Shown here: positions 1-64,000 of the stretch, piece after piece
Layout of the letters: each line of letters opens with the position of its first letter
How positions within the stretch are numbered: position 1 is the stretch's first letter
Assembly (NCBI RefSeq): GCF_963921235.1
Contig: NC_086097.1
Coordinates: forward strand, 151,778,001-151,842,000
Reading direction: 5' to 3'
Length of the DNA: 64,000 nucleotides
Source of the DNA: Mobula hypostoma
Lineage: Eukaryota
The notes under the pieces: generated by a model
Databases searched by the model: none
Seen by the model: the letters and a program-made list of their open reading frames with translations, nothing else
Told to the model about the DNA's origin: nothing
Position numbers and translations under genes: made by a program

Positions 1-339
1 CCCATCTTTATTGTTGAAATAACATCCACAGCTCTTTTAAGATCCACGTGAAATTATAGATCAAACTTTGATTAAGTGTTACATTTGAAAGTGTCTCATT
101 GTCTGTGAATTACTGTATTGGGCAGTAAGCTTTGATTTTGTTATCACATCTCTTGTGTCAGAGTTCAATACAGATGTGAGCGTGAGCTATAACTTGCACT
201 GGTAGAATACAAAATTAAAGCTTCCCATTGCAGCTTGAATCTTTTCTGCAGGATCTGTAAAATGCTCTGGGCAGGCACATATCTCAAACTGTAGTTGTGT
301 TCAGAACCGCACCAGGGGAGCATCCAAAACCCTGGAAGG

Positions 340-915
340 AAAACATCAAGGAAAGCATTTGAATGACTCAAGTCATGCCTCACACAAAGGTTGCAGTTGT
401 TGAGCTCAATAAATCAAACCTTGACGTGCACGATTTCTTCAAGGACTTGACCCACCTTCAGTTGCTTAGTCAATGATTTTCACTGGAAAGGCTGGAATGA
501 GAAACATTCATTGATGGTCGTGCAATGTTCAGTTCCACTTGTAACTACTCAATGAATGAAGAAGTCTTTACCAGCATGTAACAGGAGCTGGACAATATTT
601 AGCTCTGAGTAATAACTGGCAAGTAACATTCAAGACAGAAAAAGGTAAGAGGAGATGAACAACCCCAACAACAGGGAGGCTAAATGCCTATCCTTGATAT
701 TGAGTGCTGTTACCATTGTTGAACACCACCAACTAACAATGTTCCATGAGTCACAATGTGCCAGAAACTCAGCTGGACAGTTCACATAAATATTATGAGC
801 AAAATAAAGGTCGGAGGCATGATATACTGCGATAAGCAATTTATCTCCTGATACCCCGAAGGCTTTCAATGTCAGACTGTGATGGAATATTCTCCACTTT
901 CCGAGACAAGTGCAT
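340..915 (+). mobile_element. Old, decayed CR1/L2-group LINE RT fragment (5' part); continues at ~2075-2390
   Basis: Degenerate RT-region DNA resembling a common chondrichthyan LINE (…ggagctggacaatatt…ggcaagtaacatt…gtgatggaatattctccactt). No intact ORF. Confidence 0.6.
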
Positions 916-917
916 GG

Positions 918-2062
918 TCATAGAACATAGAATTGAAAGCAGTATAGCAATGGAAAAGGCCCTATCACGCACACTGTTGTGTCAAACTAATTAAATAAGG
1001 AATCAAGTGCCCAACTAAATGAACCCTTCCTGTGTACATAATGCCCATATCCTTCTGTTTCCAGAGCATTCATGTGCCTACCTTTGATCCTCTTGAACAT
1101 CCCTACTGTAGTGGCACTCACACCACCTCAGGCAGCATATTTCAGACACCTATCACTGTCTGTTTTAAAATCATTGCCCTGCACATTTCCTTTGAACTTA
1201 CTCCCTTTCACCTTAAAGGCATGCCCACTGGTATTAACATTTAAACTCTGGGAAAAAAAGCTACTGACTATTTATGTCTCTCATTGTCTTACAAACCTCT
1301 ATCATATTTCCTCTCAGACTCCGCTGCTCCAGAGAAAACTACCCAAGTTTGTCTAGCCTCTTCTTACAGCACATGCCCTCTAATCCAGACAGCATCCTGG
1401 TAAACCTCTTCTGCACCCTCCCCAAAATCATGATAGTCTTCCTACAATGGGGAAACCAGAAAGGATTGCAATACTCGATTTGTGGCCTAACTAGAGTTTT
1501 ATAAAGCTACAGCATATCTTCCTGACTCTTGAACTCAGTTCCTCTATTAGGTAGGTATGCTTTTTGCCTTCTTTACCACCCTATCAACCTGTGCAGTCAC
1601 TTTCAGGGAGCTATGAACCTGTAGCCCCAAGAACTCTCTGCCCATCAACACTGTTGAGGGTCTTGTTATTAACAGTATATTGTCTCTTTAGATTTCATCT
1701 GACAAGTGCAACTCTTCACATATGGCCATCTGAGATCTCCTTGCCCACATCTATAACTGATCTATGTCCCACCGGATCTTTTAGCAGTCTTCTATGCCAC
1801 CACAATATCACCATTTTTTGTATTGTTTGCAAACTAACTAATCCACCCATCTATGTTTGCATCTAGGTCATTTATCACAAGCAGCAGAGGTCCCAATACT
1901 GATCCTTGCAGAGCAGACCTCCAGCCAGAATAAATCCATTGACCACTACCTGTTGTCTTCCTCAAGGAAGCTAATTCTGAATCCAAACAGCAAATTCACC
2001 ATGAATCACTTGCATGTTAAATTTCAGGATGAGCCTTCCATGAGGCACCTTGTCAACCTTAA
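918..2062 (-). mobile_element. CR1-type LINE 3' fragment inserted into the older LINE
   Basis: Starts with the reverse-complement CR1 tail (catagaacatagaa). Reverse RT-region motifs run to …gaggcaccttgtcaa. Confidence 0.75.
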
Positions 2063-2074
2063 GGAACCATTTTA

Positions 2075-2390
2075 CACAATGCATTGTAATTATTCACCTA
2101 GACTAAACAGACAGCACCTTCTAATACTGCAGCTTCTACCATCTTGAAGAACTGAGACTTCTACCTGCAAGTTCCCTCACTTCATGCAGTATCCTGACTT
2201 TGAAATATATTACAGTTCCTTCGTGTTAGTTGAGTCTACATCCTGAAGCTGCCTCTCCAAAGGCACTACGAAAGTACCTTCACTAGAGGAACTGCAGAAG
2301 TTCAAGTACCATCTTCTCTAGAGCAACAAGAGAAGGGTAATTAATGCTGTCCTTGTCATTGATGACAGATCTCAAAATAATTAACAAATA
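2075..2390 (+). mobile_element. 3' end/UTR of the old LINE begun at ~340
   Basis: acagcaccttcta…cctgcaagttccc…ctgcagaagttcaag…taatgctg matches the typical 3' tail of this family. Confidence 0.55.
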
Positions 2391-2889
2391 AATGAACTCA
2401 AAGTTGAGTGCTAAGATGAGCAATATGAGAGATGTCTGAAAATATTTAAAAGATTTCAGCCATTTAGATAAAGCAAATGAGGACATCCTGTGAGGCATGA
2501 AGTGGCACTCATAATCACAATAGGGTGCATTTCTAATAAAAAGTAACAGCGAAACAGATTCAAAGGGCCAAATGGCCTAATTTTGCTTCTATGTATTATT
2601 GTCTACGGTAAGTAATATTTGCAATAATAACAGTTTGAATACCAGTCCCCATGCAATTTCAATACTCCCACAGAGCACCATCAGTATTCCTGCAGTAAAT
2701 GGGAACTCTACCCCAACCAGCAGCACTCCCCTGCCCTGTGATACCTGTGTCTTAGAGTCCCAAATTATCATGATTTAGCATTATCCGCTGCAACTCACCC
2801 CTCCCTCCCATAATCTTTTCACTTCTTGCAAAGCTCAAAGGGGCTCTAATAAGGTTCAGCCTTTTAAAGCTGGCTTTATATATATATAG

Positions 2890-4116
2890 TAGAGTGGATA
2901 GGGGAGAACCAGTGGATGTGGTATATTTGGATTTTCAAAAGGCTTTTGACAAGGTCCCACACAGGAGATTAGTGTGCAAACTTAAAGCACACGGTATTGG
3001 GGGTAAGGTATTGGTGTGGGTGGAGAATTGGTTAGCAGACAGGAAGCAAAGAGTGGGAATAAACGGGACCTTTTCAGAATGGCAGGCAGTGACTAGTGGG
3101 GTACCGCAAGGCTCAGTGCTGGGACCCCAGTTGTTTACAATATATATTAATGACTTGGATGAGGGAATTAAATGCAGCATCTCCAAGTTTGCGGATGACA
3201 CGAAGCTGGGTGGCAGTGTTAGCAGTGAGGAGGATGCTAAGAGGATGCAGGGTGACTTGGATAGGTTGGGTGAGTGGGCAAACTCATGGCAGATGCAATT
3301 TAATGTGGATAAATGTGAAGTTATCCACTTTGGTGGCAAAAATAAGAAAACAGATTATTATCTGAATGGTGGCCGATTAGGAAAAGGGGAGGTGCAGCGA
3401 GACCTGGGTGTCATTATACACCAGTCATTGAAAGTGGGCATGCAGGTACAGCAGGCGGTGAAAAAGGCGAACGGTATGCTGGCATTTATAGCGAGAGGAT
3501 TCGAGTACAGGAGCAGGGAGGTACTACTGCAGTTGTACAAGGCCTTGGTGAGACCACACCTGGAGTATTGTGTGCAGTTTTGGTCCCCTAATCTGAGGAA
3601 AGACATCTTTGCCATAGAGGGAGTACAAAGAAGGTTCACCAGATTGATTCCTGGGATGGCAGGTCTTTCATATGAAGAAAGACTGGATGAACTGGGCTTG
3701 TACTCGTTGGAATTTAGAAGATTGAGGGGGGATCTGATTGAAATGTATAAGATCCTAAACGGATTGGACAGGCTAGATGCGGGAAGATTGTTCCCGATGT
3801 TGGGGAGGTCCAGAACGAGGGGTCACAGTTTGAGGATAGAGGGGAAGCCTTTTAGGACCGAGATTAGGAAAAACTTCTTCACACAGAGGGTGGTGAATCT
3901 GTGGAATTCTCTGCCACAGCAAACTGTTGAGGCCAGTTCATTGGCTATGTTTAAGAGGGAGTTAGATATGGCCCTTGTGGCTACAGGGGTCAGGGGGTAT
4001 GGAGGGAAGGCTGGGTTCTGAGTTGGATGATCAGCCATGATCATAATAAATGGCGGTGCAGGCTCGAAGGGCCGAATGGCCTACTCCTGCACCTATTTTC
4101 TATGTTTCTATGTTTC
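2890..4116 (+). mobile_element. Young 5'-truncated CR1 LINE with (CTATGTTT)n tail and exact 13-bp TSD
   Basis: TATATATATATAG at 2877-2889 and 4117-4129; tail ctatgtttctatgtttc. Confidence 0.95.
2894..4021 (+). CDS. CR1 ORF2 C-terminal reverse-transcriptase fragment (uninterrupted 375 aa, 5'-truncated)
   Basis: VYLDFQKAFDKVPH, SGVPQGSVLGP, KFADD, LVRPHLEYCVQFWSP, NFFTQRVVNLWNSLP motifs. Confidence 0.93.
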   Translation: MDRGEPVDVVYLDFQKAFDKVPHRRLVCKLKAHGIGGKVLVWVENWLADRKQRVGINGTFSEWQAVTSGVPQGSVLGPQLFTIYINDLDEGIKCSISKFADDTKLGGSVSSEEDAKRMQGDLDRLGEWANSWQMQFNVDKCEVIHFGGKNKKTDYYLNGGRLGKGEVQRDLGVIIHQSLKVGMQVQQAVKKANGMLAFIARGFEYRSREVLLQLYKALVRPHLEYCVQFWSPNLRKDIFAIEGVQRRFTRLIPGMAGLSYEERLDELGLYSLEFRRLRGDLIEMYKILNGLDRLDAGRLFPMLGRSRTRGHSLRIEGKPFRTEIRKNFFTQRVVNLWNSLPQQTVEASSLAMFKRELDMALVATGVRGYGGKAGF

Positions 4117-4129
4117 TATATATATATAG

Positions 4130-5775
4130 ATATAGTGCAAAAAGAGAGCAAAATAGTGATGTACTCTTCATGGGTTCAAAACCATTCAGCAATCTGATGG
4201 TAGAAGGGAAGATGCTGGGTATGAATCTGCAGGCTCCTGAACCTCCTCATTCATGGTAGTAATGAGGAGAGGGCATGTTCTGGATGGTGAGGGTCCTTCT
4301 TGAGGCATTGCCTTTTGAAGATGGCCTCGATGTTGAGGAAGCTGGTGGCAGTGATGGAGCTGGCTGTTTGCAACCCTCTGCAGCTTTATCAACCCTACAA
4401 ATTGGAGGCTCCATACCGGGCGGTGATGCAACCAGTCAGAATGTATATATGTAGAAATTTGCTACAGTTCTCCTCAAGGTCCTAATGAAGTAGAACCAGT
4501 GGCATGCCTTCTTCTTGACTGCTGTTACATGCTCAAGGAGATGTGTTTTTTTTTAGTGAGAATGCTGTAATGGTCTTTTGGAGGTCACCTGATGTGATTT
4601 TCCCGCCGATGTGAGGTCACGTGATGACATGTGCCCTGTGACTATATAAGGGTCGACCCAGGTGACGCAGTTGGTTTTTGAGTTTGTAGATTTCCAGGTA
4701 GAACGTGCTGTATCTCCATTTCTGTTGCGCGTTTGTTTTTGGTGACGCAGTTTCATTTTTAAAACGGTTGTGTGTTCTGTTGCAAAATACCTTATTATTT
4801 GGACTGGAAATTTTTGCTAGATGTGTTGATTTACTCAATTCCAACATTCGAAGGGAGAGTGAAGAATTCATCGAAGTGCAAAATCGAAGGATGGAGAGGA
4901 GTCGGCATTGTTTGGCAGTTTAATAAAGGATCGACCTTATTGAGTCTTCGTTGGAGTAGTAGCTACCTGCATCGAGATAACTGTTGCCAGAAAGGGCAAT
5001 GAGTTCATGCAAAAAAGTGCTCTCTCTCTAAAGGAATTTAAGGTCAGTTGATTTAAACTGTTTATTTTCGGCATTGTGAATCCTGTGGACAGAACCAGCA
5101 GTAAAGTTGCGTCTGTGAAGAAATCCTTCTCCAGAGAAGCCTCTCCCAATTGAACGTGTAAATCTATTGGACTTTCGAAGTTATCGCTTTAAGAACTATA
5201 TCTGACTGTATTGCTTTAAGAACTGTTTTCACATTTAACACTTTAAGAACCAGAGCCTAGTGGTGAGTTGGTGAACAGCTGCATATCTGTTAACTTCCAG
5301 TTAAAGTTTTCGTTTGTTTTTTTTTCCCTTATTGTTTATCGGTGTATAATAAATGTTTGGTTATTTTTATATAACCTGTCTCGATTAATATTCATTGTTG
5401 CCGGTTACGTAACACTGCATTAATACGAATGGGCCCAAGATAGATCTTCAGCGATGATGTCACCCAAAAACTTGAAGATGCTCACTTTTTCCAATGCTGA
5501 CCCCTCAATAAGGGCTTGTGTGTGTTCTTTCGAATTCCCCTTCCTGAAATCCACAATCAATTCCTTGGCCTTAATGATGCTGAATGCACACTTGTTGCTG
5601 TGACACCTCTCAACCAGCTAATCTGTCACACTCATGTATACTTCCTCGATACCATCTGAGATTCTGCCAACAACAGAGGTGCCATCAGTGATTTTATAAA
5701 TGGCGTTTGAGATGTGCCTAGCCGTGAGTGTACAGAGAGAAGGGCAATAGGCCAAACAAACATTGTTGATTGAGG
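4130..5775 (-). mobile_element. Rex1/Babar-like LINE RT fragment, split by a solo LTR
   Basis: Reverse RT-region DNA (gtgatgcaaccagtcagaatg; ctgaaatccacaatcaattccttgg; gtgccatcagtgattttata) is collinear on both sides of the LTR. Confidence 0.7.
4523..5414 (+). mobile_element. Solo LTR (Gypsy-like, 892 bp)
   Basis: Termini TGTTAC…GTAACA; 4-bp TSD CTGC (4519-4522 / 5415-5418); TATATAA at 4643; AATAAA at 5348. Confidence 0.9.
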
Positions 5776-5899
5776 AGGAGATCAAATCTTTGACTGTGGT
5801 CCAACGTTCCCTCTGGGTTTTTTTTTCACAGCTGGGCGGACCACCCATTGCTCTGTGCGGGAAATATTTCACAGCCTGGAAACTGTGTGGCACATTCGT

Positions 5900-6722
5900 C
5901 CCTACCCACTAATCTCCCTCCTGGCACTGATTCTTGCTAGTGGAACAAGTGCTGCACCTGCCTCTACATCTCCTCGCCCACTACCATTCAGGGCCCCAAA
6001 CAGTCCTTCCAGGTGAGGTGACACTTCACCTGTGAGTCCGTTGGGGCGATACACTGCATCCCGTGCTCCCGGCGTGGCCTCCTCTATATTGGTGATACCC
6101 GACGTAGATTGGGAGACTACTTCGCCGAGCACATACAATATATCTGCAAGAAAAGTGGGATCTCTCAATGGCCGCCCATTTTAATTCCACTTTCCATTCT
6201 CATTATGATATGTCTATCCATGGCCTCCTCCACTATCATGGTGAGGTCACACTCAGGCTGGAGGAACAACACCTTATATTCCGTCTGGGTACCCTCCATC
6301 CTAATGGCATGAATGTCGATTTTTTGATCTTTTGGTAATGGCCCCCACCTCTCCTTCACCATTTCCCATCCCCTTTTCCCTCTCTCACTTCATCTACTTG
6401 CCTGCCCATCGCCTCACTCTGGTGCTCCACCCCTTTTTCTTTCTTCCATGGCCTTCTGTCCTCTTCTATTAGATTCCCCCTTCTCCAGCCCTGTATCTCT
6501 TTCACCAGTCAACTTCCCAGCTCTTTTCTTCACCCCTCCCCCTCCTGGTTTCACCTATCACCTTGTGCTTCTCCCTCCCCTTCCCCCACCCTTTAACTCT
6601 ACTCCTCATCCTTATTTCTCCAGTCCTGATGAAGGGTCTCGGCCAGAAACGTCAACTGTACTCTTTTCCGTCGATGATGATGGCCTGCTGAGTTCTTGCA
6701 GGATATTGTGTGTGTTGCTGGC
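5900..6722 (+). mobile_element. Penelope-like element 3' fragment (decayed GIY-YIG end + pseudo-LTR)
   Basis: Homologous to 21900-22718 (HFTCES…LYIGDTRRRL…RLEEQHLIFRLG), followed by a pyrimidine-rich UTR and hammerhead motif. Confidence 0.9.
6621..6658 (+). ncRNA. Minimal type-I hammerhead ribozyme in Penelope pLTR (core intact, stems I/II each with a mismatch)
   Basis: CAGTC-CTGATGA-A-GGGTCTCGGCCA-GAAACGTC-AACTG. Confidence 0.7.
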
Positions 6723-6889
6723 ACTTCAAATGTTTTTCTGTATTTCAAATATTTTAACTGGATGGCCTCTGTATTCAGTGGGCCGGTGATTTATTAACAA
6801 GGAGATACTGACTTCAATTCTCTGTTTATTTTTACAATTTGTAACTTGAAACACTGACAATGTAAATACATTGAAGCTCTATCTAAAGT

Positions 6890-7670
6890 GTAGAATCATA
6901 GAGTCATAGAAAAGTACAATACAGAAACAGGCCCTTCAGCCCATCTGGTTTGTGTCAAACTATTTAAACTGTCTACTCTCATTGACCTGCACTGGGACCG
7001 TAGCCCTCCATGCCCCTACCATCCATGTATCTATCCAAACTTCCCCTAAACTTTAAAATCAAGCTTGAATGCACCACTTGTGCATTACGAGGGGTGATTG
7101 ATAAGTTCGTGGCCTGAGGTAGAAGGAGATGAGTTATACAGCTCTCGTTACATGCATGTGCAGTTCAACTCTTTGAGTGATTATGCAGAAAGTTTGAAGT
7201 TAATAACTCATCAGGGGTGATTGATAAGTTCGTGGCCCAAGCTAGAAGGAGATTAGTTATTAATTTCAAACTTTCTGCATAATCACTCGAAGAGTTGAAC
7301 TGCATATGCATGTAACAAGAGCTGTATAATTCATCTCCTTCTACCGTAGGCCACAAACTTATCAATCACCCCTGCTGTGGACACTTTCTGGAGGTCCAAG
7401 ATCCGTATACTTCAGGACCATTGGACTGAGTGTGTAAATGTAGGAAGGGACTATGTTGAAAAATAAATGTGCTAGGTTTTCTAAAATTGACTCCTTCTAC
7501 CTTAGGCCACGAACTTATCAATCACCCCTCATAAACCTTCCACCGTTCACCCTTAATTCATGAGCTCTGGTTGTAGTCCCACCCAACCTCAGTGGAAAAA
7601 GCTTGCTTGCATTTACCCTATCTATATTCCCATAATTATGTATACCTCTATCAAATCTCTCCTCAAAGTT
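6890..7670 (-). mobile_element. CR1 3' end fragment interrupted by a mariner element
   Basis: Reverse tail tagaatcatagagtcatag…; collinear CR1 3' sequence resumes after 7533. Confidence 0.75.
7088..7531. mobile_element. Non-autonomous mariner-like DNA transposon with internally duplicated and inverted TIRs
   Basis: TIR CGAGGGGTGATTGATAAGTTCGTGGCCT…GGTAGAAGG and its reverse complement, with TA on both sides; internal GGGACTATGTTGAAAAATAA encodes the mariner C-terminus (DYVEK*). Confidence 0.9.
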
Positions 7671-8089
7671 GTTGTGGCATATTTATTATTTAGATAATTT
7701 ATGGTTTATATTCAGTAACACATAATTAATTATAAGGTATTTCACAATTATGTCAACACAGATTTCAAAATCATATTCGCATAATTTCAAAATTATATTG
7801 ACATTATATAAAATAAAATCCCAGCTGCATGGCAAGAAAGGTTATGTGCATGGGAGCATTTCAGTTACTGCACGGCTACGCACCCACACAGTTTAAAGGG
7901 AACAGTGCCGTGGTCTCCCATTGAAGAACTCAAGCATCCAGTTGCAGAGGGAGGTCCAGGCATCACATGTCAAAAACACCAGCTCTTCTATGATCCTAAG
8001 CATCCAGCTGGATGGCAGTTCTTCAGCTGATAGCAGGAATATTGTGCTATTCATTATTTTAGAATGTGAACATTATTGACAATGATGAT

Positions 8090-8395
8090 AACTATTGTCT
8101 CTAATTGCCCCTGAACTGAAGGGACAGTTATAATTCAATCATTTTGGAGGGTGGGTATTCACTGTAGACAGGGGAAGATGGCAATTTCCTTCTTTGGTAG
8201 ACATTAGTGAACTGGATCAGTTTTCACTGTACTCAGCATAATTTTTATCTTCACTGAGCCTCGCCTTTTTGTTTAAACTAGACATTTCTTCAATTACTTG
8301 AGTTTAAATTCTTCAGCTACAGGGTTTGAATTTGTGTGTCTGACTCAATGGTTCAGAATTCGGGCTTCCAGTCCCCAAACTTAACTATGTCATGA
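8090..8395 (-). mobile_element. Old tRNA-derived SINE (same family as ~18995-19410 and ~50270-50490)
   Basis: Reverse motifs ctaattgcccctgaactga…gacattagtgaactggat…tttaaattc…gggtttgaa. Confidence 0.55.
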
Positions 8396-9039
8396 CCTCT
8401 ATGATCTCTAAGAAAACAAGATGTCCGAATAGTACATGGTCTGCCACTAGTGAAAAAGTTAGGTTTGACTGCATGTAAGTGGAGGACTTCGAATAAGCCA
8501 ATCCTTTACAGTCTTTGGAAGTAAGCCTGTGGGTAGGAACTATTTTAATAAAAATAAATTAATTCAAATTTGCCAGATGTACTGAATTATCTATGGATTA
8601 CAATCACACAAAAACCACCAACCACACCCTTCCCCTTTTCCTTAGCATTTAATCCTCAGCAGGGATACAATTTACCCTGGGCTAATATCTAGGCCCGTGA
8701 TTAGGTTTGTATACATACTGAAGAACAACTTTGATATTTCTTATAACAGCACTTGGTGATTTTTGTAGCTAAAGTAATTTTGCTTTCTGAATTTTTATAT
8801 TTTACTATGATTGGCTCTCTCCTCATGGACTCTAACATTGTACATATGCCTGCTTGATTTTATCTAAAAGGCAGCGTGGAAGGGAAGAATTGTTTTCTTT
8901 TGGAGATAATGACCTTTATTATTTGCCTCAAATATGGCTTATTTTCCAGATGGCATTTCTACATTCAAAATAGCTTGCCAGTGCAAGAGATGAACCTTAA
9001 AGTGACAAAGCTGATTCTAAGGAAGAAAAAATAAATAAA

Positions 9040-9385
9040 AATACTACAGATGCTGGACAGTGAAATAAAAATAGAAAATGCTCAAAATGCAGAACAAATC
9101 ACGCAGCATCTATGGGAGGAGAAACAGAGATAATGGATCAAACAAAGGTCCTTGGTCAGAATTCTTACAAGTGGACTTTGAATTGAAACATTAACTCTGT
9201 TTCTCCTGGTAAAGGGTCTTGACCTTAAATGTCTTAAAGGTCTTAAAAATCAACTGTTTTTTCCTGTCTATGGGTGCTGCCTGACCTGCTAAGTTCCTCC
9301 AGCATTTAGTGTGTGTCACTCTGTTTCTCTTTGCTCATGTGAGGCCTGACCGGCTGAGTGTTCCCAGCATTTTTTGTACTTTCCC
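9040..9385. mobile_element. Old inverted Penelope-pLTR fold-back containing a younger pLTR fragment (9206-9317) with a 12-bp TSD
   Basis: Arms …gcagcatctatgggaggagaaacagag / ctctgtttctc…cccagcattttt; TSD ACTCTGTTTCTC at 9194-9205 and 9318-9329. Confidence 0.7.
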
Positions 9386-9734
9386 TGTAGAAAGGGTCTG
9401 ACTAAGCCACTGCTGAAACTTTCAACGGTTTGGGGCGGGCTGAAGAGGGGACGGCTGCTTCAAGTTTCTCTTCCATCAAGAGATGCAACACTGGATTTGA
9501 CTGCCAACCCCTCTGCCTATTACACTCAGCTCTTCCGCGTGCGTGTCAAGCGTAGGTAATGGAGGTGCAGGTATAGAAATTCCACCCGGAACCTTGGCAC
9601 TTCTTTCCACATATTGGGTGGGGAAAGAGCCGGTTAGTCCTGGCAGATGCTGAAGGGGAATCTTGTTTATGGCTGGGAGGCAATTCTAACTGCTAAAATT
9701 GCTGTAAGTTCTTACTGTGACCCAACTAATTACA

Positions 9735-11925
9735 CAAGACCATAAGATATAGGAGCAGAATTAGGCCATTTGGCCCATTGAGTCTGCTCTGCCATTTCAT
9801 CGTGGCTGATACATCTTTCCTCTCAATCTCTGTCTCCTGCCTTTCCCCCGTATCCCTTCATGCCCTGACTATTCAAGAACCTATCAACCTCTGCCTTAAA
9901 TATACATAAATGCGGCCTCCACAGTTGCCTGTGGAGCATTCCACACATTCACCATTTTCTGGCTAAAGGTATTCCTCCTCATATCCATTCTAAAAGGACA
10001 CTCCTCTATTCTGAAGCTGTGTCCTCTGGTCTTACAATCTCTCACCATAGGATACATCTTCTCCACATCTACTCTATCAAGGCCTTTCACTATTCGATAG
10101 TTTCAATGAGGCCACACCTCATTCTTCTGAATGCCAGTGAATACAGGCCCAGAGCCATCAATTGTACTTCATACAACAAGCTATTCAATCCTGGAATCAT
10201 TTTTGTGAACCTCCTTTGAACCCTCTCTAGTTTCAGTACATCCTTACTAAGATAAGGTGCCCAAAACTGCTCACAATACTCCAAATGAGGCCTCACCTGT
10301 GCTTTATAAAGTCTCAACATTATATCCTTGCTTTTATATTCTATTCCTCTTGATATGAATGCTAACATTGCATTAGTAAGTGCATGATTATACACTTCCC
10401 AACACTGAATTCCATCTGCCATTTCTTCTCCCATTCTCCTAATCTGTCTAAGTCCTTATGTAGTCTCTCTACTTCCTCAAAACTACCGTCCCTCCACCTT
10501 TTATATCATATGCAACCTTTGCAACAAAACTATCAATTCCATCATCCAAATTATTGATATATAACATAACAAGAATTGGTCACAACACAGACCCCTGTAG
10601 AACACCACTTGTCACCTGTAGCCCTTTGTTCCCACAAAATTCCCAGAAAAGGTTGCGTTTATTCCCACTCTTTGCCTCCTGTCAACCAGCCACTGCTTTA
10701 TCCATGCTGAAATCTTTCCCGTAATACCATGTGCTCATAGCTTGTTAAGCACCTTGTCAAAGGCCTTCTGAAGATCCAAGTAGGCAACACCAACTGATTT
10801 TCTTTTGTCTATTCTGCTTGTTCCTTCTTCAAAGAATTCTAGCAGATACGTCAGGCAAGAGTTTCCCTTGAGAAAAACATGCTGGCTATGGCCTATTTTA
10901 TCAAGTGCCTCCAAGTACCCTGAGACCTCATCCTTAATAATTGACCTCAATATCTTCTCAACCTCTGAGGTCAGGCTAACTGACCTATAGTTTCCCTTCT
11001 TCTACCTCTCTCTCTTCTTGAAGAGTGGAATGACATTTGCAATTTTCCACTCTTGTGGAACCATTCTAGAATCTAGTGATTCTTGAAAGATCATTACTAA
11101 TGCCTTCATGAACTTTTCAGCCGTCTCTTTTAGAACCCGGGGATGTACACCATCCAGTACAGGTGACTTATTTTCCTTTAGATCTTTCAATTTCTCAAGA
11201 ACCTTCTCTCTAGTTATGGTAACTTCACACACTTCATAAATCCCTGACACCTGGAACTTTCACCATACTGTTTGTGTCTTCCACAAAAAAGTCTGATACA
11301 AAATACTTAATTGGTTCATCTGCCACTTCATTGTCCCCCATTACTCTCTCTCCAGCATTGTTTCCCAGCAGTCCGTTATCCACTCTCACTGCATTTTTTT
11401 TACACATTATGTATCTAAAAAAACTTTTGGTACCATCTTTAATATTATTGACTAGCTTACTTTCATATTTCATCTTTTCCTTCTTCATGATATTTTAGTT
11501 GCCTTCTGTTGGTTTTAGAAAGCTTCCAAATCCTCTAACTTCCCACTAATTTTGCTCTATTGTATGCCCTCTCTTTGGTTGTTATGTTGGCTTTCACTTC
11601 TGTTAGTCACAGTTAATTCATCTTGCCTTTAGGATATTTCTTCCTCTTTGGGATGTTTATATCCTGTGTCTTCCCAATTGCTTCCAGAAATTCTAGCCAT
11701 TGCTGCTCTGCCTTCATCCCTGCCAGTGTTCTTTTCCAAACAATTCATTCTCAAGTCTCTGTAATTCCCTTTACTCCACTATAATACTGATACATCTAAT
11801 TTTAGCTTCTCCATCTCAAATTTCAGGGTGAATCCAATCATATTTTGATCACTTACCCCTCAGAGTTCTTTTACCTTAAGATCTCTAATCCAGTTTCATT
11901 GCACAACACCCAATCCAGAATAGAC
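9735..11925 (-). mobile_element. CR1 LINE, ~2.2-kb frameshifted ORF2 fragment
   Basis: Reverse tail aagaccataagatatagg; ORFs 10090-10434 (RPHLEYCEQFWAP), 10735-10950 (YLDLQKAFDKV), 11002-11250 (WKIANVIPLFKK). Confidence 0.9.
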
Positions 11926-12769
11926 GGACTACAGAAGAGAAATCTTGCTGTCTCACATCCCGATCTCTCTGTTATCATCACATTGAAATAAATAGGATAT
12001 AATAAATTGTGGAAGGTAGTGCTAAACTTTGAAACACATTGAATACTCTCTCTGATGTAAACTGCTTACAGTCCAAATATAGCACTCAGTGAAATAATTG
12101 CAAAAAATATCAATAGAAATAGAAGAAAAGACATGCACTTATATAGTACCTTTCACAAGTAATTACACTCCCAAGTGCTGAACACATTTTGTGATAGTAG
12201 CCAATGAGATATTTCTGAAATACAGATCTGGTTCTATAAACAGGGGAGGATTTACTCGGGTCGATGCAGTAAAATTTTTGATTTACGGAAAGAAACCTGC
12301 TGAAGTTAGTAGAACAATAGTCGTAATGGTGAGGCAGATTAGGAACTGATTAAATTGGAAAGTTTGATATACGATAGATTAGAAAGCCACTGAAGCAGAT
12401 TTGATTTGACAATGAAACGGTAGGACTGTGTTCTGTTTGCTTCATACATAACAGAGTATCTGTTGAAATTTGAAGGAGATTTGGCAAGCCCCAGCCTGCT
12501 AATTCTCACCACCTCCCCAGCTCCTCCCCTCCCAAATCACTTTAGATTTTCCACTGCAGTCATTTTAGTCTCCTTGACAGTTTGTTTCTTATTTTGTTAG
12601 ATATTTCTACATCGTACTGAATAATTTATTTTGTATGCACACTATGGTAGAAAAGCTTTGATGAGCGAGTACCAGCAACCACTTCACCAATTTTTAGTTA
12701 AAGCTCCTCCAACACTGTTCCAGAATGGTGTACAGCATTTGTACAGTATGCATTTTGGTGAAGAATTTC

Positions 12770-13205
12770 AAAGTTCAAAGTAAATTTATTATCAAAGTAC
12801 AAATATAGCACCAGATATTACCCTGCAATTCATTTTCTCATGGACATTCACAGTAAATACAAAAATAAACACGACAGAATCAAGGATAAAACACACAGAA
12901 CAAAGACAAACAAAAAATATACAAAAGGCAATAAACTGTAAACACACAAAAAAGAAAGAAATATCTAAAACATGAGATTGTAGAGTGTTTGAAAGTGAGT
13001 CTACATGTTGTGGAATCTGTTCAGTAATGGGCCATGTGAAGTAGAGTGAAGTTATCACCTCTGGTTCAAGAGCCTGATGTTTGAGGGGTAGTAACTGTTC
13101 CTGAACCTGGTAGTGTGAGTCCTAGGGCTCCCGTACCTCCTTCCTCATGTTAGTCACAAGAAGACAGTATGGCCTAGCTGCTAGGGCTCCTTGATGATGG
13201 ATGAA
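12770..13205 (-). mobile_element. Rex1-like 3'-end/non-autonomous repeat (copies also ~48430-48740, ~57920-58275, ~61095-61345)
   Basis: Recurrent start caaagttcaaagtaaatttattatcaaagtac; ttgaaagtgagtc…gtgaagttatc…ctgttcctgaacctg. Confidence 0.7.
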
Positions 13206-13499
13206 GGGAAGTGATCGCATGTTAGTTTTTTTTATTTTGTTTTTCATATACAGTGATAAACAAGCAGTAGTCTGTGGTAAACAAGCAGATGCCAAACTCT
13301 TGTATATTAAGTAACCAGTTAACTTAAGTAACATCAGTGAACTCAGAACATGCAGTATGTGGAATTATAAACTCATGGGTTCTACTCTAGTTACCAACCA
13401 AAACTGAATTCTTGAAATTAAATAGGAGACTGCAGAAGATTATATGAACAAGTATAAACAGTCAAATGAAAACTTGTTGGTAAATTAACTGTTAATTAA

Positions 13500-14820
13500 A
13501 TTTAAGTAGGTACAGGAAATCAAATAATGCATTTTGAGTGTTATGTGTGGGATCCAGTGAGATTCATGGTGATCACATCTACAGAAAATACACAAAGAAT
13601 GCTGGAGGAACTCAGCAGGCCAGGCAGCACCTATGGAAAAGAGTAAACAGTCAATGTTTCAGAGCGAGACCTTTCATTGGGACTGCAGTTTGTGATCCTA
13701 CTGCTACACTGCCAACTCTTTTCCAGAACTGCAAGAAGTTTAAATCTTGCAGTCCTGATTTTGTGTTTGTTGTTTCCATCATCTGCAGATTTTCTCGGGT
13801 TTGCTATCGACAGTAAGTGGCTGTATTTCAAGGAACTTTGACTCCAAGCTGATGAATAAGAGTTAAATATTTTGGGGAAAGTCACCTGGACACTTTGCGT
13901 CCAGCGGAAATGGTCCTCCTTACACAGCGTATCACAGAATGTTCAATCAAGTGAATCAGGAGGGTGTGACTGTCAGTGACATCGATACTTGGAAGGGGAA
14001 AACCTTTGCATTTGTCCAATATCAAGAAAATTCTTGCAGCCTGTGTGGATAAGAACAGAGCTTGCACTGAGGGTAGTTACTTAGTGCACTTGAGGATTAA
14101 GGAAAAGAAGGACCAAAATGTTGATAAGGAAAGGGAAAGCAGAAAATCAGACTAAACTAGTGAGAAACATAAAACAGACTGTAAAAGTTTCTGTGTGTTA
14201 TGAAAAGGAAAATATGAACTAAAGTTAATGGTGTTACCTTACAGCTGACAGGAGAATTTAGATTGGGGAATAAGGAAATGACAAAAATTAATCAGATATT
14301 TTGTGTCTGCCTAAATGGAAGAAGACATAAAAACCACAACACCCAACACCCTCTCTTTAAGAATGATTAATATGGAGTGAGACGGAACCTGAAAGAGATT
14401 ATTAACAGTTACTGGAGAAATTAGTGTGACTGAAAGGTAAGAAATCCCCCAGAACTTATGATCTGCATACTCAAGTATCAAAGGTGGTAGATATGGAGAT
14501 ATTGTTTGTCATCTTCTAAAACTGCACACATTCTATCAGTTTCCAAAATGATCCCCACTTGTTGGACAGTTGTAAATATAAGCTTACTATTCATGAAAGG
14601 AGGGAGAATGAAGATGGAGGGTTACTAGTCAGCTAGTCTGAGATCAGTATGAGGACAATATTCAAATTTATTATTCAGGAAAAGAGCTGCAGGATTGGGC
14701 AAAGACAATGTTTTATGAAAGGAAAATCATGTTTGACAAATCTGTTATGGTTTTTTTAAAGTTGTAATTAGCAGGGTAGATAAGATGAATCAATTACTCT
14801 GATGTATTTGGAATTTTAGA
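13500..14820 (+). mobile_element. Highly decayed CR1 (ORF1-like region then RT); continues ~16066-16500
   Basis: ggggaaagtcacctggacactttg…caggagggtgtgactgtcagtga (ORF1-like); aaaatcatgtttgacaaatctgtt…gatgtatttggaatttt (RT). Confidence 0.6.
13588..13686 (-). mobile_element. Penelope pLTR fragment with decayed hammerhead (13648-13685)
   Basis: Reverse reads CAGTC-CCAATGA-AAGGTCTCGCTCT-GAAACATT-GACTG. Confidence 0.75.
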
Positions 14821-16065
14821 TTCAAGATTCAAAATTGTTTAATGCCATTTCCTGTAAACAAAGTTCCAACGTCGTCTACACAAGTACTGATGACAGGTGA
14901 GGCATATCCCTCGAGGTCTGTGTCTTCTCTAGTTTTGGAGGCCTTCTTGAACACCTGCCAGTTAGTCCATTCAATACAGTCCTGGAGCATAGAAATAACC
15001 TCATTAGGCCATACAGTGATGGTCTGTTTGACTGGTTTCTCCATTTTCAGCAGTGGTCAGTATGCTGGGATTAAGCAGTGGTCAGAGAGGCCAAAAAGGA
15101 GGGTGTGGGATGGCTTTGTAAGTACTACGTTTGTTTGGATGAACATGGTACAGTCTGTTTGTTCCCCTAGTGCCCATGGTGACATGTTGGTGGAATCTGG
15201 GTAAAAGGCCTTTCAGGTTAACATGATTGAAGTCTCCTCAATTTTAAAGAGAATGTCCTGCTGTTTGTTTTGTAGAGAGCTGATGATACTGTAAAGCTGT
15301 CCCAGTGCAAGCTTGGTGTTTGTGCTCAAGAGGGTGTAGACAATGAAGATGAGCACAACAGTAAACTCCCATAGCAGGAAATGTTGCTGGAATTTAATCG
15401 AAGGATGCTCAATTTCCCCAGAACAGTGACTGCTAACTACAGATGAGTTCGTGTAACATCCTCTGTTAAAGTACACACTGACTTCCCCCCTCTTCTGGAT
15501 TTCCACAACAGGAATTTCCTGCCTCCATGGAACAGAGTCATCCTATTGAGTAGAAGTGCTGAGTCAGGCACACGGCCATTTAACCATGTTTTGGTGAAAA
15601 CCAGAATGCAGCTGTTTCTCATCTGTTTCTCTGCATTCATTCTTAGTCTTAGTAAGTCCATTTTTTATCTTTTAGCGAGCGGACGTTGGCCAGGAAAAGT
15701 GATGGTACCTGTGGTCTGGTCCGGCTAGCTCTCAGCCTCACTCACGTCCCAGCTCTCTTGCCGCGCCTCTGCCTCCTCTCACATTGCCTGTGTCTGCCGC
15801 TTCCTCGGCTGAGCGGCTGAGGCCCAATTGCTGTTGCCTGGTCCAGTGTCCGTAGAATCCCTACTCTGCTGAGCGCCACTATTCACTCTGCTGCCGGCAG
15901 AATAAAAGTAATTTTGTCTAAGACTTCTGTGACACTGTGTTTGTGGACCCTTAGACGACAGAAATCCCTGACTAGAAACTGTGGAATACAATTTGAGAAT
16001 TTAAACCTGGCACCATTATTGGGAGCTAGAGTAGCTGCTGCATCTCTGTGTGCCGCCATGTTAAT
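14820..16065 (-). mobile_element. Rex1/Babar-like LINE 5' region with apurinic-endonuclease remnant
   Basis: Minus ORFs: CILVFTKTWL…, RGGKSVC, FIVYTLLSTNTKLALGQLY, LQDCIEWTNWQVFK; 5' end aacatggcggc. Confidence 0.8.
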
Positions 16066-16520
16066 AATTTGAAGTCTTAGATCCTATTATTACAAAAAAT
16101 TAGAGCATAAGATATAGAGATAATAGACTGTCATGGAGAGAGTACTGTGTGATGGATAGAAAACAGAGAAAAGATAAGTGGGTCAATCTCAGGTTAAGAG
16201 GCTATGATGAAGGGGTGCCATAGTAATCAATACTGAGTTCACAGCTATTCCTATAAGTAATTAGTACATGGCCAACAAATGTAATATACACGGGAGTGCC
16301 GATGATACAAAGCTGGATGGTAGTGTGAGGTTTGATAGGGATGGAAAGATGCAAAGGGATAGAGGTAAGTTAAGGGAACAATGGAGAACAAACTAAGTAA
16401 TGCTAAAAGTGTGGGGTTATTCAGTTTGGTGGAAGGAAAAAATATGTATGTATTTTTTAAATGATGAGGTCTGGAAGATACTGGGTGTTGTGACTGACTA
16501 AAACTGAGCCACATGGAAGC

Positions 16521-16841
16521 TGTAACTAAAATATAGATGTCTTTATTTACACAGTGAACCTCTAGGAGAGAGAGGGTCCAGGAGAATCCAAGAAAAACTG
16601 ATTTTCCTGATCTGATGTTTTATACTTCTTCAACACAAAGCTGACAATAAACGAGTAAGTACAGTTTCAATTGTTATAATCATCCTCTTAACATTAACAT
16701 TTGGAATGTAGTCTGATAAATTTACAGAGTTACATATCTACCTAACTAGCAGAACCCCTTTGATTATTCAATACTGGTATCAGTTCCAAAAGCCTCTTGA
16801 GTGCAAACTCAAGACCATGATAATATACCCCTTTTGTTACA
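16521..16841 (-). mobile_element. Possible solo LTR
   Basis: TGTAAC…GTTACA inverted termini; minus-strand TATAAAA (~16618-16624) and AATAAA (~16542-16547) in the right order; no TSD found. Confidence 0.4.
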
Positions 16842-16904
16842 GTATTGGCTCCATGAATATATGACTAACCAGAAGGTTAAGCAACAAAACAAATAAGGAG
16901 CGAC

Positions 16905-17940
16905 ATAGATGCTAGACACTAGATACTAGACACTAGAATATTACAACACAGTACAGGCCCTTTGGCCCTCGATGTTGTGCCGACCCATATATTCCTTAAA
17001 AAAAAGTACTAAACCCACACTACCCGTAACCCTCGATTTTTCTTTCACCCGTGTGCCTGTCCAAGAGGATCTTAAATACCCCTAATATTTTAGCCTCCAC
17101 CACCATCCCTGGCAAGTCATTCCAGGCACCCACAGCCCTCTGAGTAAAAAACTTACCCCTGATGTCTCCCTTAAACTTCCCTCCCTTAACTTTGTACATA
17201 TACCTATTCATGCCCTGGAAAACAGGTACTGGCTATCCACCCTATCTATGCCTCTCATAATCTTGTAGACCTCTATCAAGTCCCCTCTCATCCTTCTATA
17301 CTCCAAAGAGAAAAGTCCCAGCTCTGCTAACCTTGCCTCGTTTTCCAATCCAGGCAACATCCTGGTAAATCTCCTCTGCACCCTCTCCATAGCTTCCACA
17401 TCCTTCTTATAATGAGGTGACCAGAACTGAACACAATACTCTAAGTGTGGTCTCACCAGAGATTTGTAGATTTGCAACATGACCCCTCTACTCTTGAACT
17501 CAATCCCTCTATTAATGAAGCGTAGCATCCCATAGGCCTTCTTAACTATCCCATCAACCTGTGCAGCAACCTTGAGGGATGTATGGATTTGAACCCCAAG
17601 GTCCCTCTGTTCATCCACACTCTTAAGTAACTGACCATTAACTCTGTACTCAGCCTTCTTGTTTGTCCTTCCAAAACGCATCACCTCACACTTATCCGGG
17701 TTGAACTCCATCTGCCACTTTTCTGCCCAACTTTGCATCCTGTCTATATCCTCTTGTAACCTTCGACAACCTACAGCTCCATCCACAACTCCTCCAATCT
17801 TCGTGTCATCCACAAACTTACTCACCCATCCTTCCGCCTCTTCATCCGGGTCATTTATAAAAATCACAAAGAGCAGGGGTCCGAAGACAGATCCTTGCGG
17901 TACTCCACTAGTCACCGACCTCCAGGCAGAATACTTTCAT
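16905..17940 (-). mobile_element. CR1 LINE 3' fragment (RT ORF 17208-17915)
   Basis: SGVPQGSVFGP, KFVDD, LVRPHLEYCVQFWSP; reverse tail ctagacactagatactagacactag. Confidence 0.92.
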
Positions 17941-18994
17941 TCCACTTTTCTATCTTTCCTTCCAAGATGGAACTTATATGGGAATAAAACAGTCTGAAAA
18001 GTCTGGCAAATAAGGATATGAAAATATGAAAATTTCAGTCTTGGCAAGGAAACAAAGAGTCAAGCATATTATGTAAACAGTAAAATATTGCAGAACTCTG
18101 TGGTGTGAAGAAAACTGGATATAATAGTGAATGTTTTGCAAAAGGCTAATAGAAACGTATAGCAAGTAATTGGGAATGGTGAGTTGTGTAATAATTTATT
18201 CTAAGTGTGATTGAATACAAAAGTAGGAAGTTTTTGCTTTCATGAGATTATAGCAGGAATGCTGTTTACGCTATGTCACTTCCTTAAAGAATCCAATGCG
18301 GTTGATCCCTTATTTTGAGACTGGGACCTCTGGTTCCAGACTTTTCAGTCAGAGAAACATTTTCCTCACATTTAGCTGTCAATCCCCATATCATTTTTAA
18401 TCTACTTTGTTGCTTAATTTCTCTGCCATTTCCTTATTTCCTGACATCTTTTTTTCTCAGTTTAAGAGAGTATGCATGCATTCAGCACCCACTTGCTAGG
18501 TTTCAGTGATTTCTACAGAAGCTCCTCCAGATCTTCTGAAGCCCTGTGCTGAGGATCATTCTGGAGCTGTGAAATTATGGATAATTTATATATGCAGTTT
18601 TTTTCACATTAAGGATTAACTAAAATTGGAACCGATTTTCAGGAAATAAAACGTACACAATTCACATCCAGTTGAAATTTTGTGCCAAGTGAATCCAGGG
18701 TGTAGGACATTCTGATACTGCCCCATTGAAACTACATAGGGAAAGACACAAGATGAACGTTCCTGAAATGTGCACATTGTTAAAGATGTATCCCCACCAC
18801 TTAAGGGGTTAACGGATGTTGAACTGTCTGGCTTTAAAAATATGAATGGGAAATTGGACTCCACTGATCTTCTGCAGACCTCACATTTCCTAGGGACTTA
18901 GCACAAGAACTACTGCTAATAAGGCAAGTGTCCCTAAATTAATCCTCATGAAATTGTTAAGATCCTTTGCAATTAATGGGAACATTAACATATT

Positions 18995-19410
18995 ATTTAA
19001 ATTACTAGACTGACATCCAAAGGCCTGGTCTGGAAATGAGTTCCAATTCAATCACGGCAGCTGAGGAATTCAAATTCAAGAATTTAAATAAATCCAAAAT
19101 TAAAAACTATTGTGAGAATTCACCATAAAACTGGAAACTGATACTATAAATTGTCCTTAGTGTGGGTGGGTTGCAAGGGAATCTGGGTGTGTGAAAGTGT
19201 AGGTTACAGAGAAATAATTGGGGGAATTAGAATAGATGGGAACGCTCACAGAATCAGCTTTGATTCAATGAGGTGAATATAATTATAAAATTTATTTCTT
19301 CATTGAAGGCAATCATGTCATTCTTACAAGTTGTGGATCTTTTTTGTGACTCTAGATCCACCTATCGTACTTGAGTTAGGGACAATTAAGGACAAAAAAA
19401 ATTGCACAAC
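18995..19410 (+). mobile_element. Old tRNA-derived SINE, interrupted by an HE1-like SINE piece (~19140-19270)
   Basis: ctagactgacatccaaaggcc…gagttccaattcaatcacggcagctgaggaattcaaattcaa…gtgactctagatccac. Confidence 0.5.
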
Positions 19411-19790
19411 ACGCAGATTTCAGGAACAATAAATGAGTTAACTGAAGCTGTAAATGTGCCTGAGGTAAAATCAGAAATTTCGGGAAATACTCAGGAGGTC
19501 AAGCTACGCTCTTGAAAGTGGAATAGAGTTAATCCTTCATCAAATCAGATCTGCAGTAGAGAAATGGAGTAAAGCTTGAGATCGAATTCAGTGTGAATGT
19601 TCAGTTGTTGCTGATGGCTGACTGTAGCAGGGTACTTGAACACAGATCATGAGCAATTTCAACCCAACTTGTCTTTCTGGGAATTCACTGGGCTGGCTCA
19701 TGGTCATTCAGCAAGCCTACCTCTGACCCCATTGACATCTGTAACATGTTGTATAGCAGGTACTCTATAGATCCATTGGCTAGTTGTGGG

Positions 19791-22344
19791 CCATGAAACG
19801 AGCAGGCATGAACTTCAGACTGTGGCCCCTGCCGTTGATCTCGCCGGCTCCAACATCTCAGGGCATATTCAAAACCCGGACTCCAGCAACGACCACAGAC
19901 ACCTTCAAAGCGATTGCGCAACCACCAACTGCGACTCCAGCCTTGAACTCCAGGCCGGGTCTTTATGTGCTGCTATTGTGACTCCCGTCTCCCCTTCCCC
20001 CACCAATACTCTGCAATCCCATCTCCCTCAGCTCCCATCGTCAGCTCCTGGGCCCTCGGAGGCTCCATCTTCTTCTCACCGAAACTCTCCCCTCTCCACT
20101 GACACCACCAGCCTCCCTCCCCCTCCCCCCTCTGATCCCAGCTCTCATCCGTGCTGGGTCTTTACCATCCCCTCCGACCTTCAACTGTCGGAGGCAGAAC
20201 GCTCTGTCCTCAGTAAGGGCCTCACCTTTGTCCCCCTTCGCCCACACCTCAGAGAGTTCCGTGTTCGCTCTGATGCGGAACTCTTCTTCCGCCGTCTCCA
20301 TCTCCGAGCCTACTTCTTTGGCAAGGACTCTTCCACCCCCACCGATGACCCCTTCTCCAGTCTTCAACCCTCCTCTTCTTCATGGACACCCCGCTCTGGT
20401 CTTCTGCCTGCTCTGGATCTCTTTATCGCTAACTGCCGACGAGATATCAACCGTCTAGACTTCTCCACACCTTGTTCCCATTCCAACCTCACTCCTTCTG
20501 AACGCTCTGCTCTCCACTCCCTCCGCACTAATCCTAACCTTATTATTAAACCCGCCGATAAGGGGGGGTGCTGTTGTAGTCTGGCGTACTGACCTCTACC
20601 TTGCCGAGGCACAGCGACAACTCGCGGATACCTCCTCTTATTTACCCCTCGATCGTGACCCCACGAAGGAGCATCAGGCCATGGTCTCCCACACCATCAC
20701 CGACTTTATCCGCTCAGGGGATCTCCCATCCACTGCTACCAACCTTATAGTTCCCACACCTCGCACCTCCTGTTTCTACCTCCTACCCAAGATCCACAAA
20801 CCTGCCTGTCCTGGCAGACCTATTGTCTCAGCTTGCTCCTGCCCCACCGAAATCATTTCTGCATACCTCAACACGGTTTTATCCCCTCTTGTTCAATTCC
20901 TTCCTACCTATGTTTGTGACACTTCTCACGCTCTTAAACTTTTCGATGATTTTAAGTTCCCTGGCCCCCACCGCTTTATTTTCACCATGGATGTCCAGTC
21001 CCTATATACCTCCATCCCCCATCAGGAAGGTCTCAAAGCTCTCCGCTTCTTTTTGGATTCCAGACCCAATCAGTTCCCCTCTACCACCACTCTTCTCTGT
21101 CTAGCGGAATTAGTCCTTACTCTTAATAATTTCTCCTTTGGCTCCTCCCACTTCCTCCAAACTAAAGGTGTAGCTATGGGCACCCGTATGGGTCCTAGCT
21201 ATGTCTGCCTTTTTGTTGGCTTTGTGGAACAATCTATGTTCCGTGCCTATTCTGGTATCAGTCCCCTACTTTTCCTTCGCTACATCGACGGCAGCATTGG
21301 CGCTGCTTCCTGCATGCATGCTGAGCTCATTGACTTTATTAACTTTGCCTCCAACTTTCACCCTGCCCTCAAGTTTACCTGGTCCATTTCCGACACCTCC
21401 CTCCCCTTTCTAGATCTTTCTGTCTCTATCTCTGGAGACAGCTTATCCACTGATGTCTACTATAAGCCTACTGACTCTCACAGCTATCTGGACTATTCCT
21501 CTTCTCACCCTATCTCTTGCAAAAATGCCATCCCCTTCTTGCAATTCCTCCGTCTCCGCCGCATCTGCTCTCAGGACGAGGCTTTTCATTCCAGGACGAG
21601 GGAGATGTCTTCCTTTTTTAAAGAAAGGGGCTTCCCTTCCTCCACTATCAACTCTGCTCTCAAATGCATCTCCCCCATTTCACGTACATCTGCTCTCACT
21701 CCATCCTCCCGCCACCCCACTAACAATAGGGTTCCCCTGGTCCTCACCTACCACCCCACCAGCCTCCGGGTCCAACATATTATTCTCCGTAACTTCCGCC
21801 ACCTCCAACGGGATCCAACCACTAAGCACATCTTTCCCTCCCCCCCCCCGCTTTCCGCAGGGATCGCTCCCTACGCGACTCCCTTCTCCATTCGTCCCCC
21901 CCATCCCTCCCCACTGATCTCCCTCCTGGCACTTATCCTTGTAAGCGGAACAAGTGCTACACATGCCCTTACACTTCCTCCCTTACCACCATTCAGGGCC
22001 CCAGACAGTCCTTCTAGGTGAGGCGACACTTCACCTGTGAGTCGGCTGGGGTGATATACTGCGTCCGGTGCTCCCAATGTGGCCTTCTATATATTGGCGA
22101 GACCCGACGCAGACTGGGAGACCGCTTTGCTGAACACCTACACTCTGTCCGCCAGAGAAAGCAGGATCTCCCAGTGGCCACACATTTTAATTCCACGTCC
22201 CTTTCCCATTCTGACATGTCCATCCACGGCCTCCTCTACTGTAAAGATGAAGCCACACTCAGGTTGGAGGAACAACATCTTATATTCCGTCAGGGTAGCC
22301 TCCAACCTGATGGCATGAACATCGACTTCTCTAACTTCTGCTAG
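19791..22344 (+). pseudogene. Penelope RT–GIY-YIG polyprotein, broken by two homopolymer frameshifts and a YIDD→YIDG change
   Basis: ORFs 19786-20592 (LSKGLTFVP…IKPADKGG), 20681-22021 (FYLLPKIHK…GRPIVS, MDVQSLYTSI, GVAMGTRMGP, RYIDG, YYKPTDSHSYLDY), 22018-22344 (VIYCVRCSQCGLLYIGETRRRLGDRFAEH…LQPDGMN). Confidence 0.93.
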
Positions 22345-22621
22345 TGCCCCACCTCCCCCTAGTACCCCATCCGTTATTTATTTTTATACATACATTCTTT
22401 CTCTCACTCTCCTTTTTCTCCCTCTGTCCCTCTGACAATACCCCTTGCCCATCCTCTGTTCTGCCCCCCCCGTCTTTCTCCCCGGATCTCCTGTCCCATG
22501 ATCCTCTCATATCCACTTTGCCAGCTCTTGGCTCCATCCCTCCCACTCCTGTCTTCTCCTATCATTTTGGATCTCCCCCTCCCCCTCTCACTTTCAAATC
22601 TCTTACTAACTCTTCCTTCAG

Positions 22622-22661
22622 TTAGTCCTGACGAAGGGTCTCGGCCTGAAACGTCGACTGA
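22622..22661 (+). ncRNA. Minimal type-I hammerhead ribozyme, catalytic core intact
   Basis: Stem I TTAGTC/GACTGA; core CTGACGA; stem II within AGGGTCTCGGCCT; GAA; palindromic ACGT stem III; predicted cleavage after GTC (22655). Confidence 0.85.
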
Positions 22662-22980
22662 AACTCTTCCAATAGATGCTGCCTGGCCTGCTGCGTTTAC
22701 CAGCAACTTTGATGTGTGTGGCTAGTTGTGGGTGTGTTTTGGCCTAATGTAACAGTTTCACATGAACAAACATGATAGCCCATGTGAGTACACAATAAAT
22801 GGAAAATGTGAGGTCATTCACACTAGAGTTAGAAGAAAAGAAGAAAGTAATGGATTCCAATTAATTGGGATACATCGTAACCAGTACATTTTGCGTCCAA
22901 TTAAGTGGTTGTTCCAATTATCTGACGTTTCATAGAAATAGTTCAAAAAGTATTAAAAAAAGCAAACTGTGCAACAAATT

Positions 22981-25090
22981 ATAAGACCATAAGACCATGA
23001 TTAATGGGAAGTTAGAGCTTTTAAAAAACCAACAGAAGGCAACTAAGCAGGCCAGGCAGCATTTATAGGAAGAGGTACTGTTGACGTTTTGGGTCGAGAC
23101 CCTTCGTCAGGACTAACTGTAAGAAGAGATAGTAAGAGATTTACTATCTCTTCTTTCAGTTAGTCCTGACGAAGGGTCTCGGCCAAAACATTGACTGTAC
23201 CTCTCCCTATAAATGCTGCCTGGCCTGCTGCGTTCACCAGCAATTTTTATGTGTGTTGCTTGAAATTTCAGCATCTGCAGATTTCCTCATGAGAAGGCGA
23301 TTAAAAAAGTCATTAAGAAGGTAAAGATGGAATAAGAAAGTAAACGAGCCAATAATATTAAAGAGGATATCAAAAGTTTCTTCAGATACATAAAGTGTAA
23401 AAGACAGGCAAGAGTGGATAATGGACAGATGGAAAATGATACTGGAGAGGTGGCAATGGGGGACAATGAAATAGTGGATGGAGCGAATGAGTATTTTGCA
23501 TCAGTCTTCACGGTGGAAGACACTGGCAGCATGGTGGAAGTACCAAGTGTCAGAGGTCATGAAGTGTGTGAGGCTACCATAACTAGAGAGAAGGTTCATG
23601 GGAAACTGAAAGGGTTGAAGGTAGATAAGTCACTTGGACCAGATGGACTACACCCCAGAGTTCCGAAAGAGGTAGCTGAATAGTTCATGGAGGAATTAGT
23701 AATGATTTTTCAAGATTCTGGAATGGTTCCAGATGGCAGGAATATTGCAAATACAAAGGAAACTATACGCCAGTTAGTCTGACCTCAGTGGTTGGGAAAA
23801 TGTTGGAGTCGATTATTAAGGTTAAGATCTCAGGGTAATTGTGGCACATAATAAAATAGGCCATAATCAGCATGGTTTCCTCAAGGGAAAATATTGACTG
23901 ATAAATCTGTTGGAATTCTTTGAAGAAATAACAAGCATGATAGACAAAGAAGAGGGGCCAACAAGCTGCTTAACAAGCAACAAATCCATGGTATTACAGG
24001 AAAAATTCTAGAATGGATAAAGCTGTGGATGATTGGTAGGAGACAAACAGTGGGAATAAAGGGAGCCTTTTCTAGTTGGCTGCCCGTGACTAGTGGTGTT
24101 CCACAGGTGTCTGTGTTGGGACCGATTCTCTTCGCATGATATGATTTGGATGATGGAATTGATGGCTTTGTTGAAATGTTTGTAGACAATATGAAGATAA
24201 GTGGAGGGGCAGGTAGTTTTGAGGAAGTAGAGAGGCTACAGAAGGACTTAAACAGATTGGGAGAATGGGCAAAGAAATAGCAGTTAGAATATAGTGTTAG
24301 GAAGTGTATGGTTATGCACTTTGGTAGAAGAAATGAAAGGGTTGACTATTTTCTAAATGGAGAGAAAATACAAAAAACTGAGGCGCAAAAGGAATTGAGA
24401 TTCCCTGAAGGTTAATTTGCAGGTTGAGTCTGTGGTGAGGAAGGAAAATGTAACATCAGCTTTCATTTTAAGAGGACTAGAATATAAAAGCAAGGACGTA
24501 ATGTTGAGATTTTATAAAGCACTGGTAGTACTTGGAGTATTGTGAGCAGTTTTGGGCCGCTTTATCTTAGAAAGGATGTGCTGAAACTGGACACGATTCA
24601 AAGGAGGTTCATGAAAATGATTCTAGGATTGAATGACTTGTCATATGAAGAGCATTTGATGGCTCTGGGCTATATTCACTGGAATTCAGAAGAATGAGGT
24701 GTGACCTAATTGAAACCTATTGAACGGTGAAAGGCCTTGATAGAGTGGATGTGGACAGGATGTTTCCTATGGTGGGGTGTGTTTAAGATGAGAGGGCATG
24801 GCCTCAGAATAGAGAGGCATCCTTTTAGAATGGAGATGAGGAGAGTTTCTTTAACCAGCTAGTGGTGAATCTATGGAATTCTTTGCTACAGGCAGCTGTG
24901 GAGGCCAAGTCTTTAAGAATATTTAAAGCAGAAGTTGATAGCTTCTTGACTAGTCAGAGCATAAGGAGGTATGGGGAGAAGGCAGGAGATTGGGACTGAG
25001 AGGAAAATTGGAATAGCCACGATGAAATGGCAGAGCGGACTCAATGGGACAAATGGCCTAATTCTGCTCCTATATCTTATGGACTTTTAT
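22981..25090 (+). mobile_element. CR1 LINE ORF2 fragment with 3' tail (same subfamily as 9735-11925)
   Basis: NEYFASVFTVED, GPDGLHPRV; gtgactagtggtgttccacagg; tail ctcctatatcttatgg. Confidence 0.9.
23047..23291. repeat. Penelope-pLTR palindrome: ~89-bp inverted arms (23047-23135 / 23141-23228) around a 5-nt spacer, each arm with a decayed hammerhead
   Basis: gcaggccaggcagcatttatagg…gaagagatagtaa-GAGAT-ttactatctcttc…cctataaatgctgcctggcctgc; imperfect 13-bp TSD agaaggcaactaa / agaaggcgattaa. Confidence 0.9.
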
Positions 25091-25799
25091 ATATATAATA
25101 GGATATATAAGTTATGTACTTAAATGAAAAACAGAGCACATTAGAAAACTGCCAATGACACTACAGTACTATAAAACTGTGTATCAGTGCCTAATAATTA
25201 TTGACGGAGGAATTCATCCAACGTATGCAATGAGCAAAATCAATGCAGACACCAAATGCAGATAAAGGACTGCCTTCATACAATGCTATCGATGATTGCA
25301 TCCTCCAAATCTTCATTTTCATTGTATCATTCAAGACGATTGTCGATATCTTGAAATTTGAAATTCTTCATAGTTCCAAACTTGTTGAAGTAGTGGAATC
25401 ATTTTATTTTCACTCCTAGACATTTCTGGTGTCTTCAAGCCTGAATGTTTGAAACCACAATGAACAAAACAGTTTGGAATTGTTATGCTCATCCCTCGCC
25501 AACTATCAGTGACAAAAATCACTGCTTTCAGAACATAAACATACGCAATTGACGCTTTTTAAAAATTGTTTGATCAAACCATGGTGTGGAGTGCTGAGGC
25601 CACACAAGTGAGCACCACTGATGCTAGTTAGAAACCTTTCAGCAACAGTCTCCTATCCGAATTAAGTGACGTAGTATCCAAGTAAACAAAGAGAATCTCG
25701 GCAATTTTCTCGATTAGTTTTTGTTCTTTAGGAGTTGTCTCAAATAAGCAGCTGTCCCAATTAACTGATGGCTCAATTAACCAGAATCCATAGTAAATA

Positions 25800-26350
25800 G
25801 TGAACTAGGTAATGTTGATGTTCAAAGTTTTTCATTTACTAAAATCTGGGTTTAGTGGTTATTAAGAAGGCAAATGATATGTTAACCTTTACAGTGAGAG
25901 GATTTAAAAACAGAAGTGTTATAGCAGTTACATTAGGCATTGATGGGCTGTACCTGGAGAGTTATATATGGTTTTGCTTACCTTATCTAAGAACGGATGC
26001 GCTTGTTTCAGAGGAAGTTTAGAAAGGATTCTTTAAACTGGTTCCAGGAATAATGCTTTTTGTAGGAGGAGAGATTAATTAGATTGCAACTGTATTATCT
26101 AGAGATGAGAAGAGTGAGAAGAGATGTCATTGAACTCATCAAGTTCCTGAAGGGCTTGATATGCTAGAAGAAATGAAGATGTTTCCAATGACTGGAAGTG
26201 AATAGTTTCATTGTGAAGAGTCTGCTTGTGACTAGAAGAAATACCTTCAATCAAAGTGTGGAAAACATTTGAAATTTTCTACTCCAGCTGTAGAGTCTAG
26301 GTCACTGTAGATTTCTGGACATTAAGGAAATCTGGGATTATGGGACTAGA
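25800..26350 (+). mobile_element. Old CR1 3' fragment
   Basis: aagaaggcaaatgatatgtt…tacctggag…ccttatctaagaacggat…agaagagtgagaagagatgtcattgaa. Confidence 0.6.
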
Positions 26351-26599
26351 ACATAGAACAATAGAGTATTCTTCAGCCTCAGTGTTTTGTCTATCTTATA
26401 ACTTATTCCAAGATCAATCTATTGCTTTCCTCCCACATAGGCCTCCATTTTTTCTTTCATCCACGAATAGTAATGTAAAATCATGCTAACGTTGATCCAA
26501 CCATAATTTTAATAAAGGACAAACCAGACTTGAAGGGCCAATCCTGCCCCTATTTTTTATGCTCTTAAAAATACTCTGAGTAGTGGAACATGGACAGAA

Positions 26600-26915
26600 C
26601 AGTCATAGAACTGATGGAGCCGCTGCCTCACACAAAAGATGGTGATGTTGACCTCCAGTGTAGACTGTGTGGGGCCTGCACGTTCTCCCTGTGACTTCAT
26701 GGGTTTCATATGGGTAGACTCTTTCCTCCCACATCTTGAAGGTGCAAGACTTTGCAAAGTAAATGGTCAATCTTCCTTGCTCCTGATGTATAGACATGTG
26801 GTAGAATCTGGTTGAAGTTGGTGGGAATGTGGAGAAAATACTTCACGGAAAAATAAGAGTGAGGATGGGATACATCTATCATGTGGCATAGGCTCACTGA
26901 AAGGCCTTCTTCAAT
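26600..26915 (+). mobile_element. HE1-like tRNA-derived SINE
   Basis: gctgcctcacac…tgtgtggggcctgcacgttctccctgtgac…tttcctcccacatc, recognised as the chondrichthyan HE1/V-SINE-type body. Confidence 0.65.
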
Positions 26916-26919
26916 GTTA

Positions 26920-27386
26920 CATTTACTTACATAGTGTCCTTTATGCCGCTGGTGTTTCGGGCAGCAATGAAGGTCCTTCATCTCTGCCTGTCCTTGGCCA
27001 TCAATACCATCTTTTGTCTTGTTCTTGGTGGTGCTCACGGACTCCCCCCATCGTGCCAGCAGCCCCCTTTTGGTCCTCACCACAGTGAGTAGTGCAAGTC
27101 CCCATTGGAAACTCAGGAACACAATGAAGGATTCTTCATTGCTGTTTCCGTAGCAATTTTGCTTTACTAGTCAGGGTTGTCGGCCCTGAGCTGAACCCCC
27201 CTCCCCCCCAACCTGGAGCAATGGTGGATCTCTCTTAGTCTGGCCTCTACCCTTTGTCCTCTTTGGCTTGGGTGACCCTACCAAGAGTGAAAGCACAAGG
27301 CTCTGAATCCAGCCAACATAGCTCTCCGGGTCACTGAGGCATGCAAACCTTCAAACCCTGCAACAAGGTTGTGGTCTTCTTGGAGG
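26920..27386 (-). mobile_element. Non-autonomous RTE-derived element (5' UTR fused to 3' tail)
   Basis: Minus strand: Rex3/Expander-like 5' UTR (gagagctatgttggctgg…ggtagggtcaccc…gaggccagactaagag) and RTE tail (ggacaggcagagatg…gtaagtaa); degenerate TSD ttcaatgtta / ttcaacatta. Confidence 0.75.
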
Positions 27387-28495
27387 TTCAACATTATAAG
27401 GGATGAAAAAATGGAAAATACGTAGAATAAGTTACCACAAGAAGCACAAAGAGAACACAGTCTGATTTTGACAATGTAAGCAAGGCCATGGAAAAGTCTT
27501 AGGTTTTAAAATTTGATTTGAATTGAGTCAACATTCTTATTGTATGTTTAACAAGCTGCTGGTTTTAAATTTCATTCAAAGACTGGCTCTTCAGTATTAT
27601 ATAAACAGAAAGCAGGAGCATCATACTGGATTTAGTAGAATAAAAGAAGTTTTAGATTTTGTAATTGCAATGTGAAATCACCTCTGGGAGAGAGATTCAA
27701 GGCTCTTACTAAGGATGAGTACTTACTACTGACCAACTGTGGAGCCAGACTCTAATAAAGTATCTACTAATGCAGCTTAATCACCTTAGTGTGGTTCCAA
27801 AGGTTTCAGTAGATTAAGGAGGAGGGAGACAGGTACACAGTATCATGTCCCACTTTTAGAGGTAAGGATTTGAATGAGTTATTGATGAAATGATTACATT
27901 ACGTGGCAATATTGGTGGGCTCATTTGCATTATATTATTGGAGAAAGCATCATTTACTTTCTTCCTTTATTTGAAACATGAAAGTCAATTATGTTCCAAA
28001 CTGACAAGTCATTGCCTCAGAGATTGCTTTAACTTTTAATGGTCCTGGATTTGTGGAGTTTAAAAGCAGGAGTATCAATTAAGTCCACATTGTTCACGTG
28101 GCTTTTGTATAATTTATTGCCTGCTTTATTATGTTTTATCACACGTTAAATCATTCTGCACCAAACAGCTTTGCCCTCTATAAAGATTCATTAATCTCAG
28201 ATGACAGCTAAGGATGTCAGTGCATGGTATTTTGACATTATTAGGCTTTGTGCAAAAGGTTTTAGTGACCCTTTAAATTCTGATTAGATAGCAATGATAT
28301 AATGTATTGTCTTTAACAAAAACATTATACTCAGTTAGACAGCTGCGATTTAAGTTTCATTTCACTTTTACATAGTGAATTACATTGTTGCTCAAAAGAC
28401 CCAAGTTTGCATTACTCTTATTATAAGGGAAGTACCAATCTAATAACTTTCTTCAGGTATCCTTTTCAATTAATTACCCCGATTCAGGTCATATC

Positions 28496-29576
28496 CACTC
28501 AGTACCGGTTTATTAGCAACCTCCTGAACCTAATAAAGTGGCCACTGAACCTACGCTCATGACTTTCTGCTGCTGTAGCCCGTCCACGTCAAGATGCAAC
28601 ATGTTATGTATTCAGAGATGCTCTTCTGTCCATCACTGTTGTTATGTCAACACACACAAAATGCTGGTGGAACGCAGCAGGCCAGACGGCATCCATAGGA
28701 AGAAGCACAGTTGACGTTTCGGGCCGAGACCCTTTGTCAGGACTAACTGAAAGAAGAGATAGTCAGAGATTTGAAAGTCGGAGGGGAAGGGGGAGATCTG
28801 AAACAATAGGAGAAGACAGGAGAGGGAGGGATGGAGCTAAGAGCAGGAAAGATGATTGGCAAAAGGGATACAAGGCTGGAGAAGGGAGAGGATATTGGGA
28901 CTGGAGGCCTAGGGAGAAAGAAAGAAAGAGGGGAGCACCAGAGGAAGATGGAAAGAAGGCAAGGAGTTATTGTGAGAGGGACAGAGAGAGAGAGAAAAGA
29001 GAGAGACAGAAAAAAGGAAATAATCAATCAATCAATCAATCAATAAATAAGGGAGAGGGTAAGAAGGAGCATTAATGGAAGTTAGAGAAGTCAATGTTCA
29101 TGCCATCAGGTTGGAGGCTACCCAGACGGAATATAAGGTGTTGTTCCTCCAACCTGAGTGTGGCTTCATCTGTTGTTATGTGTGGTTATTTGAGTCACTG
29201 TCACCTTCCTATCAACTTGCACCAATCTGATCATTCTCTTCTGACCTCTCTTAGTAACAAGACATTTTTGCCCACAGAAGTACTGCCCAATATTACCACC
29301 ATTCTCTGTGAATGCTAGAGACTGTAGTGCATGAAAATCACAAGAGCTCAACAGTTGCTGAGATACTTAAACTACCCAATTTGACACCAACAATCATTCC
29401 ACAGTCAAAGTCACTCAGATCAAGTTTCTTCCCCATTCTGACATTTGGTTTGAACAACAACTGAAACTCTTGACCATGTCTGCATGTGTTTATGCAACAA
29501 GTTACTGCCACAGGTTTGGCTAGTTTGCATCAACGAGCAAGTGTACAGGTGTACCTAATAAAGTGACCATTGAGTG
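28496..29576 (-). mobile_element. Tc1-like DNA transposon remnant
   Basis: TIR-like cactcagt…tttattag / cctaataaagtgaccattgagtg-TA; minus ORF 29166-29351 (RGQKRMIRLVQVDRKVTVTQITT) matches the Tc1 DNA-binding region. Confidence 0.8.
28648..29169 (-). mobile_element. Penelope 3' fragment with pLTR, inserted in the Tc1 remnant; 12-bp TSD
   Basis: TSD CTGTTGTTATGT at 28636-28647 and 29170-29181; minus strand encodes DEATLRLEEQHLIFRLGSLQPDGMNIDF; hammerhead 28708-28746 carries G8→A (CTGACAA). Confidence 0.92.
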
Positions 29577-30609
29577 TATGTGCCAAAAAATGCTGTGGGC
29601 ATATATTTAACATATGCAGATAGGAAATTATTCCAAAACATTTTCTTGGAATTTAACAGAAAGAGGAAAAAAAACTACCCAATGGACGATGATGTCAGAT
29701 TGTGAGTAAAATTCAGTCATAGAGTAAAGTTTTAAGTAGATACTGAAAGAAGATTGAGTTAGGGAAATGGTAATATTTAAATACAGGTTTACAGAGTGCG
29801 GGCTATGATTGGTGGTAATAAACAGCTTGAGAAGGAAGAATTGGAGTACACTTGGAGTGGTGGTTAATGTGAAGCTGGAAGAATTGCAGGTCTATTTTGA
29901 TAACGCATTTAATAATGCATTGTGTGCAACTGTCATTTAAGAAAGCCACCAGGAGTGCATACTGAAAAATCCGTGACCATGGAATGCAGTGGAGAGCTGA
30001 TTGTTTGATGAAGCTCATTATCCCCTGTAGAATAAGGTCCTTCATAATCTGCATAGCTTAGTTGTATTCTACGAAAACTAAAACTTACCTAACATACTAG
30101 AATCTACTAAAGTTCTGAAGAAGCTTTAAGAGGGTGATGTGCATGAATAATGGAGAAGTACCTGACTTCTTGTAGTTTTTAGTGCAACCGTATTAATGCC
30201 ATTGTGATGCTTGAGTAGAGGCATGTCATTTGGAACGTGTACAGAATATTTTCAGGAATTTGATTAATCCATTAGTTCTGCTTAAAAGACCAATAAAAAT
30301 AGCACAGAAGCATCCATCCAATGTTTCATTATGGTAAGCACATAAGGTTTCCTTAGAAAAGGAAAGTGGCTTGAGTTAAAAGAAAGATGGTGTTGAGTTA
30401 TATTAGCATCCTTTTCTTTTGCCTGTGGGATCTATATCCAAATCCAACTTAAATTGTAGAGATTAAAGTCATCTGCCTTGTAGGAATATAGTAAAGTGAA
30501 ATATGAGAAGAGGATTTCCAGCAATTTGAAGCTCCTGTCTCTGGTGCATTAAATACAGCATAATGGCATTTACTGTATTTAACGTAAATCCAACACTGCC
30601 TCTGTGCAG

Positions 30610-30744
30610 GATTTTCGTCTCTCAAACTGGAATGGTTCATTTCTCCGCCACAATGGAAATGGTACAATTATTGATTTTGGTGCCTTTGAGGCTGAAAAGG
30701 ATAAACTTTCTAGGGTTTTTATTGTTACTGTGAAAATGCCTCAA
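30610..30744 (+). other. Candidate internal exon of an unidentified host transcript
   Basis: ctgcctctgtgcAG | 135-nt open phase-0 frame DFRLSNWNGSFLRHNGNGTIIDFGAFEAEKDKLSRVFIVTVKMPQ | GTatgt, in non-repeat DNA. Protein not recognised. Confidence 0.25.
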
Positions 30745-30868
30745 GTATGTGAATGTCAGATAAGCGCCATATTTCAGCCATATCTGTGATGTCCAAATTA
30801 TTTGTTGTATTCATTACCTATGCTCTCAAATAAGGAATAGTCACTTCTGAGAAGTGGGCCGCTATTAA

Positions 30869-31479
30869 AGGCCAATTTATACTTCTGTGTTGAATCTACG
30901 CTGTAGGTACTGCGCAGCCGCATACCCTACGCCGTACCTCGGCAAAAATGTAACTACTCGTCGTGGTGATGCAGACCGCAACAACTGTGATTGGTCCGCT
31001 TGGTAGCATCGCATTTCCTCCTACGCATTTCCGGTTGCTTCTTCTCGTCAAATCTACCTGCTGATATCCGAAAATATCTGAAATGCATTTCCTCGTGCAT
31101 GTCTCTCAGTGGCCAGACTAGCACAGAAAATTCACCCTCCTTCTGCCTCAATCCGTTCAATGGTCATACACGCCATCTCCTCCGACGTCTTCTCTCTTTT
31201 CTGATTTGCAGTAATTTCAATAAATGTAACTCTTGTTCAATATTTATTAGCTCCAACTCCTGCGCTCAGTTTCAGTCGCTATTGTTTGAAGTACACGAAG
31301 AAACCCAACACGAAGAAATTCAACACAGTGGCATAGAAAACCCCACCACCAACTAGTGTTTTGGCGGTGAATTGCAGAGCGATGCAGACACACCAACGCA
31401 CAAGTATAAATGCTCACAACGGCGTAGGCCGCTTGCCTAGGCTACGGCGTAGAGCCTACGCAGAAGTATAAATCAGCCT
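30869..31479 (-). mobile_element. Non-autonomous PIF/Harbinger element
   Basis: TIRs AGGCCAATTTATACTTCTG / CAGAAGTATAAATCAGCCT; TAA TSD; minus strand carries a Harbinger transposase N-terminus (RRRRRW…GEFSVLV…[14 protein letters not shown]). Confidence 0.88.
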
Positions 31480-32039
31480 TAACACTGAGTCATAACAACC
31501 AATGTGTAATACAGGGCCTTCAGGTCTTGCTACAAATAAATTGCTTTATGCAAAGGGAGTACATTTTCATGTACTCATAAAAAAGTTGAAAAGCTGACAA
31601 AATATAAAGAGAACAAAACAACACTGGTCACTCAAGGGGGAGTTGAGAAGATCAATTAAAACATTACTACAATGGAATAAAATAAAATGGAAACTTCACT
31701 GCATTGAGGTGACATGAAACACTTGATCAGGGATACATTGTGAATGAAGCTGTGAACTCTACAAAGGGCATTGAACATAATCCTGGAGGAGAGGTGCAGA
31801 AGAGATGGTATGAATTAATTACTCCATACACTATATACACACACAAGGACCAGGGTGTTTGGAGAGAGATGCCAGTGATTATTTTTTAGCAACTGCCTAG
31901 TCAACTGTACCTCTACGAAGTGGAATTACCATGACTATAAACAATCATTGGTTCTGACTATGAAAGGAAAATGGCTTAGCCTCTGATTTAGAGGAATGGA
32001 AGCTCAACACTTATTTAGTATATTGTTTGAGAAGAACAT

Positions 32040-33000
32040 TTGGATTCAGAGCAGAAGTAATTCAATCAGTCCATTGATCCTGTTCTGCCATTAAATAAGT
32101 AGCTGATCAAAGTGTAAGATCATTTCTATATTCCTCTCTACCCCGGTAATCATTCACCCATTGTTGATTACAAATCTATTTCTGTCTTAAAAATGTTCAA
32201 AAACTACGTTTCCACTGCCTTTTCAGGAGTACCAAAGACTAACAAACCCTTGAAAGAAATAAAGAGGCTTCCCTCTTTCTTAATTGGGCAATTCGTTATT
32301 TTAAAATAGCAACACCTAGTTCTCCGTCCTCCCACAAGAGAAATCATCCTCTCCACATTTGCTCTGTTGAGACCACATAGTATCTCACATGTTTCAGTTA
32401 AATTGCTTCCAGCTCTTCTGGGTTCTATTGAATGCAACCACATTAAGGGATTTCAACTGTGTTGGAGTGGTTGTTCTTTGGGTAAAGCCGTCAAATAGGG
32501 ATTGTCCATTACCATTGGTTAGACAAGCAGCAAAAGTAGCTGAAATCACATAGATGGTGCAGAGTTGGTTTTTGAGAATTCTGCCTTGTATTGAGGGCCC
32601 GTGCTATGATGAGAGTTCAGGCAATTTGGGGCTGTTTTCTTTGGAGTGGTAGAGGCTGATGGGAGATTTGATAGGAGTTTATAATATTATGTGAGGCATA
32701 GATAGACAGCCAATATCTTTTTTCCAGGATGAAATATCCAACAGTAGAGGGCATGTATTTAAGGTGAGAGGGGGAAAATACAAAGGAGGATAATTTTATT
32801 TACACAGACCCTGGTGGGTGCTTAGAATGCAGTGGCAGGTCTAGTGGTAAAGGCAGATAGCATAGGAGCATTTAGAAAGGCACATGAATATGCAGAGAAG
32901 GAAAGGATGTGGTAAATGTGCAGCGAAGATGGATTAGATTAATTAGGGGTCATTGTTCAGCATTCAAAGGGCCTCTACTGTGTTCTACTGTTCTATGAGT
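32040..33000. mobile_element. Two CR1 3' fragments (minus ~32040-32440, plus ~32560-33000)
   Basis: CR1 C-terminal motifs (minus ORF 32204-32443 LTETCEILCGLNR; plus gagaggggga aaatacaaagg…tgttctactgttctatg). Confidence 0.65.
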
Positions 33001-33189
33001 GATTTCCTGATAGTGAGTAATATCATGGAGGGACAAATAGAAAACCAAATAGGCTGCAGATGCTGGGATTCAGAAATAAAAGCAGAAATACAGAAAACAA
33101 TCTTTACTTCATTCTTAGTCAGACACTCTCTCTTTCCAACACTTTTTCCATTATGTTGGCAGTGGTATTCGGGCTGTTTCCTGAACTTA

Positions 33190-34145
33190 TGTAGAACTTG
33201 ACAATTTAATTAATTTTATTGCTAATTTCCACCTGCTCTCAACTTCATGAAGTCCGTTTTGATTCCTCTCCTCTGTTTCTTGACCTGGTGCTATCTGAGA
33301 AAATTCGTAACAAATATCTATGCATGTCCATATATTCCCATTGCTTTCTTGACCATACTTCTTCCCAGCTGTCTCTTGGAAGGACTTCATTTTCCCTCTC
33401 CAAGTACTCCCATCTCTATCATGTCTGCTTTGTGATGACGAATTCTATTTTGGTACATTTAAGATGTCTTATTTTATCCTTAACCATGATGACCCCTCTT
33501 CTATAGTCACACAACTATCTCACTGCCTGGTAGGGGAAATGCACTTCCCTAATCGCAGAGAGTGGTGTGGAGAGCCCAGCATATCTGTTGTGAACTTTCC
33601 ACTATTTAAGACATTTACAGCACCAGGTGGGTAAAAAAGACCCAAAGGATCACTGGGGACCCGATTCACCCCAAACATAAACTCTTCCAGCTACTAACAT
33701 CTGGGAAACCACAGCATTAAAGCCAAGAACAACAGACTCCAGGACAGCTTCTTCCACCAGGCCATCAGACTGATTAATTCACGTTGACGCAATTGTATTT
33801 CTAAGCTATATTGACTGTTTTGTTGTATATCTTACTGTACATACTATTTATTACGAATTATTATAATTCACACATTGTACATTCAGACAGAGATGTAACG
33901 TAAAGATTTTTACTCCTCATGTATGTGAAGGATGTAAGAAATAATGTCAATTCAGTTCAATTCCCACAGCTCTGCTCCTGTCTCCCATGTTCCCGGACAC
34001 TGCAAGGATTAAGTTCTCTGGTTTTCTTTCCATCTCAACAGCTTCCTCATTTAATGGATTAACCTTACTAATTTCTGTCTCCTTCAATATGATTCCACCA
34101 TCAGATTTATCTTCTCTTCCATTCCTCTTTTCAGTTTTCCAAGAG
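33190..34145 (+). mobile_element. Old Penelope RT remnant interrupted by a Rex1-like 3' end (~33620-33962)
   Basis: FLDHTSSQLS… equivalent of YLDYSSSHP; insert cagcttcttccaccaggccatcag…tcaattcagttcaattc. Confidence 0.55.
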
Positions 34146-34149
34146 GGTT

Positions 34150-35150
34150 TTGAGTAATACAGTCATAGGACACTACAGCAAAGAAACAGGACATTTGTCC
34201 CTTCTAATCCATGCTGAACTGTTATTTTGCCTGGTCCCATCTAGTTCATAGCCCCATCCCACCCCTCCCATCCATATGCTTACCCAAGTTTCTCTTAAAT
34301 GTTCAAATCAAACTCACTTCCGCCACTTTCGCTGGCAGCTCGTTCCACATTTGCATCATCTTCCGAGTGAAGAGGTTCCTCCTCAGTTTCCTCTTAAATA
34401 TTTCTCCTTTCACAATTTACCTATGATCTCTAGTTGTAGTCCCACCCAACCTCAGTGGAAAAACCTGCTTGCACTTGACCTATCTATACCCTCATGATTT
34501 TGATTATCTTAATTAAAATTCCCCTCATTCTCCTATGTTCCAGAAGATGAAGTCCTAACCTATTCAACCTTTCCCAGTAATTCAAGTCCTGAAGTCCTGA
34601 TAACATCCTTGTAAATTTTTCTATACTCTTTCAATCTTATTGATATCTTTCCTGTGGGTAGGTGACGAGAATGACACACAATACTCCAAATGAGGCCTCA
34701 CCTACGCCTTAAACAACTTCAACACAACATCCCAACTCCTTTACTCACTCTGATTTATGAATGTCAAAGTGGGGCAAAAGCTGTTTTTATGGCTATTTGT
34801 ACCTGTGAATCTACTTTAAAGGAAATATGGATCTGTATTCCTAAATCCACCGTTCCACCACACTCTTCAGTGCATAACCATTCATAGTGTATGCCATGCC
34901 CTGGTTTGTCCTCCCACAGTGCAACACTTCACACTTGCCTTTATTAAATTCTACCTGCCATTTCTCAGCCCATTTTTCCAGCTGCTCCAGATCTCGCTGC
35001 AAACTTTGATAGCCTTTCTTTCTGTCCACTGCACCTCCATTTTGGTGTCATCAACAAATTTGCTGATCTAATGTACCGCATTATCATCCAGATCATTGGT
35101 ACAGATGTCAAACAACAAGAGACCCAGCACCAGTCCCTGCAGCACACCAT
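34150..35150 (-). mobile_element. CR1 3' fragment
   Basis: Minus ORF 34841-35029 LQRDLEQLEKWAEKWQVEFNKGKCEVLH. Confidence 0.85.
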
Positions 35151-35209
35151 CAGTGCCTCAAGTCAAATTCAAGTTCAAGTTCACGTGTATTGTCATTCAA
35201 CTGTATGCA

Positions 35210-35737
35210 TGTATCTGAATCCTCTGAATCTGAGAAAACCTCCAGCTTTTGTTCCCAATGTGCGGTAGCCCAGGCCGTGGCTCTTCCAGTCAGAAGAGAG
35301 ATAATAAAGGCCGCCTTTCTGCACTCTGAGGGGAGTTTGAACATTAATGAGCATAGAATGAGGAAGTCTGGGTCACCATTGAATCTCTCTGGGGTTGGAA
35401 GATGTATTGGCTTTGTAGAGTGGCTCTCCTGAGCAACCCTGGCTTCCTCCTTGTGAAAGTTGGCAAATGGCTACCTGGAAGATGTGTACCTCCAGGCTCT
35501 ATCTGGAAATCTTCTCACTGTGGCTGGTCACAGCGGACAAAAGACTGATATCCTGCTGGGTCCATACTGGCTCAATCATACTGTGACGTGAGTTCTTGGT
35601 GAGGATGATTTGGACCTAAATGCTGCAGTATCTGAGACGGTCCTGAACTTTAAAGGGACTGTGACAGGTATCCATGTTCTGGCGCGTTAGAGGATGTAAA
35701 CTCCAGAAGCTGATGTGGTCCAGTGCGTGTCATAACA
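35210..35737 (-). mobile_element. Sushi/chromovirus-type Gypsy fragment: LTR end + gag N-terminus
   Basis: Minus strand …GTCACA|gtatgattgagccagt-ATG GAC CCA GCA (MDPA at 35565); PIHLPTPERFNGDP…KAAFIISLLTGRATAWATAHW gag motif. Confidence 0.8.
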
Positions 35738-36095
35738 TCCCTTCTTACCTCTTCCCTTCTATTCACCAAACTATCACTTACCCCTGGTGCCCCTCCTCCT
35801 TTCCTTTCTCCTGTGGTCTACTCTCCTCTCCTATCAGATTCCTTCATCTTCAGCCCTTTACCTTTCCCACCTATCACAGCATAGCTTCTCACTTCATCCA
35901 TCCACCCCCACCCACCTGGTTTCACCTATCATCTTTTAGCTCGTACTCCTTCCCGTCCCCCCACCTCTTATTCTGGCTTCTTCTACCTTCTTGCCAATCC
36001 TGAGGAGGAGTCTTAGCTTGAAATGTTGACTGTTTATTCCTTTCCATTATTGCTGCCTGACCTGCTAAGTTCCTCCAGCACTTTTTAAGTGTTAT
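35738..36095 (+). mobile_element. Penelope pLTR fragment with decayed hammerhead (~35995-36035)
   Basis: Pyrimidine-rich UTR then caatcCTGAGGAggagtcttagcttGAAATGTTgactg…cctgctaagttcctccagca. Confidence 0.75.
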
Positions 36096-36993
36096 TACGT
36101 CGAGAACAAAAAGCTTTGTTCCTTGAGTCGTACTGTTCTACGTTCCATGTAAGTAATGATTATATCAAAGAGTCCATTGGCCTTTACAGATAGGCAAACA
36201 GGAGTGAGAGGCTGGAAACCAAGAACACTGATGATAAGATACAGGAAGAAGCAAATGAAGTTGAATGAGCAAAAACTGAACCTGAAAATTAATGAAGTCT
36301 TTTTCATGGGATATTTGATTAACAGAGGTCATCATGGCTATCCCTCGAGAATGATGGTCTTCGTTCTGTGATCTACTTATGCGCTCTCAAGTGGCTTATG
36401 AGTCCAATCTTAGTGTGAAACCATACCCAGCAAATGACAAGCCAGTGAAGGAAGAGCCTGAAACATGGATGGTACAGGTGAGAAGTTATCTAAACAAGTT
36501 GCTGTCCCATCTGGACATGGTATGAGCTGACCAAGAAGGAGATAAAATGGTGCCAGATGTTTCTAATGAACGAGCAGTCAAACAAAATCATCCCTGAAGT
36601 GGTCTTTTTTTGAAATGTCAACCATCCCTCTGCCTCCGCAGATGTTGCCTGACCCACTGAGTTCCTCCATCACTTTGTTTTTTGTTAAAGGTTACAACAT
36701 CTGTTGCCTCTTATGTCTCCAAACAAATCAAGGAGACAGTCCAGTACAGCCTGTGGTGTGATACATTGATAATAAGAACGACTGACACTATAAGCAAAAC
36801 TCTTAGAAAAACTGTCTTGGAACAAAGATTCAGCAAGAGAGTTTACTGAGAACACACACAGGGAGAGCACTGAAAGATCTTGTGACTATTATGCATAAAC
36901 TGAGGAGCTCGAATTGTCATCTTTGAACTGGAGATATTTTTAAGGATAAAGATATGAATAGTAGCTTTATTTGTCACATGTACATTGAAACAT

Positions 36994-37200
36994 TGCCAGC
37001 TGGTGGTGTAGTGGCATCCGTACTGGAGTTCAAGGTGAGTGGTCCCGGGTTTGAATCCGGCCGGCTCCTTGTACACTTTCCATCCGTGCTTGCTTGAGTT
37101 TCGAGCTAGTGACTCAGCCTTGTAAAAAACTGATAAATACTAAAGAAACGACAAGGTTGCCAACTGATACGATATAAGATGCAGGGAAGAACAACTACAG
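36994..37200 (+). mobile_element. tRNA-derived SINE
   Basis: A-box TGGTGTAGTGG, B-box GGTTTGAATCC, aagaacaac tail; flanking tgaaacat repeat. Confidence 0.75.
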
Positions 37201-37229
37201 TACTGAAACATACAGTGAAATGCATTATT

Positions 37230-37480
37230 GGCATCAGATCAAATTAGTGAAGATTGTGTTGGGCAGCTCGCAAATGTTGCCATGCTTCTGACTCCAGCGT
37301 TGGATGCCCACAACTCACCAACCCTAATTGTATGTTATTAGAATATGTGAGGAAAATGGAGCACTCGAGGAAACCCACACAGGCACAGGAACAGCCTACA
37401 ACCTTCTTACAGACGGCAGATGGGGACTGAATCCCGATCTTACAGCTGCATTGTAAAGCATTCTGCTAGCCACTATGTGA
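37230..37480 (-). mobile_element. HE1/V-SINE-like SINE
   Basis: Reverse motifs ggaaacccacacaggcacagg…ttcttacagacggcag…ctgaatccc…gctagccactatg. Confidence 0.6.
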
Positions 37481-37980
37481 GAATGCTGGCCTTTCCCAAT
37501 AACTTTTACAGGTGATCAATAATCAGAAAATCATAGCTTTTAACTTCTTCAAGAGAACACTGTTGACATTGTAGAGGATGCTTACAGTATGTGGAAGCAG
37601 GCATACATCATAAAGGTTCAATGCTATTCAGGCAAAGATATACATGTAGCTGACACACTTAGCTGGGCATATCTCAAGGAAACAAGGGATGTTGAGTTTG
37701 AGAAAATCACCATGTTCTTATTGCTCATCCATTGATGTAGGAGACAGAGGAGGTGAGCAGAAAATATGAGATTATGCGGCTCCTGAACTGAATGGATCAG
37801 AATGGATGTAAAGGCAGCAGCTATTCCCAGTCAGACATCCATATGAGCAAGGAACCAGGCACTCAGAGAGACCTAACCGTAAGGGACAAAAGAAATGTTA
37901 TCTCTTTACACCGGAGAGTAAAGGTTTGCCTTTATAATATATACTCTATATACTGGGCAGGAATGAAAGGGTCGATCAGG

Positions 37981-38393
37981 GATTAGATAGATCAATAGAT
38001 AGATAGATAGATATACTTTATTGATCCCGAGGGAAAGTGGGTTTCGTTACAGCTGCACCAACCAAGAATAGAAAATAAATATAGCAATACAAAACCACCA
38101 ACAATCAAACAACAAAATGCAAACTATGCCAGATGGAAAATAAGTCCAGGACCAGTCTATTGGCTCAGGGTGTCTGACCCTCCACGGGAGGAGCTGCAAG
38201 TTTGATGGCCACAGGCAGGAATGACCTCTCGTGCCGCCCAGTGTTGTATCTCGGTGGAATATGGCCAAAGTCCAACAGTAAAAAGTTCAATATCCGGTTT
38301 ACAAACATGTTCCTCGATCGTAATATGACCCGGATTGCACCATCTGTTATTAACCAGAACAGTAAGCGCCCAACTCCTTTACGCTTACAGATT
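37981..38393 (-). mobile_element. Rex1-like LINE 3' end with (CTAT)n tail
   Basis: gatagatagatagatatactttattgatcccgaggg; minus ORF PRYNTGRHERSFLPVAIKL. Confidence 0.75.
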
Positions 38394-38539
38394 AAGTGCA
38401 AAACAGAAGGAACAAACCAACCAAAGGAAAAGCTTCACTCCCATCAAGCTTCAGGTGGAAAAATAATAATCTGCAAGGTGCTGGAATTCTCAAACAAAAA
38501 CAGAACTCAAGCACAAGACCACAAGGCAATACAAACACA

Positions 38540-39355
38540 GGAGACACCGTAGATGCTGTAATCTGGAGGGACTCAGCATAATGAGTACCATCCTGGGGTT
38601 AGGATGGTGGTGGTGGTGGTGGGGGGGTATTGGGGAAAGGAATTGTCAATGCTTTAGGTTGAGGAACTAAAGGTTCGTCCCCAATGAAGCAACAACATCT
38701 CGTATCCCACCTAAGTAGTCTACAAAACAATGGTATTAACACTGATTTTTTCAATTTCAGGTAACACTCATTTTCAGTGTTTCCTCCTGCTCTCTCTCAC
38801 CAAACCCTCTGTCTCCTTACAATCCACCTCCAGTCCTCCATGTCCTATACCCACTTTCAGCGCTCAATCACCCATTTTTGTTTCCCTCCTTTTCCCCATT
38901 CCATTAATCTACTACCCACACATTTCAGCCACCAGGTTTTCCCCTTCCCCCATCTGACCCTGATTTCATCAGCTATTCACCTCTCCTCTAATGATTCTCA
39001 TTATTATCTTGTTCCTCAGATCTCACCACTGGTAGTCCCTTGTGTTCCTGCTGAACATTCTCCAGTAGCTGTTTCCACCTTCACCCTTCGTCCTTCCACC
39101 TTTAATGCCCCCCATCTCTCACCCATCTGCCCTGTTTCCCAGTTTAACACCTCCTCATCTCCTATTTGGCTCAATCTGTGCTGAATCCACCAATTACCCA
39201 ACGTCTGTGATCGCACAAGTCTCCTAACCATTTTATATTGGGTATCTCCCCTCTCCACTCCCAGTTATGATGCAGGGTTTTGACCAGAAATGGTAACAAT
39301 TCCTTTCACTCCACAGATGCTGATTGGCCTGCTGAGACCCTTTAGTAGATTGTTT
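38540..39355. mobile_element. Old Penelope fragment with inverted pLTR arrangement
   Basis: Reverse pLTR 38545-38670; forward EATTSRI/EQHL-like end; UTR; decayed hammerhead ~39260-39300. Confidence 0.6.
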
Positions 39356-41690
39356 GTTGCACAAAAGATGCTGGACTAGGCCACTTAACCCTTCAAATCT
39401 TGACCTACCATTCAGTGTGATCATGACTGTCTGTTTTGGCCTCAGATCCTCTTCATTGCCAGTTCACCATGGCATGCAATTTCCCTCATCATTCAAAAAC
39501 ATACTTTCCTCCGGCTTCTGTGGAAAACCATTTACCATTTTTTTTTCTCTCTCTTGTCACCTGCTGAGTATCTCTAGTATTTTGTTTGTCTTTCAAAATC
39601 TCATTGAAATGCTGGGTAAATCTATTACACCTAGATTGGAAAATGTGTCTGGTGACATTTAATTAATTTTATTATTAGTGGGAGGTAGATTTCTTAGCGA
39701 TGCCCACTTATCGATGATCATTCGCAAGTTCATAGGACAATTTGCAAGCTTCACTTGAGATGCTGATTTCAGAAAATGAGCCACAGTTTACAATAGATAA
39801 TTTTGTGAAGTTCTTCAGTGGGTAACACTGTACAAAACCAGACGGCATCCAGTCACCTTTCACAAAGAAGTGGAAAGGCTGTGAGTGCTTCAAAGGTGGG
39901 GTCCTGCACTAAAGAAAGACATAATATCTGAGTCAGAATACAGTCTGAGCAGCTTAGCCTTTCAAAACACTTCAAGCTAAAGGGTGGCATACAGTTGTGT
40001 GTAGAACTTTACATGGATGGAGAAGAGCTCTATTTCCAATAACAGAAAGTAGATTGATGTGCAAGACACATAAAGAAGGACAAACGAGGACAAGATGCAT
40101 CAATAAGGCAAACTACCAAAGACTGCTGCAAATTAAGAGTTGGTCTTCCAGTGAGGATGAAACTAACATCAAGCTGATACTAGATGTAGCAGAAACAGAC
40201 CATATCAAATCAGGAGGTCACAGTGGAGTTGTGTGGAGGGTTACATGCCACTTTGAAGAACAGGCACCATTTCAGAAAGATAATGAAAAAACATGCTTCA
40301 CAGAGGAGGAAAACCACAGTTCAGTGCTCATCTCTATGAACTGAAACTATTAGCGATTGGATTTGGAAGGAGAGTTCATTGATCCAAGTAGCAGGAAGAT
40401 TTTACATCAAAATAAAGTACTTTTCAACAGAAATCATGATGCTGATAAGAACTAGGATTGTTTTTCTTAATCCAACATTGCCTTGAAATATGAGGCTGAA
40501 TTGAGCAGTTGAATTTTTATTCCAGCTCTGATCAGCTGAATCAGCACAGATTGAGGCTTTGTCTACTTTGATTAGTCTCTAATATCTATTTTTTTTTCTC
40601 TTCTCCTTAGTGACAATGGCTGGGTTACAGTTTCATTGACACTACTTTTCTTTGTATGCCTCACCCACATCGGCATTAATCAGATACAAGATGGATTAAT
40701 AATTTCATGTGAACACTGATGGAAATGGCAGCTGCAGCAATTTATGTTTTACAATTTACCTAACGTAGAATCATAGAACACTACAGCAGAGAAGCAGGTT
40801 CTTTGGCCCATTTAGTTAGTGCTGAACCATTAGTTTGTGAAGTCCCATCAACCCACACCTGGACCATAGCCCTCCATACCTCTCTCATCCATGTACCTAG
40901 GTAAACTTCCCTTAAATGTTGCAATCAAATCCGCTTCCACCTCTACCAATGGAAGCTTGCACCTTTTCTGAGTGATGTAGTGTCTCCTTGGGTTTCCTTT
41001 AAATATTTCACCTTTCACTCTGAAACTATAACCTCCAGTTCTAGTCTCACACAACCTCATTGGAAAATACCTTTTTGGATTTACCCTGTCTATACTCCTC
41101 ATAACTTTGTATACTTCTATTAAATCTTCCCTCATTCTCCTATGCTGTAGAGAATAAAGTCTGAATCTATTCAAACTTGAAGTCTTAAAATCCTATAGAA
41201 TTTTTCAAGAGAGCTACCAGGAAAGTGGATGAAGGCAAGGCAGTGGGTGCTGTATACATGGACTTTAGTAAGGCACTTCACAAAGTCCCACATGGGAACT
41301 TGGTCAAGAAAGTTCAGGTGCTCAGCATTGAGGAATAGATAGTAAATTAGATTAGACATTGGCTTTGTGGGCGAAGCCAACAAGTGGTAGTAGATGGTTG
41401 CACCTCTGACTTGAGGCCTGTGACTGGTGGTGTGCCCCAGGGATTGGTGCTGGGTCCTTCGTTGTTTGTCATCTATATCAATGATCTGGATGATGATATG
41501 GTTAATTGGATTAGCAGTTTGGGGGTGGCACCAAGATTGGGGGTGTAATGGACAGTGAAGAAGGCGATCATGGCTTGCAGAGAGATCTGTATCAGCTGGA
41601 AAAATGGGCTGAAAAATGACGGATGGAATTTAATACAAACAAGTACAAAGTTTTGCACTTTGGTAGAACCAAACAGGGTAGGTTTTACAT

Positions 41691-42253
41691 GTGTGTTCGT
41701 CCATCATCAACGTCGATGAGGACCTCAGCACCATTATGATGGTGTTGAGACTAGCACGTGATTTGGATTTAAGTGAGGGAGAGTTGCGCAGCGTCAGCCT
41801 CACTCTCTCCTCCCAATTCCCATCTGGATCCAGTGACAAGACAGAGTTGAGACGGCTGGGGATGGGACTAGGTGCAGTGGATGACCAGGTCATCTTCTGT
41901 GTCTTGTCCTGCTCTACACATTCCACAACACTTGCAGAGACCGCCTTCTTGACCATTGGACCTTCCATTGGTCTCGTCCGCTCAATCCGCCGGAGTCTGT
42001 TATCACATGCTGGGATCGACAACTCCCTATCTCACCAAGGGTTTGAGCACCATCAGCTACCCTCACCTGGTTTAGCCGGCTTGTCAAAGCCATTGCCTGG
42101 GGTGTGGCCGCTGTCGCATGCAAACAGCTACGGGGAACCACAGGTGAGAGCTGAGTGCCAGGTGGGGACCAAAAGTGGACAAACCGCCTTGAAAAGGATG
42201 CAACATGTTCCCCCACCAGAGGTGCTACCCCTCCCTGACACCCCATACACCCC
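41691..42253 (-). mobile_element. 563-bp non-coding RTE-like retroposon (5'-UTR-derived) with ~11-bp TSD
   Basis: TSD aggttttacat (41680-41690) / aggttttgcat (42254-42264); host CR1 is collinear across it; minus-strand 3' end tcctcatcgacgttgatgatggacgaacacac resembles RTE tails. Confidence 0.8.
42052..42253 (-). ncRNA. Candidate HDV-like self-cleaving ribozyme at the element 5' end
   Basis: Minus strand: P1 GGGGTGT/ACACCCC; P2 CTCACCTG/CAGGTGAG; P3 GGT/GCC; L3 starts TCC; AG-GCAA; P4 GGCTT-tgac-AAGCC; J4/2 GGCTAA. Confidence 0.55.
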
Positions 42254-44389
42254 AGGTTTTGCATAGTGAACAGTAGGGCACTGAAGTGTGTGGTAGAACA
42301 AAGGGATTTGAGAATACTGATACAAAATCTGTTGGAAGTGGCATCACAGGTAGACAGATTCATAAAGAAAGCTTTTGGCGCATTGGCCTTCAAAAATCAA
42401 CATATTGAGTCCAGGAGATGGAATGTTAGGTTGAAATAGCCTTAAGACGTTGGTGGGGCCTAATTTGGAGTATTGAGTGCAGTTTTGGTCACCTACCTAC
42501 AGGAAAGATGTAAATAAGGTTGAAGGAGTGCAGGGAAAATTTACAAAGATGTTGCTGGTTCTGGAGGACACGAGTTATAAGGAAAGATTGAATAGGTTAG
42601 GACTATATTCTTTAGAATGTAGAAGAATGAGAGGAGATTTGATAGAGGTATATAAAATTATGAAGGCTATATATAGGGAAAATACAAGCAGGGTTTTTTC
42701 ACTGAGGTTGGGTGGGACTACAACTAGATTTCATGGGTTAAGGGTGAAAGTTGAGAAGTTTAAGAGGAAAATCAGGTGAAATTTCTTCACTCAGAGGGCC
42801 GTGAGAGTGTGGAATGAGCTGCCAGCACGAGTGCTGCATGCGAGCTTGATTTCAATGTTTAAGCACAGTTTGGATAGGTATGTGGATAGTGGGGATGGTC
42901 CCCATGCAGGTTGATGGGAGTAGGCAGTTTCAATGGTTTTGCCATAGACTAGATGGGCTGAAGGGTCTGTTTCTGTGCTGCACTTCTCTATGACTATGAC
43001 TCTATAACCTTCCCCTATGATTCAGGTCCTCAAGTCCTGGTAACATCCTTGTAAATTTTCTCTGTACGCTTTCAACTTATTGATATCTTTCCTGTAGATA
43101 AGTGACCAGAACTGCATACCAAATTTCATTTCACCAACGTCTTGTACAACTTCAACATAACACCCCAACTCCTATACTCAACACTTCTATTAATGAAAGT
43201 TAATGTGCTAAAATCTCTCTTCCCAATTCTATCTACCTGTGATGCCATTGTCAAGGAACTGTAGCACAATATTCTCAGATCCCCCTGTTCTACTGCACTC
43301 CTCAGTGCCTACCATTCACTGTGAAAGTCCTACCCTAGTTTGTCCTCTCAAAGTGCAATACCTCACACTTACTGTATCTGCATTAAATCCTATCTGCCAA
43401 TTCCTAGCCCATTTTTCCAGCTTCTCCAGATTCCACTATAAGCTTTGATAGCTGTACTATATAGCCTACTGTCTCACTGTTCACTATGCTGCCAGTCTTG
43501 GTGCCATCTGCAAATTTGCTGATCCAGCTTCTAATATTATCATCCAGATCATTAATATAGATGACAAACAGATCCCTGTGGCTTACCACTGGTCACAGGC
43601 CTCCAGATGGAGAAGCAATCATCTACTTTCACTCTCTGGCTCTCCTGTTAAGCTTATCAGCAAGTTGGTTGCCTCCAGATGCTCTGTACTGACTGTCCCA
43701 ACATATTATTTTATCTTTTATTTCCCATTACATCAGCACCCGAAAAAATTTCTTACTGGCCAATCTTGATCTGCATTCCAACACAGATATTCCACCAGTC
43801 TCTCTAAAACTTAAAACACATTTATTTTTCCCCGTTTTCTATTTCTTATGAAACTAAATAACCTGAAACATTAACTGCTTCTCATCCACAAATATTGCTT
43901 GACCTGCTGAGTACTTTCATTTTATACTTTTATTTTAGATTTCCAACACCTGTAACTTTTGCTTCGAATGCTTCTGCAAATATTGAATTGAAGAAAGCAT
44001 TAAATTCAATATTTTAAAATTTCTAATGTACAGTACTTATCTTGAATCTAAATGACTACCTCATCCAGAACGTCAAGTGGCTTAACCATTCTCAGTGGGA
44101 CTTTGTCAAAGTCATTGCTATAGTCCATGTAGACAAATTTCGCTGTCTTTCCTTCATTAACTTTTCTGGAAACCTCCTTGAAAAACTCTAGAAGAATGGT
44201 TAGACATGATCTACTGCACGCATGGCAACATTGACTATCCCTAATCAGGTCCTGTCTATCCAAATACTTATATATCCTGTCCCTTAGAATATCTTCCTAT
44301 CATTTGTCTGACGCCAGGTTCACTGGCCTATAATTTCCTGGCTTGACCTTAATGCATTTCTAGAACAACCAATCAACATTAGCTACCCT

Positions 44390-45205
44390 TCTAATGGTAT
44401 TAGCACTTATGGCATTGATCACAAAACCCTAAACTCAGAAAGAGATCTTAAGCCTTAGCCAATATTGGTATCTACAGGTACCCTCACTATAGGGAGGTTA
44501 TACTGTGAATAGCTACTCTTCGAAGACTAGTTTACTTCCGGGTCTATCCTCTGCAGTGAGATCTAGCTGCCAATATCTGTCTGAATGGTGTGTCCCCCTT
44601 CCTATCTAGGAAGAGATACTTCCAGTTAACAAAGTAGTTTACATGCAGTTTTTTAAATTTTTAATTATACACTTTTAAACTTAGAGAAATAATTCTTCAC
44701 ACATTTCAAACTCACAGAGGATTTCTGATTTACAAACAGTTTGTGAATTACAAAAGATGTATGAACTATGAAGTATTTCGAAACAAGAAAAATTCTTATG
44801 AACTAAAAGAACATACCAATGAGTTTCAGAAAAATGAGTCGTCTAGCACTGAAACTGAAGGTTGAGGAATTAATTCTAGTTCTTCCTTCTGTTATCCTAT
44901 CTTTCTGTCATTCTCCTTGTCATTCTTAACAAACCCCAATGCTTTTTTACGTGCAAATAACTTAGCCAGTGTTGTCTATTTTGATGCAGGCTAATTAACA
45001 TAGCCCCATTGTCTTATATTGATTAAACACAGGCCTACAAGACTGCACTATTTAATTGTTTTCAACGAGAAGCTAAGCAAGGAATATTGATTGGATGTTT
45101 AACTTTAGCACTAACAACTCTGACCCTTTGGAAAGGTCATACTGTTGTGCTGGAAAACAGTGTTTAATAATAAGCCTCGGGTCTTGGAAAGTGAATATCC
45201 AACAC
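44390..45205. other. Unclassified ~0.8-kb insertion inside the CR1 (possibly LTR-derived)
   Basis: CR1 text acattagctaccct… resumes as tcctccagtccttcggcacctcacc; minus strand begins TGTGTTGG; no ORF. Confidence 0.5.
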
Positions 45206-46839
45206 ATCCTCCAGTCCTTCGGCACCTCACCTGTGCTTAAGGATGTTTTACCATAAATACATCTGTCAGGCTCTGGAATTCCTACACTAACCTCCCCACA
45301 AAGTCTGTGGGAACCTTATCTGAGCCCGGGGACTTATCCACACTAACTTGCCTCAAAACAGCAAACATCTTGTTTTCTCTAATCCAGATACAGTCCATGA
45401 CTTCATTGCTGTTTTGCCTCTGTTCTATAGCCCATCTCCCAAGTAAATGTAGTTGCATTAAAAAAAGTCCATTTAAGTTCTCTCCCACCTCTTTTGGCTC
45501 CATGTATAGATGACAATTTTGATCTGCAATGGACTGACTTTGTCCCTTCTTATTCTTTTCATCTTAAAAGATATATGTGAAGCTCATGGTACCTCCTTTG
45601 TCTTCTTTACTAGAGCAATGTTATGCCTTCTTTTAGCCCTCCTGATTTCCCTCTTACACATTCCCTTTCATTTCTTATACACCTCAAGTATCTAACTTTC
45701 TTGTTTATTCATTGCTGCCTTTACCTATTATGCACCTCCTTCTTCTTAACCAGGGCCTCAATTTTCCTTGAAATCCAAAGTTCTCTAAATCTATTAGCAT
45801 TTCCTTTTATTCTAACAGAAGCATACAAACTCTGTAATCTCAATATTTCACTTTTGAAGGCCTCCCTCATACCAAGCATCCCTTTGCCAGAAAACGAACT
45901 ATACCAATCCACACCTGTCAGATCCTTTCTGATGCCATCAAAATTGGCCTTTCTCCAATTTGGAATATGAACCCAAGGATTAGTCCTATCTTTCTGCATA
46001 ATTATCTTGAAACTAATGGAATTATGATTACAAGACCCAAAGTGTAATCCTGCACATACTTCTGCCATCTGCTCAGTCGTGTTCCATAATAAGAGATCCA
46101 GTATCACACACCCTTGAGTAGCGACCTCTGTATATTGATTCAGGATGTTTTCTGGAACACATTTGACAAATTCTTTCCCATCCAACTCTTTTACATTATG
46201 GGAGTCCCAGGCAATATGTGGAAAATTAAAATCGCCTACTATCACAAACTTATTTTTCTTGCAACCATTTGTTACCTCTCTATAAATCTGTTGCTCTAAA
46301 TCCTGCTAATTATTGTGTGGTCTATCATATGATCCCATTAGCATGGTCATCCGTTTCTTATTTCTCAATTCCTCCCATTTAACTTCAGTAGATATGTCTG
46401 AGCTCTACCAGACATTTTCTGTAAAATTTCCCTGACTAGTAATGCCACCTCTCCCCCTCAATCATGCCTAAAACAATGGAACCCCAGAATACAGAGTTGC
46501 TAGTCCTGCTCCTCCTGCAACCAAGTCTCAATAATAGCTACAATATCATAATTCCAAATGTTGATTCATGCTCTAAGCTCATGCATCTGCCTTACTTACA
46601 GATTCTCCTTGCATTAAAATAATCACAACTCAGAACATTCTTCTCACCATGCTCAAGCTTTTCTTTCTTGTCTTTATAGGTAGGCTTAATAGCTACTTTC
46701 TCCACAACTACTCTACTAGTTGTGCTGACACTCTGGTTCACATTCCCCTGCAACTCTAGTTTAACTCCCCTCAGATCAGCACTAGTAAACCTTCCTGCAA
46801 GGATATTGGTTCCTGTCCAATTCAGTTGCAATCTGTCCT

Positions 46840-47415
46840 CTTTTTAATTCCACTTCCCATTCCTATTCCGATATGTCAATCCATGGCCTCCTCTACTGTT
46901 GCAATGAGGCCACACTCAATTTGGAGGAACATTACCTTATATTCAGTCTGGATAGCCTCCAACCTAATAGCAAGAACATCGATTTCTCAAACGTCCTGTA
47001 ATGCACTCCCCTCTCCTTTGCTATTCCCCAATCCTCATTTCCCTCTCTCACTTTATCTCCTTGTCTGCCCATCATCTCCTTCTGGTGCTTCTCCTCCCTC
47101 TTCTTTCTTCCATGTCCTTCTGTTCTTTCCTACTGGACTCCCCCTTCTCCAGCCCTATTACTCTTTCACCAGTCAACTTCCCAGCTCTTTACTCATCCTT
47201 CCTTCTCCCGGTTTCACACATCACCTTGTGTTTCTCTCTCCCCTCCCCCACTTTTTAAATCTACTCATCTTTTTTTCTCCAGTCCTGCCGAAGGATCTCG
47301 GCCCAAAACCTCCACTGTACCTTTTTCCCTAATTGCTGCCTGGTCTGCTGAGTTCCTCCAGCATTTTGTGTGTATTGCTTGGAATTCCAGCATCTCTTCT
47401 GTTTTTCTCTTGTTT
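46840..47415 (+). mobile_element. Penelope 3' fragment + pLTR (decayed hammerhead ~47280-47318) inside the CR1
   Basis: FNSTSHSYSDMSIHGLLYC…EEHYLIFSLDSLQP; agtcctgccgaaggatctcggcccaaaacctccactg. Confidence 0.85.
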
Positions 47416-48334
47416 GCTCTTTGGACAGGTTCCATCTTCCCTGGAAGAGAGCCCGATAATCCAAAAACCACATGGTAAGCTGTATTATCTTCCTATTTCT
47501 AGCTTCACTAGCACATGGCACATTTAGCAATCCTGAGGTCAACACCCTGGAGGTCCTGTCCTTTAACTTTACACCTAACTCCCTGAACTTACTTTGCGAG
47601 ACCTCATGACCCTTCTTGGTGACATGGGGACCATGATTTCTAGCTGCTCACCCTCACCTTTAAGAATGCTTGATCCTTGACCCTGGCAACATATCATCTG
47701 AGAATTTCATTCTCATCTACTGAACCTCCTGTCTATTCCCCTTACCAATGAATCCCCTATTACTACTGCTTGCTTCTTCCCCCTTCCCTTCTTCTGCCAG
47801 ACTCAGTGCCAGAGATCTGACTGCTGTGGCTTTCCTTGGTTAAGTTGTCTCCCCCCACACCAAGTTTGTGAGCAGGCAGAAGTTATTTTATGGAAGATAA
47901 TTTTTGGATGTTGTGATACAGTGGTAGAGAATTAATAGTGGTGTAGGTTTCAAACTGTAGATGGGATTTCTAAGGACTTACAGTATGTTAGTCAAGTTGA
48001 GTCAGATGAGTGAGGCAGTGAAGCTGTTGCTCATATGGAGAATGTCCCAATATGCAGTTTCTCCTGAACCTCAGGTATTGGTCCATGTGTTCTGTTTTCT
48101 CCAGAGTAGTTAACTAGATGAAGCATATAGTTAAGCTGACACCAGGCTGAGTAGTTTAAGCAACTCTCCCAGCTTGCAGCTGGTGTAAAGCTTCAGGAGA
48201 AACTTTCAGAATTGAAACTGACTTAAAGAATTTTACATACAATTAAGTTTTTTTTAAAACCGTACTTAATTCTGTAATGTGGGTATGGAGGATTGGAAAT
48301 AAGCTCTTAGAATTATTTTCCTCTTCATAAATTG

Positions 48335-49440
48335 TACAAGTTCAAGTTTAATGTCATCTGACTGTACATCTGTACAATGAAACAACATTCCTCTGGACCA
48401 CAGTGCAGCCGCACAACATATATCACACAAAGTTCAAAATAAATTTGTAATCAAAGTACATATATATCACCATCTCAATATATAACATTGAGATTCATTT
48501 TCTTGTGCGCATACTCAATAAACCCGTGATAGAATCAATGAAAGTCCGCACCATCTTGGGTGTTCAAGCAGAGCGCAAAGGACAACAAACCGTGTAAGTA
48601 CAAAAATAAATCAATAATAATAATAATAAATAACCAAACAATTAATACTGAGAATATGAGATGAAGCATCCTTGAAAGTGAATCTGTAGGTTGTGAGAAA
48701 ATTTCAGTGACAGGGCAGGTGAAGTTGAGTGAAGTTATTGCAGCACATAGACCAAACTATTATACCATAAGAAAGTTAATAAAATATAACTCAAAGTGCA
48801 TGTAGTAACGCGCAGCACAGGTAAACAGTAAACAGCTTGCCGTCCTACCGTTGAGACCTCTGTTGTGGCAGAGTATTCATTAGTCTCACAGCTTGAGGGA
48901 AGACGCTGTTACTCAGTCTGGCAATCCTAGTCCTGATATGTCTTTACTTTCTTCCTGATGGCAGTGGGTCAAAGGAAATGTGGGATGAGTGGTAGGGATC
49001 CTCAACCTTCATGTACAATGCTCCACAAATAGTGGTAAGGGAAACTTCGGTGATTCTCTCGATGATTTTTACAGACCAATGTTTTGCAGCTTCCATACCA
49101 CACAATAATACAGCCAGACAGGACATTTTTAATGGTGCTCCTGTTGGAAATTGTTAGAATGGAGGCGGAGAGCCTTGCAGACCTCAATCTTCTCAGAGAA
49201 CATAAACGCTGCTGTGCCTTTTTAACTAGTGAGGTGGTGTTGTGGGTCGATTTTAGATCATCCATGATGTGCACACTAAGGAACTTTGTGCTTTCAATCT
49301 CTCCACGGCAGAGCCATTGATGTCAATGGAGGGTGGTCAACCTGTGCCTTCCTGAAGTCCACGATCATCTCTTTTGTCTGGTCCATGTTGAGACTCAGGA
49401 TGTTTTCCTTGCACCATTTGGCAAGCCTCTCTACCTCCTG
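48335..49440 (-). mobile_element. Rex1/Babar-like LINE 3' fragment
   Basis: Minus ORF 49002-49274 HNTTSLVKKAQQRLCSLRRLR…VLSGCIIVWYGSC. Confidence 0.8.
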
Positions 49441-51119
49441 TGAAGCCAGCTGCGGTTCCCCTTATTACTCTAAGAACAGCCAACTCAGTACAAATTAGTG
49501 ATCAACCAGAAATGCCTTTGGTTTGTGTTACAACTTCCTCATAGGATAAACTTGGTGCAAAACTGAAAGCAGAAACTAAATAAATACATGAATTTGACTG
49601 CATATCCTTAGAGAAATGTTGCTGTAATTAACCACAGTTAGCCATGTTGACTTCATTAAAAGTTGAAGTTTACTTGTTATCCTTCAAATTGTTGAAAAAA
49701 ATGGCCTTGTTTTCTCCACAAATAATTTGTTCTTAGCCTGGCCGTATGAAATGAAATAAGAGCAGTTATTTCTAATTAAGTTGCAGCAGACTGAAAACCA
49801 TTTACTTCACAGTCAATTACAAAGACAGTTTCTTCCCTCAGAAGCTTTTGCGTATCATATCAATCTCCTCATCGAGTGAGAAGAAAATAATCTTCATCTC
49901 CTTACTCAGTGACAGACTCCTTTTTGGTCCTGATCCCTCATAAAGATAAATTATTCAGTAAAATGGAATAATCGACAAATGTCAGAGAGAAAACTAAAAA
50001 TCCTTTCAAGGCAGCTTTTTTTGCCCTATCTAATTTCCTCCCATCCATCAGTGAAGGTATGTTTTCAGATGCAGAGTTGCGACTGTTGGTTGCCCTCCAT
50101 TAGAACTCTTTATGTGTAAGCTATAGCAATAATTGACTGCATCACTGCACCCCTTGAGCACACTTTCCAGTATGGACAATCAGATTATGACGAGAAAAGA
50201 GATCCATTTTCCTCTATCTTGGCTAGAGGCACTGACGTATATTAAAACCCTTCCGGGTGTTTGCAATTAATTTGAAAGACATGGACACCAGAATGTTATG
50301 CTTAATCTTCTTTGAATGGAATAGCTTATGAGGCCACTTCAGTGGGCATTTAACTGCATTTTAGATTCATGTATAGTTCAGACTTGGTGAGGTAACAGAT
50401 GCCCTTCCCTGATTTCGGAGTTTCTGAGATCTCTAATGTCAACTCATTCAGTTGGAATATTTTTCATTAACTGAATTTAAGTTAATTTGCCCTATTGGGA
50501 GATAAGCATGGCACTTGATAGCTCATTCACTACACTTCCCCAATGGTCGAGCTGAAGCATTTGCTTGACGTGGGATTTGTTCCAAGATGCCCTCTGATGT
50601 TCCCTATGTGTAATCAGATATCTTGGAACAAATCTCATGTCAAGCAAATGTTTTAGCTCGACCATGTGGCTTAGCACAATATGGTAATGATTTCTAATGG
50701 AACCAGAGGGGTTTTGTTTGAATACATTATCAAACTTTCCAAATTGATGTTCATTGTATATGAATCATGTGTTCAAGTACTGATAGACCCTGGTTATGTT
50801 GTTGGTTGGGCAGGATTCACTATGCAGTAATCATTGATGGGAAGTCGATGTGACATTCTTTGCACCTGTATATAAACTGTGATTGGGCCCTTTTGGCAAC
50901 CGGCTTTCCTGGCAAATGACATTTCAGTTTTTTAGACTGGAGGCACACTGGAGCAGGCTTTAATCACAGGTAGAGAGTCGGCTCCTGGCTTTGGGAGCAT
51001 AAGTGGTGGTGGAGTGTGAAGAGCATCCTATTTCGGACATCCGGGGTGTAATGATCAATCTCTAATATAGTGATCATTACTCGCCTCGTGTCTCAAATCG
51101 TTCATCCTCAGGGCTCTTT

Positions 51120-51835
51120 GAATAGGATAGGGTGGTAAATTGGATGAGTAAGTATGCAGATGATACTAAGATAGGTGGAGTTGTGGATAATGAAGTAGGT
51201 TTTCAAAGCTTGCAGAGAGATTTAGGCCAGTTAGAAGAGTGGGCTGAAAGATGGCAGATGGAGTTTTATGCTGATAAATGTGAGGTGCTACATTTTGGTA
51301 GGACTAATCAAAATAGGACATACATGGTAAATGGTAGGGCACTGAAGAATGCAGTAGAACAGGGGGATCTAGGAATAATGGTGCATAGTTCCCTGAAGGT
51401 GGAATCTCATGTGGATAGGGTGATGAAGAAAGCTTTTGGTATGCTGGCCTTTATAAATCAGAACATTGAGTATAGAAGTTGGGATGTAATGTTGAAATTG
51501 TACAAGGCATTGGTAAGGCCAAATTTGGAGTATTGTGTACAGTTGTGGTCACCGAATTATAGGACAGATGTCAACAAAATTGAGAGAGTACAGAGAAGAT
51601 TTACTAGAATGTTACCTGGGTTTCATCTCCTAAGTTACAGAGAAATGTTGAACAAGTTGGGTCTTTATTCTTTGGAGCCTAGAAGGTTGAGGGGGGACTT
51701 GATAAAGGTATTTAAAATTATGAGGGGGATAGATAGTGTTGGCATGGATAGGCTTTTTCCATTGAGAGTAGGGGGGATTCAAACAAGTGGACATGAGTTG
51801 AGAGTTAAAGGGCAAAAGTTTAGGGGTAACATGCC
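51120..51835 (+). mobile_element. CR1 RT fragment, truncated at both ends (ORF 51132-51866)
   Basis: KYADDTKIGGVVD, LVRPNLEYCVQLWSP; homology stops at GQKFRGNM with no tail. Confidence 0.9.
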
Positions 51836-53029
51836 CTTTACTTACCAACTATCTTGCCACAAGTAAAAACCTTATTTTATAATCCAATACTTTATGATTT
51901 TAAATACATATTAAATCAGTGATCTATCCAGGAGCACTGTGGAGTGATTGGAGGAGAAGATGGTGGAAGATAGTATGGAAACTAGAGTGGTAGAGGAAAA
52001 ATAGCGGATGGCATTTGTATGAGCATTTGGGGAGGAGATTGTGGATTGGGTGCAGAGGTAAAAGACCAGCTATCATCTTTTTATGAGCAGAACTGATAGA
52101 ATGGGCTGATTTTTTGTTCTTATATACTTTTGCAATTGACTCCTTGAATGGAATTTGGACATTGCTGTCCAAGGATATGGGGAACATCCTATTTCCCAAC
52201 ATACATTTATGCTGTTCGGATAACTCTTCTGATTTCTTTCCCTTATTTCTTGGTACTCCCAGCTCAGTGGCTAAGAAGCTTGGTTAATGCTTTCAAGGTC
52301 TTCAGTTCTGATGATTTAAAGGGTGACTGAAGATCAGTTTAATCAACTGTGGCATCTAAGCTGACCCATGAAATCATGGTGCCTATGACAATAAAACATG
52401 GCATAAACTGGCTGATGATGGCACAACAAAGCTTGCGGGGAATCTTGAAGGAAATAAATCAAAAAGAAATCAAAGATAATCAGTCCTTGGGTCAATCATA
52501 TTCTAAAACCACTAGAAGAGAGAATTGGACTTTACAGTCAAATGAGAATTAAATTAGAGATGAATCGTAGTTCATATTAACAATGATGCACCAACCATCA
52601 ACACTGTGAACAGAGTAGAGCTGAATGAGTCTCTGTTCCTGATAGTCATAGTACAAGATTCTGATACAGAGGAAACATGTTAAAAGCTAAATCACCATCT
52701 CTAGTTTTACATAGCCACTCATTTCTACTGTTTAAATGCAAACTGATGTCCATTCAACATGGTCTAATCTTCATAGTTACTGTTAATCATAAATTCTACT
52801 GGCTTTTATCTCCTCATGCCTCTGCTTTAGAAGGGGTGGGTGTGAGATTCACCATAAACTTGGGCACATGATCATGATCAAGGTGATACTTTGATGGGGG
52901 AGGGGTGTTGTGGCTTTTGAATGGGGTGTTAAAATGAGAATCATCACAACCCCTCTCCCACTTGGTTCTCCTGAGTGAATGTAACTATTTTAAACCTGAA
53001 TAGGGAAGCTACCCCAAGTATTCTGACTT

Positions 53030-54145
53030 TATTCAGAAAGTCAGAAGGCAGGGGATCCAGGGAAGTTTGGCCAGGTGGATTCAGAATTGGCTTGCCTGCA
53101 GAAAGCAGAGGGTCGTGGTGGAGGGAGTACATACGGATTGGAGGGTTGTGACTAGCGGTGTCCCACAAGGATCGGTTCTGGGACCTCTACTTTTCGTGAT
53201 TTTTATTAGCAACCTGGATGTGGGTGTAGAAGGGTGGGTTGGCAAGTTTGCAGACGACACAAAGGTTGGCGGTGTTGTGGATAGTGTAAAGGATTGTCAA
53301 AGATTGCAGAGAGACATTGATAAGATGAAGAAGTGGACTGAGAAGTGGCAGATGGAGATCAACCAGGAAAAGTGTGAGGTGGTACACTTTGGAAGGACAA
53401 ACTCCAAGGCAGAGTACAAGGTAAATGGCAGGATACTTGGAAGTGTGGAGGAGCAGAGGGATCTGGGGTGCTTGTCTACAGATCCCTGATAGTTGCCTCA
53501 GAGGTAGATAGGGTAGTTAAGAAAGTTTATGGGGTGTTAGCTTTCATAATTCGAGGGATAGAGTTTAAGAGTCACGGGATAATGATGCAGCTCTATAAAA
53601 CTCTGGTTAGGCCACATTTGGAGTACTGTGTCCAGTTCTGGTCACCTCACTATAGGAAGGATGTGGAAGCATTGGAAAGGGTACAGAGGAGATTTACCAG
53701 GATGCTGCCTGGTTTAGAGAGTATGCATTATGATCAGAGATTAAGGGAGCTAGGGCTTTACTCTCTGGAGAGAAGGAGGATGAGAGGAGACATGATAGAG
53801 GTATACAATATATTAAGAGGAATAGATAGAGTAGAAAGCCAGCGCCTCTTCCCCAGGACACCACTGCTCAATACAAGAGGACATGACTTTAAGGTAAGGG
53901 GTGGGAAGTTCAAGGGGGATATTAGAGGAAGGTTTTTTACTCAGAGAGTGGTTTGTGCGTGGAATGCACTGCCTGGGTCAGTGGTGGAGGCAGATACAGT
54001 AGTGAAATTTAAGAGACTACTAGACAGGTATATGGAGGAATTTAAGGTGGGGGGTTATATGGTAGGCAGGGTTTAAGGGTCAGCACAACATTGTGGGCCT
54101 ATGGGCCTGTACTGTGCTGTACTGTTCTATGTTCTATGTTCAATG
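53030..54145 (+). mobile_element. CR1 3' fragment (ORFs 53067-53489 and 53468-54076, one frameshift) with (TGTTCTA)n tail
   Basis: SGVPQGSVLGP, KFADD, RPHLEYCVQFWSP; tail ctgttctatgttctatgttc. Confidence 0.93.
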
Positions 54146-54424
54146 TTTATGCTTTAATCAAAATTACTAAGATTTATTATTAAAATCTTTGATAGGTCTG
54201 TGATTAAGTATGTCTATTGTGCAAAGTGATTACCTCATTTCTTACAGAACATCAGTGACTATATTTTACAAGTAGCTGCAAACATTGTAGGGTATCCTAA
54301 AATGATCAAGAGTGGTTTGATGGAGAATGGAAGGCTAATATTCTAAGCTGCTTCTCGCGCCATATTCATTGCATGATATTCATTGCTGGCATCGGCATTG
54401 ATTAGCTGAATAGGAAGATCTTGG

Positions 54425-55050
54425 CCATAGAGTCATAGAGGTATAGAACAATGCAGTACAGAAACATGCCAACCAAAATGCCTATTTAAATTAGTCTGGA
54501 TTAAGTCATAAAGATCTTTAAACGGTCCAATATAGCATGGGAACAATCTCTTCAGCCCAACTTGTCCATGCTGACCAATGTGCCAATCTGAGCTAATCCT
54601 ATTTGCCTGCATTTGGCTCCTATCCCTAAGCCTTTGCTATCCAGTTAATGCACCTGCCTCAACCATTTTATCTGGAAGTTTGTTCCATATATGCAACACA
54701 CTCTGGAAGAAGAAATTGCTGCTCAAATCACTTACAAATATTTCTCACTCAACTCAAACCTAGGCCCTCTAATTTCTGATTCCCTTTCCCAAGGGAAAAA
54801 AAAGATTGTGCACATTCACATTATTTATGTTCCCCATGATCATATGCACCTCTACAAGGTCATCTTCAGTCTCTTATCTTTCAAAGAATAAGGCCTTAGC
54901 TGTCCATCCACTCACTATAACTCAGGCCTTTGACTTCTCCAACATTCTTGTAAACCCTCTTTGCACTCTGTCCTGCCTAATGTGTCTTTGCTTTAGCAGG
55001 ACAACCAAAACTATACACAATATTCCAGGTGCCAGCTTCCCAACCCCTTG
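54425..55050 (-). mobile_element. CR1 3' fragments
   Basis: Reverse tails catagagtcatagag; cagcccaacttgtccatgctgacc; ctctttgcactctgtcc. Confidence 0.7.
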
Positions 55051-56789
55051 CAGAACATCAATATGGGAAAATAGGTCTGTGACTTACAGGAAAAAATAAA
55101 ACTTAATACATGTAGCATTTATAGAATGAGGGGTTAAGTAGATGTTAGTGACTAGTGTTCTGAGTAGTTAAAAAACAGAGAAAAACTAAATCTTTTAGCC
55201 TGCACCCTCAGTGTTATTTCCTATTCGCAAACTTTTATGACGTTGCTCAGAAATGGTCTGCAATACTAAGAAATCATTTCAGTTCCTACATTCAGCTACT
55301 AGGTAGATTATCCATTGGAAAACCAAATGGTGAACTATTGATCCAAGTATTAACAAGAAGATAATAAGTACTTTGGAACTTTCTTTCTTGAATGGAAGAC
55401 TGGCTTTCATTTTAGTCAAATTTCTTCATTGATAAAATCAGGCATAGAAATTCAGACTTAATGTGTCCATTTGTCAAGCACTGCATTTCGTGCTATTGTT
55501 ACTGTTGTTGGCAGGGGAGGGTGTGGGAATTATGCAGAAAGGTAATCGTCTCAGAATGTATATACACAACACCTGTCACTTAACCATGCCCTACAAGAAA
55601 GAGACTTTCACTGGCTTTTGATTTGCCAAGATCCATCCAAAACCATTTCTTCATGACACCAATGCAATTGATTGATGAACAAACAAGAATGTAAGTCATT
55701 CAACCAGATGTGCAGTCCACAGGAGTGTTTCTCCAACAGAATGGATCGACAGATTATTATAATGATCTATTCACTCTACCACCTGAAGCCTCCAGCTCTC
55801 CTGTTCCAGACTGCTTTCCTTCTTTTCCATCACTTGCACACTTCAAGCCTTCTGACAGTAACCAAACCACTTTCAAACCTAGGCATTACTGTCAGTAATA
55901 CACTATGTTTCTTGAGACCAATCACTGGAAAATTTGGACTCTTCACCATAGGTCGTGCTCACAGCATTAAAAAAAAATCTATTCTGTAGGAGCTGTTCAC
56001 TCCCCCGAACCCACCTACCTGGGGACCATTGTGATACTGGACATGGGTGAAACTTTCTAGTATCTCTGCCATTTCTCTAATTCTAATGAATAAGTCTGCA
56101 CTATGACAATGCTGAGGAACACCCATGATCTTAAAACCCTTGGACATCACCATTTTGTACAAACAACACGCCTCCAACATTTTGTGTATGTTGCTCGGAT
56201 TTGTTCGTAATTTGTTTGTGGATGTTTAATTATCCTTTACCTCTCCATGTATCCGTATTTCTAGGTTATCGATTTGGAATTGTGACAGCTGTATTACACA
56301 CAGGACTTCTATATACAAGTTAAAAAATGGTTTGATAAAGCTATTTAATTTTGACATTCAGGCCTCAGGATTATTTATTTTAACCACTTCCATCAACCCA
56401 TTCTCTATTCATCTCTAAATAAAAAACGTAAATAACTGACTGTTACAATGATGATGATTAAAATATTAATTATGATTACCACATTTTGAGGAACTGTAAT
56501 TAAACACTAAATACTAATTTGAATGTATTTATCATGCACCTTCATCATCCAGCAGGATATAGAGAACAATAATCTCGGTATTTCTGAACTTCTCTAATGA
56601 CTTACCATTGCTTAATTGGAAATCTCGAGAGTCTTGGTTGTACTAATTATAAATAGCAATAACAACCTTTCAAGCACTGATAATGAAAACCACATTTTAA
56701 ATGAAGAAAAATAAGGAAAAAAAGTCAGTCCAATACATTAAACAATTTATCAAATATCTCGATAGTAAATAATAACTTACATTAAAAAA

Positions 56790-57702
56790 CAGAACATGGG
56801 AATAACTCAATGGATCCAGCATCTCCGGAGACATAAAGTCTAATTCAACATTTCAGGTCAAGATCTTGTTTCAGGACTATGAGGGAGAAGGAAAGACTGC
56901 CAGTACATTGCAGTACAAAGGTGGGGATGAGACAGAGGCTAGTGGGTGATTGGTGGAACCAGATGAGCAGATGTGGCTACAAAGAGCAGATGAAACCAGG
57001 AGGAGGGAGGAGAAAATGAGAACCAAGGAAGAAGAAACTTAGCAGGGCAGGTGGACGTCTGTGGGTCTTTGGAAAATGATGTAGGCTACTCGGCAGGTGG
57101 AGGAAGGGAAGTCCGTTCTTTAAACAGGCAGGACAATTTCAGTTGTTTTGGAATGAAAAGCCATGGCCTCCTTTACTGCCACGATGAGGCCACATTCAGG
57201 TTGGAGGAGGAAATCCTTATTTCTCTCTGTGTAGCCTCCAACCTGATGGCATGAACATCGATTTCTCGAACATCCGGTAATTGCCTTCCCACCTCTCCTT
57301 CATCCTTCCCCATTCTTGTTTCCTTCTCACACCTTCTCTTCTTACCTGCTCATCACCTCCCTCTGGAGCTCATCCCCTTTCCTTTACTTCCATGGTCTTC
57401 TGTCCTCTCCTACCAGATTCCCCCTTCTCCAGCCCTTTATCTCTTTCACCAATCAACTTCTCAGCTCTTTACTTCACCCTCCTCCTCTCCCAGTTTCACC
57501 TGCAACCTTGTACTATTTCCTCCCCTTCCCTCCCCCCCACCTTTTTAGTCTAACTCCTTCCCCCTTCCTTTCCAGTCCTAATGAAGGGTCTCAGCCTGAA
57601 ATAATGACTGCTTTCTCTTCTCCATAAATGCTGCCTGGCCTGCTGAGTTCCTCCAGCATTTTGTGTGTGTTGCTTCGGATTTTAAGCACCTGCAGACTTT
57701 CT
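56790..57702. mobile_element. Inverted Penelope pLTR pair (minus ~56790-57060; plus ~57160-57702 with GIY-YIG end and decayed hammerhead ~57572-57610)
   Basis: HGLLYCHDEATFRLEEE; cagtcCTAATGAagggtctcagcctGAAATAATgactg. Confidence 0.8.
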
Positions 57703-58900
57703 CATGTTAGGAATATGAGATGCTGCTCTTCCAGTTTGCTTTTAGCTTCACCATGGCAATGGATAAAGCCAAAGACAGAATGGTTGTTGTGAGATTGGGA
57801 AGGAAAGTTGAAATGATGTGAAGCAGAAAGCTTGAAGTGGCTGTTATGGAAAGAGCACAGGTGCTCCGCAAAACGGAGGCACAAAAGATTTTGCAAATAC
57901 TGGAAAATAAAGTTTGAAGTTAAAGGTTCAAAGTAAATTTATTATTATTATATATAGACAGTATGTCACCGTATACTACCTTGATATTCATTTTTGCAGG
58001 CATTCAGAGCCGAACAACTGAACAAGGAATACAATGGAATCAATGAAAACGACACACACAGACTGACAAACTACCAATGTGCAAAAGAAGACGAACTGTG
58101 CAAATATAATAAATAAGTGTTACTGAGAACCTGAGTTGTAGAGTCCTTGAAAGTGAGTCCACAGGTTGTGGAATCAGTTTAGACTTGAGGTGAATGAAGT
58201 TATCCATGCTGGTTCACGAACCTGATGGGTGAAGGGTAATAATGTCCCTGAACCTAATGGTGTGGGGCCTAGAGTACGGTGACAGTCTCCTGGTCAGTTT
58301 GCTCCTGGACCTAGCCAACCAAATCACAGGCCCAGGCAGCAGGGAGTGTGTCTGTGCAGAGACAGGAGCAGCCCAGGTATTTACGTTTAGAGGTAAGAAC
58401 AGGTAGAAACAATGGGATACCAGGGCAATCCTGTTTATAGATCTTATGTAAGATGAAGAAGTAGGCAATGCAGGTTTGGGCATTATGAGAATGGATGCTG
58501 TGGATTGAGGATAGAGGGGAGATCTCCTGAGAATTGAGATTTGTAATGGCTCAGTAAATAGTGGCCATGTGTTAGATAATTGGGTTCCAGGCCAGAAGAG
58601 TATATGAGGAGATGTCAGAAAATTGGTATCCAGCCTCTGTAAAGCTGAGGTAAGTGTACTAGGCCACAATGGAAATAATATTGTCTGTAGGTTTGATGAC
58701 GCAGTTGGACTTGGTCTGAAGTGAGCTAAGTCAGAGGGACTGAGTTTGGAGGTGGTAAGGGGAGTGAAGGTGTCAAGATGGTTGATATTAAGCAATTAGA
58801 AATGAAAATATCAAGAAAGACTGAAAGGCCAGAAAAGAGAGTCTAAATGGAAGGAGTGTGCTGGAGACTTTCAGAAAGAATCATCCATGAGGGATGAGAA
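57702..58900 (-). mobile_element. Old Penelope remnant (endonuclease end 57702-57896; RT N-terminal part ~58360-58900)
   Basis: RFAEHLCSF…HHFNF…KLEEQHLIFL; minus-strand frameshifted equivalent of FYLLPKIHKPDCPGIPIVS. Confidence 0.7.
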
Positions 58901-59624
58901 TTTCTTGTCGAAGAAAAAGGCACAGTGCCAGATTCCAGCATCTGCAGTTTATTTTGTCTTCAATAATTTATATAGCTTGCAAACTGAACTGCCACTAAAA
59001 ATAGTCCTAATTTTTTATGAGAGGAACTGTTGTTTTGACTTCAACAAAGGCTCACCATTTTATTGAAGCATGATAAGGATTGGCCAAGTGGGACTGAGAT
59101 GAAGGGATTTTCTTTTACACAGAGAATTGTAAAAGAGGACTTGTGGATGCCCAGTTATTCAGTAAATTCAATACTGAGACTGCTGGATTTTTGGAACCTG
59201 ATGAGATCAGAGAATATCAGTCAGGAATGAAGCAGGATAAGTCACTTGATGGTAGAACAAGCATAGGAGTTAATTGACTTCATTTTGCTTTTTTTCAGCT
59301 TTAGGTTTTCATATTCTTCCAACAAAGTTACAACTATCAGCTTGTTACCCAAATAGTTGCTGAAATAGCAGTTAGCATAGGACAAAGTTCAAAGGAGAGA
59401 AAGGGAAATTCTCCCTATTAACAATTCTTGTGATCAGCTAATTTCCTGGTTTGCTGCTCAAGAAATATTGATATAGCTCTTTAGAAAATGGGGTTCTTGC
59501 ATATTTCAGCCTGACCGTGTTCCTAAGCACCATGTAATTTTCTAGGCTCGGGAATATAATTAAGTACATCTAGAAGCCATACAGTGTGTATGGATAGATT
59601 GCAAGTAGGTTCAGTAGGCACATT

Positions 59625-59875
59625 AAAGGTCAGAGAAATGTATACAATATGCATCCTGAAATTCTTCTTCTTCGCAAACATCCATGAAAACAGAGGAGTG
59701 CTCCAAAGAATGAATAACAGTTAAATGTTAGAACCCCAAAACCCTCCCAGCTCCCCCTCCCACACATAAGCAGCAGCAAAGCAATGACGCCCCTCCCCCA
59801 CCAGCAAAGAAGCATCAGTACCCCCCACTGAGCACTCATGCGTGCTGCAAAGCATCAATAAAAACGCAGACTTAT
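59625..59875 (-). mobile_element. Short non-autonomous retroposon fragment
   Basis: cagagaaatgtatacaatatgcatcctgaaattc…aatgttagaacccc…ccccccactgagcac, a recurring ray-type repeat. Confidence 0.5.
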
Positions 59876-60419
59876 GGATTTGTTCATGGTAGCTTATACT
59901 TAATTGATTTGATAGAATTATATCTGGTGAGGTAATATGGAGAGTGACAATGGAAATTCAGTAGATCTACATTTTCAGAAAGTTATTTTTACAGAAGACT
60001 CCAAAATAAATTAGATCTATGTTTTGGTCATGGCATTTTAAGAAGGTTGTGAAGATCCTAAAGAGGGCACAGAGAGAAAAAAATGACTAGAATGGTTTCA
60101 CAGATGAAGGAAATCTGCAAAAAAGGAGGTTGAGGGCTGATTACAACATAAAAAGAGAGAACCTCTTCTGCTTATCAGAAGATTTAGGGATTGGAGAGGG
60201 AGGGGCAGGAATTCAAACATACAGAAGGAAAGAGTGAAGGAAGAACTTTTATGTCAAGATTAAATGCTAAATGAGCAGGAATAAGATGGAGAAGAAGACA
60301 ATCAAGATGACAACATGTTGATCTTTTTCTGTTCAGGCTGTTACATCAGAGAAAGCAAACTGAAGTCCTAATTTACTAACGGTTTCTAAATCTTATTTTC
60401 CTTTAGTCACAGATTGAAA

Positions 60420-61040
60420 CATCATCTATAACCCTGCGATCATCTTGAATTAAATAGTCCAAACAAAATTTATAAATGAAACCATTCTACAGTATTTGCA
60501 CATTAAATGTCAACTAGTAACTCCTCTGCATAACTTATCTAAAAAGTAGATGGAAGATAATAATACTAATACACGTATAAATATATTCTTTCGGCATGAT
60601 ATCTTGATCTGATAGTGACCTGGAAAATTTACAAAGAAAGGTAAGAACTGAGATGATAAATTATAGAAAACTCTATGTACACTCGGACACACATTAACAA
60701 TATCTGGGACGGGAAGGAAGAAGAGAAACAGACATAAAAAAATTACACAACAGTCAGAATTAAAAGAGGAAATTGAAAGACTTTGGAATATGAACAAGGA
60801 ATACATTCCAATAGCAAAATCTACAACTGGTATCATCTCAAACGCACTGCACAATAGCATTAAACAATTAAGTCTACACCGTAATATCTATGTAAATCTT
60901 CAGAAAGCCACACTACTAAACACCACTAGAATAATCCAAAAGTAGCAAGCAATTGATAAATGAGTGTGCTTGGCTATGACCATGCCTCAGGTTTTAACAG
61001 CTTGAACAGAGAAAAAAATAAAATACAAATAATAATAAGT
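60420..61040 (+). mobile_element. R4/Dong-like non-LTR retrotransposon 3' end (restriction-like endonuclease region)
   Basis: ELKEEIERLWNMNKEYIPIAKSTTGIISNALHNSIKQLSLHRNIYVNLQKATLLNTTRIIQK*, then a short UTR and an AAT-rich tail. Confidence 0.7.
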
Positions 61041-61859
61041 AAATAAGCAATACATATTGTGAACATGAGATGAAGTGTCCTTGGGTTCAGAATTCAAAGT
61101 TCAAAGTAAATTTATTATGAAAGTATGAATATGTTGCCATATACTATCTTGAGATCCGTTTTCTTGCAAGCATTAACAGAAATAAAATATAATAGAATTT
61201 TTTTGAAAACTACACATAAACTAAGATTGCCAAGCAACCATTGTGCAAAAGAAGATAGACTGTGCAAATAAAAATAATGTTGAGAACATGAGTTGTACAG
61301 CATCCTTTAAAATGAGTCTGTAGGTCATATAACTAGTTCAGGGTAGTGTATCTTATTAGATTTTGTAAAACATTGGATGAATGCCTGGAAGGTCAAAATG
61401 ACAATCTAACTCTTTATGAACTCTTAGCAAGTGGGTCTCTTAATACCTTTGGTATGTTTGCTGACTGTAGCTGGATTCTTAACTGGATTATTTCGTAGTC
61501 TCAGGGACCATTAATATGAGGGTATCTGTTAATGACAAAACATCTGTTGGTCACTTTCAGAGTTTGGTTAATGGATTCTTGCTTAGTGTCTGCATTAAGG
61601 CTCTTGTGTATGTGTTTAAACCTTAATGTCCTTTTGTGAGTCCAAAGAATGTTGTGTCCAAAACATTGATGAACTAATGGATGAAGAGTGACCATTGAAG
61701 TGTTTATTTGATTTGTAATGACTTATTTGTGTGTTTTAATTGTGCTGTCTATTTTACGACAATAAATTAGGCTTAAGTTACTTTGTTATCCATATATGCT
61801 TATTACCACATCTCCTCCACACTCAAGTTGCTGGGTCTGATTAATCCAGCCCATTATAA

Positions 61860-62735
61860 GTAGTGGTGAATGAAGTTACGTACAGTGGTTCATGAGTCTG
61901 ATGGTTGTTAGATAATAACCGTTCCTGACCTTAGTGGTGTGGGACCTCCTACCTAATGCTAGTAGCAAGAAGAGTGCATGGCCTGGATAGTGGGAGTCTT
62001 TGAACATAGCCTAAGGCAGATTAAAATAACACAGCATTTCCATATACATGAGGGGGTGCAAATGGATGATCTCAGCTGTTCCTCAACACCATCTCCTTCA
62101 TCAAGAAAACACAGAATCATCTTCAGTTGCTGAAGAGATTGAGGTGAGCATGGTTGTCCCCCCTCCCCCCATTCTGAACAATTTTTTACGGGACACCATC
62201 AAGAGTGTCCTGACAGCTGCATCACCATCTGGTATGGGAATTGTAAGGCATTTGATGGAGACACCCTACAAAAAATTGTGAATGCTGTAAGGATTATTGA
62301 TGAATGCCTTCCACCTATCTGAGATAAAAGCACTGAGTATGCAGGGCCCTTAGCATTGTTATAGATTCCTCCCATCTGTCCAATAACCTTTTTGACCCCC
62401 TATGATCAGGTGGGAAGAACAATAGCATAAAGACAAGAACTGTTTAGATAAGAAACAGTTTCTTCCCCCAGGCCAGGAGACAACTGAAATCCTTGGCACC
62501 ACCCAGATTTTATCACATATGAAGTGCCAGTAGCATTATACTGTTTACTTTTTGACTTGCATTATAAATGCAGCTTATGCTAAATGTCAATCCTCTGGTA
62601 TATTTGTGGTAATATTACTTTATGTATTGTGTGTGAGTTATGTGTTCTGTGTTGGGCTCCTTAGGAATGGTGTTTCGATTGGTGATATACATGTATACAG
62701 CTAAATGACAATAAGCTGGAACTTGAACTTGAAAT
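61860..62735. mobile_element. Rex1-like fragments (minus ~61860-62005; plus ~62060-62735)
   Basis: ILNNFLRDTIKSVLTA…, aaacagtttcttcccccaggcc, tail gaacttgaacttgaa. Confidence 0.7.
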
Positions 62736-63614
62736 TTCAATTTGTTAACAAGGCTCTTGATAGAATCTAATGAGAGGATTACTCCCAACACCAGCATTAA
62801 ATGGTAATTCTGTAGCAGTAGGTGGAACGGCTTGGTTATAACAGCATTCCCACTACTTTCCTGTAAATCATGTTCAACAGCTTTTGCAGTGTTTATTTAA
62901 TCTATTCTGTAGGTTTTTGAGCATCAGTACACTCTATTTAATAAATTTTTGGAGTGTTTATTTAACCTCTTTGTTAAACTTTTGGAGTACCTGTACAAAC
63001 CACTCAGTGGGGCATTGAAGTGTTTACATAACATATTCAGTTTACCTTTGAAACAGCTATTCATGTTTTTCAATAGATCATTGAAGTGAGTATTTAACCA
63101 AGTCAATCGACTTATGAAATACGTTCCTGTAGGTTGACAGAATGCGGGTTCTATTGATTCCTCGAGTCTGTTTAGTTCATTTCAGAATAACTACAAAATT
63201 TATCACTTTGAGTTTTTATTTGGGGGTGGACATCAGTTGTTGGAGAAATGAGCTGTTTCCATTTTGTCTCTTTAAACATAGCCCAGTCCATCATGAAAAT
63301 CAACCTCTCCTCTACTGACTCTTCTAGACTTCTTAATCCCTCAGGAAAACAGCCAACCTAATCAAGAGTCCCTCGCAATTTAGTCATTCTCGCTTCTTTT
63401 CCCCAAATTCAGGCAGAAGATACAAAAGCATGTGAACATGTAGAACCAGATTCAAGGGTGTCTTCAATCCCATAATTATAGAAGTCTTGAATGATAGCTA
63501 AAGAAGATGAGCTCTTGATCTCTGTCTACCTTGTCTTGATCCAGCACTGCACTTTCTCTGTAAATGTAACACAATATTCTGGATTTTTTTTCTCTTTTAT
63601 ACTACCTCAGTAAG

Positions 63615-63760
63615 AAGTTGGAAAAGATTTGTAGCTCATGTTGAGGATGTTGTTGTTGAGTGGCTCACCGAACTGGTTTGTTAGCTTGCAGATGTTTCGT
63701 TACCCAGCAAGGCAACATCATCAGTGCAACTTCGAATAAAGTGTTGGTGATCTACATAGT
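63615..63760 (-). mobile_element. Pseudo-LTR of a second (Poseidon-like) Penelope family
   Basis: gttggaaaagatttgtagctc…gcagatgtttcg…catcatcagtg; sequence unrelated to the other pLTRs in the window. Confidence 0.65.
63686..63729 (-). ncRNA. Minimal type-I hammerhead ribozyme, second family
   Basis: Minus: TTGCA-CTGATGA-T-GTTGCC-ttgctg-GGTAAC-GAAACATC-TGCAA (5-bp stem I, 6-bp stem II). Confidence 0.8.
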
Positions 63761-63934
63761 TCATCTTTTATGTGTCCTTAGATTAGTCCGTGTGTGCGTG
63801 TACATATGCAATTTCTATTGGATGCCAATTATGTAAGCTGAGATTGGTCCGTTAAAATCCAATTAGGGGCTGTGTTAGTCGACGTAGATGTAGGATTAAA
63901 GTTGTCCCCATTCACACCTGATTACACACATCAA

Positions 63935-64000
63935 TGAGGATGGGAGAGGTTCCAGAGGATTGGAGGGTTGCAGATGTTGCTCCCTTATTCAAGAAAGGGA
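63935..64000 (+). mobile_element. Start of another CR1 ORF2 fragment running off the window
   Basis: GEVPEDWRVADVAPLFKKG. Confidence 0.8.

Follow-up and report, generated by a model that had tools for sequence, protein, structure and literature searches.

The stretch of Mobula hypostoma DNA that we analyzed (the window; 64,000 nucleotides of NC_086097.1) carries on its minus strand a 563-nt element, at 41691..42253, that belongs to a bipartite, non-autonomous RTE family, here called family A. Two 11-nt target-site duplications flank it, the 5' copy at 42254..42264 differing by one mismatch from the 3' copy at 41680..41690. Downstream of the ribozyme-like head lies the remainder of the kept RTE 5' UTR (41750..42059), and the element closes with the RTE 3' terminus and a short (CA)n tail (41691..41723). 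All of the segments quoted in a previous reading of the letters alone (the sequence-only reading) were found in place on the minus strand. That reading assigned no coding role to the element, and this holds for the 111-codon open frame in the kept UTR, which we rejected as coding: it gave no Pfam match above the cut-off, had no longer homologue among 507 candidates, and is not conserved in family B, which has stops in all three forward frames. The host site is older repeat debris (window 40967-44195) with long inverted matches at 71-83%, and may be CR1-like.

Differences from the family majority affect 26.5% of the CpG positions of the window copy and 3.1% of its other positions, in line with the CpG decay that had been proposed for it. 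The 3' strand of P1.1 reads AG here and GG in 25/30 aligned copies, and the 5' strand of P3 reads GGT in place of the GGC of the family majority. By this comparison the AG is evidently decay, and the window copy appears to be a worn dead end, so that any activity would be that of the master copy.

The first 194 nt of the element match an HDV-like ribozyme fold, with P1, P2, P3, P1.1, and P4 in order. The 5' strand of P1, GGGGTGT (42247..42253), opens with G1 at 42253, which is both the element start and the predicted cleavage site; its 3' strand (42105-42099) directly follows that of P3 (42108-42106), the two together occupying 42099..42108. With the P3 5' strand at 42137..42139, the 7-bp P1 opening with G1 and the 3-bp P3 are as expected of HDV-like ribozymes. 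P2, for which 8 bp had been quoted (42148-42141 with 42069-42062), extends to 10 bp between 42141..42150 and 42060..42069. The P1.1 3' strand (AG at 42098-42097) and J1.1/4 span 42093..42098, the P1.1 pairs being C-G and C-A in the window copy and C-G and C-G in the 25/30 copies mentioned above. P4 is a hairpin of 6 bp with a 4-nt loop (42077..42092), with compensatory changes between families. In J4/2 (42072..42076), the pattern G-C-N-A-A, with the putative catalytic C at 42075, recurs in the majorities of families A, B, C, E, and R and in L209 and L210 (N being U, C, or G); this C is kept in at least 14 of 15 aligned rows. We regard this as a well-supported HDV-like ribozyme fold, for which cleavage is predicted.

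Between P1 and P2 lies a structured J1/2 domain of 96 nt (42151..42246), whose inner stems covary between lineages. Its basal stem, P1.2, pairs 42243-42234 with 42162-42153 over 10 bp. The second GGGGTGT (42244-42238), which had been read as a duplicated P1 strand, lies in the 5' strand region of this closing stem and thus forms the base of the J1/2 domain; no spare P1 is present.

HDV-like ribozymes usually have a short L3, of about 7-8 nt. The whole L3 of the window copy is 28 nt long (42136-42109), and those of families A, B, C, and E and of L209 and L210 measure 26-28 nt, well beyond that length, owing to an insert of 18-21 nt. In the window copy, the 7-nt L3 core (42130..42136) supplies the CC of P1.1 and has a G at loop position 6, its register being that of the 7-nt loop in R, a sister RTE; a 21-nt insert (42109..42129) with hairpin arms at 42128-42124 and 42114-42110 occupies the loop's 3' end. 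In R (6 loci), L3 has 7 nt, with TCCTCGT as the majority; this sister also has a double change at one P2 pair, U-A at two pairs of the P2 base, and GCGAA in J4/2. Since family E has the same seven L3 letters as R followed by a 21-nt insert, the insert is placed after an intact L3 core and before the 3' strand of P3. The L3 hairpin (4 bp in the alignment) is paired in 15/15 rows, with a variable loop. On the simplest reading, it would be old in this lineage, and R either lost it or swapped heads. The unusual L3 hairpin that had been pointed out is thus present and conserved, and is better described as an insert that follows a 7-nt L3 of normal form, found in several RTE lineages and absent from R. 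In the HDV structure, L3 is exposed to solvent at its 3' end; a hairpin placed here would leave the core at that end, being tolerated or binding something outside catalysis. An insert of 18-21 nt beside the active-site loop letters may all the same slow or stop cleavage. In R2, P1.1, P3, and L3 together hold 15 conserved nt, according to the part of PMC3774820 that deals with them. Among the papers listed in our literature searches, none turned up on an HDV ribozyme with an L3 hairpin, though a loop of this kind may already be depicted in the RTE figures of Ruminski 2011 or Webb 2009.

Pairing across the fold was examined in 15 copies from 7 groups (728 cells), of which 91.5% are paired. Double-change cells number 24, against 8.6 in shuffles (0/500 as high) and 1-5 in slid controls; as the rows are related and partly decayed, the shuffle count is to be taken as support and not as a probability. 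The double changes affect all five pairs of the inner J1/2 stem, 2/6 pairs of P4, 1/7 of P1, and 1/5 of P1.2. None fell in P2, P3, P1.1, or the 4-bp L3 hairpin in these 15 rows. P3, P1.1, and the hairpin are nearly invariant, so that the argument for pairing in these three is one of conservation. The covariation anticipated by the sequence-only reading was therefore found in P4, in J1/2, at one P1 pair, and at one P2 pair in R, and was missing from P3, P1.1, and the L3 hairpin.

Family A counts over a thousand copies. Searching the same genome with the element gave 5212 first-look candidates, and 40/40 of those scored were near full length and 93-94% identical (the window copy itself excepted). 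A 19-nt 3' pattern of the family had 1219 exact matches, and its reversed control had none. The first 30 loci picked by this pattern start at position 1 in 17 cases and at positions 1-5 in 22. When 30 loci were picked by the last 101 nt instead, 13 (the window copy among them) start at position 1, 6 at positions 2-13, and the other 11 are truncated at 60-281, 3 of these being one duplicated insertion. A clear target duplication of 7-13 nt is present in 29/38 full-length copies, and it adjoins G1 in 20 of the 29. The clustering of 5' ends at G1 bears out the proposal that the element starts exactly at P1. Variable duplication lengths and 5' truncations are thus accompanied in family A by microsatellite tails of (ACA)n, (CA)n, or (ACCA)n. 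The base preceding G1 is T in 26/38 full-length copies; an extra G precedes G1 in 2/38. Separately, 15 of the 20 duplications adjoining G1 end in T; for RTE target duplications, the section of PMC6007223 concerned places a T at the start and not at the end.

Related heads occur in further families. Families B (357 exact pattern matches) and C (115) have their first ~380 nt in common with family A and carry different tails, while family E (L298-L300) is a further autonomous lineage and L209 and L210 are related heads from other records. The tail of family C (~384-524) is also that of a shorter element with, by eye, a tRNA-like head (21/30 loci, L233-L262), which points to a swap of heads, one of them the ribozyme and the other of Pol III type; ARAGORN found no tRNA in two of these shorter elements, L244 and L256. 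The families appear to be common to related animals, judging from contigs in the runs X19, X20, X21, and X23. These contigs, from four other organisms, cover the ribozyme region, and depth falls at the G1 boundary. Run X13 gave 3 contigs, 2 of which end at 42250 and 42253 with unrelated flank beyond. Of the 24 runs found, 1 is recorded as RNA, in the form of contigs. Among viral contigs, a pattern scan returned 21 loci, none similar to families A-C, and a protein scan found no relative. The protein scan of genome contigs picked out one locus, L319, without a 5' UTR: a bacterial MAG contig made up almost entirely of an RTE from this lineage (85% over the endonuclease part) and likely animal contamination.

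The parent of family A is found in the same genome, and the RTE origin proposed for the element holds. This 4.1-kb LINE (L296) has an open frame of 1109 aa with endonuclease and reverse transcriptase domains (PF03372 and PF00078), matches positions 1-521 of family A at 94.6%, and matches 518-559 with its far end; L307, L308, and L310 show the same two-part match. The window element thus corresponds to the first 521 and the last ~42 nt of the parent, and this two-end match indicates that family A is an internal deletion of the LINE, which joined parent nt 521 to the last ~42 nt at 41733..41736. The predicted ribozyme and its L3 hairpin were inherited from this autonomous parent. The part of the parent UTR missing from family A gave 539 candidates in the same genome, and 8/20 parent loci start at position 1. 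L296 and its relatives in this genome were reached with the endonuclease of L209 as the query. L209 itself came from metagenome contigs, where a pattern scan gave 3 loci; it is complete at 4.1 kb, has a 1109-aa endonuclease-reverse transcriptase frame, and aligns by its 5' end with family A 3-505 at 78.7%. On the basis of the single frame with APE and reverse transcriptase domains and of UTRs of RTE type, the parent is assigned to the RTE clade. The UTR of L296 is, by eye, near-identical to that of the Repbase element RTE-11_PSi, and its 3' end is near-identical to RTE-1_PSi (Kojima supplement); RTE-11_PSi 370-519 differs by eye from family A at ~12/150 positions.

In a quick protein tree, the parent of family A and R form one clade (support 100), with L209 outside it and E deepest on a long branch, the E protein being 47-48% identical to that of L209. 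The nearest protein in this tree is a frog entry, P0074. Family A 357-505 and RTE-11_PSi 370-519 are by eye ~92% identical over non-coding sequence, the latter family being named from another species; together with the frog entry, this likeness points to a possible horizontal transfer.

The element had been described as a protein-free, SINE-like family. It is indeed without an ORF and headed by a predicted ribozyme; given its two-part match to L296, it is evidently a bipartite, internally deleted RTE, a known category and not a new kind of SINE. A SINE-type head (tRNA, 5S, or 7SL) is absent: the head is the RTE 5' UTR, no tRNA was found in L001 and L017, and there was no Rfam match. LTR elements have TG...CA ends and a fixed duplication of 4-6 nt. 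The GGGG start, the microsatellite tail, the 7-13 nt duplications, and the non-LTR parent rule out an LTR element or solo LTR here. RTEs bearing DUF6451 were rejected as the parent, as 48 loci (L131-L178) yielded one 19-nt match (E 0.088) and have other 3' ends, and Vingi was abandoned once the RTE parent was identified. Three of the DUF6451-type elements (L161, L165, and L166) have a conserved, structured-looking 5'-UTR motif ahead of the ORF, which had no Rfam match and may be another self-cleaving motif. In a short bipartite relative (L210:2719-3330, with L211), the element stands directly ahead of a frame that by eye resembles a ubiquitin-specific protease.

The head is not kept everywhere. 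In the main R subfamily, 23/30 loci (L263-L292) have the ribozyme head replaced by spliced-on sequence and have spread all the same: foreign GC-rich sequence is joined at an AG inside the P4 loop in 11 and at a second AG just downstream in 12, the head being kept in 1 and the remaining 6 being truncated or other. The pattern suggests that master copies were spliced onto host exons, with loss of the ribozyme. Spread without the head in R shows that the ribozyme can be dispensed with. Upstream of one replaced head, L275:264-611 reads as methylmalonyl-CoA epimerase (E 1.6e-28 to 3rmu_A; Glyoxalase_4), a piece of host mRNA carried by or fused to an RTE. Another replaced head (L311:344-703) holds a GC-rich frame with no Pfam match, the peptide at the end of which may be that of OTUD5 exon 1.

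We propose that the 5' end of this RTE-derived retroposon folds as an HDV-like ribozyme with an extra hairpin in L3, which probably frees the element RNA before G1. A host read-through transcript would carry the element RNA, and the ribozyme would cleave itself just 5' of G1 and release it, with C42075 acting as the general acid; from the sequence, self-cleavage at this point seems quite likely. The stable J1/2 stem and the long P2 would speed cleavage, as in drz-Agam-2-1. The APE/RT protein of the parent would then copy the released RNA from its 3' end by target-primed reverse transcription, and insertion would leave a duplication of 7-13 nt.

Several other explanations were weighed. That the likeness to HDV arose by chance within an ordinary repeat is barely conceivable. 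The folding energy of the 202 nt is ordinary and no better than that of shuffles (z -0.06, in a model without pseudoknots, where plain folding yields P2, the J1/2 stems, the L3 hairpin, and part of P4), and Rfam gave no HDV-type match in window 38000-46000, in 7 loci, or in L313, L314, and L209. However, Rfam also misses the sister with the canonical loop, so that its silence carries no information. An HDV descriptor, written after the fold was seen and allowing an L3 of up to 40 nt and AG at P1.1, found this element alone on both strands of the 64-kb window and was passed by 0/3000 dinucleotide shuffles of the 202 nt. Together with the covariation, this upholds the HDV-like fold that had been proposed and refutes chance resemblance as far as sequence allows. 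The same descriptor failed on L209, L298, L300, L313, and L314; restricted to GG at P1.1 and to P1 at the start, it was passed by 5/21 near-full-length copies. It accepts both starts (1 and 10) in the window copy, in families A, B, and C, and in L210, and the P1 3' strand can pair with the second G-run as well, as if an active ribozyme cut at 42244 and the nine upstream bases were extra. This is very improbable: 5' ends gather at position 1, not 10; the parent L296 passes from position 1 alone; R has no second G-run; and the second run is already paired in the J1/2 stem. Moreover, a double change in L209 (G-C to U-A) falls on the first G-run, which argues that G1, not G10, opens P1. In R, the first P1 pair may be A-U or G-U, the P1 evidence in this family coming from 2/6 copies.

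A different view is that the head is a relic, the L3 insert having abolished or crippled cleavage, and that its structure now serves as an internal promoter, a 5'-end shield, or a protein-binding module, with transcription from G1. We consider this improbable. An internal promoter starting at G1 would gather 5' ends there too, and the spread of R copies without the head is compatible with such a role. Yet the putative catalytic C and the AA that follows it are kept across seven groups while their neighbours vary, P1 stays paired through a double change, and the L3 core is in register with the canonical loop. In L1, the cap might leave an extra G before the first base; such a G is rare ahead of G1 (the 2/38 copies noted above). 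In favor of a relic, L3 is part of the catalytic core, as the part of PMC4908430 concerned has it, and the L1Tc ribozyme sequence doubles as an internal promoter in the relevant parts of PMC4035085 and PMC3383444.

The self-cleaving fold is not the only paired structure predicted in this element. An 11-bp hairpin spans the deletion junction, which falls in its loop, between the 5'-UTR box (41739..41749) and its predicted partner, the 3'-UTR box (41724..41734), which follows the stop codon in the parent; in the parent, these arms are 3.5 kb apart. In L209, L210, R, and E, the sequences at the equivalent anchored places are different ones, each again matching the 3' box of its own element; in the short element L210, the boxes are 62 nt apart. 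We infer an end-to-end helix in the parent RNA that bipartite elements must keep: the 5'-UTR and 3'-UTR boxes would pair with each other over 3.5 kb, and exactly the part that would be looped out is what the deletion took, the helix being kept. Its job would be template recognition, which is a guess. Among the Kojima sequences, the same pair of boxes is retained by WALLSI1/1A/2 and MAR4_MD. By eye, RTE-3_AMi and RTE-1_PSi each have two 9-nt boxes complementary to each other, and both strands are changed between these two elements (entries of the Kojima supplement). Among the papers listed in our literature searches, none turned up on end-to-end pairing in RTE elements.

Alternatively, the complementarity at the junction is incidental or a by-product of element copying, with no selected helix, which we consider unlikely. 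The helices have 9-14 bp only, and the anchors of the boxes were chosen after the first cases were seen; with these anchors, at most 9/2000 shuffles pair as well in 6/8 copies, L293 and L300 being weak. An unanchored search for the best helix over the whole UTR found 0 to 140 of 200 shuffles as good, the result being clear for L304 only. Against an incidental origin, three clearly different box sequences (that of the A parent, that of E, and that of the L209, L210, and R group, with variants) each match their own 3' box; there is no better-pairing window elsewhere in 4/8 copies, and there are 2 and 7 of ~4000 in two others; and the change between RTE-3_AMi and RTE-1_PSi is two-sided.

The wider reading, that a widespread RTE lineage carries both an active, undescribed class of HDV-like ribozymes with a helix in L3 and an RNA looped by a helix between its 5' and 3' UTRs as a signal for the RTE protein, is put forward as a tentative possibility that we would not yet favor. 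If true, the looping helix would account for the part of the 5' UTR that RTE parasites always retain along with the 3' end, and for the need for both UTRs in templates for RTE gene writing. Kojima 2018 (PMC5786205), in the passage on this subject, leaves the question of why few LINE clades yield bipartite parasites at "for unknown reasons"; a covarying helix between the UTRs is a possible and testable answer. It also bears on RTE-based gene writers, whose templates are described with both UTRs in the excerpt of PMC13708176. As for the ribozyme, if family A cleaves, then a natural helix can be accommodated in L3, a core loop regarded as short and fixed, and an entire lineage of RTE ribozymes escapes searches that hold L3 to 7-8 nt. 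The sister element with the plain loop offers a natural control for the insert.

Both bipartite non-autonomous RTE derivatives (Kojima 2018, PMC5786205) and RTE ribozymes (PMC6765202 and PMC5786205) are established, going by the portions of these papers devoted to them. RTESINE1/2, WALLSI3, MAR4_MD, and RTE-N2_Lch resemble family A in joining an RTE 5' end to the extreme 3' end without an ORF and with a microsatellite tail, and the UTR that the Kojima elements retain is of the same sequence family. In contrast, family A comes from another genome, and the sections of PMC5786205 on these elements name no ribozyme structure for them and mention no pairing of the two parts; four ribozyme sequence words had no match in the Kojima supplement. 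R2 SIDEs and the trypanosome elements NARTc and RIME are likewise internally deleted, ribozyme-headed, protein-free, and moved by a parent LINE; they belong to other clades, the SIDEs are rDNA-specific, and no L3 insert is noted in the corresponding parts of PMC3774820 and PMC4035085. The HDV-like ribozymes that head the non-LTR elements R2, R4, RTE, Ingi/L1Tc, R1, and LOA (Ruminski 2011, as cited in the relevant sections of PMC6765202 and PMC5786205; for R2, PMC3774820) share with family A the order P1-P2-P3-P1.1-P4, a long J1/2, the C in J4/2, and a start at the first base, whereas family A differs by its L3 of 26-28 nt, lengthened through the hairpin insert. Similarly, in drz-Agam-2-1 (Webb 2016), a stable stem closes a large J1/2 and P2 is extended (12 bp, versus 10-11 here), features that strongly raise the rate; the account of it in the pertinent part of PMC4908430 describes no L3 insert, and no sequence match was obtained through Rfam. 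Measured against these systems, the element class appears ordinary, and what sets family A apart is the conserved L3 insert within an HDV-like fold.
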